From Elsinoe ampelina (taxonomy: Eukaryota): a DNA stretch of 64,000 bases. The stretch is from positions 1 through 64,000 of the forward strand of contig ML992505.1 of NCBI GenBank assembly GCA_010093995.1. Direction: 5' to 3'. Positions 1 through 64,000 of this stretch are shown here, piece after piece. The notes beneath the pieces were generated by a model that worked only from the letters and a program-made list of their open reading frames with translations, was not told the origin of the DNA and searched no databases. How positions within the stretch are numbered: position 1 is the first letter of the stretch; each line of letters begins with the position of its first letter. Made by a program: the position numbers and the translations under genes.

Positions 1-720
1 GGACTCATGATTATGGCTCTGTACTCCAGCGGAACCATGAGCCCTCAAGAATTCCATTCTGACTCCTGCCGATATGATCTACTTACCAGATCTGAATCTG
101 GTATCATGAAAAGCTATTGAATATCAATCTGGCTGTCCTGAGAACCCTGGACCCCGGAAAATGATGGGGGAATGCTGAGAGGTAGTTAGAAAAGACAAAG
201 ACAGGAGGGGAGGTAGGTATTTCTACTGAAGATCCTGGTTGTCTATTATTCAATCGAGGATCATAGGCTCTAGGATTTCCCTGATAACTCTAGGAGCGAT
301 ATCCATACATACAATCTGAGTACCATGGAGTCATCTATGATTCTTGGACCTCCTGTTTGCTAGGAAATTCATTCTGCTTCAATATGTATTCTATGTCTGT
401 CTACTGGTCTGCCTGGGCCTCTCTGAATTTGTGGGGATGTTCTGGAGTTCCTGACTGTCAGGAGCAAAGCTGCCAAGACCCCTACCCCATATTTTCTCAG
501 GAACTTCAAAAGATTTTCAGGACAGTCCCAGCATACCATGACCCAGATTCTGGGAGTAATACTCGATGATTCTAGATGATACTGAGTATCATGGAGGACC
601 TAGGTGATATAAGTAATCTCTGAAAAATTCAGAGGGAAAAAATCTTAGGAAGTCCTAAAGAATGGAGGTTAGGAATCCCATTAGAATCTAGGAAAATACC
701 CTAACCCTGCTCTAGTAAAA
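1..720. repeat. CpG-depleted degenerate repeat-like DNA at the window edge
   Basis: Moderate GC but only a handful of CG dinucleotides (about six counted in 1-600) while CA/TG is abundant. No credible ORF. Short recurring motifs, e.g. CTGAGTA(C/T)CATGGAG near 316 and 582. Confidence 0.5.
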
Positions 721-759
721 CCATTGGAATGTACCCTTCCTCCTAAGACATATAGTGTC

Positions 760-2289
760 CAGGAAAACTACTTAGCTAATAGAAGTACTCTATTTATTAC
801 TAAATAAGAAACTCTAATTAGAGTTAGGTATAAATAATTACTAATTCTATAGTAGGATAGGATCTACTAATAATAGTATTTCCTCTTACTCTAGAACTTA
901 AATATAAGTTTCCTCTAAGGAAATTACTTTCTCTACCTTATTTTCTAATTTCTATATTACTTTATATAGGTAAAGCTTATTACCTATAGCTCTTTAATAA
1001 GCCTCTTTTACTTTTTTATAAGCTTCTTTAGCTTTCTTTCTAGTAGCCTTAGCTATAACTAATTCCTTTTATAAATAAATATACTTAGACTAGAGATACT
1101 ACTATTTTAATTTTATTACTTAAATGTTATAACTTAAGTAGTTACTTATAATATACTAGCTATAGATACTTAACTAAATATAGACCTTATAATTTAGCCT
1201 CTTTAATTTATAACGAGAATAAGCCTATAGTATATTAGTTCTAAATAGTTTAATAAACTCTAAAAGATTCTTTTATATAAATATACTAGATTTACTATAC
1301 CTTTAATAACTAGAAGGTATATTTAGTATATAGTATATAAAGATAAGAAGAGATACTTACTTATTAGAATAACTTAATTAAAGAAGAAGAGTAATATTAT
1401 AAACTAGTAGAATAGCTAAAGTATAGAGACGTTAGGACTAATTAAACTACTAAGGTTATTATAAGACCTAGTCTAATATTTACTTAGTTCTTTATCTTCT
1501 CTAGTAGCTCTACTCTAGAGACTATAGAGTATATAGGTTACTAGTAGATATATACTTTATACTACCTCTAGCTTTCGCTATAGAGTATATAAAGTATATA
1601 GAGTATATAATAAAGAATATAAGTATATAGGAATAGTCTTTACCTTATATAAGTACTATAGTTAACCTTATCTAGATAGTAAATACTAGTATTACTAAGG
1701 CTAGCCTTTATAATACTATCTAATTATACTTTATTATCTATAAGATATACTTTCTCTAACTCTTACCTTAGTACTATACTACTATAGAAGTAGAACTACC
1801 TTATTCTTAGCTTAGCTTAGACTACTAATATAAGCTATATTTAAATAGTTTATAATATATAGTATTAACCTATATAGTAGTAGTAAGAATCTATTATAGT
1901 ATATATAGAAACTATAGTTATAATAGTTTCTTCTTTAATTCTTTAATTCTTTATAAGTAGTAGTTATTAGTAGTTATATAAGTAGTAGAATAACTAGATA
2001 ATTTAATAGCTTTATTACTTAGTTATAGTTATTTTAAAGTCTTAATATAGTAATTATAACTAGTAAGATAAAAGGTTAATTATATCTATTTATTAAGATA
2101 TTAAGACTTAGAAGAAGAAGAAAAGCTAGTATATAAAGTATATATAATATTAAGAGTAAAGTAGCTAGAAGCCTAAGCTATAATACTAAAATTATATAAC
2201 TAATCTAAATAATCTAAACTAGATCTAATAATCTAAATTAGATTCTAACTAAATCTAGTTTATATCTATCTTATATTATTATATTAAAG
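760..2289. mobile_element. RIP-degenerated AT-rich repeat/transposon relic
   Basis: Very AT-rich, TpA everywhere, CpA/TpG almost absent, stops in all frames: the classic RIP signature. Contains a fossil ORF. Element class not determinable by eye. Confidence 0.8.
772..1320 (-). pseudogene. RIP-fossilised ORF: Zn(II)2Cys6-like cluster followed by a coiled coil
   Basis: One minus frame has TAT codons at 1221, 1212, 1191, 1164, 1155 and 1131, spacing x2-x6-x8-x2-x7. Read as TGT before RIP, this is the Zn2Cys6 pattern. It is followed by KELVIAKATRKKAKEAYKKVKEAY, a charged helical stretch. Putative start ATG>ATA at 1320; 3' end approximate. Confidence 0.65.
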
Positions 2290-4697
2290 CGCCTATTACT
2301 ACTAGTACTAGTAACTAGGTAAATATCTATATCTAAGCTATTACTCTTATAGTATAAATAACTTTAGAAGAGAAAGTAAATCTTACTAGTAGTTAGCATA
2401 TAAGTAATAGAGCTACTAGTAATATCTTACCTATTCTAAGAGTTAGCTTTCTAGGTCTAGTACTTATAGATACTAGTTAAGGTATTAGAAACTTAGATTT
2501 TGTTAGTAGCTTTCTAAGTAGTATATACTCTAGTGTAAGGTCTATTAAGTGTATCGCAAAGTACTACTAGTAGCTAATATAGACAGCTAGAATCGCGGCT
2601 TAGAGCGTGTAAGGGCGATAGCCCTAGGTACGGAGTTTAAGAACAAGAGTAATAACGTCTTACTTGGTCCTGTCGTTGGCCCGTTAGGTCGCATCAGCAA
2701 AGGCGGGCGCAATTGGGAAGGCTTCTCGAATGATCCGTACCTATGCGGTGCTCTTGCATTCGAGGCGGTGTCTGGTGCACAGTCTTCTAGGGTCATTACA
2801 AGTACCAAGGTTCGTCGCCTGACCTTCAAAGCAGACATGCGACGACTGATATGACCACCAGCATTTCATCCTAAACGAACAAGAGCTCAACAGGAATCCA
2901 ATTCGAAACTCCACCGCGCTGATTGAATCATCCTCGTGAAACATTGACGACAAGACCATGCATGAGTTGTACCTCTGGCCGTTTGTGGACGCCGTCAAAG
3001 CAGGAACCGGCTGCATCATGTGCTCTTACCAGCGAATCAACAATACTTATGGGTGCCACAATGCGAAGACCCAGAATGGCATCCTGGCAACTGAGCTAGG
3101 CTTTCAAGGGTTCATTGTCTCTGGTAGGTCATCGTTTGTCCTCATGCCATATAGCACTAACTTGGTAGACTGGAACGCCCAACATGCTGGGGTGGCTTCT
3201 GCTCTGGGAGGTCTTGACATGGTCATGCCATCTGCCAATGCTTTCTGGGGCCCCAACCTCACGCAAGCTGTCCGAAACGCCTCAGTGCCAGAAGCCAGAT
3301 TGAACGACATGGTCACTCGTATTCTCGCTGCATGGTACAAATATGGCCATAACGAGCTCCCACCCGGCTTTGGCATGCCCGCAGTCCTCACCACTCCACA
3401 TGAACCGGTAGACGTTCGTGATCCTGCAATGAGGGGAGTTCTCCTTTAGGGTGCTGTCGAAGGCCATGTGCTGGTCAAGAACGACGGCGGCTTACCTCTC
3501 TCATCTCCGAAATTGCTCAGTCTGTACGGCTACGATGCCCTACCGCCTCGTCCATACAATCCATCGCCACCAGGACCTCAAACGAACAATAGCTGGGTAG
3601 TCGGTGGTTCTCCACTAGATCCTACCACTCCCGCTATCAATCGCTCGATTGCCTCGGAGGGTACACTCATGACCGGCGGCGGATCTGGTTCTGCTACACC
3701 TTCCTACATTTCGTCGCCATACGAAGCTATCTCCGCCTATGCTCAAAGAAAAGGTATTGCCCTGTTCTGGGACTTTGACAACGTCAACAACACTGGTGCC
3801 GTCGTTGGAGCCACAAACGCATGCCTGGTCTTCATCAATGCCTGGGCTCAAGAAGGCAATGACCGACCCGATATCGCCAACGCCCAAGACGACCAGCTTG
3901 TGAACAATATCGCGGACCAATGTAACAACACTATCGTCGTGATCCACAACGCCGGGATCCGCCTCGTCGACGGCTTCTACGACCACCCCAACGTCACCGC
4001 CATCCTCTATGCTCACCTTCCCGGCCAGGACAGTGGCAACGCTCTCGTCGAGATCCTCTTCGGCAATCAATCCCCCAGTGGCAAGCTTCCTTACACTGTT
4101 GCTCGCCAAGCACAAGATTATATCCCCCTCCTCGACCCTGTTCCTCCTATTACACCATACACCTATTTTCCACAAGATGACTTCTCCGAAGGCGGTCTGA
4201 TCGACTACCGCGCCTTTGACGCCTTGAACATCACACCTCGCTTCGAGTTTGGCTTCGGCCTAACATACACTACTTTTGAATACAGTAACATCTCTATCCA
4301 AGACATCGCCTTCACAAATGCAGCACAGTACCCCTCGGCCCCCATTCTTCAAGGCGGCAGAACCGACCTCTTTGATGTCCTCGCAAGAGTCGAAGTAGAC
4401 ATTACCAACACCGGCAATGTCCAAGCGGCAGAAATTGCGCAGCTGTACATCACGATCCCGAATTCGAGGATAAATGTGCCAACTCAGAGGGCGCCAGTGG
4501 GGAGGCAATTGAGGGGTTTTGAGAAGAGGGTGGTGGCGCCGGGTGAGACGGTGAGGTTTGGGTTTCCGTTGACCAGGAGAGATTTGAGTCAGTGGGATAT
4601 GGTAGTGCAGGAGTGGGGGCTTGAGCAAGGGACATATACGGTAGAGGCCGGGGGAAGTAGCAGGGATCTGCCGTTGAGGGGGGAGTTGAGGAGGTAG
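2290..4697 (+). pseudogene. GH3 beta-glucosidase pseudogene inactivated by RIP-type mutations
   Basis: GH3 motifs [56 protein letters not shown] and a C-terminal Fn3-like QLRGFEK. Introns 2540-2586, 2810-2861, 3124-3168. In-frame stops at 2316, 2334, 2355, 2394, 2478, 2588, 2937 and 3447. First exon/signal peptide not found. Confidence 0.92.
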
Positions 4698-5135
4698 CTG
4701 TGCAGGTTGTGTCGATATCAAAACCGTTGAGGAGAAAGCGATGATGTGGTCAAAATCGCGTGAGCGAAAGCTTTAATTCATGCTACAAGTTTCTGCACAC
4801 CACTGAGGGGTATCAGGGGAATTCTGGGAGTAAACATTTCAACCTGCCTTTCATCTATCCGATCCCTCTAGATCTGCCTCGTACGCCGTGATGGCACCAC
4901 CAACGGCTCCTCAGCTAATGCTAGCGCCGCGTCAAGGAGGGCAAATTGCGTGCGGCTGAGTAAAAGGAATAGCACGTTCCCTCTAAACGCAAAACGAATG
5001 GGTCCGAGGTGATCAACTCAAAGGACCGAGCGGATCCACGATATTTGGCATGTCCGTTGAGTATTCTACAAATATCGCTACCTTCCTTTTGCTATGCAGT
5101 AACAGCCCCGCTCCGTTCTAACCAGTACTATACAA

Positions 5136-6152
5136 TTACAAGTTCGCCTTCGGCACGAGCACAGCTCTGTACCTGACATTCCCTTCATCCAGCTTCTGCA
5201 TTGCCTCCTTGATACCCGCCTCGCTCATCTCGAACTTCTGAATGACAGGCTTGATACCGTGACGTGCGGCAAAGGTCAACATCCGCTGATGAATATACCT
5301 TGAAGCAACCAACGAACCCTGGATGGTGACACCAGCGAGGAGAAGCTGCATGTATGGGAATTTAAAGTCGCCCTCCGAGACGGAGAGCGGGTAGACAACA
5401 GCACCAGGAGCCAGGATGGGGACGTAGACGTTCCAGTCGGGCTGCGCTGAAGTGGTGACGAGAAGCCTATCGATGGGCTTGGTGGTGCTCTTGAGATCCT
5501 TCTCCTCCTTGAGAGCATGAAACTCCTTTGCTCCGAGATGCATGGCCTCCTCCTTCTTCGCCGGCGAGCCAGAGAAGACGACGACCTCACAGCCCATCTT
5601 GGCGGCAAATTGAATGGCCAGGTGACCTAGCCCACCGACACCGACGACACCAACACGATCCGTTGGCTGAGTGTCGTACATGTGCAGAGCGTTGAAGACG
5701 GTGGCGCCACCGCACATGAGAGGCGCGGCATCCTCGTCCGTGATCTCATCCGGAAGCTTGAACAGGAACGACTCATGCCAGACTGCCTCGGTGGCGAAAG
5801 ATCCCTGGTCGGTGTCGGCGAAACCGTACATAGCTCGCTCCGGGCAAAAGGTTTCAGTGCCCTTGAGACATTGCTGGCATTGGCCGCAGGACGAATGCTC
5901 GTAGCCCCAGCCGACACGGTCGCCTTTTTTGAGCTGCTTGACGCCAGGACCGACGGAGAGGACTTCGCCTACGCCTTCGTGGCCGAGGGCGATGCCGGCT
6001 TTGAGGTAGTGGAGGTCGGTGCCGCAAACGCCCGAGGCGGTGACGCGGAGGTGGACTTCATCGCCCGAGAGGGAGGGCTTTGTGGTGGTGGCTTTTTCAA
6101 TGTCGCCGGACTTGGTGCCCTTGAAGACTGTGAAGGAGATATCTCCGGGCAT
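5136..6152 (-). CDS. Zn-dependent alcohol dehydrogenase (MDR superfamily, cinnamyl-alcohol-dehydrogenase-like)
   Basis: CGTDLH, GHEGVG, CGQCQQC..C structural Zn site, APLMCGGATV and GVGGLG Rossmann motif; 338 aa, intronless. Confidence 0.93.
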   Translation of the reverse strand: MPGDISFTVFKGTKSGDIEKATTTKPSLSGDEVHLRVTASGVCGTDLHYLKAGIALGHEGVGEVLSVGPGVKQLKKGDRVGWGYEHSSCGQCQQCLKGTETFCPERAMYGFADTDQGSFATEAVWHESFLFKLPDEITDEDAAPLMCGGATVFNALHMYDTQPTDRVGVVGVGGLGHLAIQFAAKMGCEVVVFSGSPAKKEEAMHLGAKEFHALKEEKDLKSTTKPIDRLLVTTSAQPDWNVYVPILAPGAVVYPLSVSEGDFKFPYMQLLLAGVTIQGSLVASRYIHQRMLTFAARHGIKPVIQKFEMSEAGIKEAMQKLDEGNVRYRAVLVPKANL

Positions 6153-6725
6153 TGTGATGGATCTTTTGGGGGTTTGGGGCGATGCGAAGGGTGTTTGGAT
6201 GATGATGCTATGGTGGAATGAGTGTGGGAATTGACCGTTATATACTCTTCAGGGTTTACTGATCAAACCCTGCGTGCTTGCAAATACCACCAGCGATAAC
6301 ATGACGTTGCGTGTATTGACAGGTCTGATATCATATCTCCGTTTATGGCCACCAACTGTCGTTCGCAGAGACTTTGCACAGATTTGTGGCATTAGTAATT
6401 CATGGAACATCCAATGAGCTTCTCTGGGCTTCGACGCGATCTCGGCTCTGGCAAACACACGGACGAGGTTCGGGATGTGCTTGAGAACCGTGACGACAGA
6501 AGAAAAAGCTCTTCAACGATGAACGTTTGGAAGATTTGCTGGGAATTTTTTTTGCTGGGGGTGACGTCGATCGGATTACAAAAAAGCTTGTCGGGTGTCG
6601 GGAATAGCCTCGGCTTCACATGTCTGAAAGTTGTTTTCTGTCTTTGGTTCGAGCTACATCACTTCTGATCGTTACAGCCGAGAATTGCTAACTTACAGAA
6701 TATTATCGGTCGTCAGACACTCCCT

Positions 6726-7419
6726 TCATTGTACCTTGGACGCGACTGCAGGCTGCGCTTGTGCCTCCAGTTGCTGCCTCGCCGCACCATGCTTGGATGG
6801 GACGACCTGGGAGGGCGGAGGCTCCTTGACCTCGACCAGTCCTCCTTCATTCCTGATAGCTACCAATGCATTGCACCTTGTACACTTATGATGCCAAGTC
6901 GACGTCTTTGACCTCATCAGAGGTAGACACAATAGTAGAGGACAGCAGACCAGACACATCAAGCAGATGACGATTCTGGTCATGATTAGAGCTACCCGGT
7001 CAAGCCATGAACAGTCACGGCACTCACCCTGAAGGATTCTCTTCTTCGACCTTGACTTGACAATCCGTCTTGGTCATCTTGTCGCAAAAGGGGCAATCGA
7101 TCCATGCTGGTACAGTGCCGAGTCGCTTGGGCGGCGTTACCATGGCTGGGGCATCGCCCATGTCGATTTGTGGTGTCGCATTGCCAGAATTCGTCTTCTC
7201 GGTCGCAGCTGGTCTATACACAGTCAGCGACAGCTTTTCAACGCTACGAATTGCTACCTACTCGGTTTGTATGATGTTCTGGAGGTCGTTGTCCTCACGC
7301 TGCGGTCCGACCTGTGGTCCATTGATCCAAGTCTCGTTCCTGGTGTATTCTGGTGGCGGTGGTTGAGCGTGGCTGGTAGGTTCTCTCGTTGTGCTGTGTT
7401 GCTGCTTGTTATCATCCAT
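6726..7419 (-). CDS. LITAF-like zinc-ribbon membrane-associated protein
   Basis: Exons 7419-7262, 7213-7028 and 6975-6726 splice in frame. N-terminal PPEY motif, then CPFC, a hydrophobic Cys-rich stretch (IVICLMCLVCCPLLLCLP) and HKCTRC: the LITAF signature. Confidence 0.8.
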
Positions 7420-7870
7420 CTTCAGAGTTTTCGCGACAGATGTAGCAGAAGACGGGCGAGATTAGTGAAGAGAAGAACATTTCAAGCTTCGTCGACATAG
7501 GAGCATTAATTTTAAGGCAAGCATCCTCCTCTAGCATTCGGGGGCTTAGCATTGATTCACAGGCTGTGCGACGGCATGCAGGCGTATGTGCAGCTCAGCT
7601 TGAGTTGCCGTCCTGCCGCTGCAGTTCCAGCCTTGTTTCGTTCAGCTGGACGTCAGGCATCCCACCACACCGACGATCCGGACCCCGTCCCTGCATATCA
7701 CCTGCCTTTAGTGCTTATTTACCTTGTTTCATCTTATTTAGGTGTAAATGCTTCGCAAGGTCCTCACAGTTGAATGTTTACCAACACTGCGCTGGTAGTA
7801 TCGCTTTGAATCAGAGCTGCTGACCAACACATTCAATGCTCTCTCTATTATCGTTTCTACAGTTCTGGTA

Positions 7871-9607
7871 ATGAGGCTTCTGAAGACCGACAGCATCGAG
7901 TTTTTCGGTGAGGACGATGCTCTACCGACAAAATATGCTATACTATCACACACCTGGGGCGAAGGCGAAGTACTCTTCGCAGACATCATCAACGGCATCG
8001 CCCGAACTTCCAAACCTCTGGCCTTCTCCAAGGTCGAATCCGCATGCAAGCAAGCTGCTCAAGATGGCTACGATGCGATCTGGATCGATACATGTTGCAT
8101 CCAGAAAGATAGCAGCGCTGAGCTGAGTGAAGCCATCAACTCAATGTACATATGGTACAAGCATGCCGGTGTATGCTATGCCTACTTGTCCGGTATTCCT
8201 GTTGGCTTGACACCGAACGACTCACAGTTCTACAGTGCTGTGGCTGCTGCGAAATGGTTCCGGAGAGGCTGGACACTGCAGGAGCTATTGGCGCCTTCAA
8301 ATATCATTTTCTTCACCGAGGGCTGGAGTGTGCTAGGGAACAAGCACGACCTGCGGAATGTGCTCTCAAGCATCACCGGTATTGATGTCGACGTGCTAGA
8401 AGACTCCCGACGAATCGAGCTCGCCAGCGTAGCAAAGCGAATGTCATGGGCTGCTGGTAGGATCACAAAGCGCCCCGAAGACCGTGCCTACTCCCTCATG
8501 GGAATCTTCTCCATCAACATGCCCATGCTTTACGGCGAAGGCGGCACGCGAGCTTTCCTCCGTCTTCAAGAGGAAATCATGAAGCAATCCTTCGACGAGT
8601 CCCTGTTTGCCTGGATCACCACCTCCACTACCGAATCTACCCAGCACGGCCTTCTCGCCGACTCGCCTGACGCTTTCCAAAACTCCAACAAGATGCGCCC
8701 CTACGAAGATCGCGAACAACGCCCTCCCTACTCTATGACCAATCGTGGCCTCAGCATCAAGCTTCCCTTGACTATGCTCTCCGATGACCTCTGCATGGCG
8801 GCCCTCGACTGCCCTGTTCCCCCTACTTATCCCGATTCCAGCTTCCTCGCAATATACCTCAAGCGCCTACCAGGCGGTAACCATCAGTACGCCCGCGTCA
8901 ATCTCGGAAAACTAACCCAACTGCGTGACCGAGGGTTTGAGCAGTCGATCTTCGTCAGGCAGGCGTTTACAGACCTTCCTTTCCAGCAGATCTTTCCCCG
9001 CCACATTTTCCAGCTCCGGAATGGACCTGGCGCCGGGTACCGTCTTCTGCATACTATCGATAAGAATACAGGCACGTCAAGAGACTCTAAGCCCAATCCG
9101 CCCGCGATATCAACTTCGAAAGCAAAGTCCACTTCCTGGGTGCCCGGTCCGTCGACGTTCATCGTCGCCAAGCCCGCAGGTATCCTAGCTGTGGTCATGA
9201 TCTTCGGGTACGACGAGGAACAAATCGCTGTTCTCCTCGGATCTCTGAACGATTTCCAAGTTGGCTTCTGTGCGGTCGACGCTGGTAGTCTCACGCTGGA
9301 CCAGGATGCACTCTTTGATTCGTTTCAGGCATACTACCGGCCTCAAGAGATGGGAAGTAATGTTGAGTTGGGGAACCATGACGCCAAGGTGAAGGTGGAT
9401 GAGGTGGTGGCGGCGGGTAACAAGTATTATATGGTCGATGTGGAGATGAGGGCGAAGCCAAGGGAGATGACATTGTTGGATGTGGTAGGGGATGTCTTGC
9501 TTGGGGCGAGGGCGGAAAGGGAGGAGGAACTGGATCTGGTGGAAGTGAAGCCGTCCAAGAGAGGTAGGTGGTTGGGGAAGCTAAAGCCTGGAAGGGTAGA
9601 TCGTTGA
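7871..9607 (+). CDS. HET-domain (heterokaryon incompatibility, HET-E N-terminus-like) protein without NACHT/repeats
   Basis: YAILSHTWG, WIDTCCI.K.SSAELSEAINSM, WFRRGWTLQELLAP and EDRAYSLMGIF..NMPMLYGEG motifs; 578 aa, intronless. Confidence 0.92.
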   Translation: MRLLKTDSIEFFGEDDALPTKYAILSHTWGEGEVLFADIINGIARTSKPLAFSKVESACKQAAQDGYDAIWIDTCCIQKDSSAELSEAINSMYIWYKHAGVCYAYLSGIPVGLTPNDSQFYSAVAAAKWFRRGWTLQELLAPSNIIFFTEGWSVLGNKHDLRNVLSSITGIDVDVLEDSRRIELASVAKRMSWAAGRITKRPEDRAYSLMGIFSINMPMLYGEGGTRAFLRLQEEIMKQSFDESLFAWITTSTTESTQHGLLADSPDAFQNSNKMRPYEDREQRPPYSMTNRGLSIKLPLTMLSDDLCMAALDCPVPPTYPDSSFLAIYLKRLPGGNHQYARVNLGKLTQLRDRGFEQSIFVRQAFTDLPFQQIFPRHIFQLRNGPGAGYRLLHTIDKNTGTSRDSKPNPPAISTSKAKSTSWVPGPSTFIVAKPAGILAVVMIFGYDEEQIAVLLGSLNDFQVGFCAVDAGSLTLDQDALFDSFQAYYRPQEMGSNVELGNHDAKVKVDEVVAAGNKYYMVDVEMRAKPREMTLLDVVGDVLLGARAEREEELDLVEVKPSKRGRWLGKLKPGRVDR

Positions 9608-9622
9608 GTAGAAGGCTTGTTG

Positions 9623-10498
9623 TCAAGGAGGAGTGAGTTGGCGAGCGACTGGTAAAGTCATTTCTACCAGCCATGGTTTGTTGGCCCACTCGGAGGGTCC
9701 CGTTTGGAGAGCAGCGTTAACCATAAGAGTACCTTCGGAAGCGTCGAAGATACACGGCGGATCGTTGCTATCTGCTTTTGTTATGCGGATCTCACCGTCA
9801 CGTGGTCTGTTAGGCTTGGGATCGTCCAACTTGAGGAAGGTCGTGCCATATCCCTCATGAATGTGGCCGAAACAATGCATCCGTGGTCTGGTCCGCTTTA
9901 CCGCTGCTAGAAGATTACTACCACCACAATGCCCACCAAAGGCCGACAGATCTAGTATGCCTTTGGGTGGTCCATGTGTCATCACAATATCGATGTCCCG
10001 AGGGATTGGCTCTGTTGCAATCGACTTGTTTGGGGTATCATCGGGTCCGTTAAATCGATCCAGATGATGCCAGTGGCCAAAAGCCCAGTCCCCGAATCTT
10101 GGTGTGTAAGGTGATGCGTATATGGAAAAGATTGCGCCGTGTGACAAGACGAACTCATGTGTACCCTCCTCCAGAAAGAAAATACCTGCATCTTGGGCTT
10201 CTGGTCCGGTCCAGATCGCAAGGGCGGCTTTGTGGTCTTCTGGCTCATCAAGCTCGTAATCCGGGTCAAGTTCCAGATCGTGGTTACCAGCTATCACCAA
10301 TTTGATCTCGGCGTCGACGTTCTTGATCATGTTGAAGGCTTTGCTGAATTCTGGCAGCCCGCCATTCTGAGTAAGATCTCCACAGTGCAACAAGACGTCA
10401 ACCTTGGGCAGTCGCCGAAGTGGTGATCTTTCGTCCTGATAGTCGAGATCGTGGGTATCCGACACTACCAGGAAGCGGCTCGCCGACCGGGTTTTCAT
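9623..10498 (-). CDS. Calcineurin-like metallophosphoesterase (MPPED-like)
   Basis: All five motifs present: SDTH, HCGDLT, AGNHD, THGPP, FGHIHE. Confidence 0.9.
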   Translation of the reverse strand: MKTRSASRFLVVSDTHDLDYQDERSPLRRLPKVDVLLHCGDLTQNGGLPEFSKAFNMIKNVDAEIKLVIAGNHDLELDPDYELDEPEDHKAALAIWTGPEAQDAGIFFLEEGTHEFVLSHGAIFSIYASPYTPRFGDWAFGHWHHLDRFNGPDDTPNKSIATEPIPRDIDIVMTHGPPKGILDLSAFGGHCGGSNLLAAVKRTRPRMHCFGHIHEGYGTTFLKLDDPKPNRPRDGEIRITKADSNDPPCIFDASEGTLMVNAALQTGPSEWANKPWLVEMTLPVARQLTPP

Positions 10499-11163
10499 TT
10501 TCAGGGAGGATCAGTCTGGATAGCTTTGAAGGTGCCGCAGGTCCGAGAAGAGTGTGTGGGTGCCCGAAGATAGCAAGCGTGGTGAAGAGGCGAATGAAGA
10601 TCCAGGACTCATTGGTCTTATATAGAAGACGATGCCATTTTCACTCCCCACGGTCAGTTGCGAATGACTGGCGAAATTTGACTGTCACCTGCTGTGTAAC
10701 ATAACCTAGATTGATTGTCAATGAATTCTATCTGTCAATCGCGAAGCATCAATGGAAGAAGCAAATCTGCTTGAGCAATGACTCAACCACCACTGAACCT
10801 CGGATAGGAAATGCTCCAGTGCTCGACCCAGATGTCGAAGTGCTCACCATATTCATGGGTCATGTAATAGCTGCTGCATGTCCGCTTTGGCTGGACGATG
10901 ATCTTAGTGAAGGATCCTACTGACAATGTAGATTCGAATAGGGTATGTAATCATGGAAGAGAAAACGCCCGTATCCGCGTATGCGATCCCAGCGACAGTC
11001 TTGTGGACCCAACTCCATGGGCTGTGTCAGAATTCCACCCAACTCCCCTCCGGCTGTAGAAGATTGATGTGAGGTGACGGTTAAGTGGATGGGGTTGTGG
11101 TAAGAGTCTCAGCCCTGGAAGATAGGCGATATCTACATGCATTCGTACTACTGATAGCACGAA

Positions 11164-12024
11164 TCACATGGCCATTTCCGCTTGCAGTCTCTTGAGCTCT
11201 TCTTCCTCGTCGTCCTCTTCCACCTGTTGTTGCTTGCCCTTGACTGCGAGCGTGTTAGCAACTTGGTCAATCGATCTTCCTTGGATTGCGACTCACGTGG
11301 CGCGTTTGACACATTCGGTAATCTGCCAATCTCGTCACCCACTGGTACTGAACCAGTCTTGAGCATGTTGCTGTCCAGCTCTTGTTGTTGGAGGTCCGCA
11401 AATTCCGCTTCCAGTTCGTCATCATCCACAGCGTTCGCTCCAGCGCCTGTTGTGAGTGCAGCGGCGATCTCTTTGCTGATGGCGTGTTGATCTTCGAGCG
11501 CCTCCCTGGTGTATCGTTAGCTCCACTTCCTTGCCTCATGGCGAATCGCCCTTGGAGGACATACATGGTTGCATCCACCTTGTCGATCGTGAGGCCGCCG
11601 TGAATACCCTTGAGAGCAGTCGAGGCGTTTTTGAGGGCATCGAGCGTCTCCTTGTTGATGTTCGCTGTCTCAATCGAGGAAATCTGTCCTTCGAGGTTCA
11701 TGATCTGTGCCGATGTCTGTTCCAACGTCCCTTCCAGCTGCTTCTTCTTTCGTAGAGCGGCCTTTGCAGCTGCAGCTTCCTGTCAGCATTGCTTGTTGGG
11801 CTCCAACCCTTCTGGCGGGGCCATTCGTGAGGGTTTGACATACCAGTTTTATTCGAGCTCACGAACTTTCGCGCTTTTGCATCCTCATCATCTATTTGAT
11901 TCTGCAGGTGTTTCTCCCTCTTCGTGAGCATCTCCAAGGTCGATCGTAGCTGTAGGATCGCATTCTTCGGTGCATCTTTCCGCTTCGCAGCCCCACCACC
12001 AAACCAGCTCCCCCATCCTGACAT
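11164..12024 (-). CDS. SNF7: ESCRT-III subunit Snf7/Vps32
   Basis: MSGWGSWFGG..KDAPKNAILQLRSTLEML.KREKHL, IETANINKETL, DDDELEAEF and C-terminal LQAEMAM. Introns 11843-11770, 11564-11506 and 11296-11244 all splice in frame. Confidence 0.93.
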
Positions 12025-12490
12025 GTCTATACGTGCTCTTGCTGTCTGTTGTCGAGTTCGTGGTGTTCTCTATCGCCGCGTGACCTGCGGCTTTTGTCCC
12101 CAATCCACAGAGATGGCGGGGATCACGATCGGTATCTCTTTCGATTCCGGGAATAAAGTTTGTTCGCAAGGGTGGACAGGCTGCTGAGCGGTATACCAGT
12201 GGATGTTGACTGACTCAAGGCTCTAGTTTTATGGCGCGTACAAGACGGCGTGGAATATCGTTGCCTTGAAAAGTGGATGCTGTGTGAGTGAAGTTGAAGT
12301 GGCCGGTCACTTGGGCAGATACAGGAACGCCATCCCGCAATGACGCTGCCCGCTCACAACGTCGCATGTTTGCCGAGAATCACCCGAAGGCGACAAACAA
12401 AGACTGGCTTTGCTTTGACTTTCACATGTCACCTGAAAGCAAGCATTGCCATTCTATCAGGCTGTAATATGCAAGTCCTCATATGCGGAA

Positions 12491-12987
12491 ATGAATGCTC
12501 GTAGTAATGGAAACGAGGCAAGGACGACAGACAGAGCGCAGCCCTCTCAGTTGGTTTTCCTCCATGAACTGCAAGGGTTGCCTATGCGCACGAAAGTGAG
12601 GTTTCTTGGATGGTAATTATCTTGTACGATGATTCCTTGAGCATGAAGCTGAGTGTGGTAAGTATCGAACGATTCGAAGTGGGATCTGACACGGCTCTTG
12701 TCAGCTACCGGTCTACCACCCAGCAGAGCACAGTTGTGGCAAGTGTCAATTTTGTGGCTCTTCTTGGCACACCCTCGCTATCGCTGGATGTCGGCAGCTG
12801 GGTGAATATTATGGGATATGTGACAGACGGCAGCGTGAGGGGCTCCGAAGACTCGCGCCAGGTCTACGAACGGGTCACGCCAGTCGCCCATGTACAAGCT
12901 CTAATGGCATGGGATGCTGGCGATCTCAATCTGGACGACTATGAACGGGCACTTCGCGCAAAGTGTGGCGGTCGAGGTGGGTATTGA
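12491..12987 (+). CDS. TEN1: Telomere-capping CST complex subunit Ten1 (OB fold)
   Basis: Exon 1 PSQLVFLHEL....TKVRFLGC, intron 12613-12662, exon 2 VGSWVNIMGYV...VQALMAWDAG.LNL..YE.AL: typical of fungal Ten1. Confidence 0.8.
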
Positions 12988-13037
12988 AATCGACCTCAAA
13001 CAGTCGATCCATAATTTGCATTGGATTGCTTGCTATC

Positions 13038-14618
13038 TCACGAGGGAGGCGTTTCCTGGCTCTCCGCAGACACTGTGACCGCCGATGCCGGATCCTGCTC
13101 TTTCTTCTCCTTCTGTGCCTGCTTCTCGGCTTTCTTCTCAGCATTCTTCGCGTCCTTCCTCTCCTTCTTCGTGGTACCTCTGTTACTCAGCACCACACGA
13201 TCCCCAGATCCTGGCGGTCCTCCTTTGCCTGTGGCTTGACCGTACGCTTCCAGACCACCACCAACAGAAGGATTGGCGTGCCCGTGGAATTCCAGCTTCC
13301 TCGGAGTCATGTATTCCCGCATCACCTCATCCGTCACTTTCGCTCTCCTTTCTTGGAAGGCGCCCACGAACTTCTGCAACTCGGCGATACACTTCTTCTT
13401 CAGCTCGCCTGTGCTGAGAGTACCCTTGCGGTAGTTCGCTTCCAGCTCGCTCAGCTCCTCGTCGCTCTCTAAGAAGTATGAGAGATAGGCGTATGCCACA
13501 TCGACATCAGGGTTGCCGCCGTCCCTTTCATGTTCTTCCTTCGTTGCACCTCCGCCGCTGAACGCGAATCGGTTGATCTTCTTCTCAATCTGCTTGGGTG
13601 TGTCGCTCATGAAGATGGCACTATTTGGATCTGACGCGGACATTTTGCCGCCGGGTCCTTGCAGTGCTGTGAGGAATTTGGAGAGGATCAGGGCTGCTTT
13701 CGGTGAAGGGTTTTCCATCCGATCGGAATTTTCGCGAACCAGTCGGAACCAAGGCTCTTGATCGATGGCGCAGGGAATGAGGGTGGGAATGGCGGCAATC
13801 GACTTTCGAGGGCGTTCCTCCTTCCAGTCAGGTGGTCGAAAGTCATCAGCGCCGAAGAGGACAGGGTAGGATGACGCAAAGGCGGCAACACACTGCTTTG
13901 CAGCGTACGCGTTCAGACCGACGTTGGTTGACCCATCAAAGCCAAGTGCACCTCGGATCTGGTTGTTAGTGAGGAGAGCCTCGAATTCGGAGATGTTCTG
14001 GTAGAAGTGTCCGCCTACATAGCCATAGTCGGTGTAGATGAAAGTCTTCTTGATGTCGAAGCCAAGGGCGATAATGTCCTTTGCGTTATCACTTGCATAC
14101 TTCATGAAGTCTCCGAGTGCTGCCCCTGGCGTTGGCTTGCCTTGATTCTTGTTGCGCGTGTAGAGAAACTTCTCATCATCTGTCAACATGATGACGAGAG
14201 GAACGTCGAAGATGTCTTGTAGCTCCTTTGTGAAGAGGAATGGGACAGAGTGGCCAAGATGCATGCTTCCAGATGAGGGACCGCGGCCAGTGTAGAGCAT
14301 GAAGAAGCCATATTTCTCGTACTGGTCGAGGATGCGATCAAAGTCACGATGGGAGAAGAACAATTTTCTTCGCATCAATCGGTGAGGTGGTTTGCCAGTG
14401 ACTTGTTCGAAACGCTTCAGGTGCTCCTCGGTCAGAGCAGAAGTGTTGAACTTTTCCCGCAGCGCCTCGTAGTCGATCGCTTTGATGTTCCCATCGGCAT
14501 CGCGTGCTCCAGCGACCGTATATGGGTCGATTTTCTGTTCTGCTGCTGCTTGTTGGACTTGCTCGACTGTTGGCGGGGCGCCCACCGCCTCTGCGGTGTG
14601 AGGTGCGCCGTCCGCCAT
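13038..14618 (-). CDS. WRS1: Cytosolic tryptophanyl-tRNA synthetase
   Basis: LYTGRGPSSGSMHLGH (HIGH motif), LTDDEKFL, PCAIDQ, KMSAS, AFSGG; first ATG at 14618. Confidence 0.93.
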   Translation of the reverse strand: MADGAPHTAEAVGAPPTVEQVQQAAAEQKIDPYTVAGARDADGNIKAIDYEALREKFNTSALTEEHLKRFEQVTGKPPHRLMRRKLFFSHRDFDRILDQYEKYGFFMLYTGRGPSSGSMHLGHSVPFLFTKELQDIFDVPLVIMLTDDEKFLYTRNKNQGKPTPGAALGDFMKYASDNAKDIIALGFDIKKTFIYTDYGYVGGHFYQNISEFEALLTNNQIRGALGFDGSTNVGLNAYAAKQCVAAFASSYPVLFGADDFRPPDWKEERPRKSIAAIPTLIPCAIDQEPWFRLVRENSDRMENPSPKAALILSKFLTALQGPGGKMSASDPNSAIFMSDTPKQIEKKINRFAFSGGGATKEEHERDGGNPDVDVAYAYLSYFLESDEELSELEANYRKGTLSTGELKKKCIAELQKFVGAFQERRAKVTDEVMREYMTPRKLEFHGHANPSVGGGLEAYGQATGKGGPPGSGDRVVLSNRGTTKKERKDAKNAEKKAEKQAQKEKKEQDPASAVTVSAESQETPPS

Positions 14619-15045
14619 TAGCAACAGTGAATGATCCTAGATAGGGTGCAGCAACCAGCTAGATGGGAATTGGATTATTCGAGTTCAGCGAGTTGTTTGT
14701 TTCATGCTTCTTTGTGAGTCAAACAGACCATGTGTCCACGACATGTCGAATTGACTCTGCCCCTCCACAAAATAATGTGCCCTCGAATGATTGGAGATCG
14801 GGCCTTACAGACGCCGACCGACAGGCATGTCTAACCGCATCGAGCGTCACCTCGCAGACGGGATCTGGAGAGATTCGCCTCCGCTTCAGCGGCTCAGCCC
14901 AGGCAAAAAGAATGGAAGCTCCTCGCGACCTCCTCTCCCTCAACTACCACCTCGCGCCCTTCCATCCGCTTCTTCTTCAATCCGACATCTTCAGCACTCG
15001 TACACAAGCCGTGTTCAGTACAAGACGATCGAGTATGAAGTGACA

Positions 15046-15861
15046 ATGGTCAAATTCTACTCGGCGTCATTCAACTACGACTATTCCTTTCCCGCCGTCT
15101 CTCTTGCCTACTTCCTACGCTACCCGAATCCATACAGCACTCACGTCTTCTCGACCGACGTGATCGATCGAAGTTTCGACAATGCCACGCAAAGGTTGAC
15201 AACTGTCCGCCTCCATTTGAAGAAGAGCAAGCTACCCTCAGCTGTGCTCAAGATCCTCCCTCGAAGCTTGATGGGAGCAAGTGAAAAAGGCGACAGTCAG
15301 GCATACATTCTCGAGAAGAGCGTGGTCGATATCAAAGAAGGATGGATGACTACTGAAAGTCGGAATTTGGAATGGACCGGTGTCTTATCTGTCATTGAGA
15401 GTCAAGACTTTAAGCGAGGTGGACATGCCGTCTGGGACCTTGTCAATGGGCAAAAGCAGATCATCTCGGAGCCTGAGCGAACTCATGTCACCACAACTGT
15501 AGCGCTGCAGTCTCATATTGGCGAGAATATCCGTCGACGCCGAGCGCGAATGGCCGAATCAGCAGCTCAAACCGCTGATGACGGCAAGGAAAAGATGGGT
15601 TTCTTCAAGTCTTGGACAACTGGATCTATCCAGAGATCGATCGAGATGATTGGTCTTCGCAGAGCTGAGGGAGCTCAGCCCAAGGCTACAGAAGGCATGA
15701 AGGTGGTGCTAGAGCGGCTGCGTCAAGGTGGTCTGGTCGCTGTCCTCGATGGCATGCGCAAGGACCGCGAGCTCATGTTCGCTGGGCAATCTGGCTTGAG
15801 CTTACCATCACCACCTGCCTCTGGCAATGCTCCCGCCAGCATTGACTATCACGAAGATTAA
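15046..15861 (+). CDS. UPS1: PRELI/MSF1-family mitochondrial lipid transfer protein Ups1
   Basis: MVKFYS..F.YDYSFPAVSLAYFLRYPNPYSTHV.S.DVI.R; ESRNL.WTGVLSV.E. An in-frame upstream ATG exists at 14827 but homology starts at 15046. Confidence 0.88.
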   Translation: MVKFYSASFNYDYSFPAVSLAYFLRYPNPYSTHVFSTDVIDRSFDNATQRLTTVRLHLKKSKLPSAVLKILPRSLMGASEKGDSQAYILEKSVVDIKEGWMTTESRNLEWTGVLSVIESQDFKRGGHAVWDLVNGQKQIISEPERTHVTTTVALQSHIGENIRRRRARMAESAAQTADDGKEKMGFFKSWTTGSIQRSIEMIGLRRAEGAQPKATEGMKVVLERLRQGGLVAVLDGMRKDRELMFAGQSGLSLPSPPASGNAPASIDYHED

Positions 15862-16488
15862 TGTTCAAAAACTGTACGATTACCAACCATACTCTACTCT
15901 GATTTCAGCGAGGCGCTTCGAGGGACGTGTTTGGATACTATCAGATTGGCAGGAGGGAAGTGTATGGATATCATCAGACCGGCAGGAGTTTGGGACGGGA
16001 GAGCGATGGCGAAGGAAACACATGGATGTCTTGTGCATCCTGTCGGTATGGTACAAGAAGATGCGGGACATTAGCAGCCGTGTAACCAAAATCAATGCAA
16101 AACGTTAACTTGACCATTTGACGTTCGACGGAATCAGGCACACATGCCGCGCAAACCACCAGTATGACGAGGACGTGTTTCTCTTCAAGGAATTGACTAT
16201 CCTACTCCAGATATTGATAGGTGGGGCGATGCTTATACTCGCCGGCCCGTCCTTGGCGGAGAAGTCGCGACGCGAAGCTAAAGTGCTTCGAACTTTCTTC
16301 AACATCGCGAACATCTCAACATCGCCCATCGCACGACTGCTTTTGTCGTGCAATACCTCTCCGAACGCGCATTCATCACCAAGCATACATCCGCATCTCT
16401 CAATATCCTACGCTAAACGAAATCGGTGACTGCTTTAGCTTCGAGCTTCTTTTCCCCTTGAGGGACTTGGAGGGCCCTGGCCGACATC

Positions 16489-19400
16489 ATGAACGGCCAC
16501 ACGGACGGCGATACCCACATGGCGGATGTATTGGACACGCCAGATTACACCGACTCAGACACTGGACCGAACACGACTGCAAGCAGTGTCGCCGGTGATG
16601 TCGCACAGCCAGACGGACGTAGGCGTAGGTGGGAGAGCCACGCGTTGCGGAAGAGTGTCTTTGGCAAGAAGCATGATAGGCTCGGCAGTTCAAAGGAGGA
16701 CGACTCAGTTCGTCGATTTCGATACCTCTTGGGGCTGACAGACCTCTTCCGCCATTTCATCGACACCAATCCCGACCCAAAGATCAGGAATGTCATGGCG
16801 GAGATTGACAGGCAGGACCAGGAAGACAAGACGAGGGCTTCAAAGGGACATGCGCGCAAAGGCGGTGCAGCTGGAGAGCGCAGGCGTCGTACAGAGAAGG
16901 AGGAAGATGCAGAGCTTCTTAGCCAGGGCAAGCATGCCGATGAAGGAGCCGACACTGTCTTTCGCGACTCGCCCCGTTACATTCAAGGCAAGATGAGGGA
17001 TTATCAGGTCGCCGGTCTCAACTGGCTGATCTCATTACACGAGAATGGTATCTCTGGAATCCTGGCAGACGAGATGGGGTTGGGCAAGACACTTCAGACC
17101 ATTTCCTTCCTCGGATACCTCCGATTCCACTGCGACACACCTGGCCCTCATTTGGTCGCCGTTCCCAAGTCAACATTGGACAACTGGAAGCGCGAATTCG
17201 AGCGATGGATTCCAGAGATCAACGTGCTAGTCCTTCAAGGTGCAAAGGAAGAGCGCAAAGAACTCATTGACGACCGCCTTGTCGACGAGAACTTTGATGT
17301 CTGCATCACCAGCTACGAGATGATCCTGCGCGAGAAGTCTCACCTCAAAAAGTTTGCCTGGGAGTACATCATCGTCGACGAGGCTCACCGCATCAAGAAC
17401 GAGAAGTCATCACTCGCCAGTATTATTCGCGACTTCAACTCACGTAACCGTCTCCTCATCACTGGTACCCCACTTCAGAACAATCTTCACGAATTGTGGG
17501 CGCTACTCAACTTTCTCCTTCCGGATGTTTTCGGCGACGCTGATGCTTTTGACGAGTGGTTCAGCAACAGTGAACAAGACTCAGACGATGTCGTCCAACA
17601 GCTGCACAAAGTCTTGAAGCCTTTCCTTCTCCGCCGTGTCAAGGCAGACGTCGAGAAGAGTCTCTTGCCCAAGAAAGAAATCAACTTGTACGTAGGCATG
17701 TCAGAGATGCAAGTCAATTGGTACCGCAAGATTCTCGAGAAAGACATTGATGCTGTCAACAACGCTGCAGGCAAGAAAGAGTCAAAGACCAGGCTCTTGA
17801 ACATTGTCATGCAACTAAGGAAGTGCTGCAACCATCCATATCTTTTCGACGGAGCCGAGCCTGGACCGCCATACACCACCGATGAGCACCTGGTTGACAA
17901 CGCTGCCAAGATGACAATATTGGACAAGCTTCTCGTCAAGATGCAGGCTCAAGGAAGTCGTGTGTTGATCTTCTCTCAGATGAGCAGAGTCTTGGATATC
18001 CTGGAGGATTACTCGGTCATGCGCGGATTCCAATACTGTCGTATCGATGGATCGACTGCTCACGAAGACCGTATTGCCGCCATCGATGAGTACAACAAGC
18101 CGAACTCGGAGAAGTTCCTGTTCTTACTCACGACCCGTGCTGGTGGGCTGGGCATCAATCTCACCACAGCCGACATTGTGGTACTCTTCGACAGTGACTG
18201 GAACCCACAAGCTGATCTGCAGGCCATGGACCGTGCTCATCGTATCGGTCAAACCAAGCAGGTCTACGTCTATCGTTTTGTCACCGAAAACGCCATTGAG
18301 GAGAAGGTCTTGGACCGAGCTGCACAAAAGCTCCGTCTTGACCAGCTCGTCATCCAGCAAGGCCGCACTCAGCAACCTGCCAAGGGTGCTGCTTCAAAGG
18401 ATGAGCTGCTTGGCATGATCCAACACGGCGCGGACAAGGTCTTTGAGCAGAATGCTGAATCGGCTTTTGGCAGTAGCAAGGCCTTTACCGACGAGGACTT
18501 CGAAGCCGTGCTCAAACGTGGTGAAGATCGAACCAAGGAGCTTAATGCAAAGTACAACAACATGGGTCTCGACGACGTCACCAAATTCCAATCCGACAGC
18601 GCCTATGAATGGAACGGCGAGACGTTCGAGGCCAAGAAGAAGGACATTGGTCTTAACTGGATCAATCCAACCAAGCGCGAACGCAAAGAGCAATCATACT
18701 CGATGGACAAGTACTACCGTCAGGCACTCCAGACTGGTGGACGCACTGCAGACACGAAGCCAAAAGTCCCCCGCGCACCCAAGCAGCAGGCCATGCACGA
18801 CTATCAATTCTTCAACCCACGTCTGGCTGATCTGCAAGACAAAGAGACCGCATTCTTCCGCAAGGAGAACAGTATCAAGGCTCCCCTCGCGGAAGGTGAC
18901 GAGTCAGATCTGGAGCAGCGTCAAGAAGAGCAGGAGATTGAGCAACAAGCCATCGACAATGCCGAACCACTTACCGCCGAGGAGCAGGCTGAGAAGGAGG
19001 AACTCCAAGCTGAGGGCTTCGGCGACTGGAACAAGCGTGACTTTCAACAATTCATCAACGGCTCTGCCCGCTACGGACGCACGAATTACAAAGACATTGC
19101 GATCGAAGTGGACAGCAAGGAGCCTGGCGAGATTAGGGAGTATGCTCTGGTATTCTGGAAGCGGTACAAGGAGATTGCCAATTGGGAGAAGCACATCGCC
19201 AGCATCGAGGAAGGAGAAGAGCGCGCTGCCAAGGTGGTCAAACAGGCCAGACTCCTTCGCAAGAAAGTCGGCATGTACCGCGTGCCACTTCAGCAGCTCA
19301 AGATCAATTACACGGTGAGCACGACGAACAAGAAGGTTTACACCGAAGAGGAAGACCGCTTTCTGCTGGTCATGCTGGACAAGTACGGTCTCGATGCAGA

Positions 19401-19806
19401 CTTGCTTTACGACAAGATCAGAGACGAGATCAGGGAGAGTCCGCTGTTCAGGTTTGACTGGTTCTTCTTGAGCAGGACCCCGCAAGAAATAGGCCGCAGG
19501 TGCACGACTCTGTTGACCACTGTGCAAAGGGAGTTTGAGCCTGTGGAGAATGGCGGTGGCAAGAAGAGGGTGCTGGACGAGGAGAGCAGTGAGGAGGATA
19601 CCAGGTCTAAGAAGAAGGGTGTCAAGGTTGGTCACAAGTATGTTGCAATTGCCGGAGTCGGGACTAATGTGATGCAGAACAAGGCTCTTGAGGGTGTCAA
19701 GGGTGGGAAGGCATCGAACAGGACGAGCAGAGCGGGAAGCGTCGTGTCAAATGGTAGCATTGGCACGCCAAAGGGAGGAAGCAAGGCAAAGGGCCGCAGG
19801 AGGTGA
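16489..19806 (+). CDS. ISW2: ISWI-family chromatin remodelling ATPase
   Basis: [41 protein letters not shown], plus HAND-SANT-SLIDE region ([21 protein letters not shown]). Probable in-frame 51-nt intron 19627-19677. Confidence 0.95.
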
Positions 19807-20959
19807 TGAATCGGCCGGAACGAGCGGTGGGTATCGAGTTCCGAGATGAGAGGGTTCTCGCTCGTGTTGTACTACTGGCCAGCAGTACGGAGCAGGCATG
19901 CCGGCGTTGGCACTGGCGTTGCGGATCTTGCAGCTTCTATCAAGAAGCCATGTGCAGTCAGGCTGAATATTCTCAGCTCCATGGCTGTTCCTCCCAGAAG
20001 GGGTAGGATTCTTCAAGCATATGATAGATCGGCCAGAGCATTGTAATGTATCGATGAAAGACTGCCTATCGCGTGTCAGTATCAGCCTTAGCCGGAAGCA
20101 GGTTGTTCCATGCGGTGGATAAGGACGGAACGATGAGCCATGCACCTTGATGATTCCTCATCACTCATTCTCCCGAGTGACCAATATCCAGACAGCTTCC
20201 CTCTTTTCCCCTTACTATCTCCTCATCCCCGACCTCCCGGGTCATTCCTCTTCTCGACACACGCTCCCCGCGACGGTGCCTCACGCCATGGGACCTACCA
20301 TCTGGTTGTGATCTCTGGATTTCTGGCGCTCAAAGGTAGACATGCGTACTGTAGGGTCACACTGATACTTAGATTGCTGGAATCGTAGATAGGACAAGAT
20401 CAATTCGGCAGGAAACATGGACGAGCAGCTCAAGTGGACTGCAGTAACATCAAGCGTACATTGACCACCTGACAAACAGTTTCGCTGGTCAGGCCGGTCT
20501 CTGGACATAGGCTTTACAATGTCTGAGATGCAGCATCAAAACCATGTACAACTACCAGATTGACTTTTGAGATGCGGGAGCATGTGGACACTCGACCGTG
20601 GAATGATGAAGAGAGCGGAAGGAAATTGTTGATGTCATGCGCCTGCTCATCAGACTGACGTGTGAACGGCCAAAGGGCACGTGGGAGTGAGACACCCGGG
20701 AACATGAGAGCCGGCCAGGTAGAGATCTGGACTGATCATGAAGGTGGTTGTGCTGTGAGAAGTGGTAAGACTGATGAGATGGTGGATATGCCCATGATGA
20801 GCAACAGAAAATCAGCTCGAGCGCTGTTACTAACCTTACAGTAGAACATGCCCGAAAAAGAAGCAGCCTTGAGTCAAGTGGTCTGATTTTCTCGGCGGCG
20901 CTGCAGCGTGGAGATCTCCCATCCAGAGCCGCATTTGAGGCGTCACTGGTCTCGACGAT

Positions 20960-21067
20960 CCGCAGTCTGCCGCAGTCTGCCGCGAAGTTCGGCGCTGTCC
21001 CGACAACAATTTGCGGTGCGACGACGTCATCACACTTCACAGGGCAAGCCTCGAGACTCGAGACTCG
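20960..21067. repeat. Short tandem repeats in the NCE102 upstream region
   Basis: (CCGCAGTCTG)x2.4 from 20960 and (CTCGAGA)x2.5 from 21050. Confidence 0.5.
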
Positions 21068-21224
21068 CAAGCTGTGGATCCCCTTTCAAATACTCTGCTT
21101 TTGCCCCAATATCCCCATCTCTACTTTTCCTACAACCACAGATCCAGCGCGACCTCATTTCCAGCCTCTACATTCGTCACATCATCCTCAACTCATCCCT
21201 CCATACACGCCTCAACCACCAGCA

Positions 21225-21789
21225 ATGGCTCTCATCACCACCGCCCTCCGAGGCGCCCAGGTAAGCTCTCAAGAACAAGCTTCTCACTTCTCCATTCTGA
21301 CAATCTCAGTTCCTCTGGACTCTCCTCACCATGGCCCTCATTGGTAACATGATCGCCCGCTCTTTCGCCGGCGACCCAGCCATCATCAACTATGACATGT
21401 TCGTCGCCGTCTTCAGCATGCTCTCCCTCCTCTACCTCATTCCCGCGTCTATCAAGGACAACCTCGGATCACCTATCATCACCATTGCTCTCGATGTGCT
21501 CAACACTCTCTTCTACTTCTGCGGAGCAGTCGCGACTGCCGCTTACCTTGGCGCAAGGAACTGCAGCAACTCCGACTACACCCGGTCCAACTTTATCACA
21601 AACGGCGAGGCCAACACCGAGTCGCGGTGCAGGAAGGCGCAAGCTAGCACAACATTCATGTTCTTCAATTTCTTCCTCTTCGCTGCCACAGCTGTCTTGT
21701 CTGCCATGCACGGCAGGAATGAGGGTGTCAACCTCCGCGGTGGAATCGGCGGTATCAGGATGGGCGGACCGGCTATGAGCCAAGTATAA
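21225..21789 (+). CDS. NCE102: MARVEL-domain eisosome/MCC protein Nce102
   Basis: MALITTALRGAQ, intron 21261-21309, FLWTLL.MALIGNMIA....P.IINYDMFVAVFSMLSL; C..CRKAQAST.F; four hydrophobic segments; ends PAMSQV. Confidence 0.88.
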
Positions 21790-22179
21790 ATCAACGATAC
21801 TACACCGGGCAATGGGAATGTAAGAATAGCTTCAATGGTATAGCGCTTTGGCAATTGTTAGATACTGGTTTGCGGAGCAGGAATGGGAGGAAATGGCAAC
21901 ATGGAGTCGCGTCGGTCAAGATAACTAATCCTAATGACGGTCATGTGTAGACGATGGGCACAGCGAAAATGAAATTTCCAGCAAAGCAGTCTATCTTTGT
22001 CGATTGCCTGTAAAGACCCTATGTAGCCACCTTATTGACGCTCCCCTCCACATCTCATCTGCATCCCGAATCTTGGCATGCACCTCACGCGTCCAAGCTC
22101 CTCTTCGCATCTTCAAACTTCCAATCCTCGATTGTCTCTCACCACCCAAGCCCTCCTTCTCTTCCGGCTACCCTTTAGC

Positions 22180-23372
22180 ATGTCCGACCTCCACAACAAC
22201 CCCATCGTCATCGACAACGGCAGCGGCACCCTCCGCGCCGGTTTCGCAGGCTCCGACCTCCCGCAATGCACCTTTCCCTCCTTCATCGGACGCCCGAAAC
22301 ACATACGAGTTCTCGCCGGAGCACTTGAAGGGGACGTCTTCATCGGGACCAAGGCGCAAGAACTCCGGGGCCTGCTCAAAATCCGGTACCCTCTTGAACA
22401 TGGCATCGTGACGGACTGGGACGACATGGAGCGGATATGGGGACATGTTTACAATGAGGAATTGAAGGTACTGAGCGAGGATCACCCCGTGTTACTCACT
22501 GAAGCGCCGTTGAATCCGAGGGGGAATCGGGACATGGCTGCGCAGGTCTTGTTCGAGGGGTTCAATGTCCCCGCTGTTTACATGGGAGTGCAAGCTGTCT
22601 TGAGTCTATACGCAAGCGGGCGGACGACGGGGTTGGTGTTAGATGCTGGGGATGGTGTGAGCCATGCTGTGCCGGTGTATGAGGGGTTTGCGGTGGGAAA
22701 TTCGGTGAGGAGGGTTGACGTGGCGGGGAGGGATGTCACGGAGCATTTGCAGACACTGTTGAGGAAGAGCGGATATGTGTTTCATACGTCGGCAGAGAAG
22801 GAGGTGGTGAGGGTATTAAAGGAGAAGATGAGCTATATTGCGTTGGACCCGAGGAAGGAGGAGAAGGAGTGGACGAGCTTGGGAGGCAGAGGGGGAGAGG
22901 GGAAGTGGGTGGATTACACGCTGCCGGATGGCCAGAGAATCAAGCTGGGGCCGGAGAGGTTCAGGGCACCAGAGATCTTGTTTGACCCGGATATCATTGG
23001 GCTGGAGTATCAGGGGTTGCATCAGATTGTGGTGGATGCGATTGGGAGAACGGATATGGACTTGAGGAAGGCGTTGTACGGCAATATTGTGCTGAGTGGC
23101 GGCTCAACGCTGACAAAGGGGTTCGGGGATCGATTATTACATGAGGTGCAGAGATTGGCGGTCAAGGAGATGAGGATCAAGATCTTTGCGCCGCCAGAGA
23201 GAAAGTATAGTACGTGGATCGGTGGGAGCATCCTTGCTGGGCTGAGCACATTCAGAAAGGTGAGTAAATGTACGCTTCTGGTTTGTGAAGTGGATGCTGA
23301 CAGCGATAGATGTGGGTTTCGATAGACGACTGGCGGGAGAATCCCGACATCATACATACAAAATTCGCATGA
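22180..23372 (+). CDS. ARP1: Actin-related protein 1 (centractin, dynactin filament)
   Basis: [82 protein letters not shown]; intron 23260-23309. Confidence 0.93.
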
Positions 23373-23878
23373 ATTGGAGGATGGACAGAAGGATAGACAG
23401 CGGACAGGACCTGTATCAGGCAGGACCTTTGACGGCGTTCTACTAAAAGCCATATACCCCATCACGAATGTCATGACTCTGAATTGGCTCGACATGAGCC
23501 CATCACTTGAAATAAAGGCATTTGCACAAGCGTTCATGAGAGAGAGAAGAGTGATTGATGTATGAACATATACTGTTATTCATTGCCAGAGTCTGTCTGA
23601 CGCCCTCACCGGAGGACAGGGGTATCAAGTGCATTGTTTTCGCTACCGCTTTCAAGAATACCGCAAGTCAGCTGTCAGTTGTGGCTACACCATGCCGTGG
23701 TCCATATACGCCTGGCCTAACAAAGCAAGAGAAGAATCCAGTGATGCGCCATTTGGTTTGTCGATGATGATGTGATGTTAACAAAAGCAAGAACTTTTTT
23801 TTGGTCGTCCCAACGCCGCGCTGGTCCACTATGCATAAAGTGGTAAAAGCAAATGATCAAAGTCAGGGTCTAGTTCGT

Positions 23879-24415
23879 CTAGTTCCTGGAGAGGGTCCTC
23901 GAAATGCGCTCCATCATGCTCCTACGCTTGCCATCCTCATTGCTGGACGATGAGCCGACAGAGCTGGCTGCCGAGCTGGACTTGCGTGGAACGACAGTCG
24001 GGACAGCGTTACCGGCACCACCGCGGCCGATGTGGTAGACTCTCGCAGCATTGTCCCTCATGCGCTGCTCACGCTCGAGCTCCTCGTCGAAGGAGAAGAT
24101 GGCTCGCTGAGAAGGAGAGGCTGGGCCTTCGCTCGAGGCTGAAGACTCGGATGAGGTGCGCGAAGTCGAGGCGATACTTGGACGAGCTGCTGACTTCTTG
24201 TGGACGTTGCCTGCGCCACCTCGGCCAGAAAAGATGGTGGTGGGAGGTGCTGGAAGGTTGGCTCTTGATGCTGGACCGGCGGCGGACGGGCCAGATGTGA
24301 GTTGGGCAGTGGTATAGCGCTTGTAGTTGCCTGCTCCGCCAATACCGCTGCCGATGAAGGTAGTCTTGGTCGAGGACCTGACAGATGGGTGTGGCTCGGT
24401 GACTGAGTAAGGCAT
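23879..24415 (-). CDS. Small Ser-rich protein with repeated G(R/I)GGAGN motifs (DUF3602-like)
   Basis: Three motifs (GIGGAGN, GRGGAGN x2); TATA-like TATATA near 24572. Confidence 0.8.
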   Translation of the reverse strand: MPYSVTEPHPSVRSSTKTTFIGSGIGGAGNYKRYTTAQLTSGPSAAGPASRANLPAPPTTIFSGRGGAGNVHKKSAARPSIASTSRTSSESSASSEGPASPSQRAIFSFDEELEREQRMRDNAARVYHIGRGGAGNAVPTVVPRKSSSAASSVGSSSSNEDGKRRSMMERISRTLSRN

Positions 24416-26435
24416 GGTGGATGTAGTGTAGGGGTCGGACGTAGAAGATGAAAGTGGTGTTGTGAGGTGAGACCTTTCAGAAGAGTGTCGGTGGCAAGGC
24501 TGAGAGTGACTATGGACAGTAGACTGACGTGAGAGTGTTGTTCGACCAAGACTTTACCTGGGGAGCAAGGCTATATATGCCGATACAAACCCAGTCACAC
24601 AGACATGAGGTGATCAAAACACCGATGACCAGTGGAATGGAATGGACCATGTCGGCCACCAGGGGGCATGACCAAGCGGGCGAAACGCCATCCATCAGAG
24701 ATTTGCACGTAAAAGCACGCACAATCCTGCGGCTCCGTGAGATGCTTGAATCATACGAACGGTCAAGCTATGCAGTTAACTGGAAAGCTCATGTTGCAAG
24801 CAGTTGGACTATGCCGTTAACTGCAAAACACGCGGACCCGCCGCGATCACCTGAGCTGTCTCTGGCAGGACACTGTACCAAACGGTACCTTGGCTACCCC
24901 GGTTTTTCCAATTTTACGGCATGAAAATCTTTTTTTTTCACGTCAAAGCGACACAGAGATCCAGCGTTTGAGTCCGCCAACTCCGTGGTTTCCGGCTAAC
25001 GACGGCCTGCTGACCAGAAGCCTTGTCCACGTCTTTCTGTGAATAGGAGATGATGTTTTGCTCTGGGCCTCGCATACGAGATGAGACAGCTATGCGAGGT
25101 CCAGATCCATACCAAGTGTCTGCACCTCTTCACCGCAACTGAGGCGACAACAACATTCATTTCCACGCAGCAGTCGAGACCTGCGTCCCCAAAAACTGCT
25201 CGTCGGCCGATTCCGAACTCCGTGGCGACCTGTTGTCCCTCGTCATTTCGAGGACGGCATTACCTAAGTTTTATTGCCTCCTCGCATTGCGTTCCACTTG
25301 GCGTGCAAAAGCCCTCACACCCCTTCCAGCAATTTCACGCAGAGCCACGCACTCACGCCAGAGTCACCAGACATGGCAACACGAGCCCCGCCAGATTTCG
25401 TCAAAGCTCGTCATGTCCATGCCACGTTTCCCCATAACGCCCTGTCTCTGGCGGCGCTACTGCAGATATTGTAATTTCCATTACCCCCAGGAAATCCGGG
25501 GAAGCGCCAGTAAAGTTACTTTTCGTACCCTTCATCAAACGGGGCCTCACGTGGTCTTCTTTGCCATGGGGATCGACGGGCTGGCTTGTCCTCATCCAGG
25601 CACCACCTCTTCTTCACGACTGAATGAACGGCGCGACTGGTGCCTGCAGCTCGCACACCGTCTCTTGCCAGCCCTGTCTGGACCCGTCACATCTCAGACA
25701 TGCCCCTAAACGGGCAGCGGATCCTGCGAGATGGCGTTTGACGATATGCGGGGGTGGCTGTCTCGTCCTCTCCCGTCCAGATGGATCTCTGGTTGTGTTT
25801 TGCTGGCGTGACCGACCCCTGGGTGGAAGCGAGTTCACGTTCATGTCAGGTGGGAATCCACCCCTTTTGTACACCATACTCTGGGCCACTCGCAACGTTG
25901 TCTCGCGACAGGACGAGGTCACGTCCAAACGAGATCGACTCCAACCACTTCTCCACACTTTCTCGAGACCGGTTCATCCGGGCAACATGTGGAGGCGTGA
26001 CAATCGTTCTCGGGAACCAGCCCACTTTGGTCAAGCGTGCCACCTGCTCGTCAGGTACCACAAGCTTGCTTTCCCGGATCAACGGTAGGTCATTTGTACG
26101 ACATCTTGCCTGATGTCCTGGTCACCTCTCGTGCTTTGGAATGTTGGTATTGACAGCGGAGCCACTTTATCGAGGCACAGTCAAAAGGACAGCCCAGATC
26201 TTACATCATCTATTCGCCCGCAAGCTACGATTCCGGAGACAACGGGCTGTCACTACTTGCTTCTCACGGGGCTCCACTGGAACGGTGTATCAATCTGCAA
26301 GCGGAGGAATCTTTCTTCTATCCAAGGTCTCTCCCGTCCTTGTAGATCCCTTTATCGCACGCCATGAACATCAAGGTGAGTCTGCTCCTCGACAACGCAA
26401 AGTGCCCATCGTACATCTCACATCGCTGTAAACGC

Positions 26436-27479
26436 TTACTTGCCGCTTCTGAGCCACGCTCGAACTACTTCAATTGCTCCTGGCACCGTCTTCCATGCAT
26501 CAAAGGAAGCGAAAAGGACGAGCTTCGCCTCTTCCATCGATCCCATCATATAAGCCATCGGCAGCTTGTGTTTCGCCGGGTCCCAATCTACGAGTAAGGT
26601 CCAGATTTGATCATTCTGCGTTTTGGCTGCGGAGAAGAGGACATCGAGATGGCGATCGAGGGTGCCAATCAGTTGTGCAGCCTCACTCTGCAGATTGGGC
26701 CTGGTAGTAATGATCGAGCTTCGAACGTTGCTCTGTACAATCTGGTCTGCGACCTCGGACGGCAACAGCCGCCGAAGAGGTTCAGGATTCGTCATGGCGT
26801 GAATGTCCAACTGCAGCTTGATCTTCAGCAGGACCATGGCGGTGGTGAAAGGCAAGCTCCCGAATCGAGTATCCATAAAGTCGACCGGCTCAAACACGTC
26901 AGCTCCGTGGATGTCGAGGTAAGGCGCCTCCAGATCTCCCCAGTCATAGTTTCGCTTTTCTGCTGTGGTCCGCCACCATTTGATAAAGTCATAGGCTTCT
27001 TGATCCTGATGCAGCTGCAGCATCAGACCAGGCACGTGATCTCTGATGCCCATGTTGTCTCCCCGACTCAGGCGGAGCATGTCCAGCGTCACATCCAGCT
27101 GAGCCTTCAGCGACTCATAGGTCTTGATCTCTCGCAAAGCATCAAAGTGTTCGAAGCGTGATCTCATGTACGTCCTCGTCTCATGTATTCCCCAGAAATG
27201 ACCAACGTCCTCTTCAAAGAGATCAGGTGGTACCACATCTGGAGGTGATGCCCGAAGCTTGCGTTCCTCGACGTTGACCTTGGTGATGGACTTTCCGACC
27301 TTGGCACATGCTTTCTTGTGCGCGGCGAAATGCTGTTTTTGGTGGTCCTGGCTGCAGTAGTATTGTACCTTGCACCGAGCACATTTCAGGGCATTGTCGC
27401 CGCTGTTGCAGATGCCACACTCTGGCTTGAAGGGAGCTTCGGGGAACTGGAAGAACTTGTAATCTCTGATACCAGGCAT
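26436..27479 (-). CDS. MYND-type zinc finger protein with an uncharacterised helical C-terminal domain
   Basis: CGIC..CARC...YYCS.DHQ..H...HK..C, then GHFWGI.ETR.YMR and DMLRL.RGDNMG.R; first ATG at 27479. Confidence 0.85.
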   Translation of the reverse strand: MPGIRDYKFFQFPEAPFKPECGICNSGDNALKCARCKVQYYCSQDHQKQHFAAHKKACAKVGKSITKVNVEERKLRASPPDVVPPDLFEEDVGHFWGIHETRTYMRSRFEHFDALREIKTYESLKAQLDVTLDMLRLSRGDNMGIRDHVPGLMLQLHQDQEAYDFIKWWRTTAEKRNYDWGDLEAPYLDIHGADVFEPVDFMDTRFGSLPFTTAMVLLKIKLQLDIHAMTNPEPLRRLLPSEVADQIVQSNVRSSIITTRPNLQSEAAQLIGTLDRHLDVLFSAAKTQNDQIWTLLVDWDPAKHKLPMAYMMGSMEEAKLVLFASFDAWKTVPGAIEVVRAWLRSGK

Positions 27480-27809
27480 GCTTCGGTCTTCTCTAAAATC
27501 ACGACCAGTCAGGTGTAGAGACACGAAATGACATTCTCACCTATAGGGTGAAGGTGGCTCACCATCTTCATCACAGAAGTCGGTGGAAAGAGCACAGGGC
27601 ACGATCGGTCGTCAGAGGTGGAGCCCGGCTGGTCGATCCGCACTTCCTCACGCCAGAGATCTGCTGCAGGTCGTCTCTCATGGCTTCCCGAGGTTATCGC
27701 TGCAAGTTACATCCACATCGGAGCGGGCCAAGAACCGACCTTGAAGCTTTAAATTTGCCATGTCTTCATAAGTCACTACTCCTTGGATATAACCGCAACT
27801 TATCCCTCA

Positions 27810-28099
27810 CCCCACACCGTCCAGATTGAGGATCGTGGTTAAAGGTAGATTGCATCCCCAAACCCCGCCGGACCTGTTTAGATTGGATCGACAACTACCA
27901 CCCGATGCCGCTGGGGGACCAATAGTACATCTATACCAGAATGCGGGGGCGAACAATATCAAGACCGAATCGGCCCTTTTGTTCAGGCTGAACCATTTCA
28001 TGATATTCAGCCTATTCGAGAGTTGAGTACATCAGACCCTTCTGTGCGGCAAAGATGGTATACATGATGGCGAGAGTGGTGGTTGCAGTCGAGTATAAA
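27810..28099 (+). promoter_or_regulatory. Putative CreA/XlnR-regulated promoter of the GH62 gene
   Basis: SYGGRG matches at 27810(-), 27863(-), 27911 and 27943; CCAAT at 27919; GGCTGA at 27986; TATAAA at 28094. Confidence 0.45.
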
Positions 28100-28170
28100 G
28101 GCAAGTCTGCGGCAGGTTTCTGGTAGATCGACCAGTAATCAAGTCTCTACTTCTCAACTACTCTGTCAAG

Positions 28171-29265
28171 ATGCTTTCCGCGCTCTTCCTCGGCCTGCTG
28201 ACCTGCACGGCGTCCTGCACACCAGTCCAGCCAAAGCCCAGACCCCCTACACAACCTCCGCTACCACCTCAGCAACCTGGAGGTCCGCCAAAGCCACCCG
28301 CCCCGAGCCTACGTCCTCTCCCCAGCACCTTCACCTGGAACTCCACCGGTCCGATCATCGGCTCCAATCCAACCACCGACGTCGCCGCCCTGAAAGACCC
28401 CTCTGTCGTCTTCTTCGAGGGCAAATACCACGTCTTCGTCTCCACCGCCCGGGCGGACGGATACAATCTCGCCTACCTCAGCTTTCCCACCTTCGACTCT
28501 GCCTCCAACGCCACGATTACCTACCTCGAGCAGACCGCCATCGGTCCCGGTTACCGCGCCGCGCCCCAAGTCTTCTACTTCGCCCCCCAAAAGCTCTGGT
28601 ACCTCGTCTTCCAGAACGGCAACGCGGCCTACTCGACCAACCCTGACATTAACGACCCCCAAGGTTGGAGCGCCGTGACCAACTTCTTCCCCGACGGCAC
28701 ACCGCAGATCATCCTCGACAATATCGGCGCCGGCTTCTGGTTGGATATGTGGGTCATCTGCGACGAGGTGAACTGTCATTTGTTCTCGAGCGACGACAAC
28801 GGGCAGCTCTATCGCTCACAGACGACCGTCGCAGACTTCCCCAACGGTTTTGGCAACACGGTTATCACGCTCCAAGATCCGGATCGGTTCCGCCTTTTCG
28901 AGGCCTCGAATGTGTACGAAGTCGCCAAGGGCCAGTACCTCCTTCTCGTCGAAGCTATTGGGACCGATGGATTTCGGTATTTCCGCTCCTGGACGGCAAG
29001 TGATCTGGCGGGGAATTGGACGGCGTTGGCGGCCGAGGAGGACCTGCCGTTTGCGAGGTCGAACAATGTGCTGTTTACCGATAGTGTGGAGTGGACTAAG
29101 AGTATAAGCCATGGAGAGATTGTAAGAAGGGAAGTGGACCAGAGGTTGAGGGTTAGTAGGTGTGGGTGGGAGTATCTGTATCAGGGTTTGGCTCCGGATG
29201 CGACAGGGGATTACAACTCGTTGCCATGGAAGTTGGGTTTGTTGACGCAGACGTCAAGTTGTTAG
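28171..29265 (+). CDS. Secreted GH62 alpha-L-arabinofuranosidase
   Basis: Signal peptide, Pro-rich linker, LKDPSVV, YRAAPQVFYFAPQKLWYL, WLDMWVICD, LFEASNVY, SISHGE, LYQG...YNSLPWKLGLL. Confidence 0.94.
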   Translation: MLSALFLGLLTCTASCTPVQPKPRPPTQPPLPPQQPGGPPKPPAPSLRPLPSTFTWNSTGPIIGSNPTTDVAALKDPSVVFFEGKYHVFVSTARADGYNLAYLSFPTFDSASNATITYLEQTAIGPGYRAAPQVFYFAPQKLWYLVFQNGNAAYSTNPDINDPQGWSAVTNFFPDGTPQIILDNIGAGFWLDMWVICDEVNCHLFSSDDNGQLYRSQTTVADFPNGFGNTVITLQDPDRFRLFEASNVYEVAKGQYLLLVEAIGTDGFRYFRSWTASDLAGNWTALAAEEDLPFARSNNVLFTDSVEWTKSISHGEIVRREVDQRLRVSRCGWEYLYQGLAPDATGDYNSLPWKLGLLTQTSSC

Positions 29266-29326
29266 ATGATAGTTGGAGGATGAGAGACTTCGTGCATTTC
29301 GTGACTGGGAAACAGAGCTGGAACCA

Positions 29327-30127
29327 TCATCTCTTTACCACCAGGTCGCTCCTGATCACCCATTTCTCCCCGTTCTTGACTTGCCTTCCTTCATGAAGCA
29401 GACAGTCCCTCCCATGCTTATGCAACAACGCCATGCCAACCTCCATGCTCGCCACCACTTTGTTCTTCATCATTTCCTCGATCCCGTTTCCCTTGGCACT
29501 CCCCTTGCCAAAACCACCCATACTCTCGTCTTCTGGGTAAAACACCGTCTCACCACCCTCACACCCTGTCGCTGGCCCGGAGAGGTAGATCAACAACGTC
29601 CACGTCGTGCGTCCCTGGACTTTCTCCTTACTTCCATCTGCCTTGTCCAGCTCGAAGGGAAGAAGGTTTTCTTCGTCATAGTGCTTCTCGAAATAATGCC
29701 CTTCTCTGTACCTATAGACCCTGATGTTCGGGTTCAGGCCAATTGGCTCTCCACCCCACAGCTTTGTTCTGTCAGCTTCGCTGAGATTCTCGCCGTCGAT
29801 CAACCCGGAAGTCACGAGGTCAGATAAGCCGGTGCTCGACCAGAGCTGCGCGGCGAAGGCGGGGTCTTGGACGGAGAAGCGGTCGTTGAGGCGGAGGGCG
29901 TGGTCCTTCTTTCTGGTCTGAGGGACGACGGTGAGAGGGAGGCTGGCGAGGAAGGAGCGGTATGTGGCGGCCAGTGGAATTGGGAAGAGGGGAGTAGTGA
30001 TGATTTGTGACGAGAGCAGGCTTGTGAGACGCTGTTTTTCGGATGCGAGGCGCGGGTGGAGGGGTGGCCAGGTCGGCGGCGTGGTTGGGGTGGAGGATTT
30101 TGTTCTGAAAGCCTTTTTGGGTGGCAT
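29327..30127 (-). CDS. 2OG-Fe(II) oxygenase (prolyl-4-hydroxylase-like fold)
   Basis: GLNPNIRVYRY..G.YF..HYD, TLLIYL...GGETVF, LLHEG..V..GEKWVIRSD; ATG at 30127. Confidence 0.88.
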   Translation of the reverse strand: MPPKKAFRTKSSTPTTPPTWPPLHPRLASEKQRLTSLLSSQIITTPLFPIPLAATYRSFLASLPLTVVPQTRKKDHALRLNDRFSVQDPAFAAQLWSSTGLSDLVTSGLIDGENLSEADRTKLWGGEPIGLNPNIRVYRYREGHYFEKHYDEENLLPFELDKADGSKEKVQGRTTWTLLIYLSGPATGCEGGETVFYPEDESMGGFGKGSAKGNGIEEMMKNKVVASMEVGMALLHKHGRDCLLHEGRQVKNGEKWVIRSDLVVKR

Positions 30128-30929
30128 AATGAGATGTCGAGGTGAGGTTGCCCTTGTTGGGGTGTGAGATAGTGTGATGGTTGTGGTTGGCGGTTGAGGT
30201 GGCGGGCTGCTCACGTGACTGTCAGGCAAGCGACGGCTGAGGAAGAGGTGTCATTGATCTCTGCTGGTAGTGGTGAATTTCGATACACAGGGCCAGACCA
30301 TCTGCTGTCATTGACTCACGACTGTCGAGGAAGTGTGACGTGATGGAAGGGCACTCTCGTTTGGATGAGCGTGGAAAAAGCCAATTCGTAAGAACGATGA
30401 ACACCTACCAGGCACTCTCAGCATCGGCTCAGAAATGTCATGGATATTTTGTCAATGTCTGGTAGAAACGCTCACCTCGAATTCACATAGCTACGAAGAG
30501 TGTTTTGGCTGTCAGATCAAGATGTTTCGAGCATGGCATGAATCACAAGCAGAAGACTCATGGACCCTAGCATTGGAAAGGTAGACATGTGATTGGCTGG
30601 TAGGTACAAACAGAGTTTCTGCAGCGGAAGATCAGCGAGAAGCGGCAGAAAAGTGGGTCCCCTTGATCTCTTCCGACTCTTTCGAAGCAAAGAAATGGCT
30701 TGGCAAGGACCACTTGTTGAAGCATCCCCCCCAGGGCCCGTTCGGCCTCGTCCACCACTCTCACCGCGCATTGACAGTCTCCCCTCCCTCTGCAACCACA
30801 TGTTCACGACCGGAATCACTCGACTGTCACGCGGAAGCTGTTCTTGAAGCGCATCTGACGCTTGCTACAATCCCCCCGACAAACAAGTGGCTTCTACCCC
30901 CGCAAAGAAGAAATGTTCAGCAGCGCAAA

Positions 30930-33900
30930 ATGGCAACGACAGCTTCAAACGCTCCCGCCGCATTTGGCGCGCTGCAGACACCTTCATTTCCACAACACTC
31001 GCCTTACATGACCGATGGCCTGGTGAAAACAGAGTACGATCCTGCAGACGGCCATCCCATTGCTTTCCCCTCCAGCCCCCTCAATGTCGTCGCCGTCAAC
31101 AACGCCTTCGACTCGGACATTGTCAACCAAGCGGAGGAAATCGCCCCTGCTCCGGCACCCCCGCGGTCCTCGATCGATGAGATGATGGGGAACCTGCGGA
31201 GGAGGAGCGAGTCGACCTCCGTATACCACGCCGACATGGATCTCTACTCCGAAGCAATATCCACCCACATGGCCGAGTCGGTCAAGGCCGATCTGGAATC
31301 TTACGCCGCAGAGGAGCCGGCTGCTGTCGAGCCCCAACCCATGCAAGCATACGCCAAGTTGCAATTCGATGACGGAGACTTCTATGTCAACACGTACGCT
31401 GTCGAGTTGGGACGAGATCAAGAAGCAATGAAGCGGGAAAGAAGGCACAAGAAGCGGGCCAAGAAGAGACAAATCATGGAAGAGGAGGGGACACGAAAAG
31501 CAATGCCATTCGGAGAGGACACACCTGTTCAAGCTGCAGCTGCTATGAGAGCCACTGCAGGAAGTAATGTTAGCGAATCTGGAGGCATCATCGGCGTATC
31601 GGTATTTTCAGACAGCGAGGACGAACACAGAAATGTCAGGCGCCGCAAGCGACGAGGACTCACAAGCCAGGACTCGAGCCACAGTCAGAGCATTGCCCCT
31701 GCCAACATACTCCATAACCCTGAATCTATTGGTCTTGGAGACGACATCTTCGCAGAGGATTCGCAATCTTTGGCTCCCCCGCCCATGGACTGCCCATTCA
31801 TTCCAATCTACCGCAGTACGGATGGCGTCAAAGGAAATGGCATCTCGAGAAAGCATGTCCGTATCGAGTACAACAGTGAAAAGGCACACTGGGAGCTGCA
31901 CGCTCTCGGCAAGAATGGAGCCTTCATTGACGGTGCCCTGGTCAAACAGGGGGAATCCGTCAAGCTCAACCACCAGTCTCACATCCAGATCCAGCAAATC
32001 AGCATCACTTTTAAGCTGCCCGATGTTGCCATCGCCGATGAGGAGGTCGCGGTCGAGTCTTACGAATCCGACAGTGATGCTGAGAAGCTCGACAGCAGTC
32101 CAGAGACCAGGCTTGCAGACAGGAGAGGCAGCGGGTCATTGTCAGAGCCCGAGGAAGAGGTACCCAGAGAACGTGTCAAGCTGAAGCTATCGCTCTCCAA
32201 ACGTGGCCAGAGCCTCGACAAAAAGACCACCAAAGCAGCCAAAATTTCTCTTAAAGCCAACAAGACGAAAGAAGCTCAAACCGAATCTCTAGCTGTAGAA
32301 GAGCCCGAACTCATCGAGGAAATGGACGTCCGACCCTCTGTCGAGGAAAACGTCTCCGAGACGAAACCACCAAAGCCGGAAACTAATGGGATACCCGCCA
32401 CGCCCGCCGCGAACCTTGCACCTGGGTCTGTCTTGGAGGGTCTGGCTCCTGAAGAAATTCCTCAGAAGAGGAAAGGACCTGGTCGACCTCCTAAGAACGG
32501 TGTCATGTCCAAGCGTGACGAAGCCATTATCAAACGAAAGAAGAAAGAGTTACAGAAAGCAGGCCTGGAAGTTCCGCCTCTCGCAGAGCTCCTCGCCATG
32601 GCACGAGCTGAGTCTGGAACCACGACAAAGAAACCCAACGAGGAAGATGGCGACGGCACGGGAGTCAACGGCACTCCTGGCGAAGGATCAGCCGGCGTCG
32701 GAGAGGGCAGCTCCAAGCCGCAGACACAAGCAGAGATCGAAGCCGCAAAAGCACGAAAGATGGCTGCAAAGTCTCCATCTCCCCAAAAGCCAGAGACGGA
32801 ATACACCGAGGAGGAGCTCAAGAAGCCACAGAAGACATACGTCGTCCTCATTCACGATGCGCTATGCAACTCGACCACCGGTATCATGGATCTCCAACAA
32901 ATCTACGACGCTATCCAGAAGATGTATCCTTACTACAAATACAGAAGTCAGACTATGGGCTGGCAGAGCAGCATCAGGCATAACCTCATTGGTAGCGACG
33001 CATTCGAGGAAGCCGGAAAGATCGGCAAAGGTCGCCTATGGAAGATTAATCCTAACTTTGACATTGGCAAGGAGAAGAAGCGCCGAGCACAGACACCACC
33101 CATCAGCGAGAATAGACCACCTCACATGTATCAACAGCATCAACAAGCGCAGTACAACAACAATCCGAATGCACCCCCGCAGCAACAACAACAGCGCTAC
33201 TCGCAGTACGGGCCCAGCCCATACGGTACGCCGTATGGTCCTCCGACCAACGCCCTGCCCAATGGTGCCAGACCGCCTCCTTCATACGCGCAACAGAGAA
33301 ATGGCAACTACTATTCACCATACGCAGCACAGCCACAGAATGGACAAGCTACTCAGTCACCTTATGGTGCTCAGAGCCGACCACCCCACACTCAAGCGCC
33401 CAACAGTCAAAGTTCTGCAACAGGGACACCCCAGCCACCGGGCCAGCAAAGGCCAAACGGTTCTCTTCCTCCGCCTGGTACTCCAGGATCTCACCAAACT
33501 CCTCCGGTCGGCGTTCCACCTCCCGCGGGACAGTCAAGGCCTCCTCAGCAGCAGGAAGGGATCGGCAACAATGACACGATCGAAGAGATCATGTCTTATC
33601 ACAAAAAGTATCTGGGTCAATTCCGACAAGGTCCTGAGCAGGATGCTGCTCGAGATCTCTTCCGCAAAGCTGTCTCCCGCCATATTGATCAGAACAAAGT
33701 TCATGGCGCTTACATCTCGGAGGAAGAGAAAAAGGTCGCTGATGTCATTGGCGAGATCATCACCAGGAACAAGAACAAGCCTAGGCCAGTGGTCCCACAA
33801 CAGACGACTCCAGCGCAGACTCAAGTCACGCAGCAGAGACCAACGAACCAGGCTGCACAGCTTCCAGTGAACGGACAAGCGCCTCAACCACCAGTAGGCT

Positions 33901-34280
33901 CTGCTCAACCTTCTCATGCACAGTCGGTACCTCATCCTCAGATCTATCACCCGCCCTCGACCCACAGTCCTGCACCGCCCGCACAGATGTCTGCCCCCAG
34001 TGGTGTCGCACCCACTTCACAACAGCCAGCAACGACTTCTGCGACTATCGATTTGACGGACAGTGCAAACGAAGTACGACCCACCGGTCAAGGGACAATG
34101 CCGACACCCGCACAGACAGGGCCTCCGACCGTCCCTGTCGCCAACGCAGCGCAACCTCCAGCTCCGCCCGCACCCATCGCTCCAATCCAGGCAGGACAAA
34201 CCCCAACAGCTGCCGTGAACGGCAAGAGGTCAGCCGATGAAGCCACCGACGAGCCTAATGCCAAGAGAGTGAAGGAGTAG
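30930..34280 (+). CDS. FHL1: Forkhead/FHA transcription factor Fhl1-like
   Basis: FHA (AYAKLQF.DG.FY....VELGR ... ISRKH..I.Y ... GKNGAF.DG), AT-hook KGPGRPPK, forkhead (KP..TY..LI ... L.QIY ... GWQSSIRHNL) and a Q/P-rich tail. Confidence 0.85.
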   Translation: MATTASNAPAAFGALQTPSFPQHSPYMTDGLVKTEYDPADGHPIAFPSSPLNVVAVNNAFDSDIVNQAEEIAPAPAPPRSSIDEMMGNLRRRSESTSVYHADMDLYSEAISTHMAESVKADLESYAAEEPAAVEPQPMQAYAKLQFDDGDFYVNTYAVELGRDQEAMKRERRHKKRAKKRQIMEEEGTRKAMPFGEDTPVQAAAAMRATAGSNVSESGGIIGVSVFSDSEDEHRNVRRRKRRGLTSQDSSHSQSIAPANILHNPESIGLGDDIFAEDSQSLAPPPMDCPFIPIYRSTDGVKGNGISRKHVRIEYNSEKAHWELHALGKNGAFIDGALVKQGESVKLNHQSHIQIQQISITFKLPDVAIADEEVAVESYESDSDAEKLDSSPETRLADRRGSGSLSEPEEEVPRERVKLKLSLSKRGQSLDKKTTKAAKISLKANKTKEAQTESLAVEEPELIEEMDVRPSVEENVSETKPPKPETNGIPATPAANLAPGSVLEGLAPEEIPQKRKGPGRPPKNGVMSKRDEAIIKRKKKELQKAGLEVPPLAELLAMARAESGTTTKKPNEEDGDGTGVNGTPGEGSAGVGEGSSKPQTQAEIEAAKARKMAAKSPSPQKPETEYTEEELKKPQKTYVVLIHDALCNSTTGIMDLQQIYDAIQKMYPYYKYRSQTMGWQSSIRHNLIGSDAFEEAGKIGKGRLWKINPNFDIGKEKKRRAQTPPISENRPPHMYQQHQQAQYNNNPNAPPQQQQQRYSQYGPSPYGTPYGPPTNALPNGARPPPSYAQQRNGNYYSPYAAQPQNGQATQSPYGAQSRPPHTQAPNSQSSATGTPQPPGQQRPNGSLPPPGTPGSHQTPPVGVPPPAGQSRPPQQQEGIGNNDTIEEIMSYHKKYLGQFRQGPEQDAARDLFRKAVSRHIDQNKVHGAYISEEEKKVADVIGEIITRNKNKPRPVVPQQTTPAQTQVTQQRPTNQAAQLPVNGQAPQPPVGSAQPSHAQSVPHPQIYHPPSTHSPAPPAQMSAPSGVAPTSQQPATTSATIDLTDSANEVRPTGQGTMPTPAQTGPPTVPVANAAQPPAPPAPIAPIQAGQTPTAAVNGKRSADEATDEPNAKRVKE

Positions 34281-34909
34281 TTTAGAAGAGAGCTTGTAGA
34301 GCAGAATCATAATTAATGAATGTATGAAGTGATGAATGATGTGAAGGTAAAGGAGGGAGGTGGTTTATGCTTTTGCTTTTGCACTGGAGAGTGCATAGGA
34401 GGCACTGGCAGGTGCACCACAGATAGATGTGCTCTGAGAACTTAGTTTGCTCTTCGGAAATGGGAAAGAATAGATTTTGAGATGTCAGTGCCAATACTCA
34501 TCCATCATGGCTTTGCCCTGCGTGCCTGCGTCCGTGACATCTTGGTGCTACACAACCCATGCCTGGATCAACTCCTACCACCGAATCGATGAGGAGCAAG
34601 CCAACCGGTACATGAAGACGCTGCACGGCACAAAAGAGCACCATTGGTCGTGTTATGCGATAATCGCAGCCGGTGAACAGCACGCAATGCATTATCCGAT
34701 GCTTTTACCATGTCCAGCTAATGCTACCGAGCATACCTTGCTCTCTGTACTCCTCAATCTGATCGCATTCCGTCCCTTGATATCGCCATGTTCCTCAGTT
34801 CAAACAAGTATACATCTGTACCCATCACTCTAGCCCTCGCCTCTCCGGCGTCCCTCCTCCCATGCTATTTCCCTTGCATCCCATCCTGATTTCCCCCGAC
34901 TCATCACCC

Positions 34910-37900
34910 CTATCTCCCCCCAGCCATCTTCTTCTGCACCATGAGCTTGAATCCATTCTTCAAGCTGCTCATATCAGGGTACTGATTCTTCTGCAACTCA
35001 AACGCATTCGGGATGACCTTGACCGGCCAACTGGCAGGGGGCGCATCCCTGCCCGCCTTGAAGCACAGATCAAAGTAACCCGGGAACTTGGAGTTGATGC
35101 AGAAGGCGTACATGCTTCGCTTGGGGTTGGCTTCGCAGTAGGTCTTGAGCCAGGTTTCTGTTACAGTATTAGCCATGCTTCCTTGCAGGGGAGAAGTGGT
35201 AATTACCAGTCTGGCTCCTACTCCCGCTCTGGAAGCGCTCGTCATTCATCATCTCTTCCACTTTCTTGGCCATGGCTTTCACGTGAAGCACGATCAATTC
35301 GTCCAAGTCGCTGTAGCTCAACTTGCCTCCAACTTTGAGTATGCGGCCGACGGAGAACTCATTTTCCTTGTCTAGCTCGAGGACATCAATGTGCTGGTAG
35401 ATGCCCTCTGCCACTTTCCAGGTCACCGCAAGGTGGTCGAGACCTTTGCTCGACGGTCGGATCACGACGTCTCCACGGTTCTGACTGCCGAGATATTCTT
35501 GTGCTTGGGGACCGTTGAAAGGTCGATAGAGAGGGTGCTTGATGACTCTTTGGGCGCGCCCGGTCTTGTCGTCGCGGCCACGTTCGAGGTCTCGCTTGTC
35601 GCGTGCTTCCTGGTCGATGTCCCATACGTCTTGCTCGTGGTCGTATTCCTTGCGGAATTTCTTACGGAGGTCTTCTTCGCGGATCGTGAGAGTGGCTGAG
35701 AAGTGCTTCCTGTCGAGACGCTCAAGCTTGGCTTGGATCGTTTGATGCGGTTGCCACACGTTACGTGGATCTTGCTCACCAGGTCCGATGCCGGGCGGGA
35801 AGCTGCTGTCAGAAATGCTCCCGTCAAGACCACAGTCAAGACGGACTTCGATCTGTGAGGAGAAGACTCGGCGGATGGAGACTGGGATAATCATGCCTTC
35901 TTGAAGAGACTCGTTGGTCTCACCGGTGAGCATTGTGAAGATCTCATCTGCCGCAAGGAAGTAGAATGGTTGGCGGAGTTCTTCATAGGGTTGCTGAAGG
36001 TCATTTCGGATGAGCTCGAGGGTGGCTTTCTTCTTGAGCCCGAACTTGCGGAAGATCTCCTCTGCGTAGTCGTCCAGTAAGAGATCGTCAAGCTTCTCCT
36101 TCGCATCGTCCTTGATCAATTTCCTTACCAGTGCATTCGGGCCGTTCTCTTCTTGTTCTGCCTTGATGTCTTCTTCGTCCAGGTCAAGAGTATCTGCAAC
36201 GATCTTGCGGGCGGTATCATAGTCCTCGGGATGCACACGGGTGTTGTCGAGGTAGTCTGCTTCAGGCTCCGTATCATCGTAATTGATGTAGATGAAGCTG
36301 GCACAGTTCTCAAACACCTTGGGACCGACTGCAGGACGCTTGCCTCTATCAATGTCGCCGACAAGTTCCTCTCGTGTGGTGACTTCACCGCCGTTTCTGT
36401 TGATGGTTTGCAGCATCTGTGCAGCTTTGCGAGGGCCGAGACCGCAGACATACTGTAGCAAGTTTGCTGTGTACGGGTCTGTCAATGCTTCGTTGATGTC
36501 GATACCTACGAGATTCACGATTTCGATGATAGCCATCTCAAGGTTCTTGATGACCTTCTCCTGCGGGATGAGACCCTGGTGTGGGCTGAAGGTAATTGAG
36601 ATGATGTCCTTGCCGAGAGCAGCATATTCCTTGAGCGGGCTTTGCATGTATCTGGCGAGAGCTATGCAATACCTTGCCATTGGCGGAAGCAACGGGAACT
36701 CGGCGTGAGCACGTTCGCTCGTGTGGTAAAGCCTTGCAACCTCATCGTTGGTCATGATAACATCGAGGCGGTCGCTGGTGTCGTTTCCATCCTCGTCCTC
36801 GAACGGTGTGCCACGAAGGTCTTTCTGCTCCACGATCTCCTGCAAATCCTTGAAGAGCCTGCGTGTTTCCACCGACCAGCCAGACAAAGAGATGACATCC
36901 GGCTTGCGTCGATTAACGATGTCGACGAAGACTGCCACATCTTTACCCTCGGGTATGTACTTCTCAGGGTTGCCCATCTTCAGATCACTGAACTTGCCGT
37001 TCTCGAGAGCTCGCCCGTTCTCGTCCACGTAAGCCCAGCAAGTCGCATCACCGCGAGCACCGGCGCCATTTGACAGCGCAAGGACACGAGGAATGGTTCC
37101 GGAGATCATTCCTTTCGGCTTGTACGGTGCTTGGTCTAGCTTGTTGGCGTATTCGTTGCGGCACTTCTCGGCAATCTTCGACTCGCACTCGGTGCGTAGC
37201 GATTCTTTGCATCCCTTGACGATCAATCTTGAAAGTCGTTGGATTGCCATGTCTACCACTTCGCGGCGGAGCTTGTTCCAGGCGTCAGCTGCTTCACTGA
37301 CATTGTCGGATTCAATCTGCTCATAGAGTGTGTCGCGGAAGCGTTTCGGGCTTTGCAGGCGGAGCGTGATTTCGATCAGACCTTCCTCTTCGGCCTTGAG
37401 CATTCGAAGGAAAAGGTCGGGTTCGCGGACAAGTCGGCCAAATTCCTGATTCTTGAGGTACTTGAATTCGTAGTATGGATGCTCCTCGTCAATGCGCCGT
37501 AGACCCTTTTCTGTCCGAGTACAATCGAAGACACCATCGGTATAGAAAGTTTGTCGAGTAAGTTTCCGCATGCGAGGACTCATGGCCATTTCCTCAGCGT
37601 ACATCGACTTGGCGGCTGAAAGAACGGAGTTGCCAGTGCTGAAACCATCAGCTGCGTCGACCAACCCGTCAGCCATGTCATCGGGTCGCTCAGATGGATC
37701 CTCGGTATAGATACGCTTCCCGGCCTTCAACGCATTCTGTGCAACTGCGTCTGCTGTGATGCCGAACGATCGCACCATGTGGTATGCCCGACTTGCTCTG
37801 ACACGGTCCCAAGCATGTCGCGTAGCACCCGCACGCTTGTACGTGCCGTTGGTGCCGTTTGTCCCATTGACTCCGTTGCTGTCGACGTCCATGGCTTCCG

Positions 37901-39283
37901 CGTCCTTCAACTGCACGCTGTACTGGAAGTGTAAATAGTCCTGAATATCCTGAAGTTCTTCCATAATCTGAGCGGCAGGGACCATCTCATCGAAGAGATC
38001 GTCCTCCACGCCTTGAGCTTTGAGCCTCTCGTATGACCGCATCAACGAGTCGCGCTTCTCCACCAGTCCGCGGAACTTCAAGTCAAGCTCGCAGATTTCC
38101 CAGAGGTCAGCCGGCTGAAGAAGTCGTGAAGCCTTGATCTCGAATCCTTCTTTGCCAGGATTGTTCGGGTCGGGTGATGTGGGGATTCGTTCTTCGTGAA
38201 TGAGGTAGTCCTTCCGATTGTGCAAGACGAACGGGACTTCCAACTGATCGACAGTCATGAAGCGCAGGACATTCTTCACAGTGCTCTCGAAAGGTCCGAG
38301 CATGTCGCTTCCCAGTCGGCGCTTTGGCAGCATGAGAGCGCACATCCAGGATGCTTCTTGTTGTAATCGCTCCTCTTGCTCTTCCGGTGTAAGATCAAGC
38401 TCTTTGAACGCCTTGCGCTGAATCTGATATCGCTCCGGGATATCGGCCGCTCTGATAACATTGTCCTCATCCGTCAACATCTTGTCGACCAGCTGTGACG
38501 GCTCAAACACATCCTTCAACTCGAGAATCTTGTCGGGATCATCGTGTTCGGCTTCTGCTTGATCCTGTAGCTCCAATGCCCAGTCGTATTCCGTGCCGTC
38601 GCCGAAAGCTGCCATCATGTCTTCTTGAGCGGCTTCGTCCAGTCCGCCGCGGAGCTTGAGCGGGTCGACGAAGCCCCTTCTCGATGGTCGCGCGACTTCG
38701 GCTTCTTCGCGCAGAGCATCGGCCTCGTCGTCTGGGAATTCATCCTCCTCAATGAAGTCGTCGAATTCGTCGGCTAGACCTCGCCCGATGCCTCGCCTCT
38801 CTGCCTGTGCATCCTCGTCGTCATCAAAGATATCCTCCAAGCCTCGAGATTCTGCACGATCTCTGTCTTCGCGGTGTCCTCGCTTCAGGCGCTTGAACTT
38901 GGACTTTTCCTCGCTCCGGTCTTCGTGTCCAAGACCGATCAGATCCAGATCGTCCTCATCGAGTACATCCTCATCTTCGCGATCTTCCCGTGGTCGCTTC
39001 TTCTTCTTCTTGCGTCGTTCACGATCTCCTTCATCCTCATCTTCGTCGATGATGAAGCCTTCGGCAATCTATAGTTGTCAAACACGTTCCCATGGATGTA
39101 TCATGTTCGAAGACTTACCCTGCGCTGCTCCTCTTCATCGTCATCGTCATCCTCCTCCTCGCTAGAGTCCTCCACAGTCTTCTTCTTGGCTGGCTTATCT
39201 GGCTCCCCGGTCTCCTCGTCATAATCATCGTCCTCTTCCTCACTACCAAGAGCAGCGTCTAGATCGAAGTATGAGTTCGCCAT
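34910..39283 (-). CDS. SPT6: Transcription elongation factor/histone chaperone Spt6
   Basis: Acidic N-terminus, DIPER.Q, GLGPRKA Hh[13 protein letters not shown]1 and tandem SH2 (IRPSSKG.DHL.VTWKV). Introns 39118-39069 and 35206-35158. Confidence 0.96.
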
Positions 39284-40177
39284 GATTGCTTTCCGTCAAG
39301 GACTCGTTGATGGCTGATATCGCGACCTTGTGGTGGAGGTGAGTGAAGATCCAGGGACCGTTTGAGATATTGATGTCGGATCTAATCGTGGTAGTGCAAG
39401 GAGTGTCTGCCCTCTTGGGCTATTTGAGAATGCGCCAATCCAGGTCCTTTCCCATACTCGGGTGATTGGTGATGTGTCCAATGGATGGAAGAGGTGAGAT
39501 GTCGATCGATCGTAATGCTCGTGAAGTTCAATGCGCGACCTTTGCGCACGCGTTGATTTGTCCTTGTCAGCTGCACAAAAATCCAAAGATGGAGCTCCAG
39601 AATGCACGACTGAGCACAAGTCTTGGCAAATCGGGAGGCTCCTGACGTGAGGGCTTGGCGGGTGACAGTGCTTCGGTCGACTTCATCCAATGCAACGGTG
39701 CGGGACGGAGACCACTGTCATCGTTGCCGACTCGTCTCACCCACTCTTCTCTTCAATTGACTGATGTTGGACGGCCGAACAATTGCCTCACATACTGCGA
39801 CTAGACTTCAGATCCGAATCACCGTTCACCCCATCTCAACAGCGGCTAACTCCTGAGCTCCGCACACGTAGCTGTTGCCCAACAGCGTCTATCAGACTGT
39901 CATACGAGCCTCGGATCACTGGAGTACAGCGATTGCCTGCATTTGACCGTCAGGTCAAGCCATTCTGCCGCCGAAAGACGCCTGAGTTTCCAAACCCTGC
40001 ATGAGCTGAGTCCGGTGCCGCTGCCTTCGACAAGCATTCTTGGGACGTCCTTCCACAAGCGACGGACTGCGCTACCGCATCGCCAGACACCCTCTTGGAA
40101 TATCCGGAGTGATCCCAAGACTAACAGGCCACCAAGTTAAAGCCAGTCTGGTCTGGTGAAAGGCAAGACCACTCATC

Positions 40178-41842
40178 ATGTCAGCCGACGCCTTCAAGAC
40201 GCGGACGATGAAGCGGAAGAATGTCAAAGGTCTCGCTTTGAACGCCGCACCGCCGGCCCCGGTCCCTTCATCAGAAGACTCCCAAATACCTGGAGGGCTC
40301 GGGAATGACGACAAGAGAGGGGACACACTTGAGATCGGAGTTGAATTCAGGCTGGACCTGCGCAGTGAAGATCTACAGGTCATTAAAGAGCTAGGAGCAG
40401 GCAACGGTGGTACAGTCAGCAAGGTCATGCACACAGCGACTCAAGTCATCATGGCGCGAAAGGTTGTGTCCCCATGTACACTGTTCGGATGTGGTAACTG
40501 ACGACGGAGCAGATCATCCATGTCGAAACGAAGAAGGAAATCCGGAAACGAATTGTGCGAGAGCTGCAAATCATGCACGAGTGCAACTCGCCAAACATTG
40601 TCTCATTTTATGGAGCTTTCTTGAACGACAGTGGGGACGTCGTAATGTGCATGGAATACATGGACTGCGGGTAAGCCAGGGCATCAGTCTTGTCGATCAG
40701 CACCTCTGACATACTTTCAGATCGTTAGACAGCATATCAAAGAACTTTGGACCTGTACGGGTGGATGTCCTTGGAAAGATTGCAGTAGCAGTCCTTGGTG
40801 GTCTGACATACCTGTGGCGGACACATCGCATCATGCATCGGGACATTAAGCCCTCGAACGTGCTCGTCAACTCTCAGGGACAAATCAAGCTTTGCGATTT
40901 TGGTGTTTCCAGCGAGCTCGACAATTCGGTAGCAGACACTTTTGTGGGTACAGGCACGTACATGGCGCCAGAACGGATCCAAGGATCGCCATATACAGTC
41001 AAATCCGACGTCTGGTCCGTCGGTCTGACTCTTATGGAACTTGCGATCGGGAAATTCCCGTTCGGCACTTCAGGCGATTCAGACGACGAGCCAGGTGGAC
41101 CGCAAGGTATTCTAGATCTTCTGCAGCAGATTGTACTCGAACCAGCACCCAAGCTGCCCAAATCGGACGCCTTCCCAAGAATCTTGGAAGATGCCATTGC
41201 GAAATGCTTGATGAAGGATCCGGATCAGCGACCAACACCACAAGAGCTATACGTAAGTACTGATCTCAACCTCTGCCAATTTCGTCGAGCTGACCAAACC
41301 AGGAATCTGATTCCTTCCTGCAAGCAGCCAAGCGGACGCCAGTTGACATCCAAGCATGGGCGGTCGGCATGATGGAGCGCCACAACCGCAAATCGCACCT
41401 TGCCCCACAACTCTCGCCGTCGACGAAATCACTCCTGCGGGGTACGGACGACAAGTCCTCCACCTCATCATCTCGGACACCACGGATCCCGACTCCACCG
41501 TCAAGCAGTGCAGGAGATATTCCAATACAAGGCATCAAGATCTCTCCAGGGACTAGTTCTAATGGAAACAGAGATCGCGATCGAGAGCGAGAGCGAGACC
41601 GCGAGAGGGAGAGGGAAAGGGAACGACCTCGACCTTCGTACCCGGAACGGACGAGTAGTGCACAAGTACCTGGCCAACTTCCGATGCAAGGCCAAGGAAC
41701 AATGAGTCTACCTATCCGAACAGTTCCAGGATCGAGAGAAGGAGGAAGCAATGGAGATTTTGGTGGGCGAACGTACAAGATCAGAGGATCTGGAAGTGAT
41801 CCTCGACTAAGGGAGGCTGCCAGAGCTGACGGAGGGCGGTGA
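40178..41842 (+). CDS. STE7: MAP kinase kinase Ste7
   Basis: Docking site [31 protein letters not shown], activation loop SVADTFVGT. Introns 40463-40512, 40671-40720, 41253-41302. The 3' end is less certain. Confidence 0.92.
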
Positions 41843-42271
41843 TACATGAAAGTCCAATCGAGGTCGTGAGAATAGCAGGGCCAGTAACCGAGGCGGCTGA
41901 AGAGAGAAGTCAGCAGCAAGTCGAGATCGGGCGCAGGTCGTTCGCACAAGGAGCGTGTCAAGGAAGCGGGATGGGACAGCCGACAGTGAGAGACATTGCA
42001 TATGGATGTGAATATACCCGAACCCGCATTCAGGCATCTACGGCGCAGGGAAGCAGGACAGAGGCGTGGAGGGTTGGACGAGTGTAGAGAAATGCATTTT
42101 GATAACCATTGCCTGCCTATCTCTCTGCTCAACTCTTCGAAGGATGATAGATACAAACCAATGCGAGCATTATCCCCGATTCCCTACCGGCCAGCATGGC
42201 CATGAACCATTTCCTTGTTCGGCCCCCGTTGATCAACGTCTCTCCCAGTCACTGAGGATGACCAGAAGAGC

Positions 42272-43764
42272 TTACTGTTTCCCCAAGGTCGCTCCATTCA
42301 TCCAAGCCATAAACGCCGCAGGGTTCCTCGTCTGCATGTACACGGTTCCTGGTCCGGTAAACTTGCACACCAACCCCTCACCAGCCGACATATCTGAAAT
42401 GATGCCGCCACTCGCTACCCGCTCAAGATTGTACTTGCAGTTCCACGCCACCAAATGACCATTGTCGATAATATACTTCTCACCCTCCCTCAACTGTCAC
42501 AACATCGTCAGCCAAATATTCCAACACAAACAGAGGACAAGTGATACTCACATCCCTCCTCAATATCGCCCCAAAGCTCGCCACCCACACAATCCCCGTC
42601 CCATTCATGGTATAAGTCCACAGCCCCTCCCCACTAAACAACGCCTTGCCCAACGTCTGACTCTTCATATCCTTGACCACCCCCTGGGTAGTCGCAACCC
42701 AAGCATCCCTCCCCACGCGCCAGGTGCTCTTCCCATCCAACCTCAACGCCACTACATCGCCCAACGTATGCGGAGCGAGCAACAACTCCCCGGGCCCCGT
42801 GTAGGTCGACTGCGTGATGGTTCCCCCGGCGAGGAGTTTCTTGAAGTTGAACTTGACTGACCCGCTCACGGTGAGGGTGGGGGACATGCCGATCATGACG
42901 CCGGGACGGACGATGAGGGGGCAGTTGATGGCGAGTTGGAGGGTGAGGAGCGTGTTGGTGCTGCGGTGGGAGATGCGGTAGGAGCCGCCGTTGAAGGTGC
43001 CTACGTCGTCCGGGTTGGCGGCCGGGGTGGCTGAGGCGGAGGCGGAGGCGGAGGGCTGCGTGGCGATGGAGACGGGGGTAGGGGAGAGGTTCATGGAGGC
43101 GAATTCTTTGTCGAGTGGAGGGGATTGGGGTGGGGAGGCATATCCTGATTGGCGGTGTTGGAGGTAGGGTTGATGCTGTTGCGGTTGTTGGGGAGGTGGG
43201 GTGAAGGTGGTTTGCTGAGGTGGTGGGGAGTGGAACGCGGTTTGAGTCGGTGGTGGGGAGTGGAAAGTAGTTTGTGTCGGTGGTGGGGGGTGGAATGTGG
43301 TCTGCTGTGGTGGGGGAGAGTAAACCTGTTGCTGCTGAGGCGGTTGTTGGTACTGCTGCTGTACTACAGGAGGCTGATGCTGTGTTTGCTGAGGTGGAGG
43401 TGTGAACTCGGGCTCCTGATGCTGGGTTGGTGGGGTGTATAGCCGCGAGCTGTGGTGCTGCTGTGGCTGAGGTGGGGGTGTATACTGCTCTTGCGGTAGT
43501 GGAGGCGATACATTGTAGGAATTTCTGTTGTCATTGAACTCTCCTGGTGGAGGGTAATACTGCGTATGCGATCCAGAAGAACCCCCGTACGCTTGTGACT
43601 GCTGCGACTGGCTCTCTGATCCTGGCGGAGGATAATATGCTTGGTGAGCAGGAGGGGAAGAAGGTTGTCCGTCCGAGGGAGCTAATGTATGGTCAGTTGC
43701 ATGTATGAGAGCCAAGTGGGAGAGACTGCTTACGGGGATAGTATGCTGTATGCGCCGTAGACAT
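42272..43764 (-). CDS. AIM24/DUF124-family protein with a long Pro/Gln-rich N-terminus
   Basis: [63 protein letters not shown]. Introns 43733-43682 and 42551-42494. Confidence 0.85.
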
Positions 43765-44334
43765 ATCGAGTATGTTGTCTTCTAGGCTGATGTTTCGTGA
43801 TACGCGCGTAGGTGCTGTCTGCTGGAGGTGTTTCCTTTGCTCAAGCTGAAAATGTATGTCGGGAGAGAGGAAAGATGTCAGACCTGCAGCGACCTACCTA
43901 TCTTTGGGGTCTATCCGCGCCTCAGCTGCTTTAGCACCTGCGTGCAGCCATTGGTAGAATTGATGCATGTAAGCGCGGTCGCATGTCAGGGTCGTCGTGT
44001 CCGGCATGAGATCCGACAGGGTCAAAGTGGGGTGAAATGCTGGGCGGCGCTTACAGTGAGCTTTGACCATTTGTTGATGGAGCTCTGGCCAGGTGTGTAC
44101 CATGTCACACATCTTCGACCGAGTAATGAACAAAATGCGACGGAGACCTCGTGGCAGTCTTGGGAATGCAATTCATGACAAAACTACGTGACCTAAACAG
44201 GACAGACTCTATACTCCTAGACCCCAATCTCTCCAAACCATCATTTGGCATCTTCACCCGACTTTGAATTCAGGGCGCATGCTCTGTCTTATTCATGACC
44301 TGTCCTTGCCTTACCATTGACTGGCAAAGAAATC

Positions 44335-45714
44335 TCAAGACGTCGACAGGGGATCTACATCATCACTGCCCCTCTTGCTGGGGTCGTTACGCCTCATGAT
44401 ACTCTCGACCGGACCGAGAAGTCTCTGGAAACCGTCCTTGCCCAACATGGCGACCTTGACCTCCGTTTCTGAGATGACGCTGGCAGCTCGTGGCTTGTCG
44501 TCGAGCAGGGCAAGCTCACCAAAGTAGTCACCAGGCTTGTACTCCTTGAGCATGTCATCGTTGCCTCTCTTGTACACGGCCGCACTGCCACTCTCCAAGA
44601 TGTAGAAATGTGCACCGACGTCTCCCTCCTTGATGATAGTCGTATTTGCGGGGTACTTTTGTGTCTCGAGAGCATCTGCAATCTTGCTGCGCTCGTACGG
44701 TGTGAGTGTGGACAGAAGCGGGACGCTGTCAAGGAAAGATTCGTACATCCTGCGACGTTGGAATGCAGAGTCCATCAGAATGCGACGGAAGGTGACACGA
44801 TCGAGCTGCCACAGGATGGAAGGACCAGTGCTGACCACGCTGGCGGCGCGAGGAGCGTTGTACATGAGAGCCAGCTCACCGAAGGAGCTACCTGCTGGGG
44901 AGCTGCCGACCTTCTTGCCCAAGCCGTCCGCACCAGCCTCTCTCTTGCCAGTAGAGTTGACGTAGATGTCAAAGACACCGCTCTCAACGACGTAGAAATA
45001 ATCGCCAACGTCTCCTTGTGTGATGACTGAAACGTCCTTTGCCGGAATCTTTCTCTCCTGAAGTGCGCCCAAGACCTGTGCGCTCTGCTCGTCGTCGAGA
45101 TGGGTGAACAAGAAGTTGGAGGAGACGGCAGCACGGAGACGATTCTCCTGCTCGGCCGTCTTGGGATATCGGGGAGGCTTCCAGTTGTTCTCGTCGCCAG
45201 TTGACGGCGCGAGGGACTCGGCGGAGACAGAGGTCCTACGATTGAGGTTGTAATTTTGTGGGAAGGACTGGGGTGCATCTGTCGCTCCAGCACTTGCAGA
45301 TGGCGGAGGGTTGTCTCTAGAAGCCTGGCCTGGTGTAAAACCAAAATTGCCAAAGGTTGATTGACCTGATGTAGGACCCCCACCACTATTGTTCCTGGCT
45401 GGTGGGGGAAAGTTGGCAGATGTGGGCGATGCAAAGACATCCGTCTCCTCCTCCTCCTCTAGACGTGACATGTTGGCATTGGCATTGCCGCCGCTGGTCG
45501 CACTGAAAGGATTGCCGCCTGGGAAGCTGTGCTCTGCCATGCCAGAACCCGTCTTGCTGGAATGCTGCTGGTTGAGCAGAGATTCGACACGCTGCGAGGC
45601 AAGACGACGTTGGAAGTAGTCTGCGCAGAATTGGAGAATGTCCTGAGGGTTTTGCTTGAGAACTTCGCGTTCGAGCGAAGCGATCTCGTGAGTGTAGGTG
45701 GATGGGAGAGACAT
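44335..45714 (-). CDS. PKAR: cAMP-dependent protein kinase regulatory subunit
   Basis: D/D domain (P.DILQFCADYF), inhibitor site RRTSVSAES, two cAMP cassettes FGELALMYNAPRAAS and FGELALLDDKPRAAS; ATG at 45714. Confidence 0.96.
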   Translation of the reverse strand: MSLPSTYTHEIASLEREVLKQNPQDILQFCADYFQRRLASQRVESLLNQQHSSKTGSGMAEHSFPGGNPFSATSGGNANANMSRLEEEEETDVFASPTSANFPPPARNNSGGGPTSGQSTFGNFGFTPGQASRDNPPPSASAGATDAPQSFPQNYNLNRRTSVSAESLAPSTGDENNWKPPRYPKTAEQENRLRAAVSSNFLFTHLDDEQSAQVLGALQERKIPAKDVSVITQGDVGDYFYVVESGVFDIYVNSTGKREAGADGLGKKVGSSPAGSSFGELALMYNAPRAASVVSTGPSILWQLDRVTFRRILMDSAFQRRRMYESFLDSVPLLSTLTPYERSKIADALETQKYPANTTIIKEGDVGAHFYILESGSAAVYKRGNDDMLKEYKPGDYFGELALLDDKPRAASVISETEVKVAMLGKDGFQRLLGPVESIMRRNDPSKRGSDDVDPLSTS

Positions 45715-47245
45715 TGGAGGGCGAACTAAGGTATGATTGATTGCCGTCTCGGCGCGGAAGCCGGAGTGGTGGTACGAGTGGAGAGGATTGTATCGGGATG
45801 ATGAGGGGCGGCGCAAGGGACGGGGCGTGACAGGTCGCAAAGGGTCTCTCTGATGGGAAAGGCGAGTTGAGCGAGGAGCTGCTGCTAGCTGCTGTGAGTG
45901 ATTGATCACCCAGGGATGACGATCGCGGTGAGGCAATGATCAACCGTGCAGCAAGCTCCGCTTGTTCGCGAATGCGCAGTGGAAGGAATTGGAGAGATGA
46001 TGTAGGACGGACGATGGAACAAAATGCAGGATTGTCGATTGAGCACGAGCTGTTGGCAACTGGAGAGACGAGGCAGGCACAGAGCAAGGCGAGGTGACAG
46101 CTGGAGACAGACTGGCAGAGGTCAGATCCTCATCGGTCCCTTTCGCACGGCAACAGCAACGGTCAAGTCTCGTTCGGACCTTCAGCCTCAGCAAATGCCA
46201 CACCACAAATAATCCCCAGCGGCCACCTGCCAGCGCCTGGCCCCCAGGGGTTCCGGGTTCGCAGGGCGGGTGATTCCAGAATGCTTCGAGAAGACTTCTG
46301 GAATATTTCCTGATCAGGACGGCAAGTAGACAGCTGTGCAACGAAAGACGGACGGTATCTCCTTGCAGAAGGGCAGGGCATGCACATGTTGACTGTTTTG
46401 TGTTGGCCGGCTTGATTCCATTTTGGGTGGGGGGAGCTCCCCTGACCGACCTTGCCAACCTCAGGACACACCTGCTCTCTGTCTAATAATACTTGGACCA
46501 CATACCGCTCAGCAAGAATAAGCAGACCTCTCCAGAACTCTCTATTGTTCCACAGGATAATTGACCATGTCCCATCAGAATAATGACCATGGCGGGTCGA
46601 GGCATTCTGGCCGGGGATCTTCCCACTACTGTGGACAATGCGCATCCTCCCAAAGAGCTCGGGCGCAGACGGGCCGCAACTCTGTTTCGCTTAGGTATCC
46701 AGCTTCGGTCACACCGTCAGGCACTCCCCCCAGGGCTGTATGAATGAACTGCTCTTCGCTGAAAAGTCGCTGACAACGGTCCGGCCATCTGATTTTCAAG
46801 CCATGTGCAATTCTGCACCGCACGAAACAAGCATTTATATCCGCAGCTGTCGAGCCTGGTCCAAAGAAGCTTTTCTTGATCGACAGACAGTGAATGCCCT
46901 GTCTGGACTCTGTCATCACATTGGATCAGGTGGGAGAAATCTGACGGGTCCCCTTCGTCACCGTGCGTCGTAGTGCGCTGTAGCGTGCTTCTCCGGGCTT
47001 CTCAACCAGCCTCCCAAAAGCTGTTCTGTCCAACAATTGCAACGGCTTCAAGAGCTCCATAATTTTTTCTTCCCATACCGTTGCCTATTCCAACCTCTCC
47101 ACCGTCACAGTGCTCGTCCGAGCTTTAGCAACTTGCTCTTCTAGATTCCGTATCGATTGGATCGGCAGCAGATTCTCACTGTTCAGCGCAAACTCGAATC
47201 ATTCACTAGGCTACCGCACTCCCAATTGCTCCGAATCACCAAGCC

Positions 47246-49270
47246 ATGGGTAGCTACAACTTCAAGTGGTACGTCTCATGCATTCGCTAAAGATGTAGAG
47301 GAAGCGACTGACAAGATCATGGCAGGCCGCATGACGGCAGCGAGGTCTACGTGACTGGCACCTTCGACGACTGGTCCAAGTCGCAAAAGCTCGAAAAGAC
47401 TAGCAAGGGCTTCGAGAAGGATGTGACTCTCAAGAATGTCGACGAGAAGATCTACTACAAGGTGCCCACAAACCGCTGATCGGCTGCTACGCAGAGCAGC
47501 GTCGCTGACAGCAAGCAGTTTGTGGTAGACGGCAACTGGACTACAGATCAGACCGCGCCCTCAGAAACCGACCATGAAGGTAACGTGAACAACGTTCTCA
47601 CGCCGGAACATATTTTGTCCTCCGTAGCGCCTACTTCGACGTAAGGCTCTCCAGTATCCAGCACCCAAGCCCGCATGCTGACATGGTCCAGGACTGCCGC
47701 ACTCGCCGGATCAGTCCCACTCGAGAAGAACAGCAAAGGTGTCACGAGCGATCTTCCAGGTCAATTCCCAGAAACTCCAGCGAACGAGAACCAAACCTTT
47801 TCCGTCAACCCTATTCCCGCAACTTCCGGCGCAAGCAACCCCGTAAAACTGGCACCAGGCGACAAGGTGCCTGACTCGAGCTCCTACACCGCGGATACTC
47901 TCGGCAGCAACGTCAAGTTGGACAAAGAGTCGTATGAGAAGGGCGGCTCCGGTGCGGACGAGCAAACATTCTCTGTCAACCCCATTCCTGCCACGGCTGG
48001 CGCAGGCAACCCTGTCAAGCTGGCACCCGGAGAGAAGGTACCTGACGCGAGCACCTACACCGACAGTACCGTCACCAACAACGTCAAGCTCGATCAGGAG
48101 TCATACGAGAAGAGTGGCTCTGGCGCACCCGTCCTCCCTCCGGTCCTCAACAAGCAGGAGCAAGCAGAGGCCAACGGCGCCGCTATCTTTGGTGTCCCAC
48201 CGGTTTCGAGCAACATCATCCCAGAATCCAGCCTCCCAATGGGTCAAGCAGGCCAGACAGACAAGAGCTTGGGTGATCCCACCATATCCTCTGCCAGTCC
48301 TCAGAGCACCACTGCTCAGCTGGCCGGACAGCAACCGATCGAGCCGAGAGGCGTCCCAGAAGTTGTGAGTGAGAGTCAGCAAACCGCTCATGCATCACCT
48401 GAGGCTTCGTCTTCCCCAGAAGCCGTGCAAGAAAAAGCTCAGGTTGAGGAGGAGATCAAGAAGAAGGTTCCCGAAGCCCCATCGACCTCCGAATCTGGTC
48501 TCCTCGGGAAGAGCGAGAAGGGCATTCTTGGCACCGCCGCCGCTGGTGTGGCTGCTGCTGGCGCTGCTGCCGCGGGAGCTGCTTACGCTGCTCGCGACAA
48601 GGTGGCTGAGTCTACGGGAACGAAGCCTGAGGAAGTTCTTCCCACCTCCGTGCAGAAGACGCTCGATAGCGCAGCCGGAACATCGAAACCTGCAGAAACG
48701 AAGCCGGTCGCCACCACCGCGACTGACGCAACGCCCAATGGTGTACCAGAAGTCGTGACTGAGTCACAGCAGAAGGCGCACGCCGATCCGGAGGCTTCAG
48801 CTTCTGCAGAAGCCGTCAAGGAGAAAGCTGCTGTGGAGAAAGAGCTGGAGCAAAAGATCAAGCCCACACAAGAGACTGGTGAGCCTGCACCAACTGATAG
48901 CGCTGCACTCTCCGCCAGCGCTCCAGTCAAGCCGACCGACGATTCGACACCCGGCCCAGACTCCCGAAGCAACGCCGGACGCACTCTTGAGCCCAACCCG
49001 ACCGCCAGAGCCGACGAGTCGCGTGATGTCTCTCCCATGACCAAGCCTGGCGAACCCAGTGCTGCACCAAAGCAGACTGAGACCACCGTGACTGCCGGCA
49101 ACCCGTCCACGCCACAGAAGAAGCGTACTTCCAGCTTCTTCAAGAAGACGCCTGCCACACCGGATAGTACTCGAACACCCCAATCCGACACCGCCAGCCC
49201 GTCGAGCCAAGCCAAGAAGGATAAGAGGAAATCCTTCTTTGGCAAGCTCAAGGAGAAGCTCAAGTCATAG
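47246..49270 (+). CDS. Mdg1/Crp1-like protein with an N-terminal AMPK-beta-type glycogen-binding (CBM48-like) domain
   Basis: Spliced N-terminus MGSYNFKWPH..SEVYVTGTFDDWSK...YYKFVVDGNW...GNVNNVL. Introns 47269-47325, 47462-47518, 47641-47691. Repetitive acidic body, basic end KKDKRKSFFGKLKEKLKS. Confidence 0.85.
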
Positions 49271-50162
49271 ACTGTCTTTGTCTTCTGATGGCGTCAAAAT
49301 TCTCCCACTCCAGGTTAGAGCTACTGTCTTTGCTTCACCGACCAATCCACATCGCAGCAAGCATGGGAGGTTTCTACTGCTGAGTATGTTCTTGGTTATC
49401 AAGACATGCGTTGAGCGTCTTCTTGTCTCGTTCTCCTGTTCCGTCAAAAGGCGGCATGGCATATTCCCCCTGATTCTAGCCAGCCAGATATTTGTGACGG
49501 ACAAGGCCTTGTAATTTAGTTTGGTATAGTCCGTAGTTAGCCTGCATGTTAGTCAATACCCATTGAATCTCTATCCTTCAGATGCCGGCTGGATCGATGC
49601 TCACGTGATTCTGCAATGACATTGCCGAATATCGATTCCGGATAAACTCGCGGAAAATCTGCACAGGTCCAAATACCACTCGGCTACCTTTGATACCTGT
49701 CAACTCGCGCAGTCTATGCCTCTCGACACTGAGGCAATCAAGTGATATTTTCCAGTCAATCTGGATATGCTTACCGATAAAAGCAAGACTAGATTGCCCC
49801 GGTGTAGAAGTAACGAGACACGTGACATGTCTCATGGCCGACACCAGGAACGACATCTCTTCCTCACGTGCAGTACATCCAAACCGTGCATGCACGTCCA
49901 AATGGAACATCCTTCACGATCATCTCCATCGAGATCCGCGTGGCTCTGATCCACTGTTTGTGCAGGGTGCAGCTCCAATTCCGTCGTTTCTCGTCATGCT
50001 GTCTCCCATTGCATTGTGATGTCACCATGTGTAAGTACTACTAGGTAGTTGGGATGAGCTCAAACAGACATTTCTTATGCAATTGATTCTGCTATTCTGT
50101 GTCTTAATTGAACATTCGCATTCGCAGTCGAAACACTAGAAAGACATCCTTCTACCACAATC

Positions 50163-50827
50163 ATGTCGAAAGAATACAAAGGCCAGAACCCGCTTGACAT
50201 CGCCAAGCAGGCCGAGCAAGACCTCAACTCCTACGATGCAAAAGTCGGTCGTGGAGGCAACGACAGCAGTGAGTCCCTCTCTCGTCCTCGAGACCCCGTC
50301 TCTGAGGGTATTCATATGCCCCTCATCGGCGGACTGCACGCCTGCTTCCCTCGTTGCCCTCACCTCCTCCAATCCATTCAAGGCCGATTCTAACACAACT
50401 CAGCCCTCGAATCTGGCGTCAACGAAGCCGGAGCACAGAAGTTCCCAGGCGGCGACGTGATCTACGGGTCCGCCGCCTCAGGAGCAGGGGACAACCGCAC
50501 CATCCCCCTCGGCGAAGGAGGAGACATCAACCCTGTGACGGGCAAGTACGTAGTTCCCCCACCCCCTTCACGTCTCGCGTCCCCCGTGGCGTCTTTCGAA
50601 GACATGCCAGCTGACCTTGGCATCATTCCAGGCCAACCAAAGCCCGCGACTTCGAAGGCCTAGGCGGCCCTGAAGACAAAGCCCGCAAGTACGCCGAGGA
50701 CCACGGCGGAGCAGACGACGTGCGCTCCAACATCAGAGACCACTCGACCGCCGACAGGTCGGGCGGGGGTGGCCATGTGCCTGATGTCACTGCAAAGGGG
50801 ATGGGGAAGGCGACGGACGTGCAGTGA
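50163..50827 (+). CDS. Small hydrophilic Gly-rich hypothetical protein
   Basis: Exons 50163-50268, 50404-50545 and 50632-50827 have canonical splice signals and join in frame: MSKEYKGQNPLDIAKQAEQDLNS...ESGVNEAG..KFPGG.V.YGSAASGAGDNR.IP..EGG...ARDFEG.GGPEDK. Confidence 0.75.
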
Positions 50828-51168
50828 TCTGTCACTTTCAGACACCGTGATAGCTCAGAAGGACATGATGGGAGAGAGGCGTTGAGAAGCGAAGAACAAA
50901 TCTACCTCGAGAGGGAAAGAGAAACCGGCACTGGCTGCAGCAGATACTAAGGTGGCTCATAGGAGATCAGAATCGGACATGTAGCACAATGAATGCAAGA
51001 CGTGAAAAGTCATCACTATCACTTTTGACACACTCATGCAGAGCATTGACTGTCATCGACATGTATTAACTCCCGCATTACCTTCTTCCCCTTGAAAAAG
51101 CCATGCTGGGTATCAGAAAGCCACCATCCCATCCTGCCCCTCGTATACAAACGACCACTCCCCCTCCA

Positions 51169-54100
51169 TCACCGATGCACCACCTCCGGGAACCTCTCCC
51201 ACTCCCCCGGTGGTCTCCCCAACCCATCTCTGTGATGCGCCGGCTCCCACGTCCCATACCTCGTCATCACCATCTGCGGCGCCCCATGCATCCCAAACGT
51301 CGGCTGGCCCATATTCCCCATCGTCCTTGCCTGAGCAGCGAAACTAGCCGGTGGCTGTGGCGGCACGGGCTGAGGCTGCTGCACCTGTACCGGAGTCTGC
51401 AGAGGAGCATGTTGAATCACCCCCGCCGTGCCCGCCGCCTCCTTCCTCCGCTTCTCCTCTTCCAATTTCTTCTTCTGAACTAATGTTCCCTTGACGCCAG
51501 TGAGATACTTCCTCGCCTCTCTCACCAATGGCCCTTGTTCAGGAGACTGCTTGAGTGCGTCCAGCATGGCCCGGACTTGAGTTTCGGAATTGATGTGTGG
51601 GCAAATGCGAGCGTGGCCAAAGTGTGCGAGGCCGCAGAGGTTGCATCGTTCTAGACCGGCTTTCTTGAGCGGGCAGGAGCCTTGGGCGTGCATGTTGCCG
51701 CAGGCCACGCAAGTGGTGACGATGGGGCCGTTGGTGGGCCGTTGTGAAGGGTTTGGGAAGAAGATGGGGACAGCTTCGGAGCCAGGGGGTGTGGGGAGAC
51801 CGTGGTAGCTGCGGTTGAAGGTTTGGGGGACGTTGACGCGGCGGAAGACGGCTGTGAGAAAGGTGTTAGCGGTGTCTCTTGGTTGGATTTGAAAGCAATT
51901 GGAAAAGCAATAACGGGAGCGAGAAGAAGTAGGAGTAAAGCTGTTGTACAGGAGTGGTTGAGCTGTTGGACATCCACCCCTAAGGGGATGGGCTGTCCGT
52001 GGTCAGATCAACCACTTCTCTCGGTGTCGTCGGCTTGCGGGGCCAGGCTTTCATGCCAGTATCCTTCATCTTTGAAGCAGGAACTGGCTCGAACGCATCA
52101 TCACTGCAATCTTCGACGTCCGCTGGAGACAGTGCAGGTGTCGGTAGCGAGCCCGCTGACTCGGTCTTGACAGCCCTGCCTTTCTTAGGCGTGACCGGAG
52201 CCCTTGACGCAGGAACCGGCCTGATGGTACGGACACTCGGGGCCTTTGAAGGCGTTGCCTTGAGGGGGACTGGCTTCCGCACAGACTTCTTGGGCGTGAA
52301 GCTTTTCGTGGGTTTGACACGCTTGGACGTAGTCGGACTCTTCCGATAGTTCTTCATAAGAGCTTCGAAAGCTGCCCTCTTCTCGGCAAATACGGTCTTG
52401 AAGAAAAGATTCTTCTTACCTTGGCCAATAGTCGGGGTCTTCTTCTTCTTCTTGTTCTTGCCGCCTTCGAGTTCGTTTGCGTCAACTGCATCCGATTCGG
52501 GCTCGGAGTCTTGTGCATCTCCTCCATCACTCTCAGCTCGGAAGTCTGTATCGCTGTTGTCATCTTTGACTTTGTCCAGAGTTTTCGCTTCTTCCGCCTC
52601 GATCGCGGCGTCCTGCAAGTCCTGGTCCGTAGGCTGGTAGCTCACGTTTTGCTGATTCAGTTAGCTTAGTATCGTATAAGGGAACACAATACACACCATC
52701 TTCGCACGGCGACCTCTGCCAAACGCCTCCTTGACAGCGGCCGCCTCTGCCGCGGCAGCTCTCTCCCGCTCCTTGAGAATCTTGTCCCAAACACCTGGAT
52801 CTGGGGCAGTATCCTCAGCCTCGGCGGTCAGACTTTCTTCGAGGCCGTTGTTGGCCCAAACGCGAGCGGCGGAGAATTGAGTCTCGGCAGATTTGTCTTC
52901 ACCAGTCTGAGTATTTTCAATCTGACTGCGATCAAGCAGCTTGTCGATCTCTGAATCCTCATACTTGATGTCTTTTTCACCATCGTCGCTGAAGATCTCC
53001 GAGGCGCCATAAGTAAGGATGGACTGCAGGTCCTGATCAGTGGCGTCTTCTTCGTCCATCTTCTCAATCAGAACATGATCAAGAGCCATCTTCTTGCGGC
53101 CAATCTGGATGATCTTCTCCTCGGCAGAGGCACGGGTGACAAGCTGAAAGCAAAGCACTTTGTTCTTCTGCCCGATACGATGCGCACGGCTCAAAGCTTG
53201 GATGTCCTGATGAGGATTGAAGTCCGGATCGAGGATAATGACCGTATCCGCGGTGGCCAGATTGATGCCAACACCTCCAGCACGGGTGGAAAGGAGGAAC
53301 GCAAAGTATTCGGACTCGGGGGCATTGAAGTCGTCGATGCGTCGCTGCTTCTGCAAGCTGCTCATGGTCCCATCGAGACGATGGTACATCATACCCAGAC
53401 CGTCGAGGAAGTCTTCCACCATGGTGAGCATGTCCAAGAACTGGGAGAAGATGAGGAGCCGGTGACCACGCTCTTTGAGCTTTGGTAGAAGCATCTCCAG
53501 AAGCTGTAGCTTCCCACTCGCTTCGACGAGATTGCGATGGCTGATCGAGTGAGAAACATTGCGCTCTTCGATGCTCTTATTGTAGACGAAAGGGTGGCAG
53601 AGACATTTCCGCAGCTGCATGAGGATATTGTTCAGTGATCCCTTCTCGCTAGATTTAAGATCCCGCTTTTCTTTGAAGAGGGCTCGCAGCAGGTCCGGAT
53701 TCTTCGCAAGGATAGACCGGTAAAGCTTCTTCTGTACCAGAGACATGGAGACCGGTACGATGATCTGCGCCATAGGTGGCAGGAATGTGAGGACTTGAGC
53801 CTTGGTCCGGCGAAGGAAGAACGGACGAATCATCTCGTGAAGCCTAGCAACCTTCTCGTTGTCCAAATTCTCATACTCGGATTCAAGTTGAGAAGCATCA
53901 TGCGCCTCATCGAGGAATTGGAGAAGATTGAAGAGCTCGCGCGCATTGTTCTGTAGCGGCGTACCAGTGAGCAGGATTCGGAAGGGCACCTTGAGGGAGA
54001 GCAGCGCATTGTAAAGGATCGTCTTGTCGCTCTTCAATCGCTGGCCCTCATCCACAATCAAAGCTTGCCATGGAACGTTGCGGAAGAATTTCTTGTTGTT

Positions 54101-56985
54101 GTCGTCGGCTGCGGCTTCGTAGGAGGTGACGACAATATGGGCCTTTAGCTCTTTCACTCCCTTCGGGAAGAGTTCATAGCGATGTGACATGTCGCGAGCC
54201 GCCTGTGAACCGAACCATGCAACGACCTTCAAGCCTGGGGCCCAATGCTTGATCTCGCGACGCCAATTGGCGCATGTCGCATTCGGGACAACAATCAGGA
54301 ACGGGAAGGTGTTGTGCTCAGCGACCAGAGTTGCAAGGAATGCGATGATCTGAATGGTCTTGCCTAGACCCATCTCGTCTGCTAGGATTGCGTTCTTCTG
54401 AGAGTACCATTTGTAGTACAGCCAGTTTAAGCCTTCCAGCTGATACTTCATCAACTCGCCACCAACGAGGATGTCGGGCTGCTTCTTCTTTTCGAGGTCA
54501 GAGGCAAAGTCCTTGGAGCGTACCTTCTCGAGTCGAGTCTTCAGTGGCTGAGACTTTGGTAGATGAATGTATTGACCCATCACGTAGTCGTTGTATGCGG
54601 TGACAAAGTCAGTCCAGCGGTCCTCATCTTCAGGAAGTGGAGGCGATTCCCAGACGGCATCCTCGTAGGTCAGACCCTTGAACTTGATAAGTGCTTGTTT
54701 GACTTCCCGGATTCGAGCTTTGTCAATCTCTTCGCCCTTGACGTCCACGATACTGGTGTACTTGACGTCGAGAACAATGTCAGTCCGGAGGTATTCTTCA
54801 GGAATGGCATCCTCGGTGGTCATTTTGGGCACTCTTGCTTCGTCACGCTTGGCGAAAGCCTTGCGCATGGAGCCTGCTGAGACGCCCCAAACCCATGGCC
54901 CGGGCATCCATGTAGCCTTGAAGTAGGACATGCCCTCCCAGCGAACAAGGTAGACTTTGTCATCCTCGTTGATTTCTTCGATCGTCTTGGTAGGGTCGTA
55001 ATTGTCTTCCTCAACGGGCTTCCAGGCGATTAGACCTTTGAGCTTGGCCGGGGCAGTCTCGCACTCCTGGCATTTCCATTCCTTGGAGTATTCGAGAAAT
55101 CTCTGGGTGGCGACCGACTCTTCATCCGTGTCCATGAGTTCAGAGTTGCGAGGTGGTAAGTGCTCAAAGTGCCAGGCTCTGTAGCAGCCGACACAGCGAA
55201 ACATGACCGTAGCAGGATTGTTGACCAAGGATGACGGGATCGGGGCGCTTGGATCCTCGCCACCGTTGAGTTCTCGATCTTTCTGCTCTTGCGCGGTAGT
55301 CTTGCGAGCTCTGAAAGCTTTGCATGCCGGTCCAGGGATCTGGCAGTCAGTACACTTGGCTTGATCAGGAGCTGTTGGCTCCCGCTTCAAGACAACCCGG
55401 ATGCATCTCCTGCACTGCAGAACAAAATCTTCGGGTCCTACTTTGGTCGCCATGTGCTCTCGTGTCGAACGATCTCTGATGCAACCCTTGTGATACGAAA
55501 GTGTGCACCCTTGACAGTAAATCAGAGGTGCGAAGTTGCTGCCTTGACCACAAGTATCGCATTGCTGCATATGACGATTGCGAAAGGGATGGGTCCGCGG
55601 CAGAGGTTGGAACTTCTCCTTGGCTCCGACCGCCTTGGGAGCTGCTGCAGGCCTGTCTGAGTCCGAACGATGGATTTGGTCCTCTCCGATTTCTATCATA
55701 CCGCCCTGATGACGGGTAGATCGACCAGATTGACGAACAGATTTATCCTTTGGCGCACGATCGAACACAGTACCATCATCTGCAACATAGCTGGAACGTT
55801 TACGGCTTCCTGTAGCTCTGCTTGGGCGTTTAGGCTTGATGTCGGAAGTGAGAAATGCGACCTCATCTTCGCTTGACTCCGAGTATGGCGGCGCTTCGTC
55901 TTCGGATGGGATAGCGTTCCTCAGTGATCGGCGGCTTCTTGTGCCGTGCTTGTCGCTATTGTCCAGTGCAGAGGCGCTGCGACGGGTGTTGCGGCGCGAA
56001 GATCTGAGTCGAGTCAAGTCATCGTCACCTTCATCTCGACGCTTTGCTAGCAGGCGCAGGCGGGGCTTCTTTGTGGCTCGCGAATCGTCACTGCTATCGA
56101 GTGCAGCGTTCATGGCATCAAGGTCGGCATAGCCATGTCCTAATTGTCGCTTGGCAGAGGGGCGACTTGTGCTCATCTCAAAGTCGCTTTCGTCTGCGAA
56201 ATCGTCGTCGTGGTCGATATCCTTGAAACTTGATGTGTAGGCACTGTATGCTTCTTTCCCACCTTCGAGTCGCAGCACTTGAGAAAGAGGCAGCTGCAAA
56301 TAATGTTAGACTCTGAATTCGGTAGGAGTTGACAAATCAAGGTAAAGCTGGAAGCAAGTGCGCAAATAAGAAGTGAGTAGCAAGTTGAGGTCGATGACTG
56401 TTCAAAAGGAACGACCAGTGATTAGAGCAGAAAAAGGCAGCAGTGAGAAGCTCGAGGCCCAGAGGCTTCCATGTGCCCAGAGGTAGTGATTGAGATATGA
56501 ATAGAAAGACTCACCTCAGAAGAATGTGTATCCTCAAATAGGACCTCGCAAGTGTTTTCCGAACCCTTACTCTTCTTCACTTCCAACACCTCTTTGACCA
56601 CTCCAGCAAGGTGTGTGTAATCCTCAAAGTCACTCAGATTTCCGTCTTTGTAAGGTGGGATATACACCAGAACTCGATCGTCGACGATTTCTTGCTGCTT
56701 GTTGATCGGTACGAACGAACTGATCTGAATTGGTTCTTCTGACACTCCTGCACTGGAGGCTTCGTCGCTGACATCGTTTGATGAGGTGGGTGAGATCGAG
56801 ATTGGCCTTGGTCTGTTCTGAGTGGCATTGCGGAGTCCTTGACTGCTCGCCCGACTGCTCGTGAGGTCAACAGGACTGTCCTCATCCGAGCCATCATCCA
56901 CTGGACGTGATGTTTCCACGGGCGTCTTGTCCTTGCGTGGAGCGGCCCATTGCGAAATGTCCTCGGATTCGGAGGAGGACGCCAT
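51169..56985 (-). CDS. CHD3/Mi-2-like chromatin remodeller (Mit1-like): PHD-like fingers, tandem chromodomains, SNF2 ATPase, C-terminal Cys/His finger
   Basis: [85 protein letters not shown]. Introns 56514-56294, 52696-52652, 52419-51852. Confidence 0.88.
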
Positions 56986-57314
56986 TGTTTGCGGGTGTGC
57001 TTGCGCCGAAGACTTGGGATGTGTGGTCAGGTGCAAGCGCAGTGATACATATCGTCTAGAGAAACTATGGATGCCAGCTTCCAGTGACCAGCAAGAAGAG
57101 GAAGAGCCAAGATTTGTCGAGGTGTGACTGTGAACTTCACATGGACGAGCCTCGGAGTGTCGAAGTGTAAAGCTACACGTCGGCGTTCGAGACGCGAAAT
57201 GCCGACATTGATTGATTGATTGACCCACTTTTATTTGCTCCGACAGCTCCAAGCTACGATTCCATATCTTACCTCTTCTCCATATCACTTACACGAGTGC
57301 CTTCGTTTAATCTC

Positions 57315-59153
57315 ATGCAATTATGCTCGAGCTCCTACGGAAGAGTGATGCTCAAGCATTGCTGCCATTTCAGGTCGAGCTTGGCAAGAGTTCCACTGGT
57401 ACCAAATCTTCGTCTTGCCTCTTCTGCGAGTGCCATCAAAAAGGGTATACGAGCTGAGAAGCCATCTCGCCGTACAAGGGACACAAGGCCAGGTCACAAG
57501 TTCGATGGCTTTGCAGAACCACGTGATGCCTTCGGACTAAAACCGGGCTCTGCTGGTCGCACCACGCACCGAGCCACGTTGGACGCCACCAAAATTGGAC
57601 CACCGAGTGACAGGTTTGGCAGACGGACCGACTTCGGACGAAGCCATGTGGGAAATCGGAAAGCCACATCTGGTCCAGCGGCCACTTGGATCGAGGCCAC
57701 GAGGGGTTCAAAGGTTGCGTCGTATGACAGAGAACGACCTCGTGCCACGCCCGTGAAACCGGAACGACTTGATAGGCTCACAGGGCGGGCAGACTCGCTT
57801 TCCAATCGCTTGCAGCGAAAGACCTCTGATCGAGGAGTGGTGGATGATAGGTCTGGCAGTCGCCATGACCATCGCAAAGACCGGCAGCCAACGGGTCGAA
57901 AACCATTAACATCACAAGAACTGGGCGATCGAGCCATGTCGCCGAGTTTCAGGAGCTCAAGAGAGCAGCCGGCAAGTCTGAAGTCTTCACCTTTGCGAGA
58001 ATGGCAGGATCGTCCTGCTCGGTATTCAAGCTTCGAACACGACGCAAAGGAGCATCCGGCATGGATCCGAGAAGCGCCCGAATCGACATTGCCACTCGCC
58101 ACCGCGGCATCACAATTTGTCTATGGCCGCTCGGCGGCGCTCGCTTGCCTTCGCGCAGCTCGACGACAGATCCACAAAGCATATGTTCAGAAGGATCGCC
58201 TGGAAGCCTCAGGTTATGCTCAGATCATCCTGCAGCTTTGCAAATCACTCAAAATCAGCGTCGTTCGAATGACCACTCCGAGCCAGATACAATCTATGAA
58301 AGCGACTGCTGATGATCGCCCATACAATGGCATCATCTTGGATGTAGCACCTTTACCTTATCCACCTGTAGAGTCGCTTGGCAGACCGACCATAGCAGGT
58401 TCCCTCGGCTGGACATCAACGTCCACGACAGCTGCGGGTAGTGTCGTGGTCCACCTCAGTCTGGGTCCGCAGTCTTCAGAAGAGACGCAGGCAAATGCAT
58501 CCCTGAAGCAGATAGTATGCCCCGCTTCGAGGCAGCCCTTCATCCTACTCTTAGACGGCATCAAAGATGAAGGCAATCTTGGCAATATCCTCCGTACGGC
58601 TCATTTCTATGGTGTGGATGCCGTAGCTGTCTGCTCGGACGCCACCGCGCCCGTCAATAGCTCCATCGTTGGGAAGGCCGCATCTGGGGCTACAGAAGCG
58701 GTGCCATTGCTCAAGGTTTCCGATCCTGTGCGCTTCTTAGAGCGCAGCAAGGAGAATGGGTGGCAAGTATGGGCCAGTGTTTCCCCTGACTATGAACAGG
58801 AGGCTCCGGATAAGAAACGCGGCTCCAGAAATTCAGTGGTATCGTCTGAAGGGTTGGGAAACCCTTTGACCTCACAACCCTGCATTCTTATGCTTGGGAG
58901 CGAAGACGCTGGTTTGAGAAGTTTTGTTGTCAAGAAAGCTGACAAGCTTGTCACCATTAAAGGTAGAGCCGATCGGGTTGATGTTGGGGTCGACAGTCTG
59001 AATGTGGGGACGGCTGCAGCAGTTTTGATTGATGCTTTCATGAGAAGATCAGTGAGGGACAGCAGCACGGCTGCAGCTGACTCTGCAATTGTCAATGCTC
59101 GTCCAAAGGAGTTCAAGGTCCGCAAGTTTGTCAAGGACGACGGGCTTGATTAG
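57315..59153 (+). CDS. MRM1: Mitochondrial rRNA 2'-O-methyltransferase (SpoU/TrmH family)
   Basis: Arg-rich presequence-like N-terminus; LP..TAASQFVYG, LLDGI.D.GNLGNILRTA.F.GVD, LGSE..GL, VDSLNV..AAAVL. Start at 57315 or 57348. Confidence 0.88.
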   Translation: MQLCSSSYGRVMLKHCCHFRSSLARVPLVPNLRLASSASAIKKGIRAEKPSRRTRDTRPGHKFDGFAEPRDAFGLKPGSAGRTTHRATLDATKIGPPSDRFGRRTDFGRSHVGNRKATSGPAATWIEATRGSKVASYDRERPRATPVKPERLDRLTGRADSLSNRLQRKTSDRGVVDDRSGSRHDHRKDRQPTGRKPLTSQELGDRAMSPSFRSSREQPASLKSSPLREWQDRPARYSSFEHDAKEHPAWIREAPESTLPLATAASQFVYGRSAALACLRAARRQIHKAYVQKDRLEASGYAQIILQLCKSLKISVVRMTTPSQIQSMKATADDRPYNGIILDVAPLPYPPVESLGRPTIAGSLGWTSTSTTAAGSVVVHLSLGPQSSEETQANASLKQIVCPASRQPFILLLDGIKDEGNLGNILRTAHFYGVDAVAVCSDATAPVNSSIVGKAASGATEAVPLLKVSDPVRFLERSKENGWQVWASVSPDYEQEAPDKKRGSRNSVVSSEGLGNPLTSQPCILMLGSEDAGLRSFVVKKADKLVTIKGRADRVDVGVDSLNVGTAAAVLIDAFMRRSVRDSSTAAADSAIVNARPKEFKVRKFVKDDGLD

Positions 59154-59552
59154 GATGAAGCTCTCTCAGTTCGTGTCGGGAGGCGTCCTTCTTCTCTGCA
59201 CCTTAAACAGGACCTCTACTGTTATTGAGAACTCTCCACCTCTGCATTCGAGTGGCGATGAGAGCGTGAATACCATGTACAAATATACATACAGGTAGCA
59301 GACAACAAGTGAAGATTAATGAGACTTCCTACACCTTCGATGCCGGTACATCGACGGTTGAAGTGTTCGTTTGCTATATCACTACATGCTCAGCCCCTCC
59401 CGAAATGGTAATCGTATATGTGCATGCAGCGTGCAAGAGTGTAGAGTACATGCCAGTTGGACGCCGGTGCGATGTCATTCAACGCCTCTCTCTTTTTAAT
59501 GGCAGCAGTAATCTGCTGCAGTCTTCTACCGCTCCTCGTCTTTTGAGCCCCC

Positions 59553-61535
59553 CTACCGCATTCCGGGCGGCGGACCTCCCATACCCATACCCTGCAGTCT
59601 GCTCGCAAGTTGTGGATACTTCTCCTGCACCTCAAGCTGTGTCCTCGTCGCCTCGGCGTATGATAGAGCATTGACAATCTCTCCTTCAGTCCTGGACAGT
59701 TCTGCAGCACGTTCAAAGTACTCGAGAGCCTCTGTGACCTTGCCCTGCTGGAGCAAGAGCTGGGCCATGGTGGCCACAGCGATATCGCAGTCGGGATCAA
59801 CTGCGATGAGTCAGTATGGTATCGATCGTCGTTCTTGATCGGGAAACGTACTGATGAGTGCCTTCTGGCAAAGATCTTCCGCCGCTTTGAAGTCCTGCTT
59901 CCACTGGAACAGCGCCAAAGCCTTGTTGATCAACGGCAGCACGTTCATGCCTGTCACGTGCTCTTTCTTCTCCAACTCTACTGCGGTCTCAAACTTCTGT
60001 ATAGCTTCCTCGTACTTTTGCTGGTCCAGTAGTAATTCACCGTAGTAGTTGTAGACATCCGGGACCTTGTCGAAGTTCTTCATGCATCTCCTGAATGTAG
60101 CCATCGATGAGGCTATGCTTCCCATCTTGTACTGTGTGACACCAAGCTGGATGTGAGAGAAGATAAAGTCCTTGTCAAGGTCGATTGACTTCTGGTAGTC
60201 CTTGGCCGCCTCGCCGAATTCTGAAAGGATGAAGTTCAGCTGTGCGCGGTGGTAGTAGATGTCTGGGTCGCGCTCGTCTTGCTTGATCGCGACATCAAAG
60301 TCTTCCTTTGCTTCAGTGCGATTGCCGGCTTCGAGGTGCATGCTTGCGCGCTTGACGTAGGATTGAATCAGTGCAGGGTTAAGCTCCAGCGACTTGTTCA
60401 AGTCCGCGAGAGCACTGTCTTCGCCCTTCAAGTACTTGAACGTGCCGCGCATGTTGTATGCCAATGCCTCGTGCTCGCCGAGATCGCCCAGCTCTAGCGC
60501 CTGGTCAAAGGCCTCTGAAGCCTCGGTGTAGCCATCACCCGATCTCTTCTGGACTGCTTGCAGACCCTTGCGGAGTTGCCCTTTGCCAGTATTCTCATCC
60601 AGCTCTGCGCTCTCGTCGATCCCTGCAGGAAGTGGCTTTGGCCGGAAAGACTGGAGGTAATTCGAGACAAAGGTCGGACTGGGCAGCTTCTTCGGCTTGC
60701 TCTTGAGGATGTCGGCGGCCTTTGCTTCTGCTACCTTCTTCAACAGTCGCTCGACTGCCTGCGCGCTCGCGTCGTTGCGGAAACCATCAATGATGCAGCT
60801 CGCGGTGTAGTCCAGAAGTGCTTCACTGTACTTGCCGCTCTGCTCGTAGGCGTTCGCACGACGGTTCAGCGCCTTGACGTATTCGGCATCCAAGTTGAGA
60901 GCGGCGGTGGTGTCTTCGATGACGCGCTCCCAATTTGACATGGCGTTCCAGCATGCAGCGCGATTGGAGTAGAAGACGGGATCTGCCTTGCAGAGTAGAG
61001 CTTGTCCGTAAAGGTCGATTGCTCGATTGTAGTCCTTCGATCCGTATGCTTTGTTGCCGGCAGCCTTGAGCTTCGCCGCATAGTCCTTCTTCTCTTGGTC
61101 TGACAGCGCGCCTACACTCTCCTCCGTGACTTGTGGTAACTCCTCTTCCGCTTCGACGGTGGCCGCAGGTGGTTTCGCTACGCTATGTCAGCTTAGTGTA
61201 ATGACCCATTAGAGGTGTAGTTTCGTACTTGGTGCAGCCTCCTTCACCACTGCTGGCTTTTCGGCATCCTTCTTAGCCTTCTTCTTATCCTTTTTGGACT
61301 TCCGCTTTTCCCCGGTTGTACTTTCGGAGGAGCTTGAGCTCGAGAAGTAGTAGATGGCGCCAGCGCTCGATACTACCAGAGTCACGCCGGCGAGTGTGTA
61401 TACTGTGCTCTTGTTTTCCGCCGCCCAAAGTGTGATTCGGTCCCATAATGAGGAGGAGGATTCGGCAATCTTGGATGTATCGAGGACGGTCGGCGCGGAC
61501 GCGCCAGAGGAAAGGCTTTCGGACATGCTGGGCAT
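59553..61535 (-). CDS. TOM70: Mitochondrial import receptor Tom70
   Basis: N-terminal anchor ([20 protein letters not shown]), [25 protein letters not shown] and many TPRs. Introns 61228-61178 and 59851-59801. Confidence 0.95.
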
Positions 61536-63123
61536 GACCACAAGAGTTTGAAGCAGTGGAGGTAAGAGATTGACAACTGGTCAACACCCAGAGACTGCTT
61601 CAATGACCAGGACGTGGGGGGGGGGGTTGTGGATGAAAAGTCGCGTTATCACAAGCCGCGACAATCTTTGCAACCACAAGTTTCTGAAGTGAAGTCATTG
61701 GAGCGGAAGAGCTTACCTTGTCTTGGCGTCGGCCGTGTCAAGATGCTTGATCAAGGTTGACCATGCTGACTCGAGCATCTTTGGTCAGGAATTCCTCCAG
61801 GGCACGTGAGACACGGTAAAATCTGGTACGGAGATGCCTTTTCCCAAAGGCCAGGGCTGACGGATAACCGTCCAGAGGTTATAAGGGTCGAGCATCACCA
61901 TCCGCGTACTGTGGGTGTTTTGTGCAGAGCCTCACAAGCCACCTCATCCTTGTTTGGTGATGGTAGGTGAACAAGGCCGATGAGACGTGGATCTAGCTCA
62001 TTGCAAAGCATGTCCTGGTCACGTCGCAAGAATTTCTGACAGCTTGCGACATACAGCGACAGGCACAAAAAGTCAATGACACGTTCGGAAAAGCGCATTG
62101 GAATTCGATGAACGTCCCAAGCAAGACGATTCTGCTCGTTGACATCGTCACACAGGGCAGGCAGAGGCAAAGGCCTCGGAACTGTTCACGTTCAAGGCGT
62201 TGCTGATGGCGCGACGTTGAGAATTGAAAGGCACAGACCGTTGCAGAGCATTGTTACTAGTGTATTGAGCGTGCGTGAATTTTGTGAGATGAGTTTACTG
62301 ATTTCCTGGCCCTATGGTTGGACGGCCAGTGTACTGTAGAGTGCGCCATTATCGTGTATCAGCCTTTTCTGCGATTCGGGCCAGATTGATTTTTGTGAAA
62401 GCAACAACTGACACAAATCGGTCGTGCCGACACCCTTCTTATCTTGACGGTTCACACGTTACGAGGACTTTTCTTTCGTACGAACGACCCTTGGACGGCG
62501 ATTGTCGATTGTCGCAGGTCCCTTGCAGATTTGCAGCTTTCCCGTCAGGCCCTTGAGCATCATCCAAGCATAACAAAAGGGTGCACCAAGCGCGCGCAAG
62601 ACAGACGACCATCTTGGCCTACGCTCGTCAGGCTTCAGGAGAGAGCGTCTCAGCAGTCGCCGATACTTGGGACCGCACTTGGGAAACCCCCCCACGGCTG
62701 GCTAGGGCTCCACCTGGCCCTTCTGTGGTGACTTGCGCAACTTGGCCTTGCGAGGCAATCCTGGATCCGATTAGCCGTGCTTCTGGCTTTTTTTCTCGCC
62801 CAAGCGCCGCCGTCATTTCGCCCGTCGGCGCTGCACTGCACTACTGTTGCGACCCCGGTTTCTGCTCTCAACCTGAATGTTTTAATAACCCGCGCTTCAA
62901 GGTTCTTTTTGGTGGGGGTCACTTATTTCCAATCCACGCCGCCCTCGCTCCTCGTCTCAAACTCACCTGACCATTTCTTCGATACTCTACGCATAACATG
63001 TGCTCGCAGTCTTCGATACACACGACGTTCGACCACGCGCAATCGTAGCGCATAATACCCCTCCAGCCCTACAGCCAGTTTGTTGTTCCTGGGCTGTCGA
63101 AACCGCCTTCCTTCGCCGACAAC

Positions 63124-64000
63124 ATGGCCGCCGTCTCAGCTCGTCGTAATGCTTCCACAGACTCTACCATGTATGGTGTGGGAGGTCGTCGACAACCTTT
63201 CTTTGTCCTCGACGATCAAGCGGTAGAAGATCAGTACCTATTCACCTCGTTCCGTTTCGACAAGAAGGAAAAGTGCAGCAAACTCAACCCCGTTTGCTGC
63301 AAAGAAGCGAAGCACGTGTACCTCTTCAAATATCACTTCGACCGACTGAAGGACTCGGCAAAGTGCAGAGGGTGGTACGATGCGGAGAAGTGCCTCAAAC
63401 GACCAATCGACCTCTTCAACAGGGTAGAATACGCCGTTACTCAGTACGAGCAGAAGAATGGAAAGGGAGGACCATACAAGATCAGGATCAAGCTGAAGTA
63501 CCATGGCAACCTGGTTATTGATGTTATGCCCGAGGTCTCGCTGTACAAGAAGCCACTGCTCTATCCCACTACGCTCGAGCTCTTCAAACATCCTCACGAA
63601 GCTGCTTCCCGCTGCAACAACTTCAAGGTCGTTCTAGACACTCTTCCCACCAACAAATCACTTCACACCAAATCCAAGACCGAATGGCGGCCAATGTACG
63701 ATTACGCGAGGTTCAGTGCTGGCATTGAATCATATCAGGACGCAAAAGAGGTGCTCCTTTATAATGCTGATGGCGAGATCATGGACGGGACCATCACCAC
63801 CCCGTACTTTTACAGGAACGGCGGATGGGTGACCCCTCACACGACATGTGGTGGTCAGACTGGCACCACGCGCAGATGGGCAGTCGACCAAAATCTTTGC
63901 ACTCTCGGCACGATCAAGGTCGAGACGCTACGCCACGACGAGATCATCTGGTTCAGCAACTCCGTCAAGGGTTTCTTCACTGGACGGTTTGTGGCCACCC
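63124..64000 (+). CDS. Class IV PLP enzyme, 4-amino-4-deoxychorismate lyase (Abz2)-like; partial, runs off the window
   Basis: Not in the ORF track. My translation is stop-free from ATG 63124 to the window end: LFTSFRFD, YLFKYHFDRLKDSA, KSKTEWRPMYDYAR, EVLLYNADGEIMDGT.TTPYF.R.GGWVTP, GGQTGTTRRWA, SNSVKG. Confidence 0.8.
   Translation, partial: MAAVSARRNASTDSTMYGVGGRRQPFFVLDDQAVEDQYLFTSFRFDKKEKCSKLNPVCCKEAKHVYLFKYHFDRLKDSAKCRGWYDAEKCLKRPIDLFNRVEYAVTQYEQKNGKGGPYKIRIKLKYHGNLVIDVMPEVSLYKKPLLYPTTLELFKHPHEAASRCNNFKVVLDTLPTNKSLHTKSKTEWRPMYDYARFSAGIESYQDAKEVLLYNADGEIMDGTITTPYFYRNGGWVTPHTTCGGQTGTTRRWAVDQNLCTLGTIKVETLRHDEIIWFSNSVKGFFTGRFVAT

Follow-up and report, generated by a model that had tools for sequence, protein, structure and literature searches.

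Analysis of the Mit1/CHD3-type remodeller gene of Elsinoe ampelina in our window, the whole 64,000-nt stretch of contig ML992505.1 (assembly GCA_010093995.1) that was analysed, identified its third intron as a real and conserved feature, the first 440 nt of which are shown by conservation to be kept as coding sequence that continues the reading frame of the exon before it. The interpretation of this coding intron as the source of two protein forms is partly supported: with a probability of about 60%, we propose that the gene gives rise to a spliced form ending in a zinc finger and to a retained-intron form ending in the tail encoded by the intron, with splice choice setting the ratio between them.

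Table 1. Features of the Mit1/CHD3-type gene and of its third intron (positions in the window).
Feature	Position	Strand	Details
Mit1/CHD3-type remodeller gene	51169..56985	-	ATG 56985, stop 51169-51171; spliced form 1660 aa
Intron 1, 221 nt	56294..56514	-	GTGAGT ... CTAAC ... CAG; gap between exact P0122 matches (public model)
Intron 2, 45 nt	52652..52696	-	joint 52651/52697 in X1, X2 and X3 contigs
Exon 3	52420..52651	-	acidic stretch (SDTDF...); end KKKKKTPTIGQ plus first base of Gly/Ala codon
5' splice site AAG/GTAAGA	52414..52422	-	same bases are tail codons Gly-Lys-Lys
Intron 3 ("coding intron"), 568 nt, phase 1	51852..52419	-	joint 51851/52420 in X1, X3 and X6
Unspliced colinear contig over donor	52019..52449	-	X1 record 2, 431 nt
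Tail ORF, 146 codons + TAG (51980-51982)	51980..52420	-	GKKNLFF ... LPTPALSP ... PASKMKD ... EVVDLTTDSPSP
Three [ST]PxK sites	52181..52297	-	TPKK 52286-52297, TPSK 52244-52255, TPKK 52181-52192
VVDLT, putative SUMO-interaction core	52001..52015	-	followed by TDSPSP and stop
Non-coding remainder of intron 3	51852..51979	-	C/T-rich; GC 0.47, G 0.13; branch site and acceptor
Exon 4	51169..51851	-	VFRRV..., Mit1 C-terminal Zn finger 2, low-complexity end, stop

All four exons of the gene are exact substrings of a public E. ampelina protein (P0122, KAF2223941.1), and the predicted spliced product equals this protein letter for letter. Pfam matches within the gene comprise zf-PHD-like (PHD-like finger, PF15446, 1.8e-65), Chromo_MIT1 (Mit1 chromodomain, PF23615, 6.6e-33), SNF2-rel_dom (SNF2 ATPase, PF00176, 4.9e-67), Helicase_C (helicase C, PF00271, 9.2e-24) and zf-CCCH_6. 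On exon 4, PF18585 was matched at about 51493-51651 (E 3.7e-26), and the finger matches the structure of Schizosaccharomyces pombe Mit1 (PDB 5ikf_A, E 6.7e-7). The downstream exon is thus a genuine Mit1 C-terminal zinc finger that is joined by splicing to the ATPase part.

The splice sites, length and phase compatibility given for intron 3 in an earlier note on this DNA all match the minus-strand sequence. The upstream exon closes with CAAG at 52420, directly before the GTAAGA that opens the intron at 52419; the branch site GCTAAC follows at 51865-51870 and the acceptor CAG at 51852-51854. Because the donor is in phase 1 (G/GT), the last G of the exon forms an Ala codon with the CC of exon 4, from which the protein reads on into VFRRVNVPQ and the Cys/His finger. 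Assembled contigs of four sequencing runs, out of seven listed, were aligned to the gene, and three of the four, from three different studies, contain the intron 3 joint; the 45-nt intron 2, used as a control, is likewise skipped in three of four runs. The kinds of libraries assigned to X1-X5 are guesses, and the RNA origin of the contigs is shown by their skipping of two introns. Intron 3 thus has all the signals of a spliceosomal GT-AG intron (donor, branch site and acceptor) and is removed in RNA, and the proposed joining of the ATPase to the Cys/His-finger exon is borne out by both the RNA joints and the identity of the public protein. The main mRNA lacks intron 3 and encodes the form that carries the Mit1 C-terminal zinc finger at its end. 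On the exon 4 side, one X1 contig is colinear across 51016-51851. Positions 51872-51952 are free of contig cover, as are intron 1 and, in X2, the whole of intron 3; we draw no conclusion from these gaps. The intron had also been described as about ten times the local norm, which is true against the RNA-verified 45-nt intron but not against the 221-nt intron of the public model.

The open frame described inside intron 3 was recovered on the minus strand at the same length and with the same stop, and its codons (52420-51983) continue the frame of the upstream exon. In 20,000 mononucleotide shuffles the chance of a frame of this length staying open was 0.0026-0.003, and the other five frames of the same stretch contain 2-10 stops. 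The codon score of the tail is +0.18 in frame versus −0.52 and −0.03 off frame, which places it inside the in-frame window range of the big exon (0.06 to 0.37 mean) and higher than any of the off-frame windows (maximum −0.13). No positive codon score in the tail frame was obtained for the non-coding remainder of the intron. The tail consists of 14% Lys and 14% Pro, ends with EVVDLTTDSPSP, and carries three [ST]PxK sites, which we take to be CDK-type sites. Its likeness to histone H1 is one of composition only: Pfam gave no match to a winged-helix globular domain. The sole Pfam hit of the tail, YL1, lies under the cut-off (14.9 bits versus 29.2). A second open frame at 51651-52007 (118 aa, out of frame over exon 4) could be reached only from the phase-0 sequences GTGGTT and GTTGAT (52015 and 52012) and was set aside as a chance frame.

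Word-index searches with the tail alone ("longer" lengths) and with the acidic exon plus tail ("near" lengths) returned no match at E ≤ 0.01. Among 1.84 billion representatives the tail had one match, P0121, which we regard as spurious because this protein is made of tandem repeats and contains 11 stretches of low complexity. The tails of relatives were found through full-length protein searches and cluster listing. The E. ampelina tail aligns in frame to those of E. fawcettii, E. australis and S. murrayae with 38-44% identity, exceeding all 60 composition-matched shuffles per species (25-28%) and comparable to other disordered parts of the protein (32-67%). E. australis (core 81% identical) is split in the same way, its tail being closed by a stop behind the motif, and its raw genomic ORFs end with DDVIDLTMDSP-stop, resembling the end of the window's tail. 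Environmental Aureobasidium-like relatives have in common the G/GTAAG donor, a Lys/Pro tail, (F/V)(I/V)DLT, a stop, a branch site and an acceptor, and the G/GTAAG donor is kept in loci L002, L005 and L016. The layout extends to the non-pathogenic Aureobasidium pullulans, the L016 tail being that of P0024. The layout is, as read from these genomic sequences, common to the Elsinoe lineage, the Aureobasidium-like lineage and a third Dothideomycete lineage (L002), indicating that it is old rather than recent. The check proposed in the earlier note, conservation of the open frame and of VDLT in orthologous introns, thus turned out positive, with in-frame tails, (F/V)(I/V)DLT and stop all present in relatives.

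Comparison of L005 with L016 gave a pN/pS of 0.42 in the tail frame (Fisher p about 4e-7) whereas the two shifted frames gave 0.92-0.96 and 1.27-1.34. This result was unchanged on DNA-level alignments, and the indels (12, 3, 3 and 6 nt) are all multiples of three. Against L002, both loci gave 0.61-0.66 in frame and 0.97-1.22 in shifted frames; these pN/pS values come from relatives, and selection in the Elsinoe lineage is argued from the protein alignments and the intact frame. The tails end with EE(V/S)I in Aureobasidium and with PLHA in Hortaea, indicating that conservation reaches the stop. Among 25 complete environmental loci, 17 have a single open frame that spans the acidic region, the linker and the finger, and 8 of these contain (V/I)(V/I)DL(T/S). 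At locus L011 no stop interrupts the frame before the locus ends.

The last part of the tail carries VVDLT, which had been proposed as a SUMO-interacting motif (SIM) and is of the same five-residue type as the published SIM of PIAS1, given as VIDLT in the available text of PMC4907222. Relatives have VIDLT, FIDLT or FVDLT at this position. A strict core pattern was found in at least 23 of 87 tail-bearing sequences versus 1.9 expected, a lower bound since the pattern misses AIDLT, TIDLT, IVLDD, ILLDE, VVLDD and IVLSDDDD; the core plus an acidic flank was found in 18 of the 87 versus 0.9 expected. In every case, the core falls within the final quarter of the tail. The flank following it is less acidic in the window (TDSPSP) than in relatives (DSDED, DDGDDD, EADEEE). 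With its (V/I)(V/I)DLT-type core and acidic or phosphorylatable flank, the window's motif is a candidate SIM, putative by sequence.

In the window, motif and finger are alternatives, as the earlier note had suggested. In the window downstream of 52094, we found no GT donor that is frame-compatible with any AG keeping the finger frame open; the only frame-compatible site there is a poor GC donor (GCCCAT at 51993), and donors at 52104 and 52094 would remove PASKMKD together with the motif. Since no canonical donor joins VVDLT and finger, the two C-termini are mutually exclusive in this genome. A constitutive tail exon with a donor near 52000 is excluded by the RNA joints together with this donor scan.

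If the intron is kept, translation would continue for 146 codons and stop just after VVDLT, yielding a protein that would keep all catalytic and reader domains but have, in place of the finger, a disordered and basic tail rich in Lys and Pro, with a putative SIM near its C-terminus. The finger form would, by inference from S. pombe, dock on Clr1 in a SHREC-like complex. Splice choice would determine how much of the enzyme is docked on the scaffold and how much is free of it and tethered via SUMO or DNA instead. Looking for junction versus retention in the contigs, we found the joint in three of four runs, as described above, and retention as a single low-depth colinear contig in one of four runs, ending at 52019, short of the stop codon. 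Its word depth is 7.5 versus 64.8 and 118.6 for the two spliced-joint contigs of X1, but contigs drop rare variants and their depths cannot rank isoforms. The colinear contig may derive from pre-mRNA. An mRNA that retains the intron would extend for ~960 nt past its stop and might be a decay target unless it is intronically polyadenylated.

This last point bears on another reading, in which retention is unproductive: unspliced transcripts would be detained in the nucleus or degraded and so tune Mit1 dosage, with no role for a tail protein. Intron retention is the commonest type of alternative splicing in fungi, and the long stretch past the tail stop would favour decay. We nevertheless regard this reading as highly improbable, because it leaves the frame-specific purifying selection, the indels in multiples of three only, the conserved end motif and the conserved position of the stop unexplained. 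The tail might also be a relic exon, once a constitutive linker between ATPase and finger, bypassed when an upstream donor took over recently and open in frame only for now. The 17 of 25 environmental loci with linker and finger in one frame, an arrangement also seen in other fungal classes, are in line with such an origin, as are several public Dothideomycete models that bear both tail and finger and the predominance of spliced contigs in the RNA examined. A recent take-over is at odds with the age of the split layout, found in E. australis and in the Aureobasidium-like and L002 lineages, with the in-frame purifying selection and the conservation up to the stop in the latter two, and with the probability of about 0.003 that a neutral frame of 146 codons would be open; we consider a relic unlikely.

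The tail might instead never be made without the finger, being an optional insert spliced through a minor distal donor absent from the contigs. Such a joint is what the public models of E. fawcettii (VIDLTES/TVFRRV), S. murrayae (VIDLTGD/AVFRRV) and A. melanogenum (P0027), among others, depict, and rare variants do get lost from contigs. If these distal-donor models are right, the tail is under selection there within a finger-bearing protein, and what E. ampelina has could reflect a loss that happened recently. Nevertheless, the window lacks a frame-compatible GT donor past 52094, use of the 52104 or 52094 donor would delete PASKMKD and the motif, and conservation extends to the stop. Moreover, the two E. 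australis models are mutually inconsistent and run through non-conserved sequence in the rest of the intron, indicating forced predictions, and we judge an optional insert quite improbable. The two-form reading, with a spliced finger form and a retained-intron tail form, is therefore the one we favour.

Public Dothideomycete models of this gene fall into three types that cannot be reconciled, with the finger alone, the tail alone or both, which vary even inside the genera Elsinoe, Aureobasidium, Hortaea and Zasmidium, some with invented sequence. The coding intron explains these clashing models, and since they take incompatible shapes, censuses of Mit1 domains in Dothideomycetes are unreliable. 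Our search of the literature on Elsinoe or Mit1 with intron retention or alternative splicing found no description of the arrangement. The earlier claim of novelty thus stands as regards papers but not as regards databases: the public gene model corresponds to the spliced form, and tail-ended models of relatives are present, unremarked, in public annotation. If the tail form is made, a plant pathogen and many of its relatives could uncouple remodelling from the deacetylase scaffold by one splice decision. SUMO re-targeting would become possible, offering a testable handle on the splitting and recruitment of SHREC/NuRD-type modules.

An exitron is internal to a coding exon, and the reading frame is usually preserved at either end of it. 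The E. ampelina intron resembles exitrons and translated retained introns in its exon-like composition and coding potential and in that retention alters the protein; it differs in its length (568 = 3 × 189 + 1, not 3n) and in that retention terminates the protein, 128 nt short of the acceptor, and we therefore rejected its identity as an exitron. With PIAS1, an unrelated protein, the tail shares the short linear motif alone: the core is VIDLT in the PIAS1 SIM and in relatives and VVDLT in the window, followed by Ser or acidic residues. S. pombe Mit1, a member of SHREC (PDB 5ikf), has the same domain set, and the finger form described here is an ordinary orthologue of it. According to the available text of PMC6499331, Mit1 is bound through its C-terminal domain to Clr1, the scaffold of SHREC, a complex of remodeller and deacetylase; a finger-less end is not mentioned in that text, whereas in E. 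ampelina a Lys/Pro tail with the motif lies in the intron. Human CHD3, as summarized in the accessible part of a review (PMC5577459), has a SIM that binds SUMOylated KAP1/TRIM28. It is likewise a CHD3-class remodeller and is recruited to silent chromatin through its SIM, the fungal counterpart being putative; in CHD3, however, the SIM sits within a NuRD-resident protein, whereas here motif and docking finger are alternatives. More tentatively, and as a reading less likely than not to be true, we suggest a fungal splice switch in three or more lineages of Dothideomycetes (Myriangiales, Aureobasidium-like and L002 type), between a form docked on Clr1/SHREC and a scaffold- and deacetylase-free form with an H1-like basic tail, tethered by its SIM to SUMOylated chromatin proteins. 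Drosophila Mi-2 shows the kind of functional split proposed here, belonging, as far as the available text of PMC7272611 goes, to a deacetylase complex (dNuRD) and to a separate SUMO-dependent, HDAC-independent co-repressor (dMec), but there the split is brought about by partner choice (MEP-1) and not by splice-made ends. If the switch reading is true, the E. ampelina gene would thus hold an isoform-encoded fungal counterpart of the fly dNuRD/dMec split, coded in a long-maintained intron.

The coding intron lies in a Mit1-type CHD remodeller gene on the minus strand. Pfam finds zf-PHD-like (1.8e-65), Chromo_MIT1 (6.6e-33), SNF2-rel_dom (4.9e-67) and Helicase_C (9.2e-24) domains in its 1214-aa large exon, and PF18585, 'Mit1 C-terminal Zn finger 2' (3.7e-26; the finger), in the exon 3′ of the intron. 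The same exon has a match in the solved structure of S. pombe Mit1 (chain 5ikf_A, 6.7e-7). Each of the four exons translates to a segment present without mismatch in the annotated Elsinoe ampelina protein P0122 (1660 residues: 157 + 1199 + 77 + 226 and one Ala codon across the intron-3 junction), so that the spliced form inferred in the earlier note is already in the public annotation; the E. batatas model P0001 has the same structure. A divergently oriented 645-aa open frame adjoins the Mit1 start (57216-59153, plus strand), its C-terminal half resembling by eye a putative SpoU/TrmH-type RNA 2′-O-methyltransferase (LLLDGIKDEGNLGNILRTAHFYGVDAV). Another of 541 aa (47645-49270, plus), rich in Ser/Ala/Pro, carries the near-duplicate unit FSVNPIPAT.GA.NPVKLAP.(D/E)KVPD.S.YT and repeated PEVV(S/T)ESQQ.AHA.PEASxS.EAV.EKA blocks; its product resembles a secreted or stress-type protein with repeats.

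Exon-intron structure of the Mit1-type gene
Feature	Position	Strand	Remark
Start codon	56985	minus	
Exon 1	56515-56985	minus	
Intron 1	56294-56514	minus	221 nt
Exon 2	52697-56293	minus	
Intron 2	52652-52696	minus	45 nt
Exon 3	52420-52651	minus	
Intron 3	51852-52419	minus	568 nt
Exon 4	51169-51851	minus	stop 51169-51171

The sequence bears out the anatomy read from intron 3 in the earlier note: donor AAG/GTAAGA at 52419, branch GCTAAC at 51870-51865, CAG acceptor at 51852, phase 1 at either side, and a tail of 146 codons, with two TPKK and one TPSK, open up to TAG at 51982-51980 and ending EVVDLTTDSPSP. Calling its length about ten times the local norm is only partly correct, as intron 1 has 221 nt. 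Only 0.26-0.3% of 20,000 shuffles stay open as long and the remaining five frames of this stretch hold 2-10 stops each, so the frame is beyond chance; the 128 nt that close the intron have a C/T-rich composition and resemble ordinary intron. Assembled contigs from four of seven listed sequencing runs were compared with the window. Those of X1, X2 and X3 skip the 45-nt intron and those of X1, X3 and X6, from three studies, skip exactly 51852-52419, showing that the runs are RNA-derived and that the 568-nt intron is truly removed. No further intron follows, since an X1 contig is colinear from 51851 to 51016. Thus, intron 3 is spliced, and the assemblies chiefly represent the finger form. A 431-nt X1 contig (word depth 7.5), colinear from 52449 to 52019 through the donor, shows that some unspliced RNA of intron 3, of a kind the contig does not specify, exists as well; two spliced-joint contigs of X1 have depths of 64.8 and 118.6, values that give no basis for ranking isoforms.

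A codon log-ratio score trained on the exons of the gene itself gave the tail +0.18 in frame, against -0.52 and -0.03 off frame; in the large exon in-frame windows ran from 0.06 to a mean of 0.37, and off-frame ones never exceeded -0.13. The tail aligns in frame with E. fawcettii P0002, S. murrayae P0004 and E. australis P0003/P0126, sharing the islands GKK.LFFK, LPTPA.S, PASKMKE and (V/I)IDLT. At 38-44%, identity exceeds that of every one of the 60 composition-matched shuffles made for each species (means 25-28%) and is on par with that of further disordered regions of the protein (32-67%). The E. australis ORFs, read from raw genomic sequence, finish with DDVIDLTMDSP-stop where the tail in the window finishes with EVVDLTTDSPSP-stop. 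The tails of P0003 and P0126, two E. australis-type ORFs, differ by several substitutions and one in-frame codon, GKKLLF versus GKKKLLF, exactly where the donor is read as codons.

Scanning metagenome contigs with a finger alignment yielded 30 loci, 25 of them complete and five incomplete. Acidic region, linker and finger share one open frame in 17 of the 25 (including L011, open as far as the locus end), eight of which have (V/I/F)(V/I)DL(T/S) shortly before the finger. The window layout recurs in five (L002, L005 = L006, L016 and L020), representing three distinct sequences as L016 and L020 are one residue apart: acidic exon, phase-1 G/GTAAG, in-frame Lys/Pro tail, FIDLT, FVDLT or VIDLT with an acidic run, and stop. 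Conservation of the open frame and its DLT motif in orthologous introns, proposed earlier as a check, is thereby found in the L002, L005 and L016 types. In L005 and L016 the stop is followed within ~30-40 nt by a branch-like CTAAC/CTAAT and an acceptor before (T/L)FRRV. In L014 (about 1480-1800) and L022 (about 1783-2260) an in-frame GGTAAG occupies the corresponding site behind the acidic region, and the intron it opens is short and holds no tail ORF; the intron may have occupied this position before the tail arose, or the tail may have disappeared from these two loci. L019 is likewise split.

The public A. pullulans model P0024 ends in exactly the L016 tail. Between the L005 and L016 tails pN/pS is 0.42 (JC omega 0.29, Fisher p 4e-7; 43.8 synonymous differences on 82.7 sites, 58.2 nonsynonymous on 259.3), rising to 0.93 and 1.23 when the alignment is shifted by one or two bases; three DNA-level alignments without protein guide gave 0.42-0.43 in frame and 0.92-0.96 and 1.27-1.34 shifted. 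The only gaps are of 12, 3, 3 and 6 nt. Omega is 0.13 in the acidic exon and 0.06 in the helicase. From this frame-specific constraint and the gap lengths we infer that the tail is translated in these lineages. Tails are conserved up to the stop, with Aureobasidium ending EE(V/S)I and Hortaea PLHA, which argues that translation really stops there. Taken together, these data show coding sequence in the intronic frame that is conserved and under selection, with a conserved SUMO-interaction-type motif (SIM) and a stop at its end.

The earlier reading of (V/I)DLT as a SIM agrees with the (I/V)DLT core and the PIAS1 motif VIDLT as described in PMC4907222. Omitting looser variants spotted by eye, the strict core is present in 23 of the 87 sequences with a tail versus 1.9 expected from shuffles, and with an acidic flank in 18 versus 0.9, always in the last quarter of tail or linker. 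Where the linker is uninterrupted (L004, L009, L012, L013, L017, L023, L024, L025 and P0119), (V/I/F)(V/I)DL(T/S) lies 15-25 residues before the VKPFER...finger segment. Judged from these sequences, the motif seems to be an old Pezizomycotina Mit1 feature, constitutive in such proteins.

In the window, motif and finger are alternatives, as the earlier note had proposed for the two C-termini. When all GT and GC dinucleotides of the tail were paired with all AGs that leave the finger frame open, no frame-compatible GT was found 3′ of 52094, so canonical splicing cannot put both on one protein. Use of the last two frame-compatible donors, GTGATG (52104) and GTTCGA (52094), would delete PASKMKD and VVDLT, and beyond the motif there is only a poor GC, GCCCAT (51993). 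A second open frame (51651-52007, minus; 118 aa, rich in Pro/Ser/Thr/Ala) overlaps the finger exon start out of frame; it would be entered solely via phase-0 GT sites at 52015 or 52012 and is taken to be a chance frame.

Among 47 NCBI-named hits hand-picked from 120 listed matches and read by eye, 19 models end in the tail without the finger, 14 have a long linker or tail plus finger, eight join the acidic region directly to the finger exon and six are irregular (five jump from the tail to the helix after the finger, one begins mid-finger). Aureobasidium models show all three shapes and Hortaea models several; two E. australis models are mutually inconsistent, and both read non-conserved text across the rest of the intron. 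Intron read-through or tail-to-helix jumps, the latter losing the cysteines, are seen in E. australis P0123 and P0124 and in P0050, P0058, P0077, P0105 and P0107, likely annotation errors caused by a coding-like intron.

We favor, with a probability of about 0.6, a tail-ended isoform made from unspliced mRNA, whose translation would give a remodeller lacking the finger. As the S. pombe Mit1 C-terminal domain is described to bind the SHREC scaffold Clr1 (PMC6499331), such a form could be free of this scaffold and be recruited via SUMO, putative DNA contacts of the basic tail, or both. This fuller functional account is doubtful, and less likely than the isoform alone. That the tail is a relic exon, matching the prevalence of spliced contigs, is unlikely beside the selection on its frame in the L005 and L016 lineages. 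It is more improbable still that a minor distal donor inserts the tail ahead of the finger: frame-compatible donors exist, at the cost of the motif, and the E. fawcettii and S. murrayae models with both tail and finger are inadmissible as evidence, given how inconsistent public models are. Slightly less probable again is purely unproductive retention, which would leave the conservation of tails up to their stops unexplained.

None of the elements is new by itself: intron retention is known to change protein ends, CHD3-class remodellers are known to carry SIMs, and the Mit1 finger has been described. Human CHD3 is described to bind SUMOylated KAP1 via SIMs (PMC5577459), and fly Mi-2 to act in dNuRD and also in the SUMO-dependent, HDAC-independent dMec (PMC7272611). 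Among the open-access papers searched, we found no published description of their combination: a coding sequence preserved inside an intron across Dothideomycete lineages, whose retention would replace the finger that docks to the complex by a basic tail with a SIM at its end.
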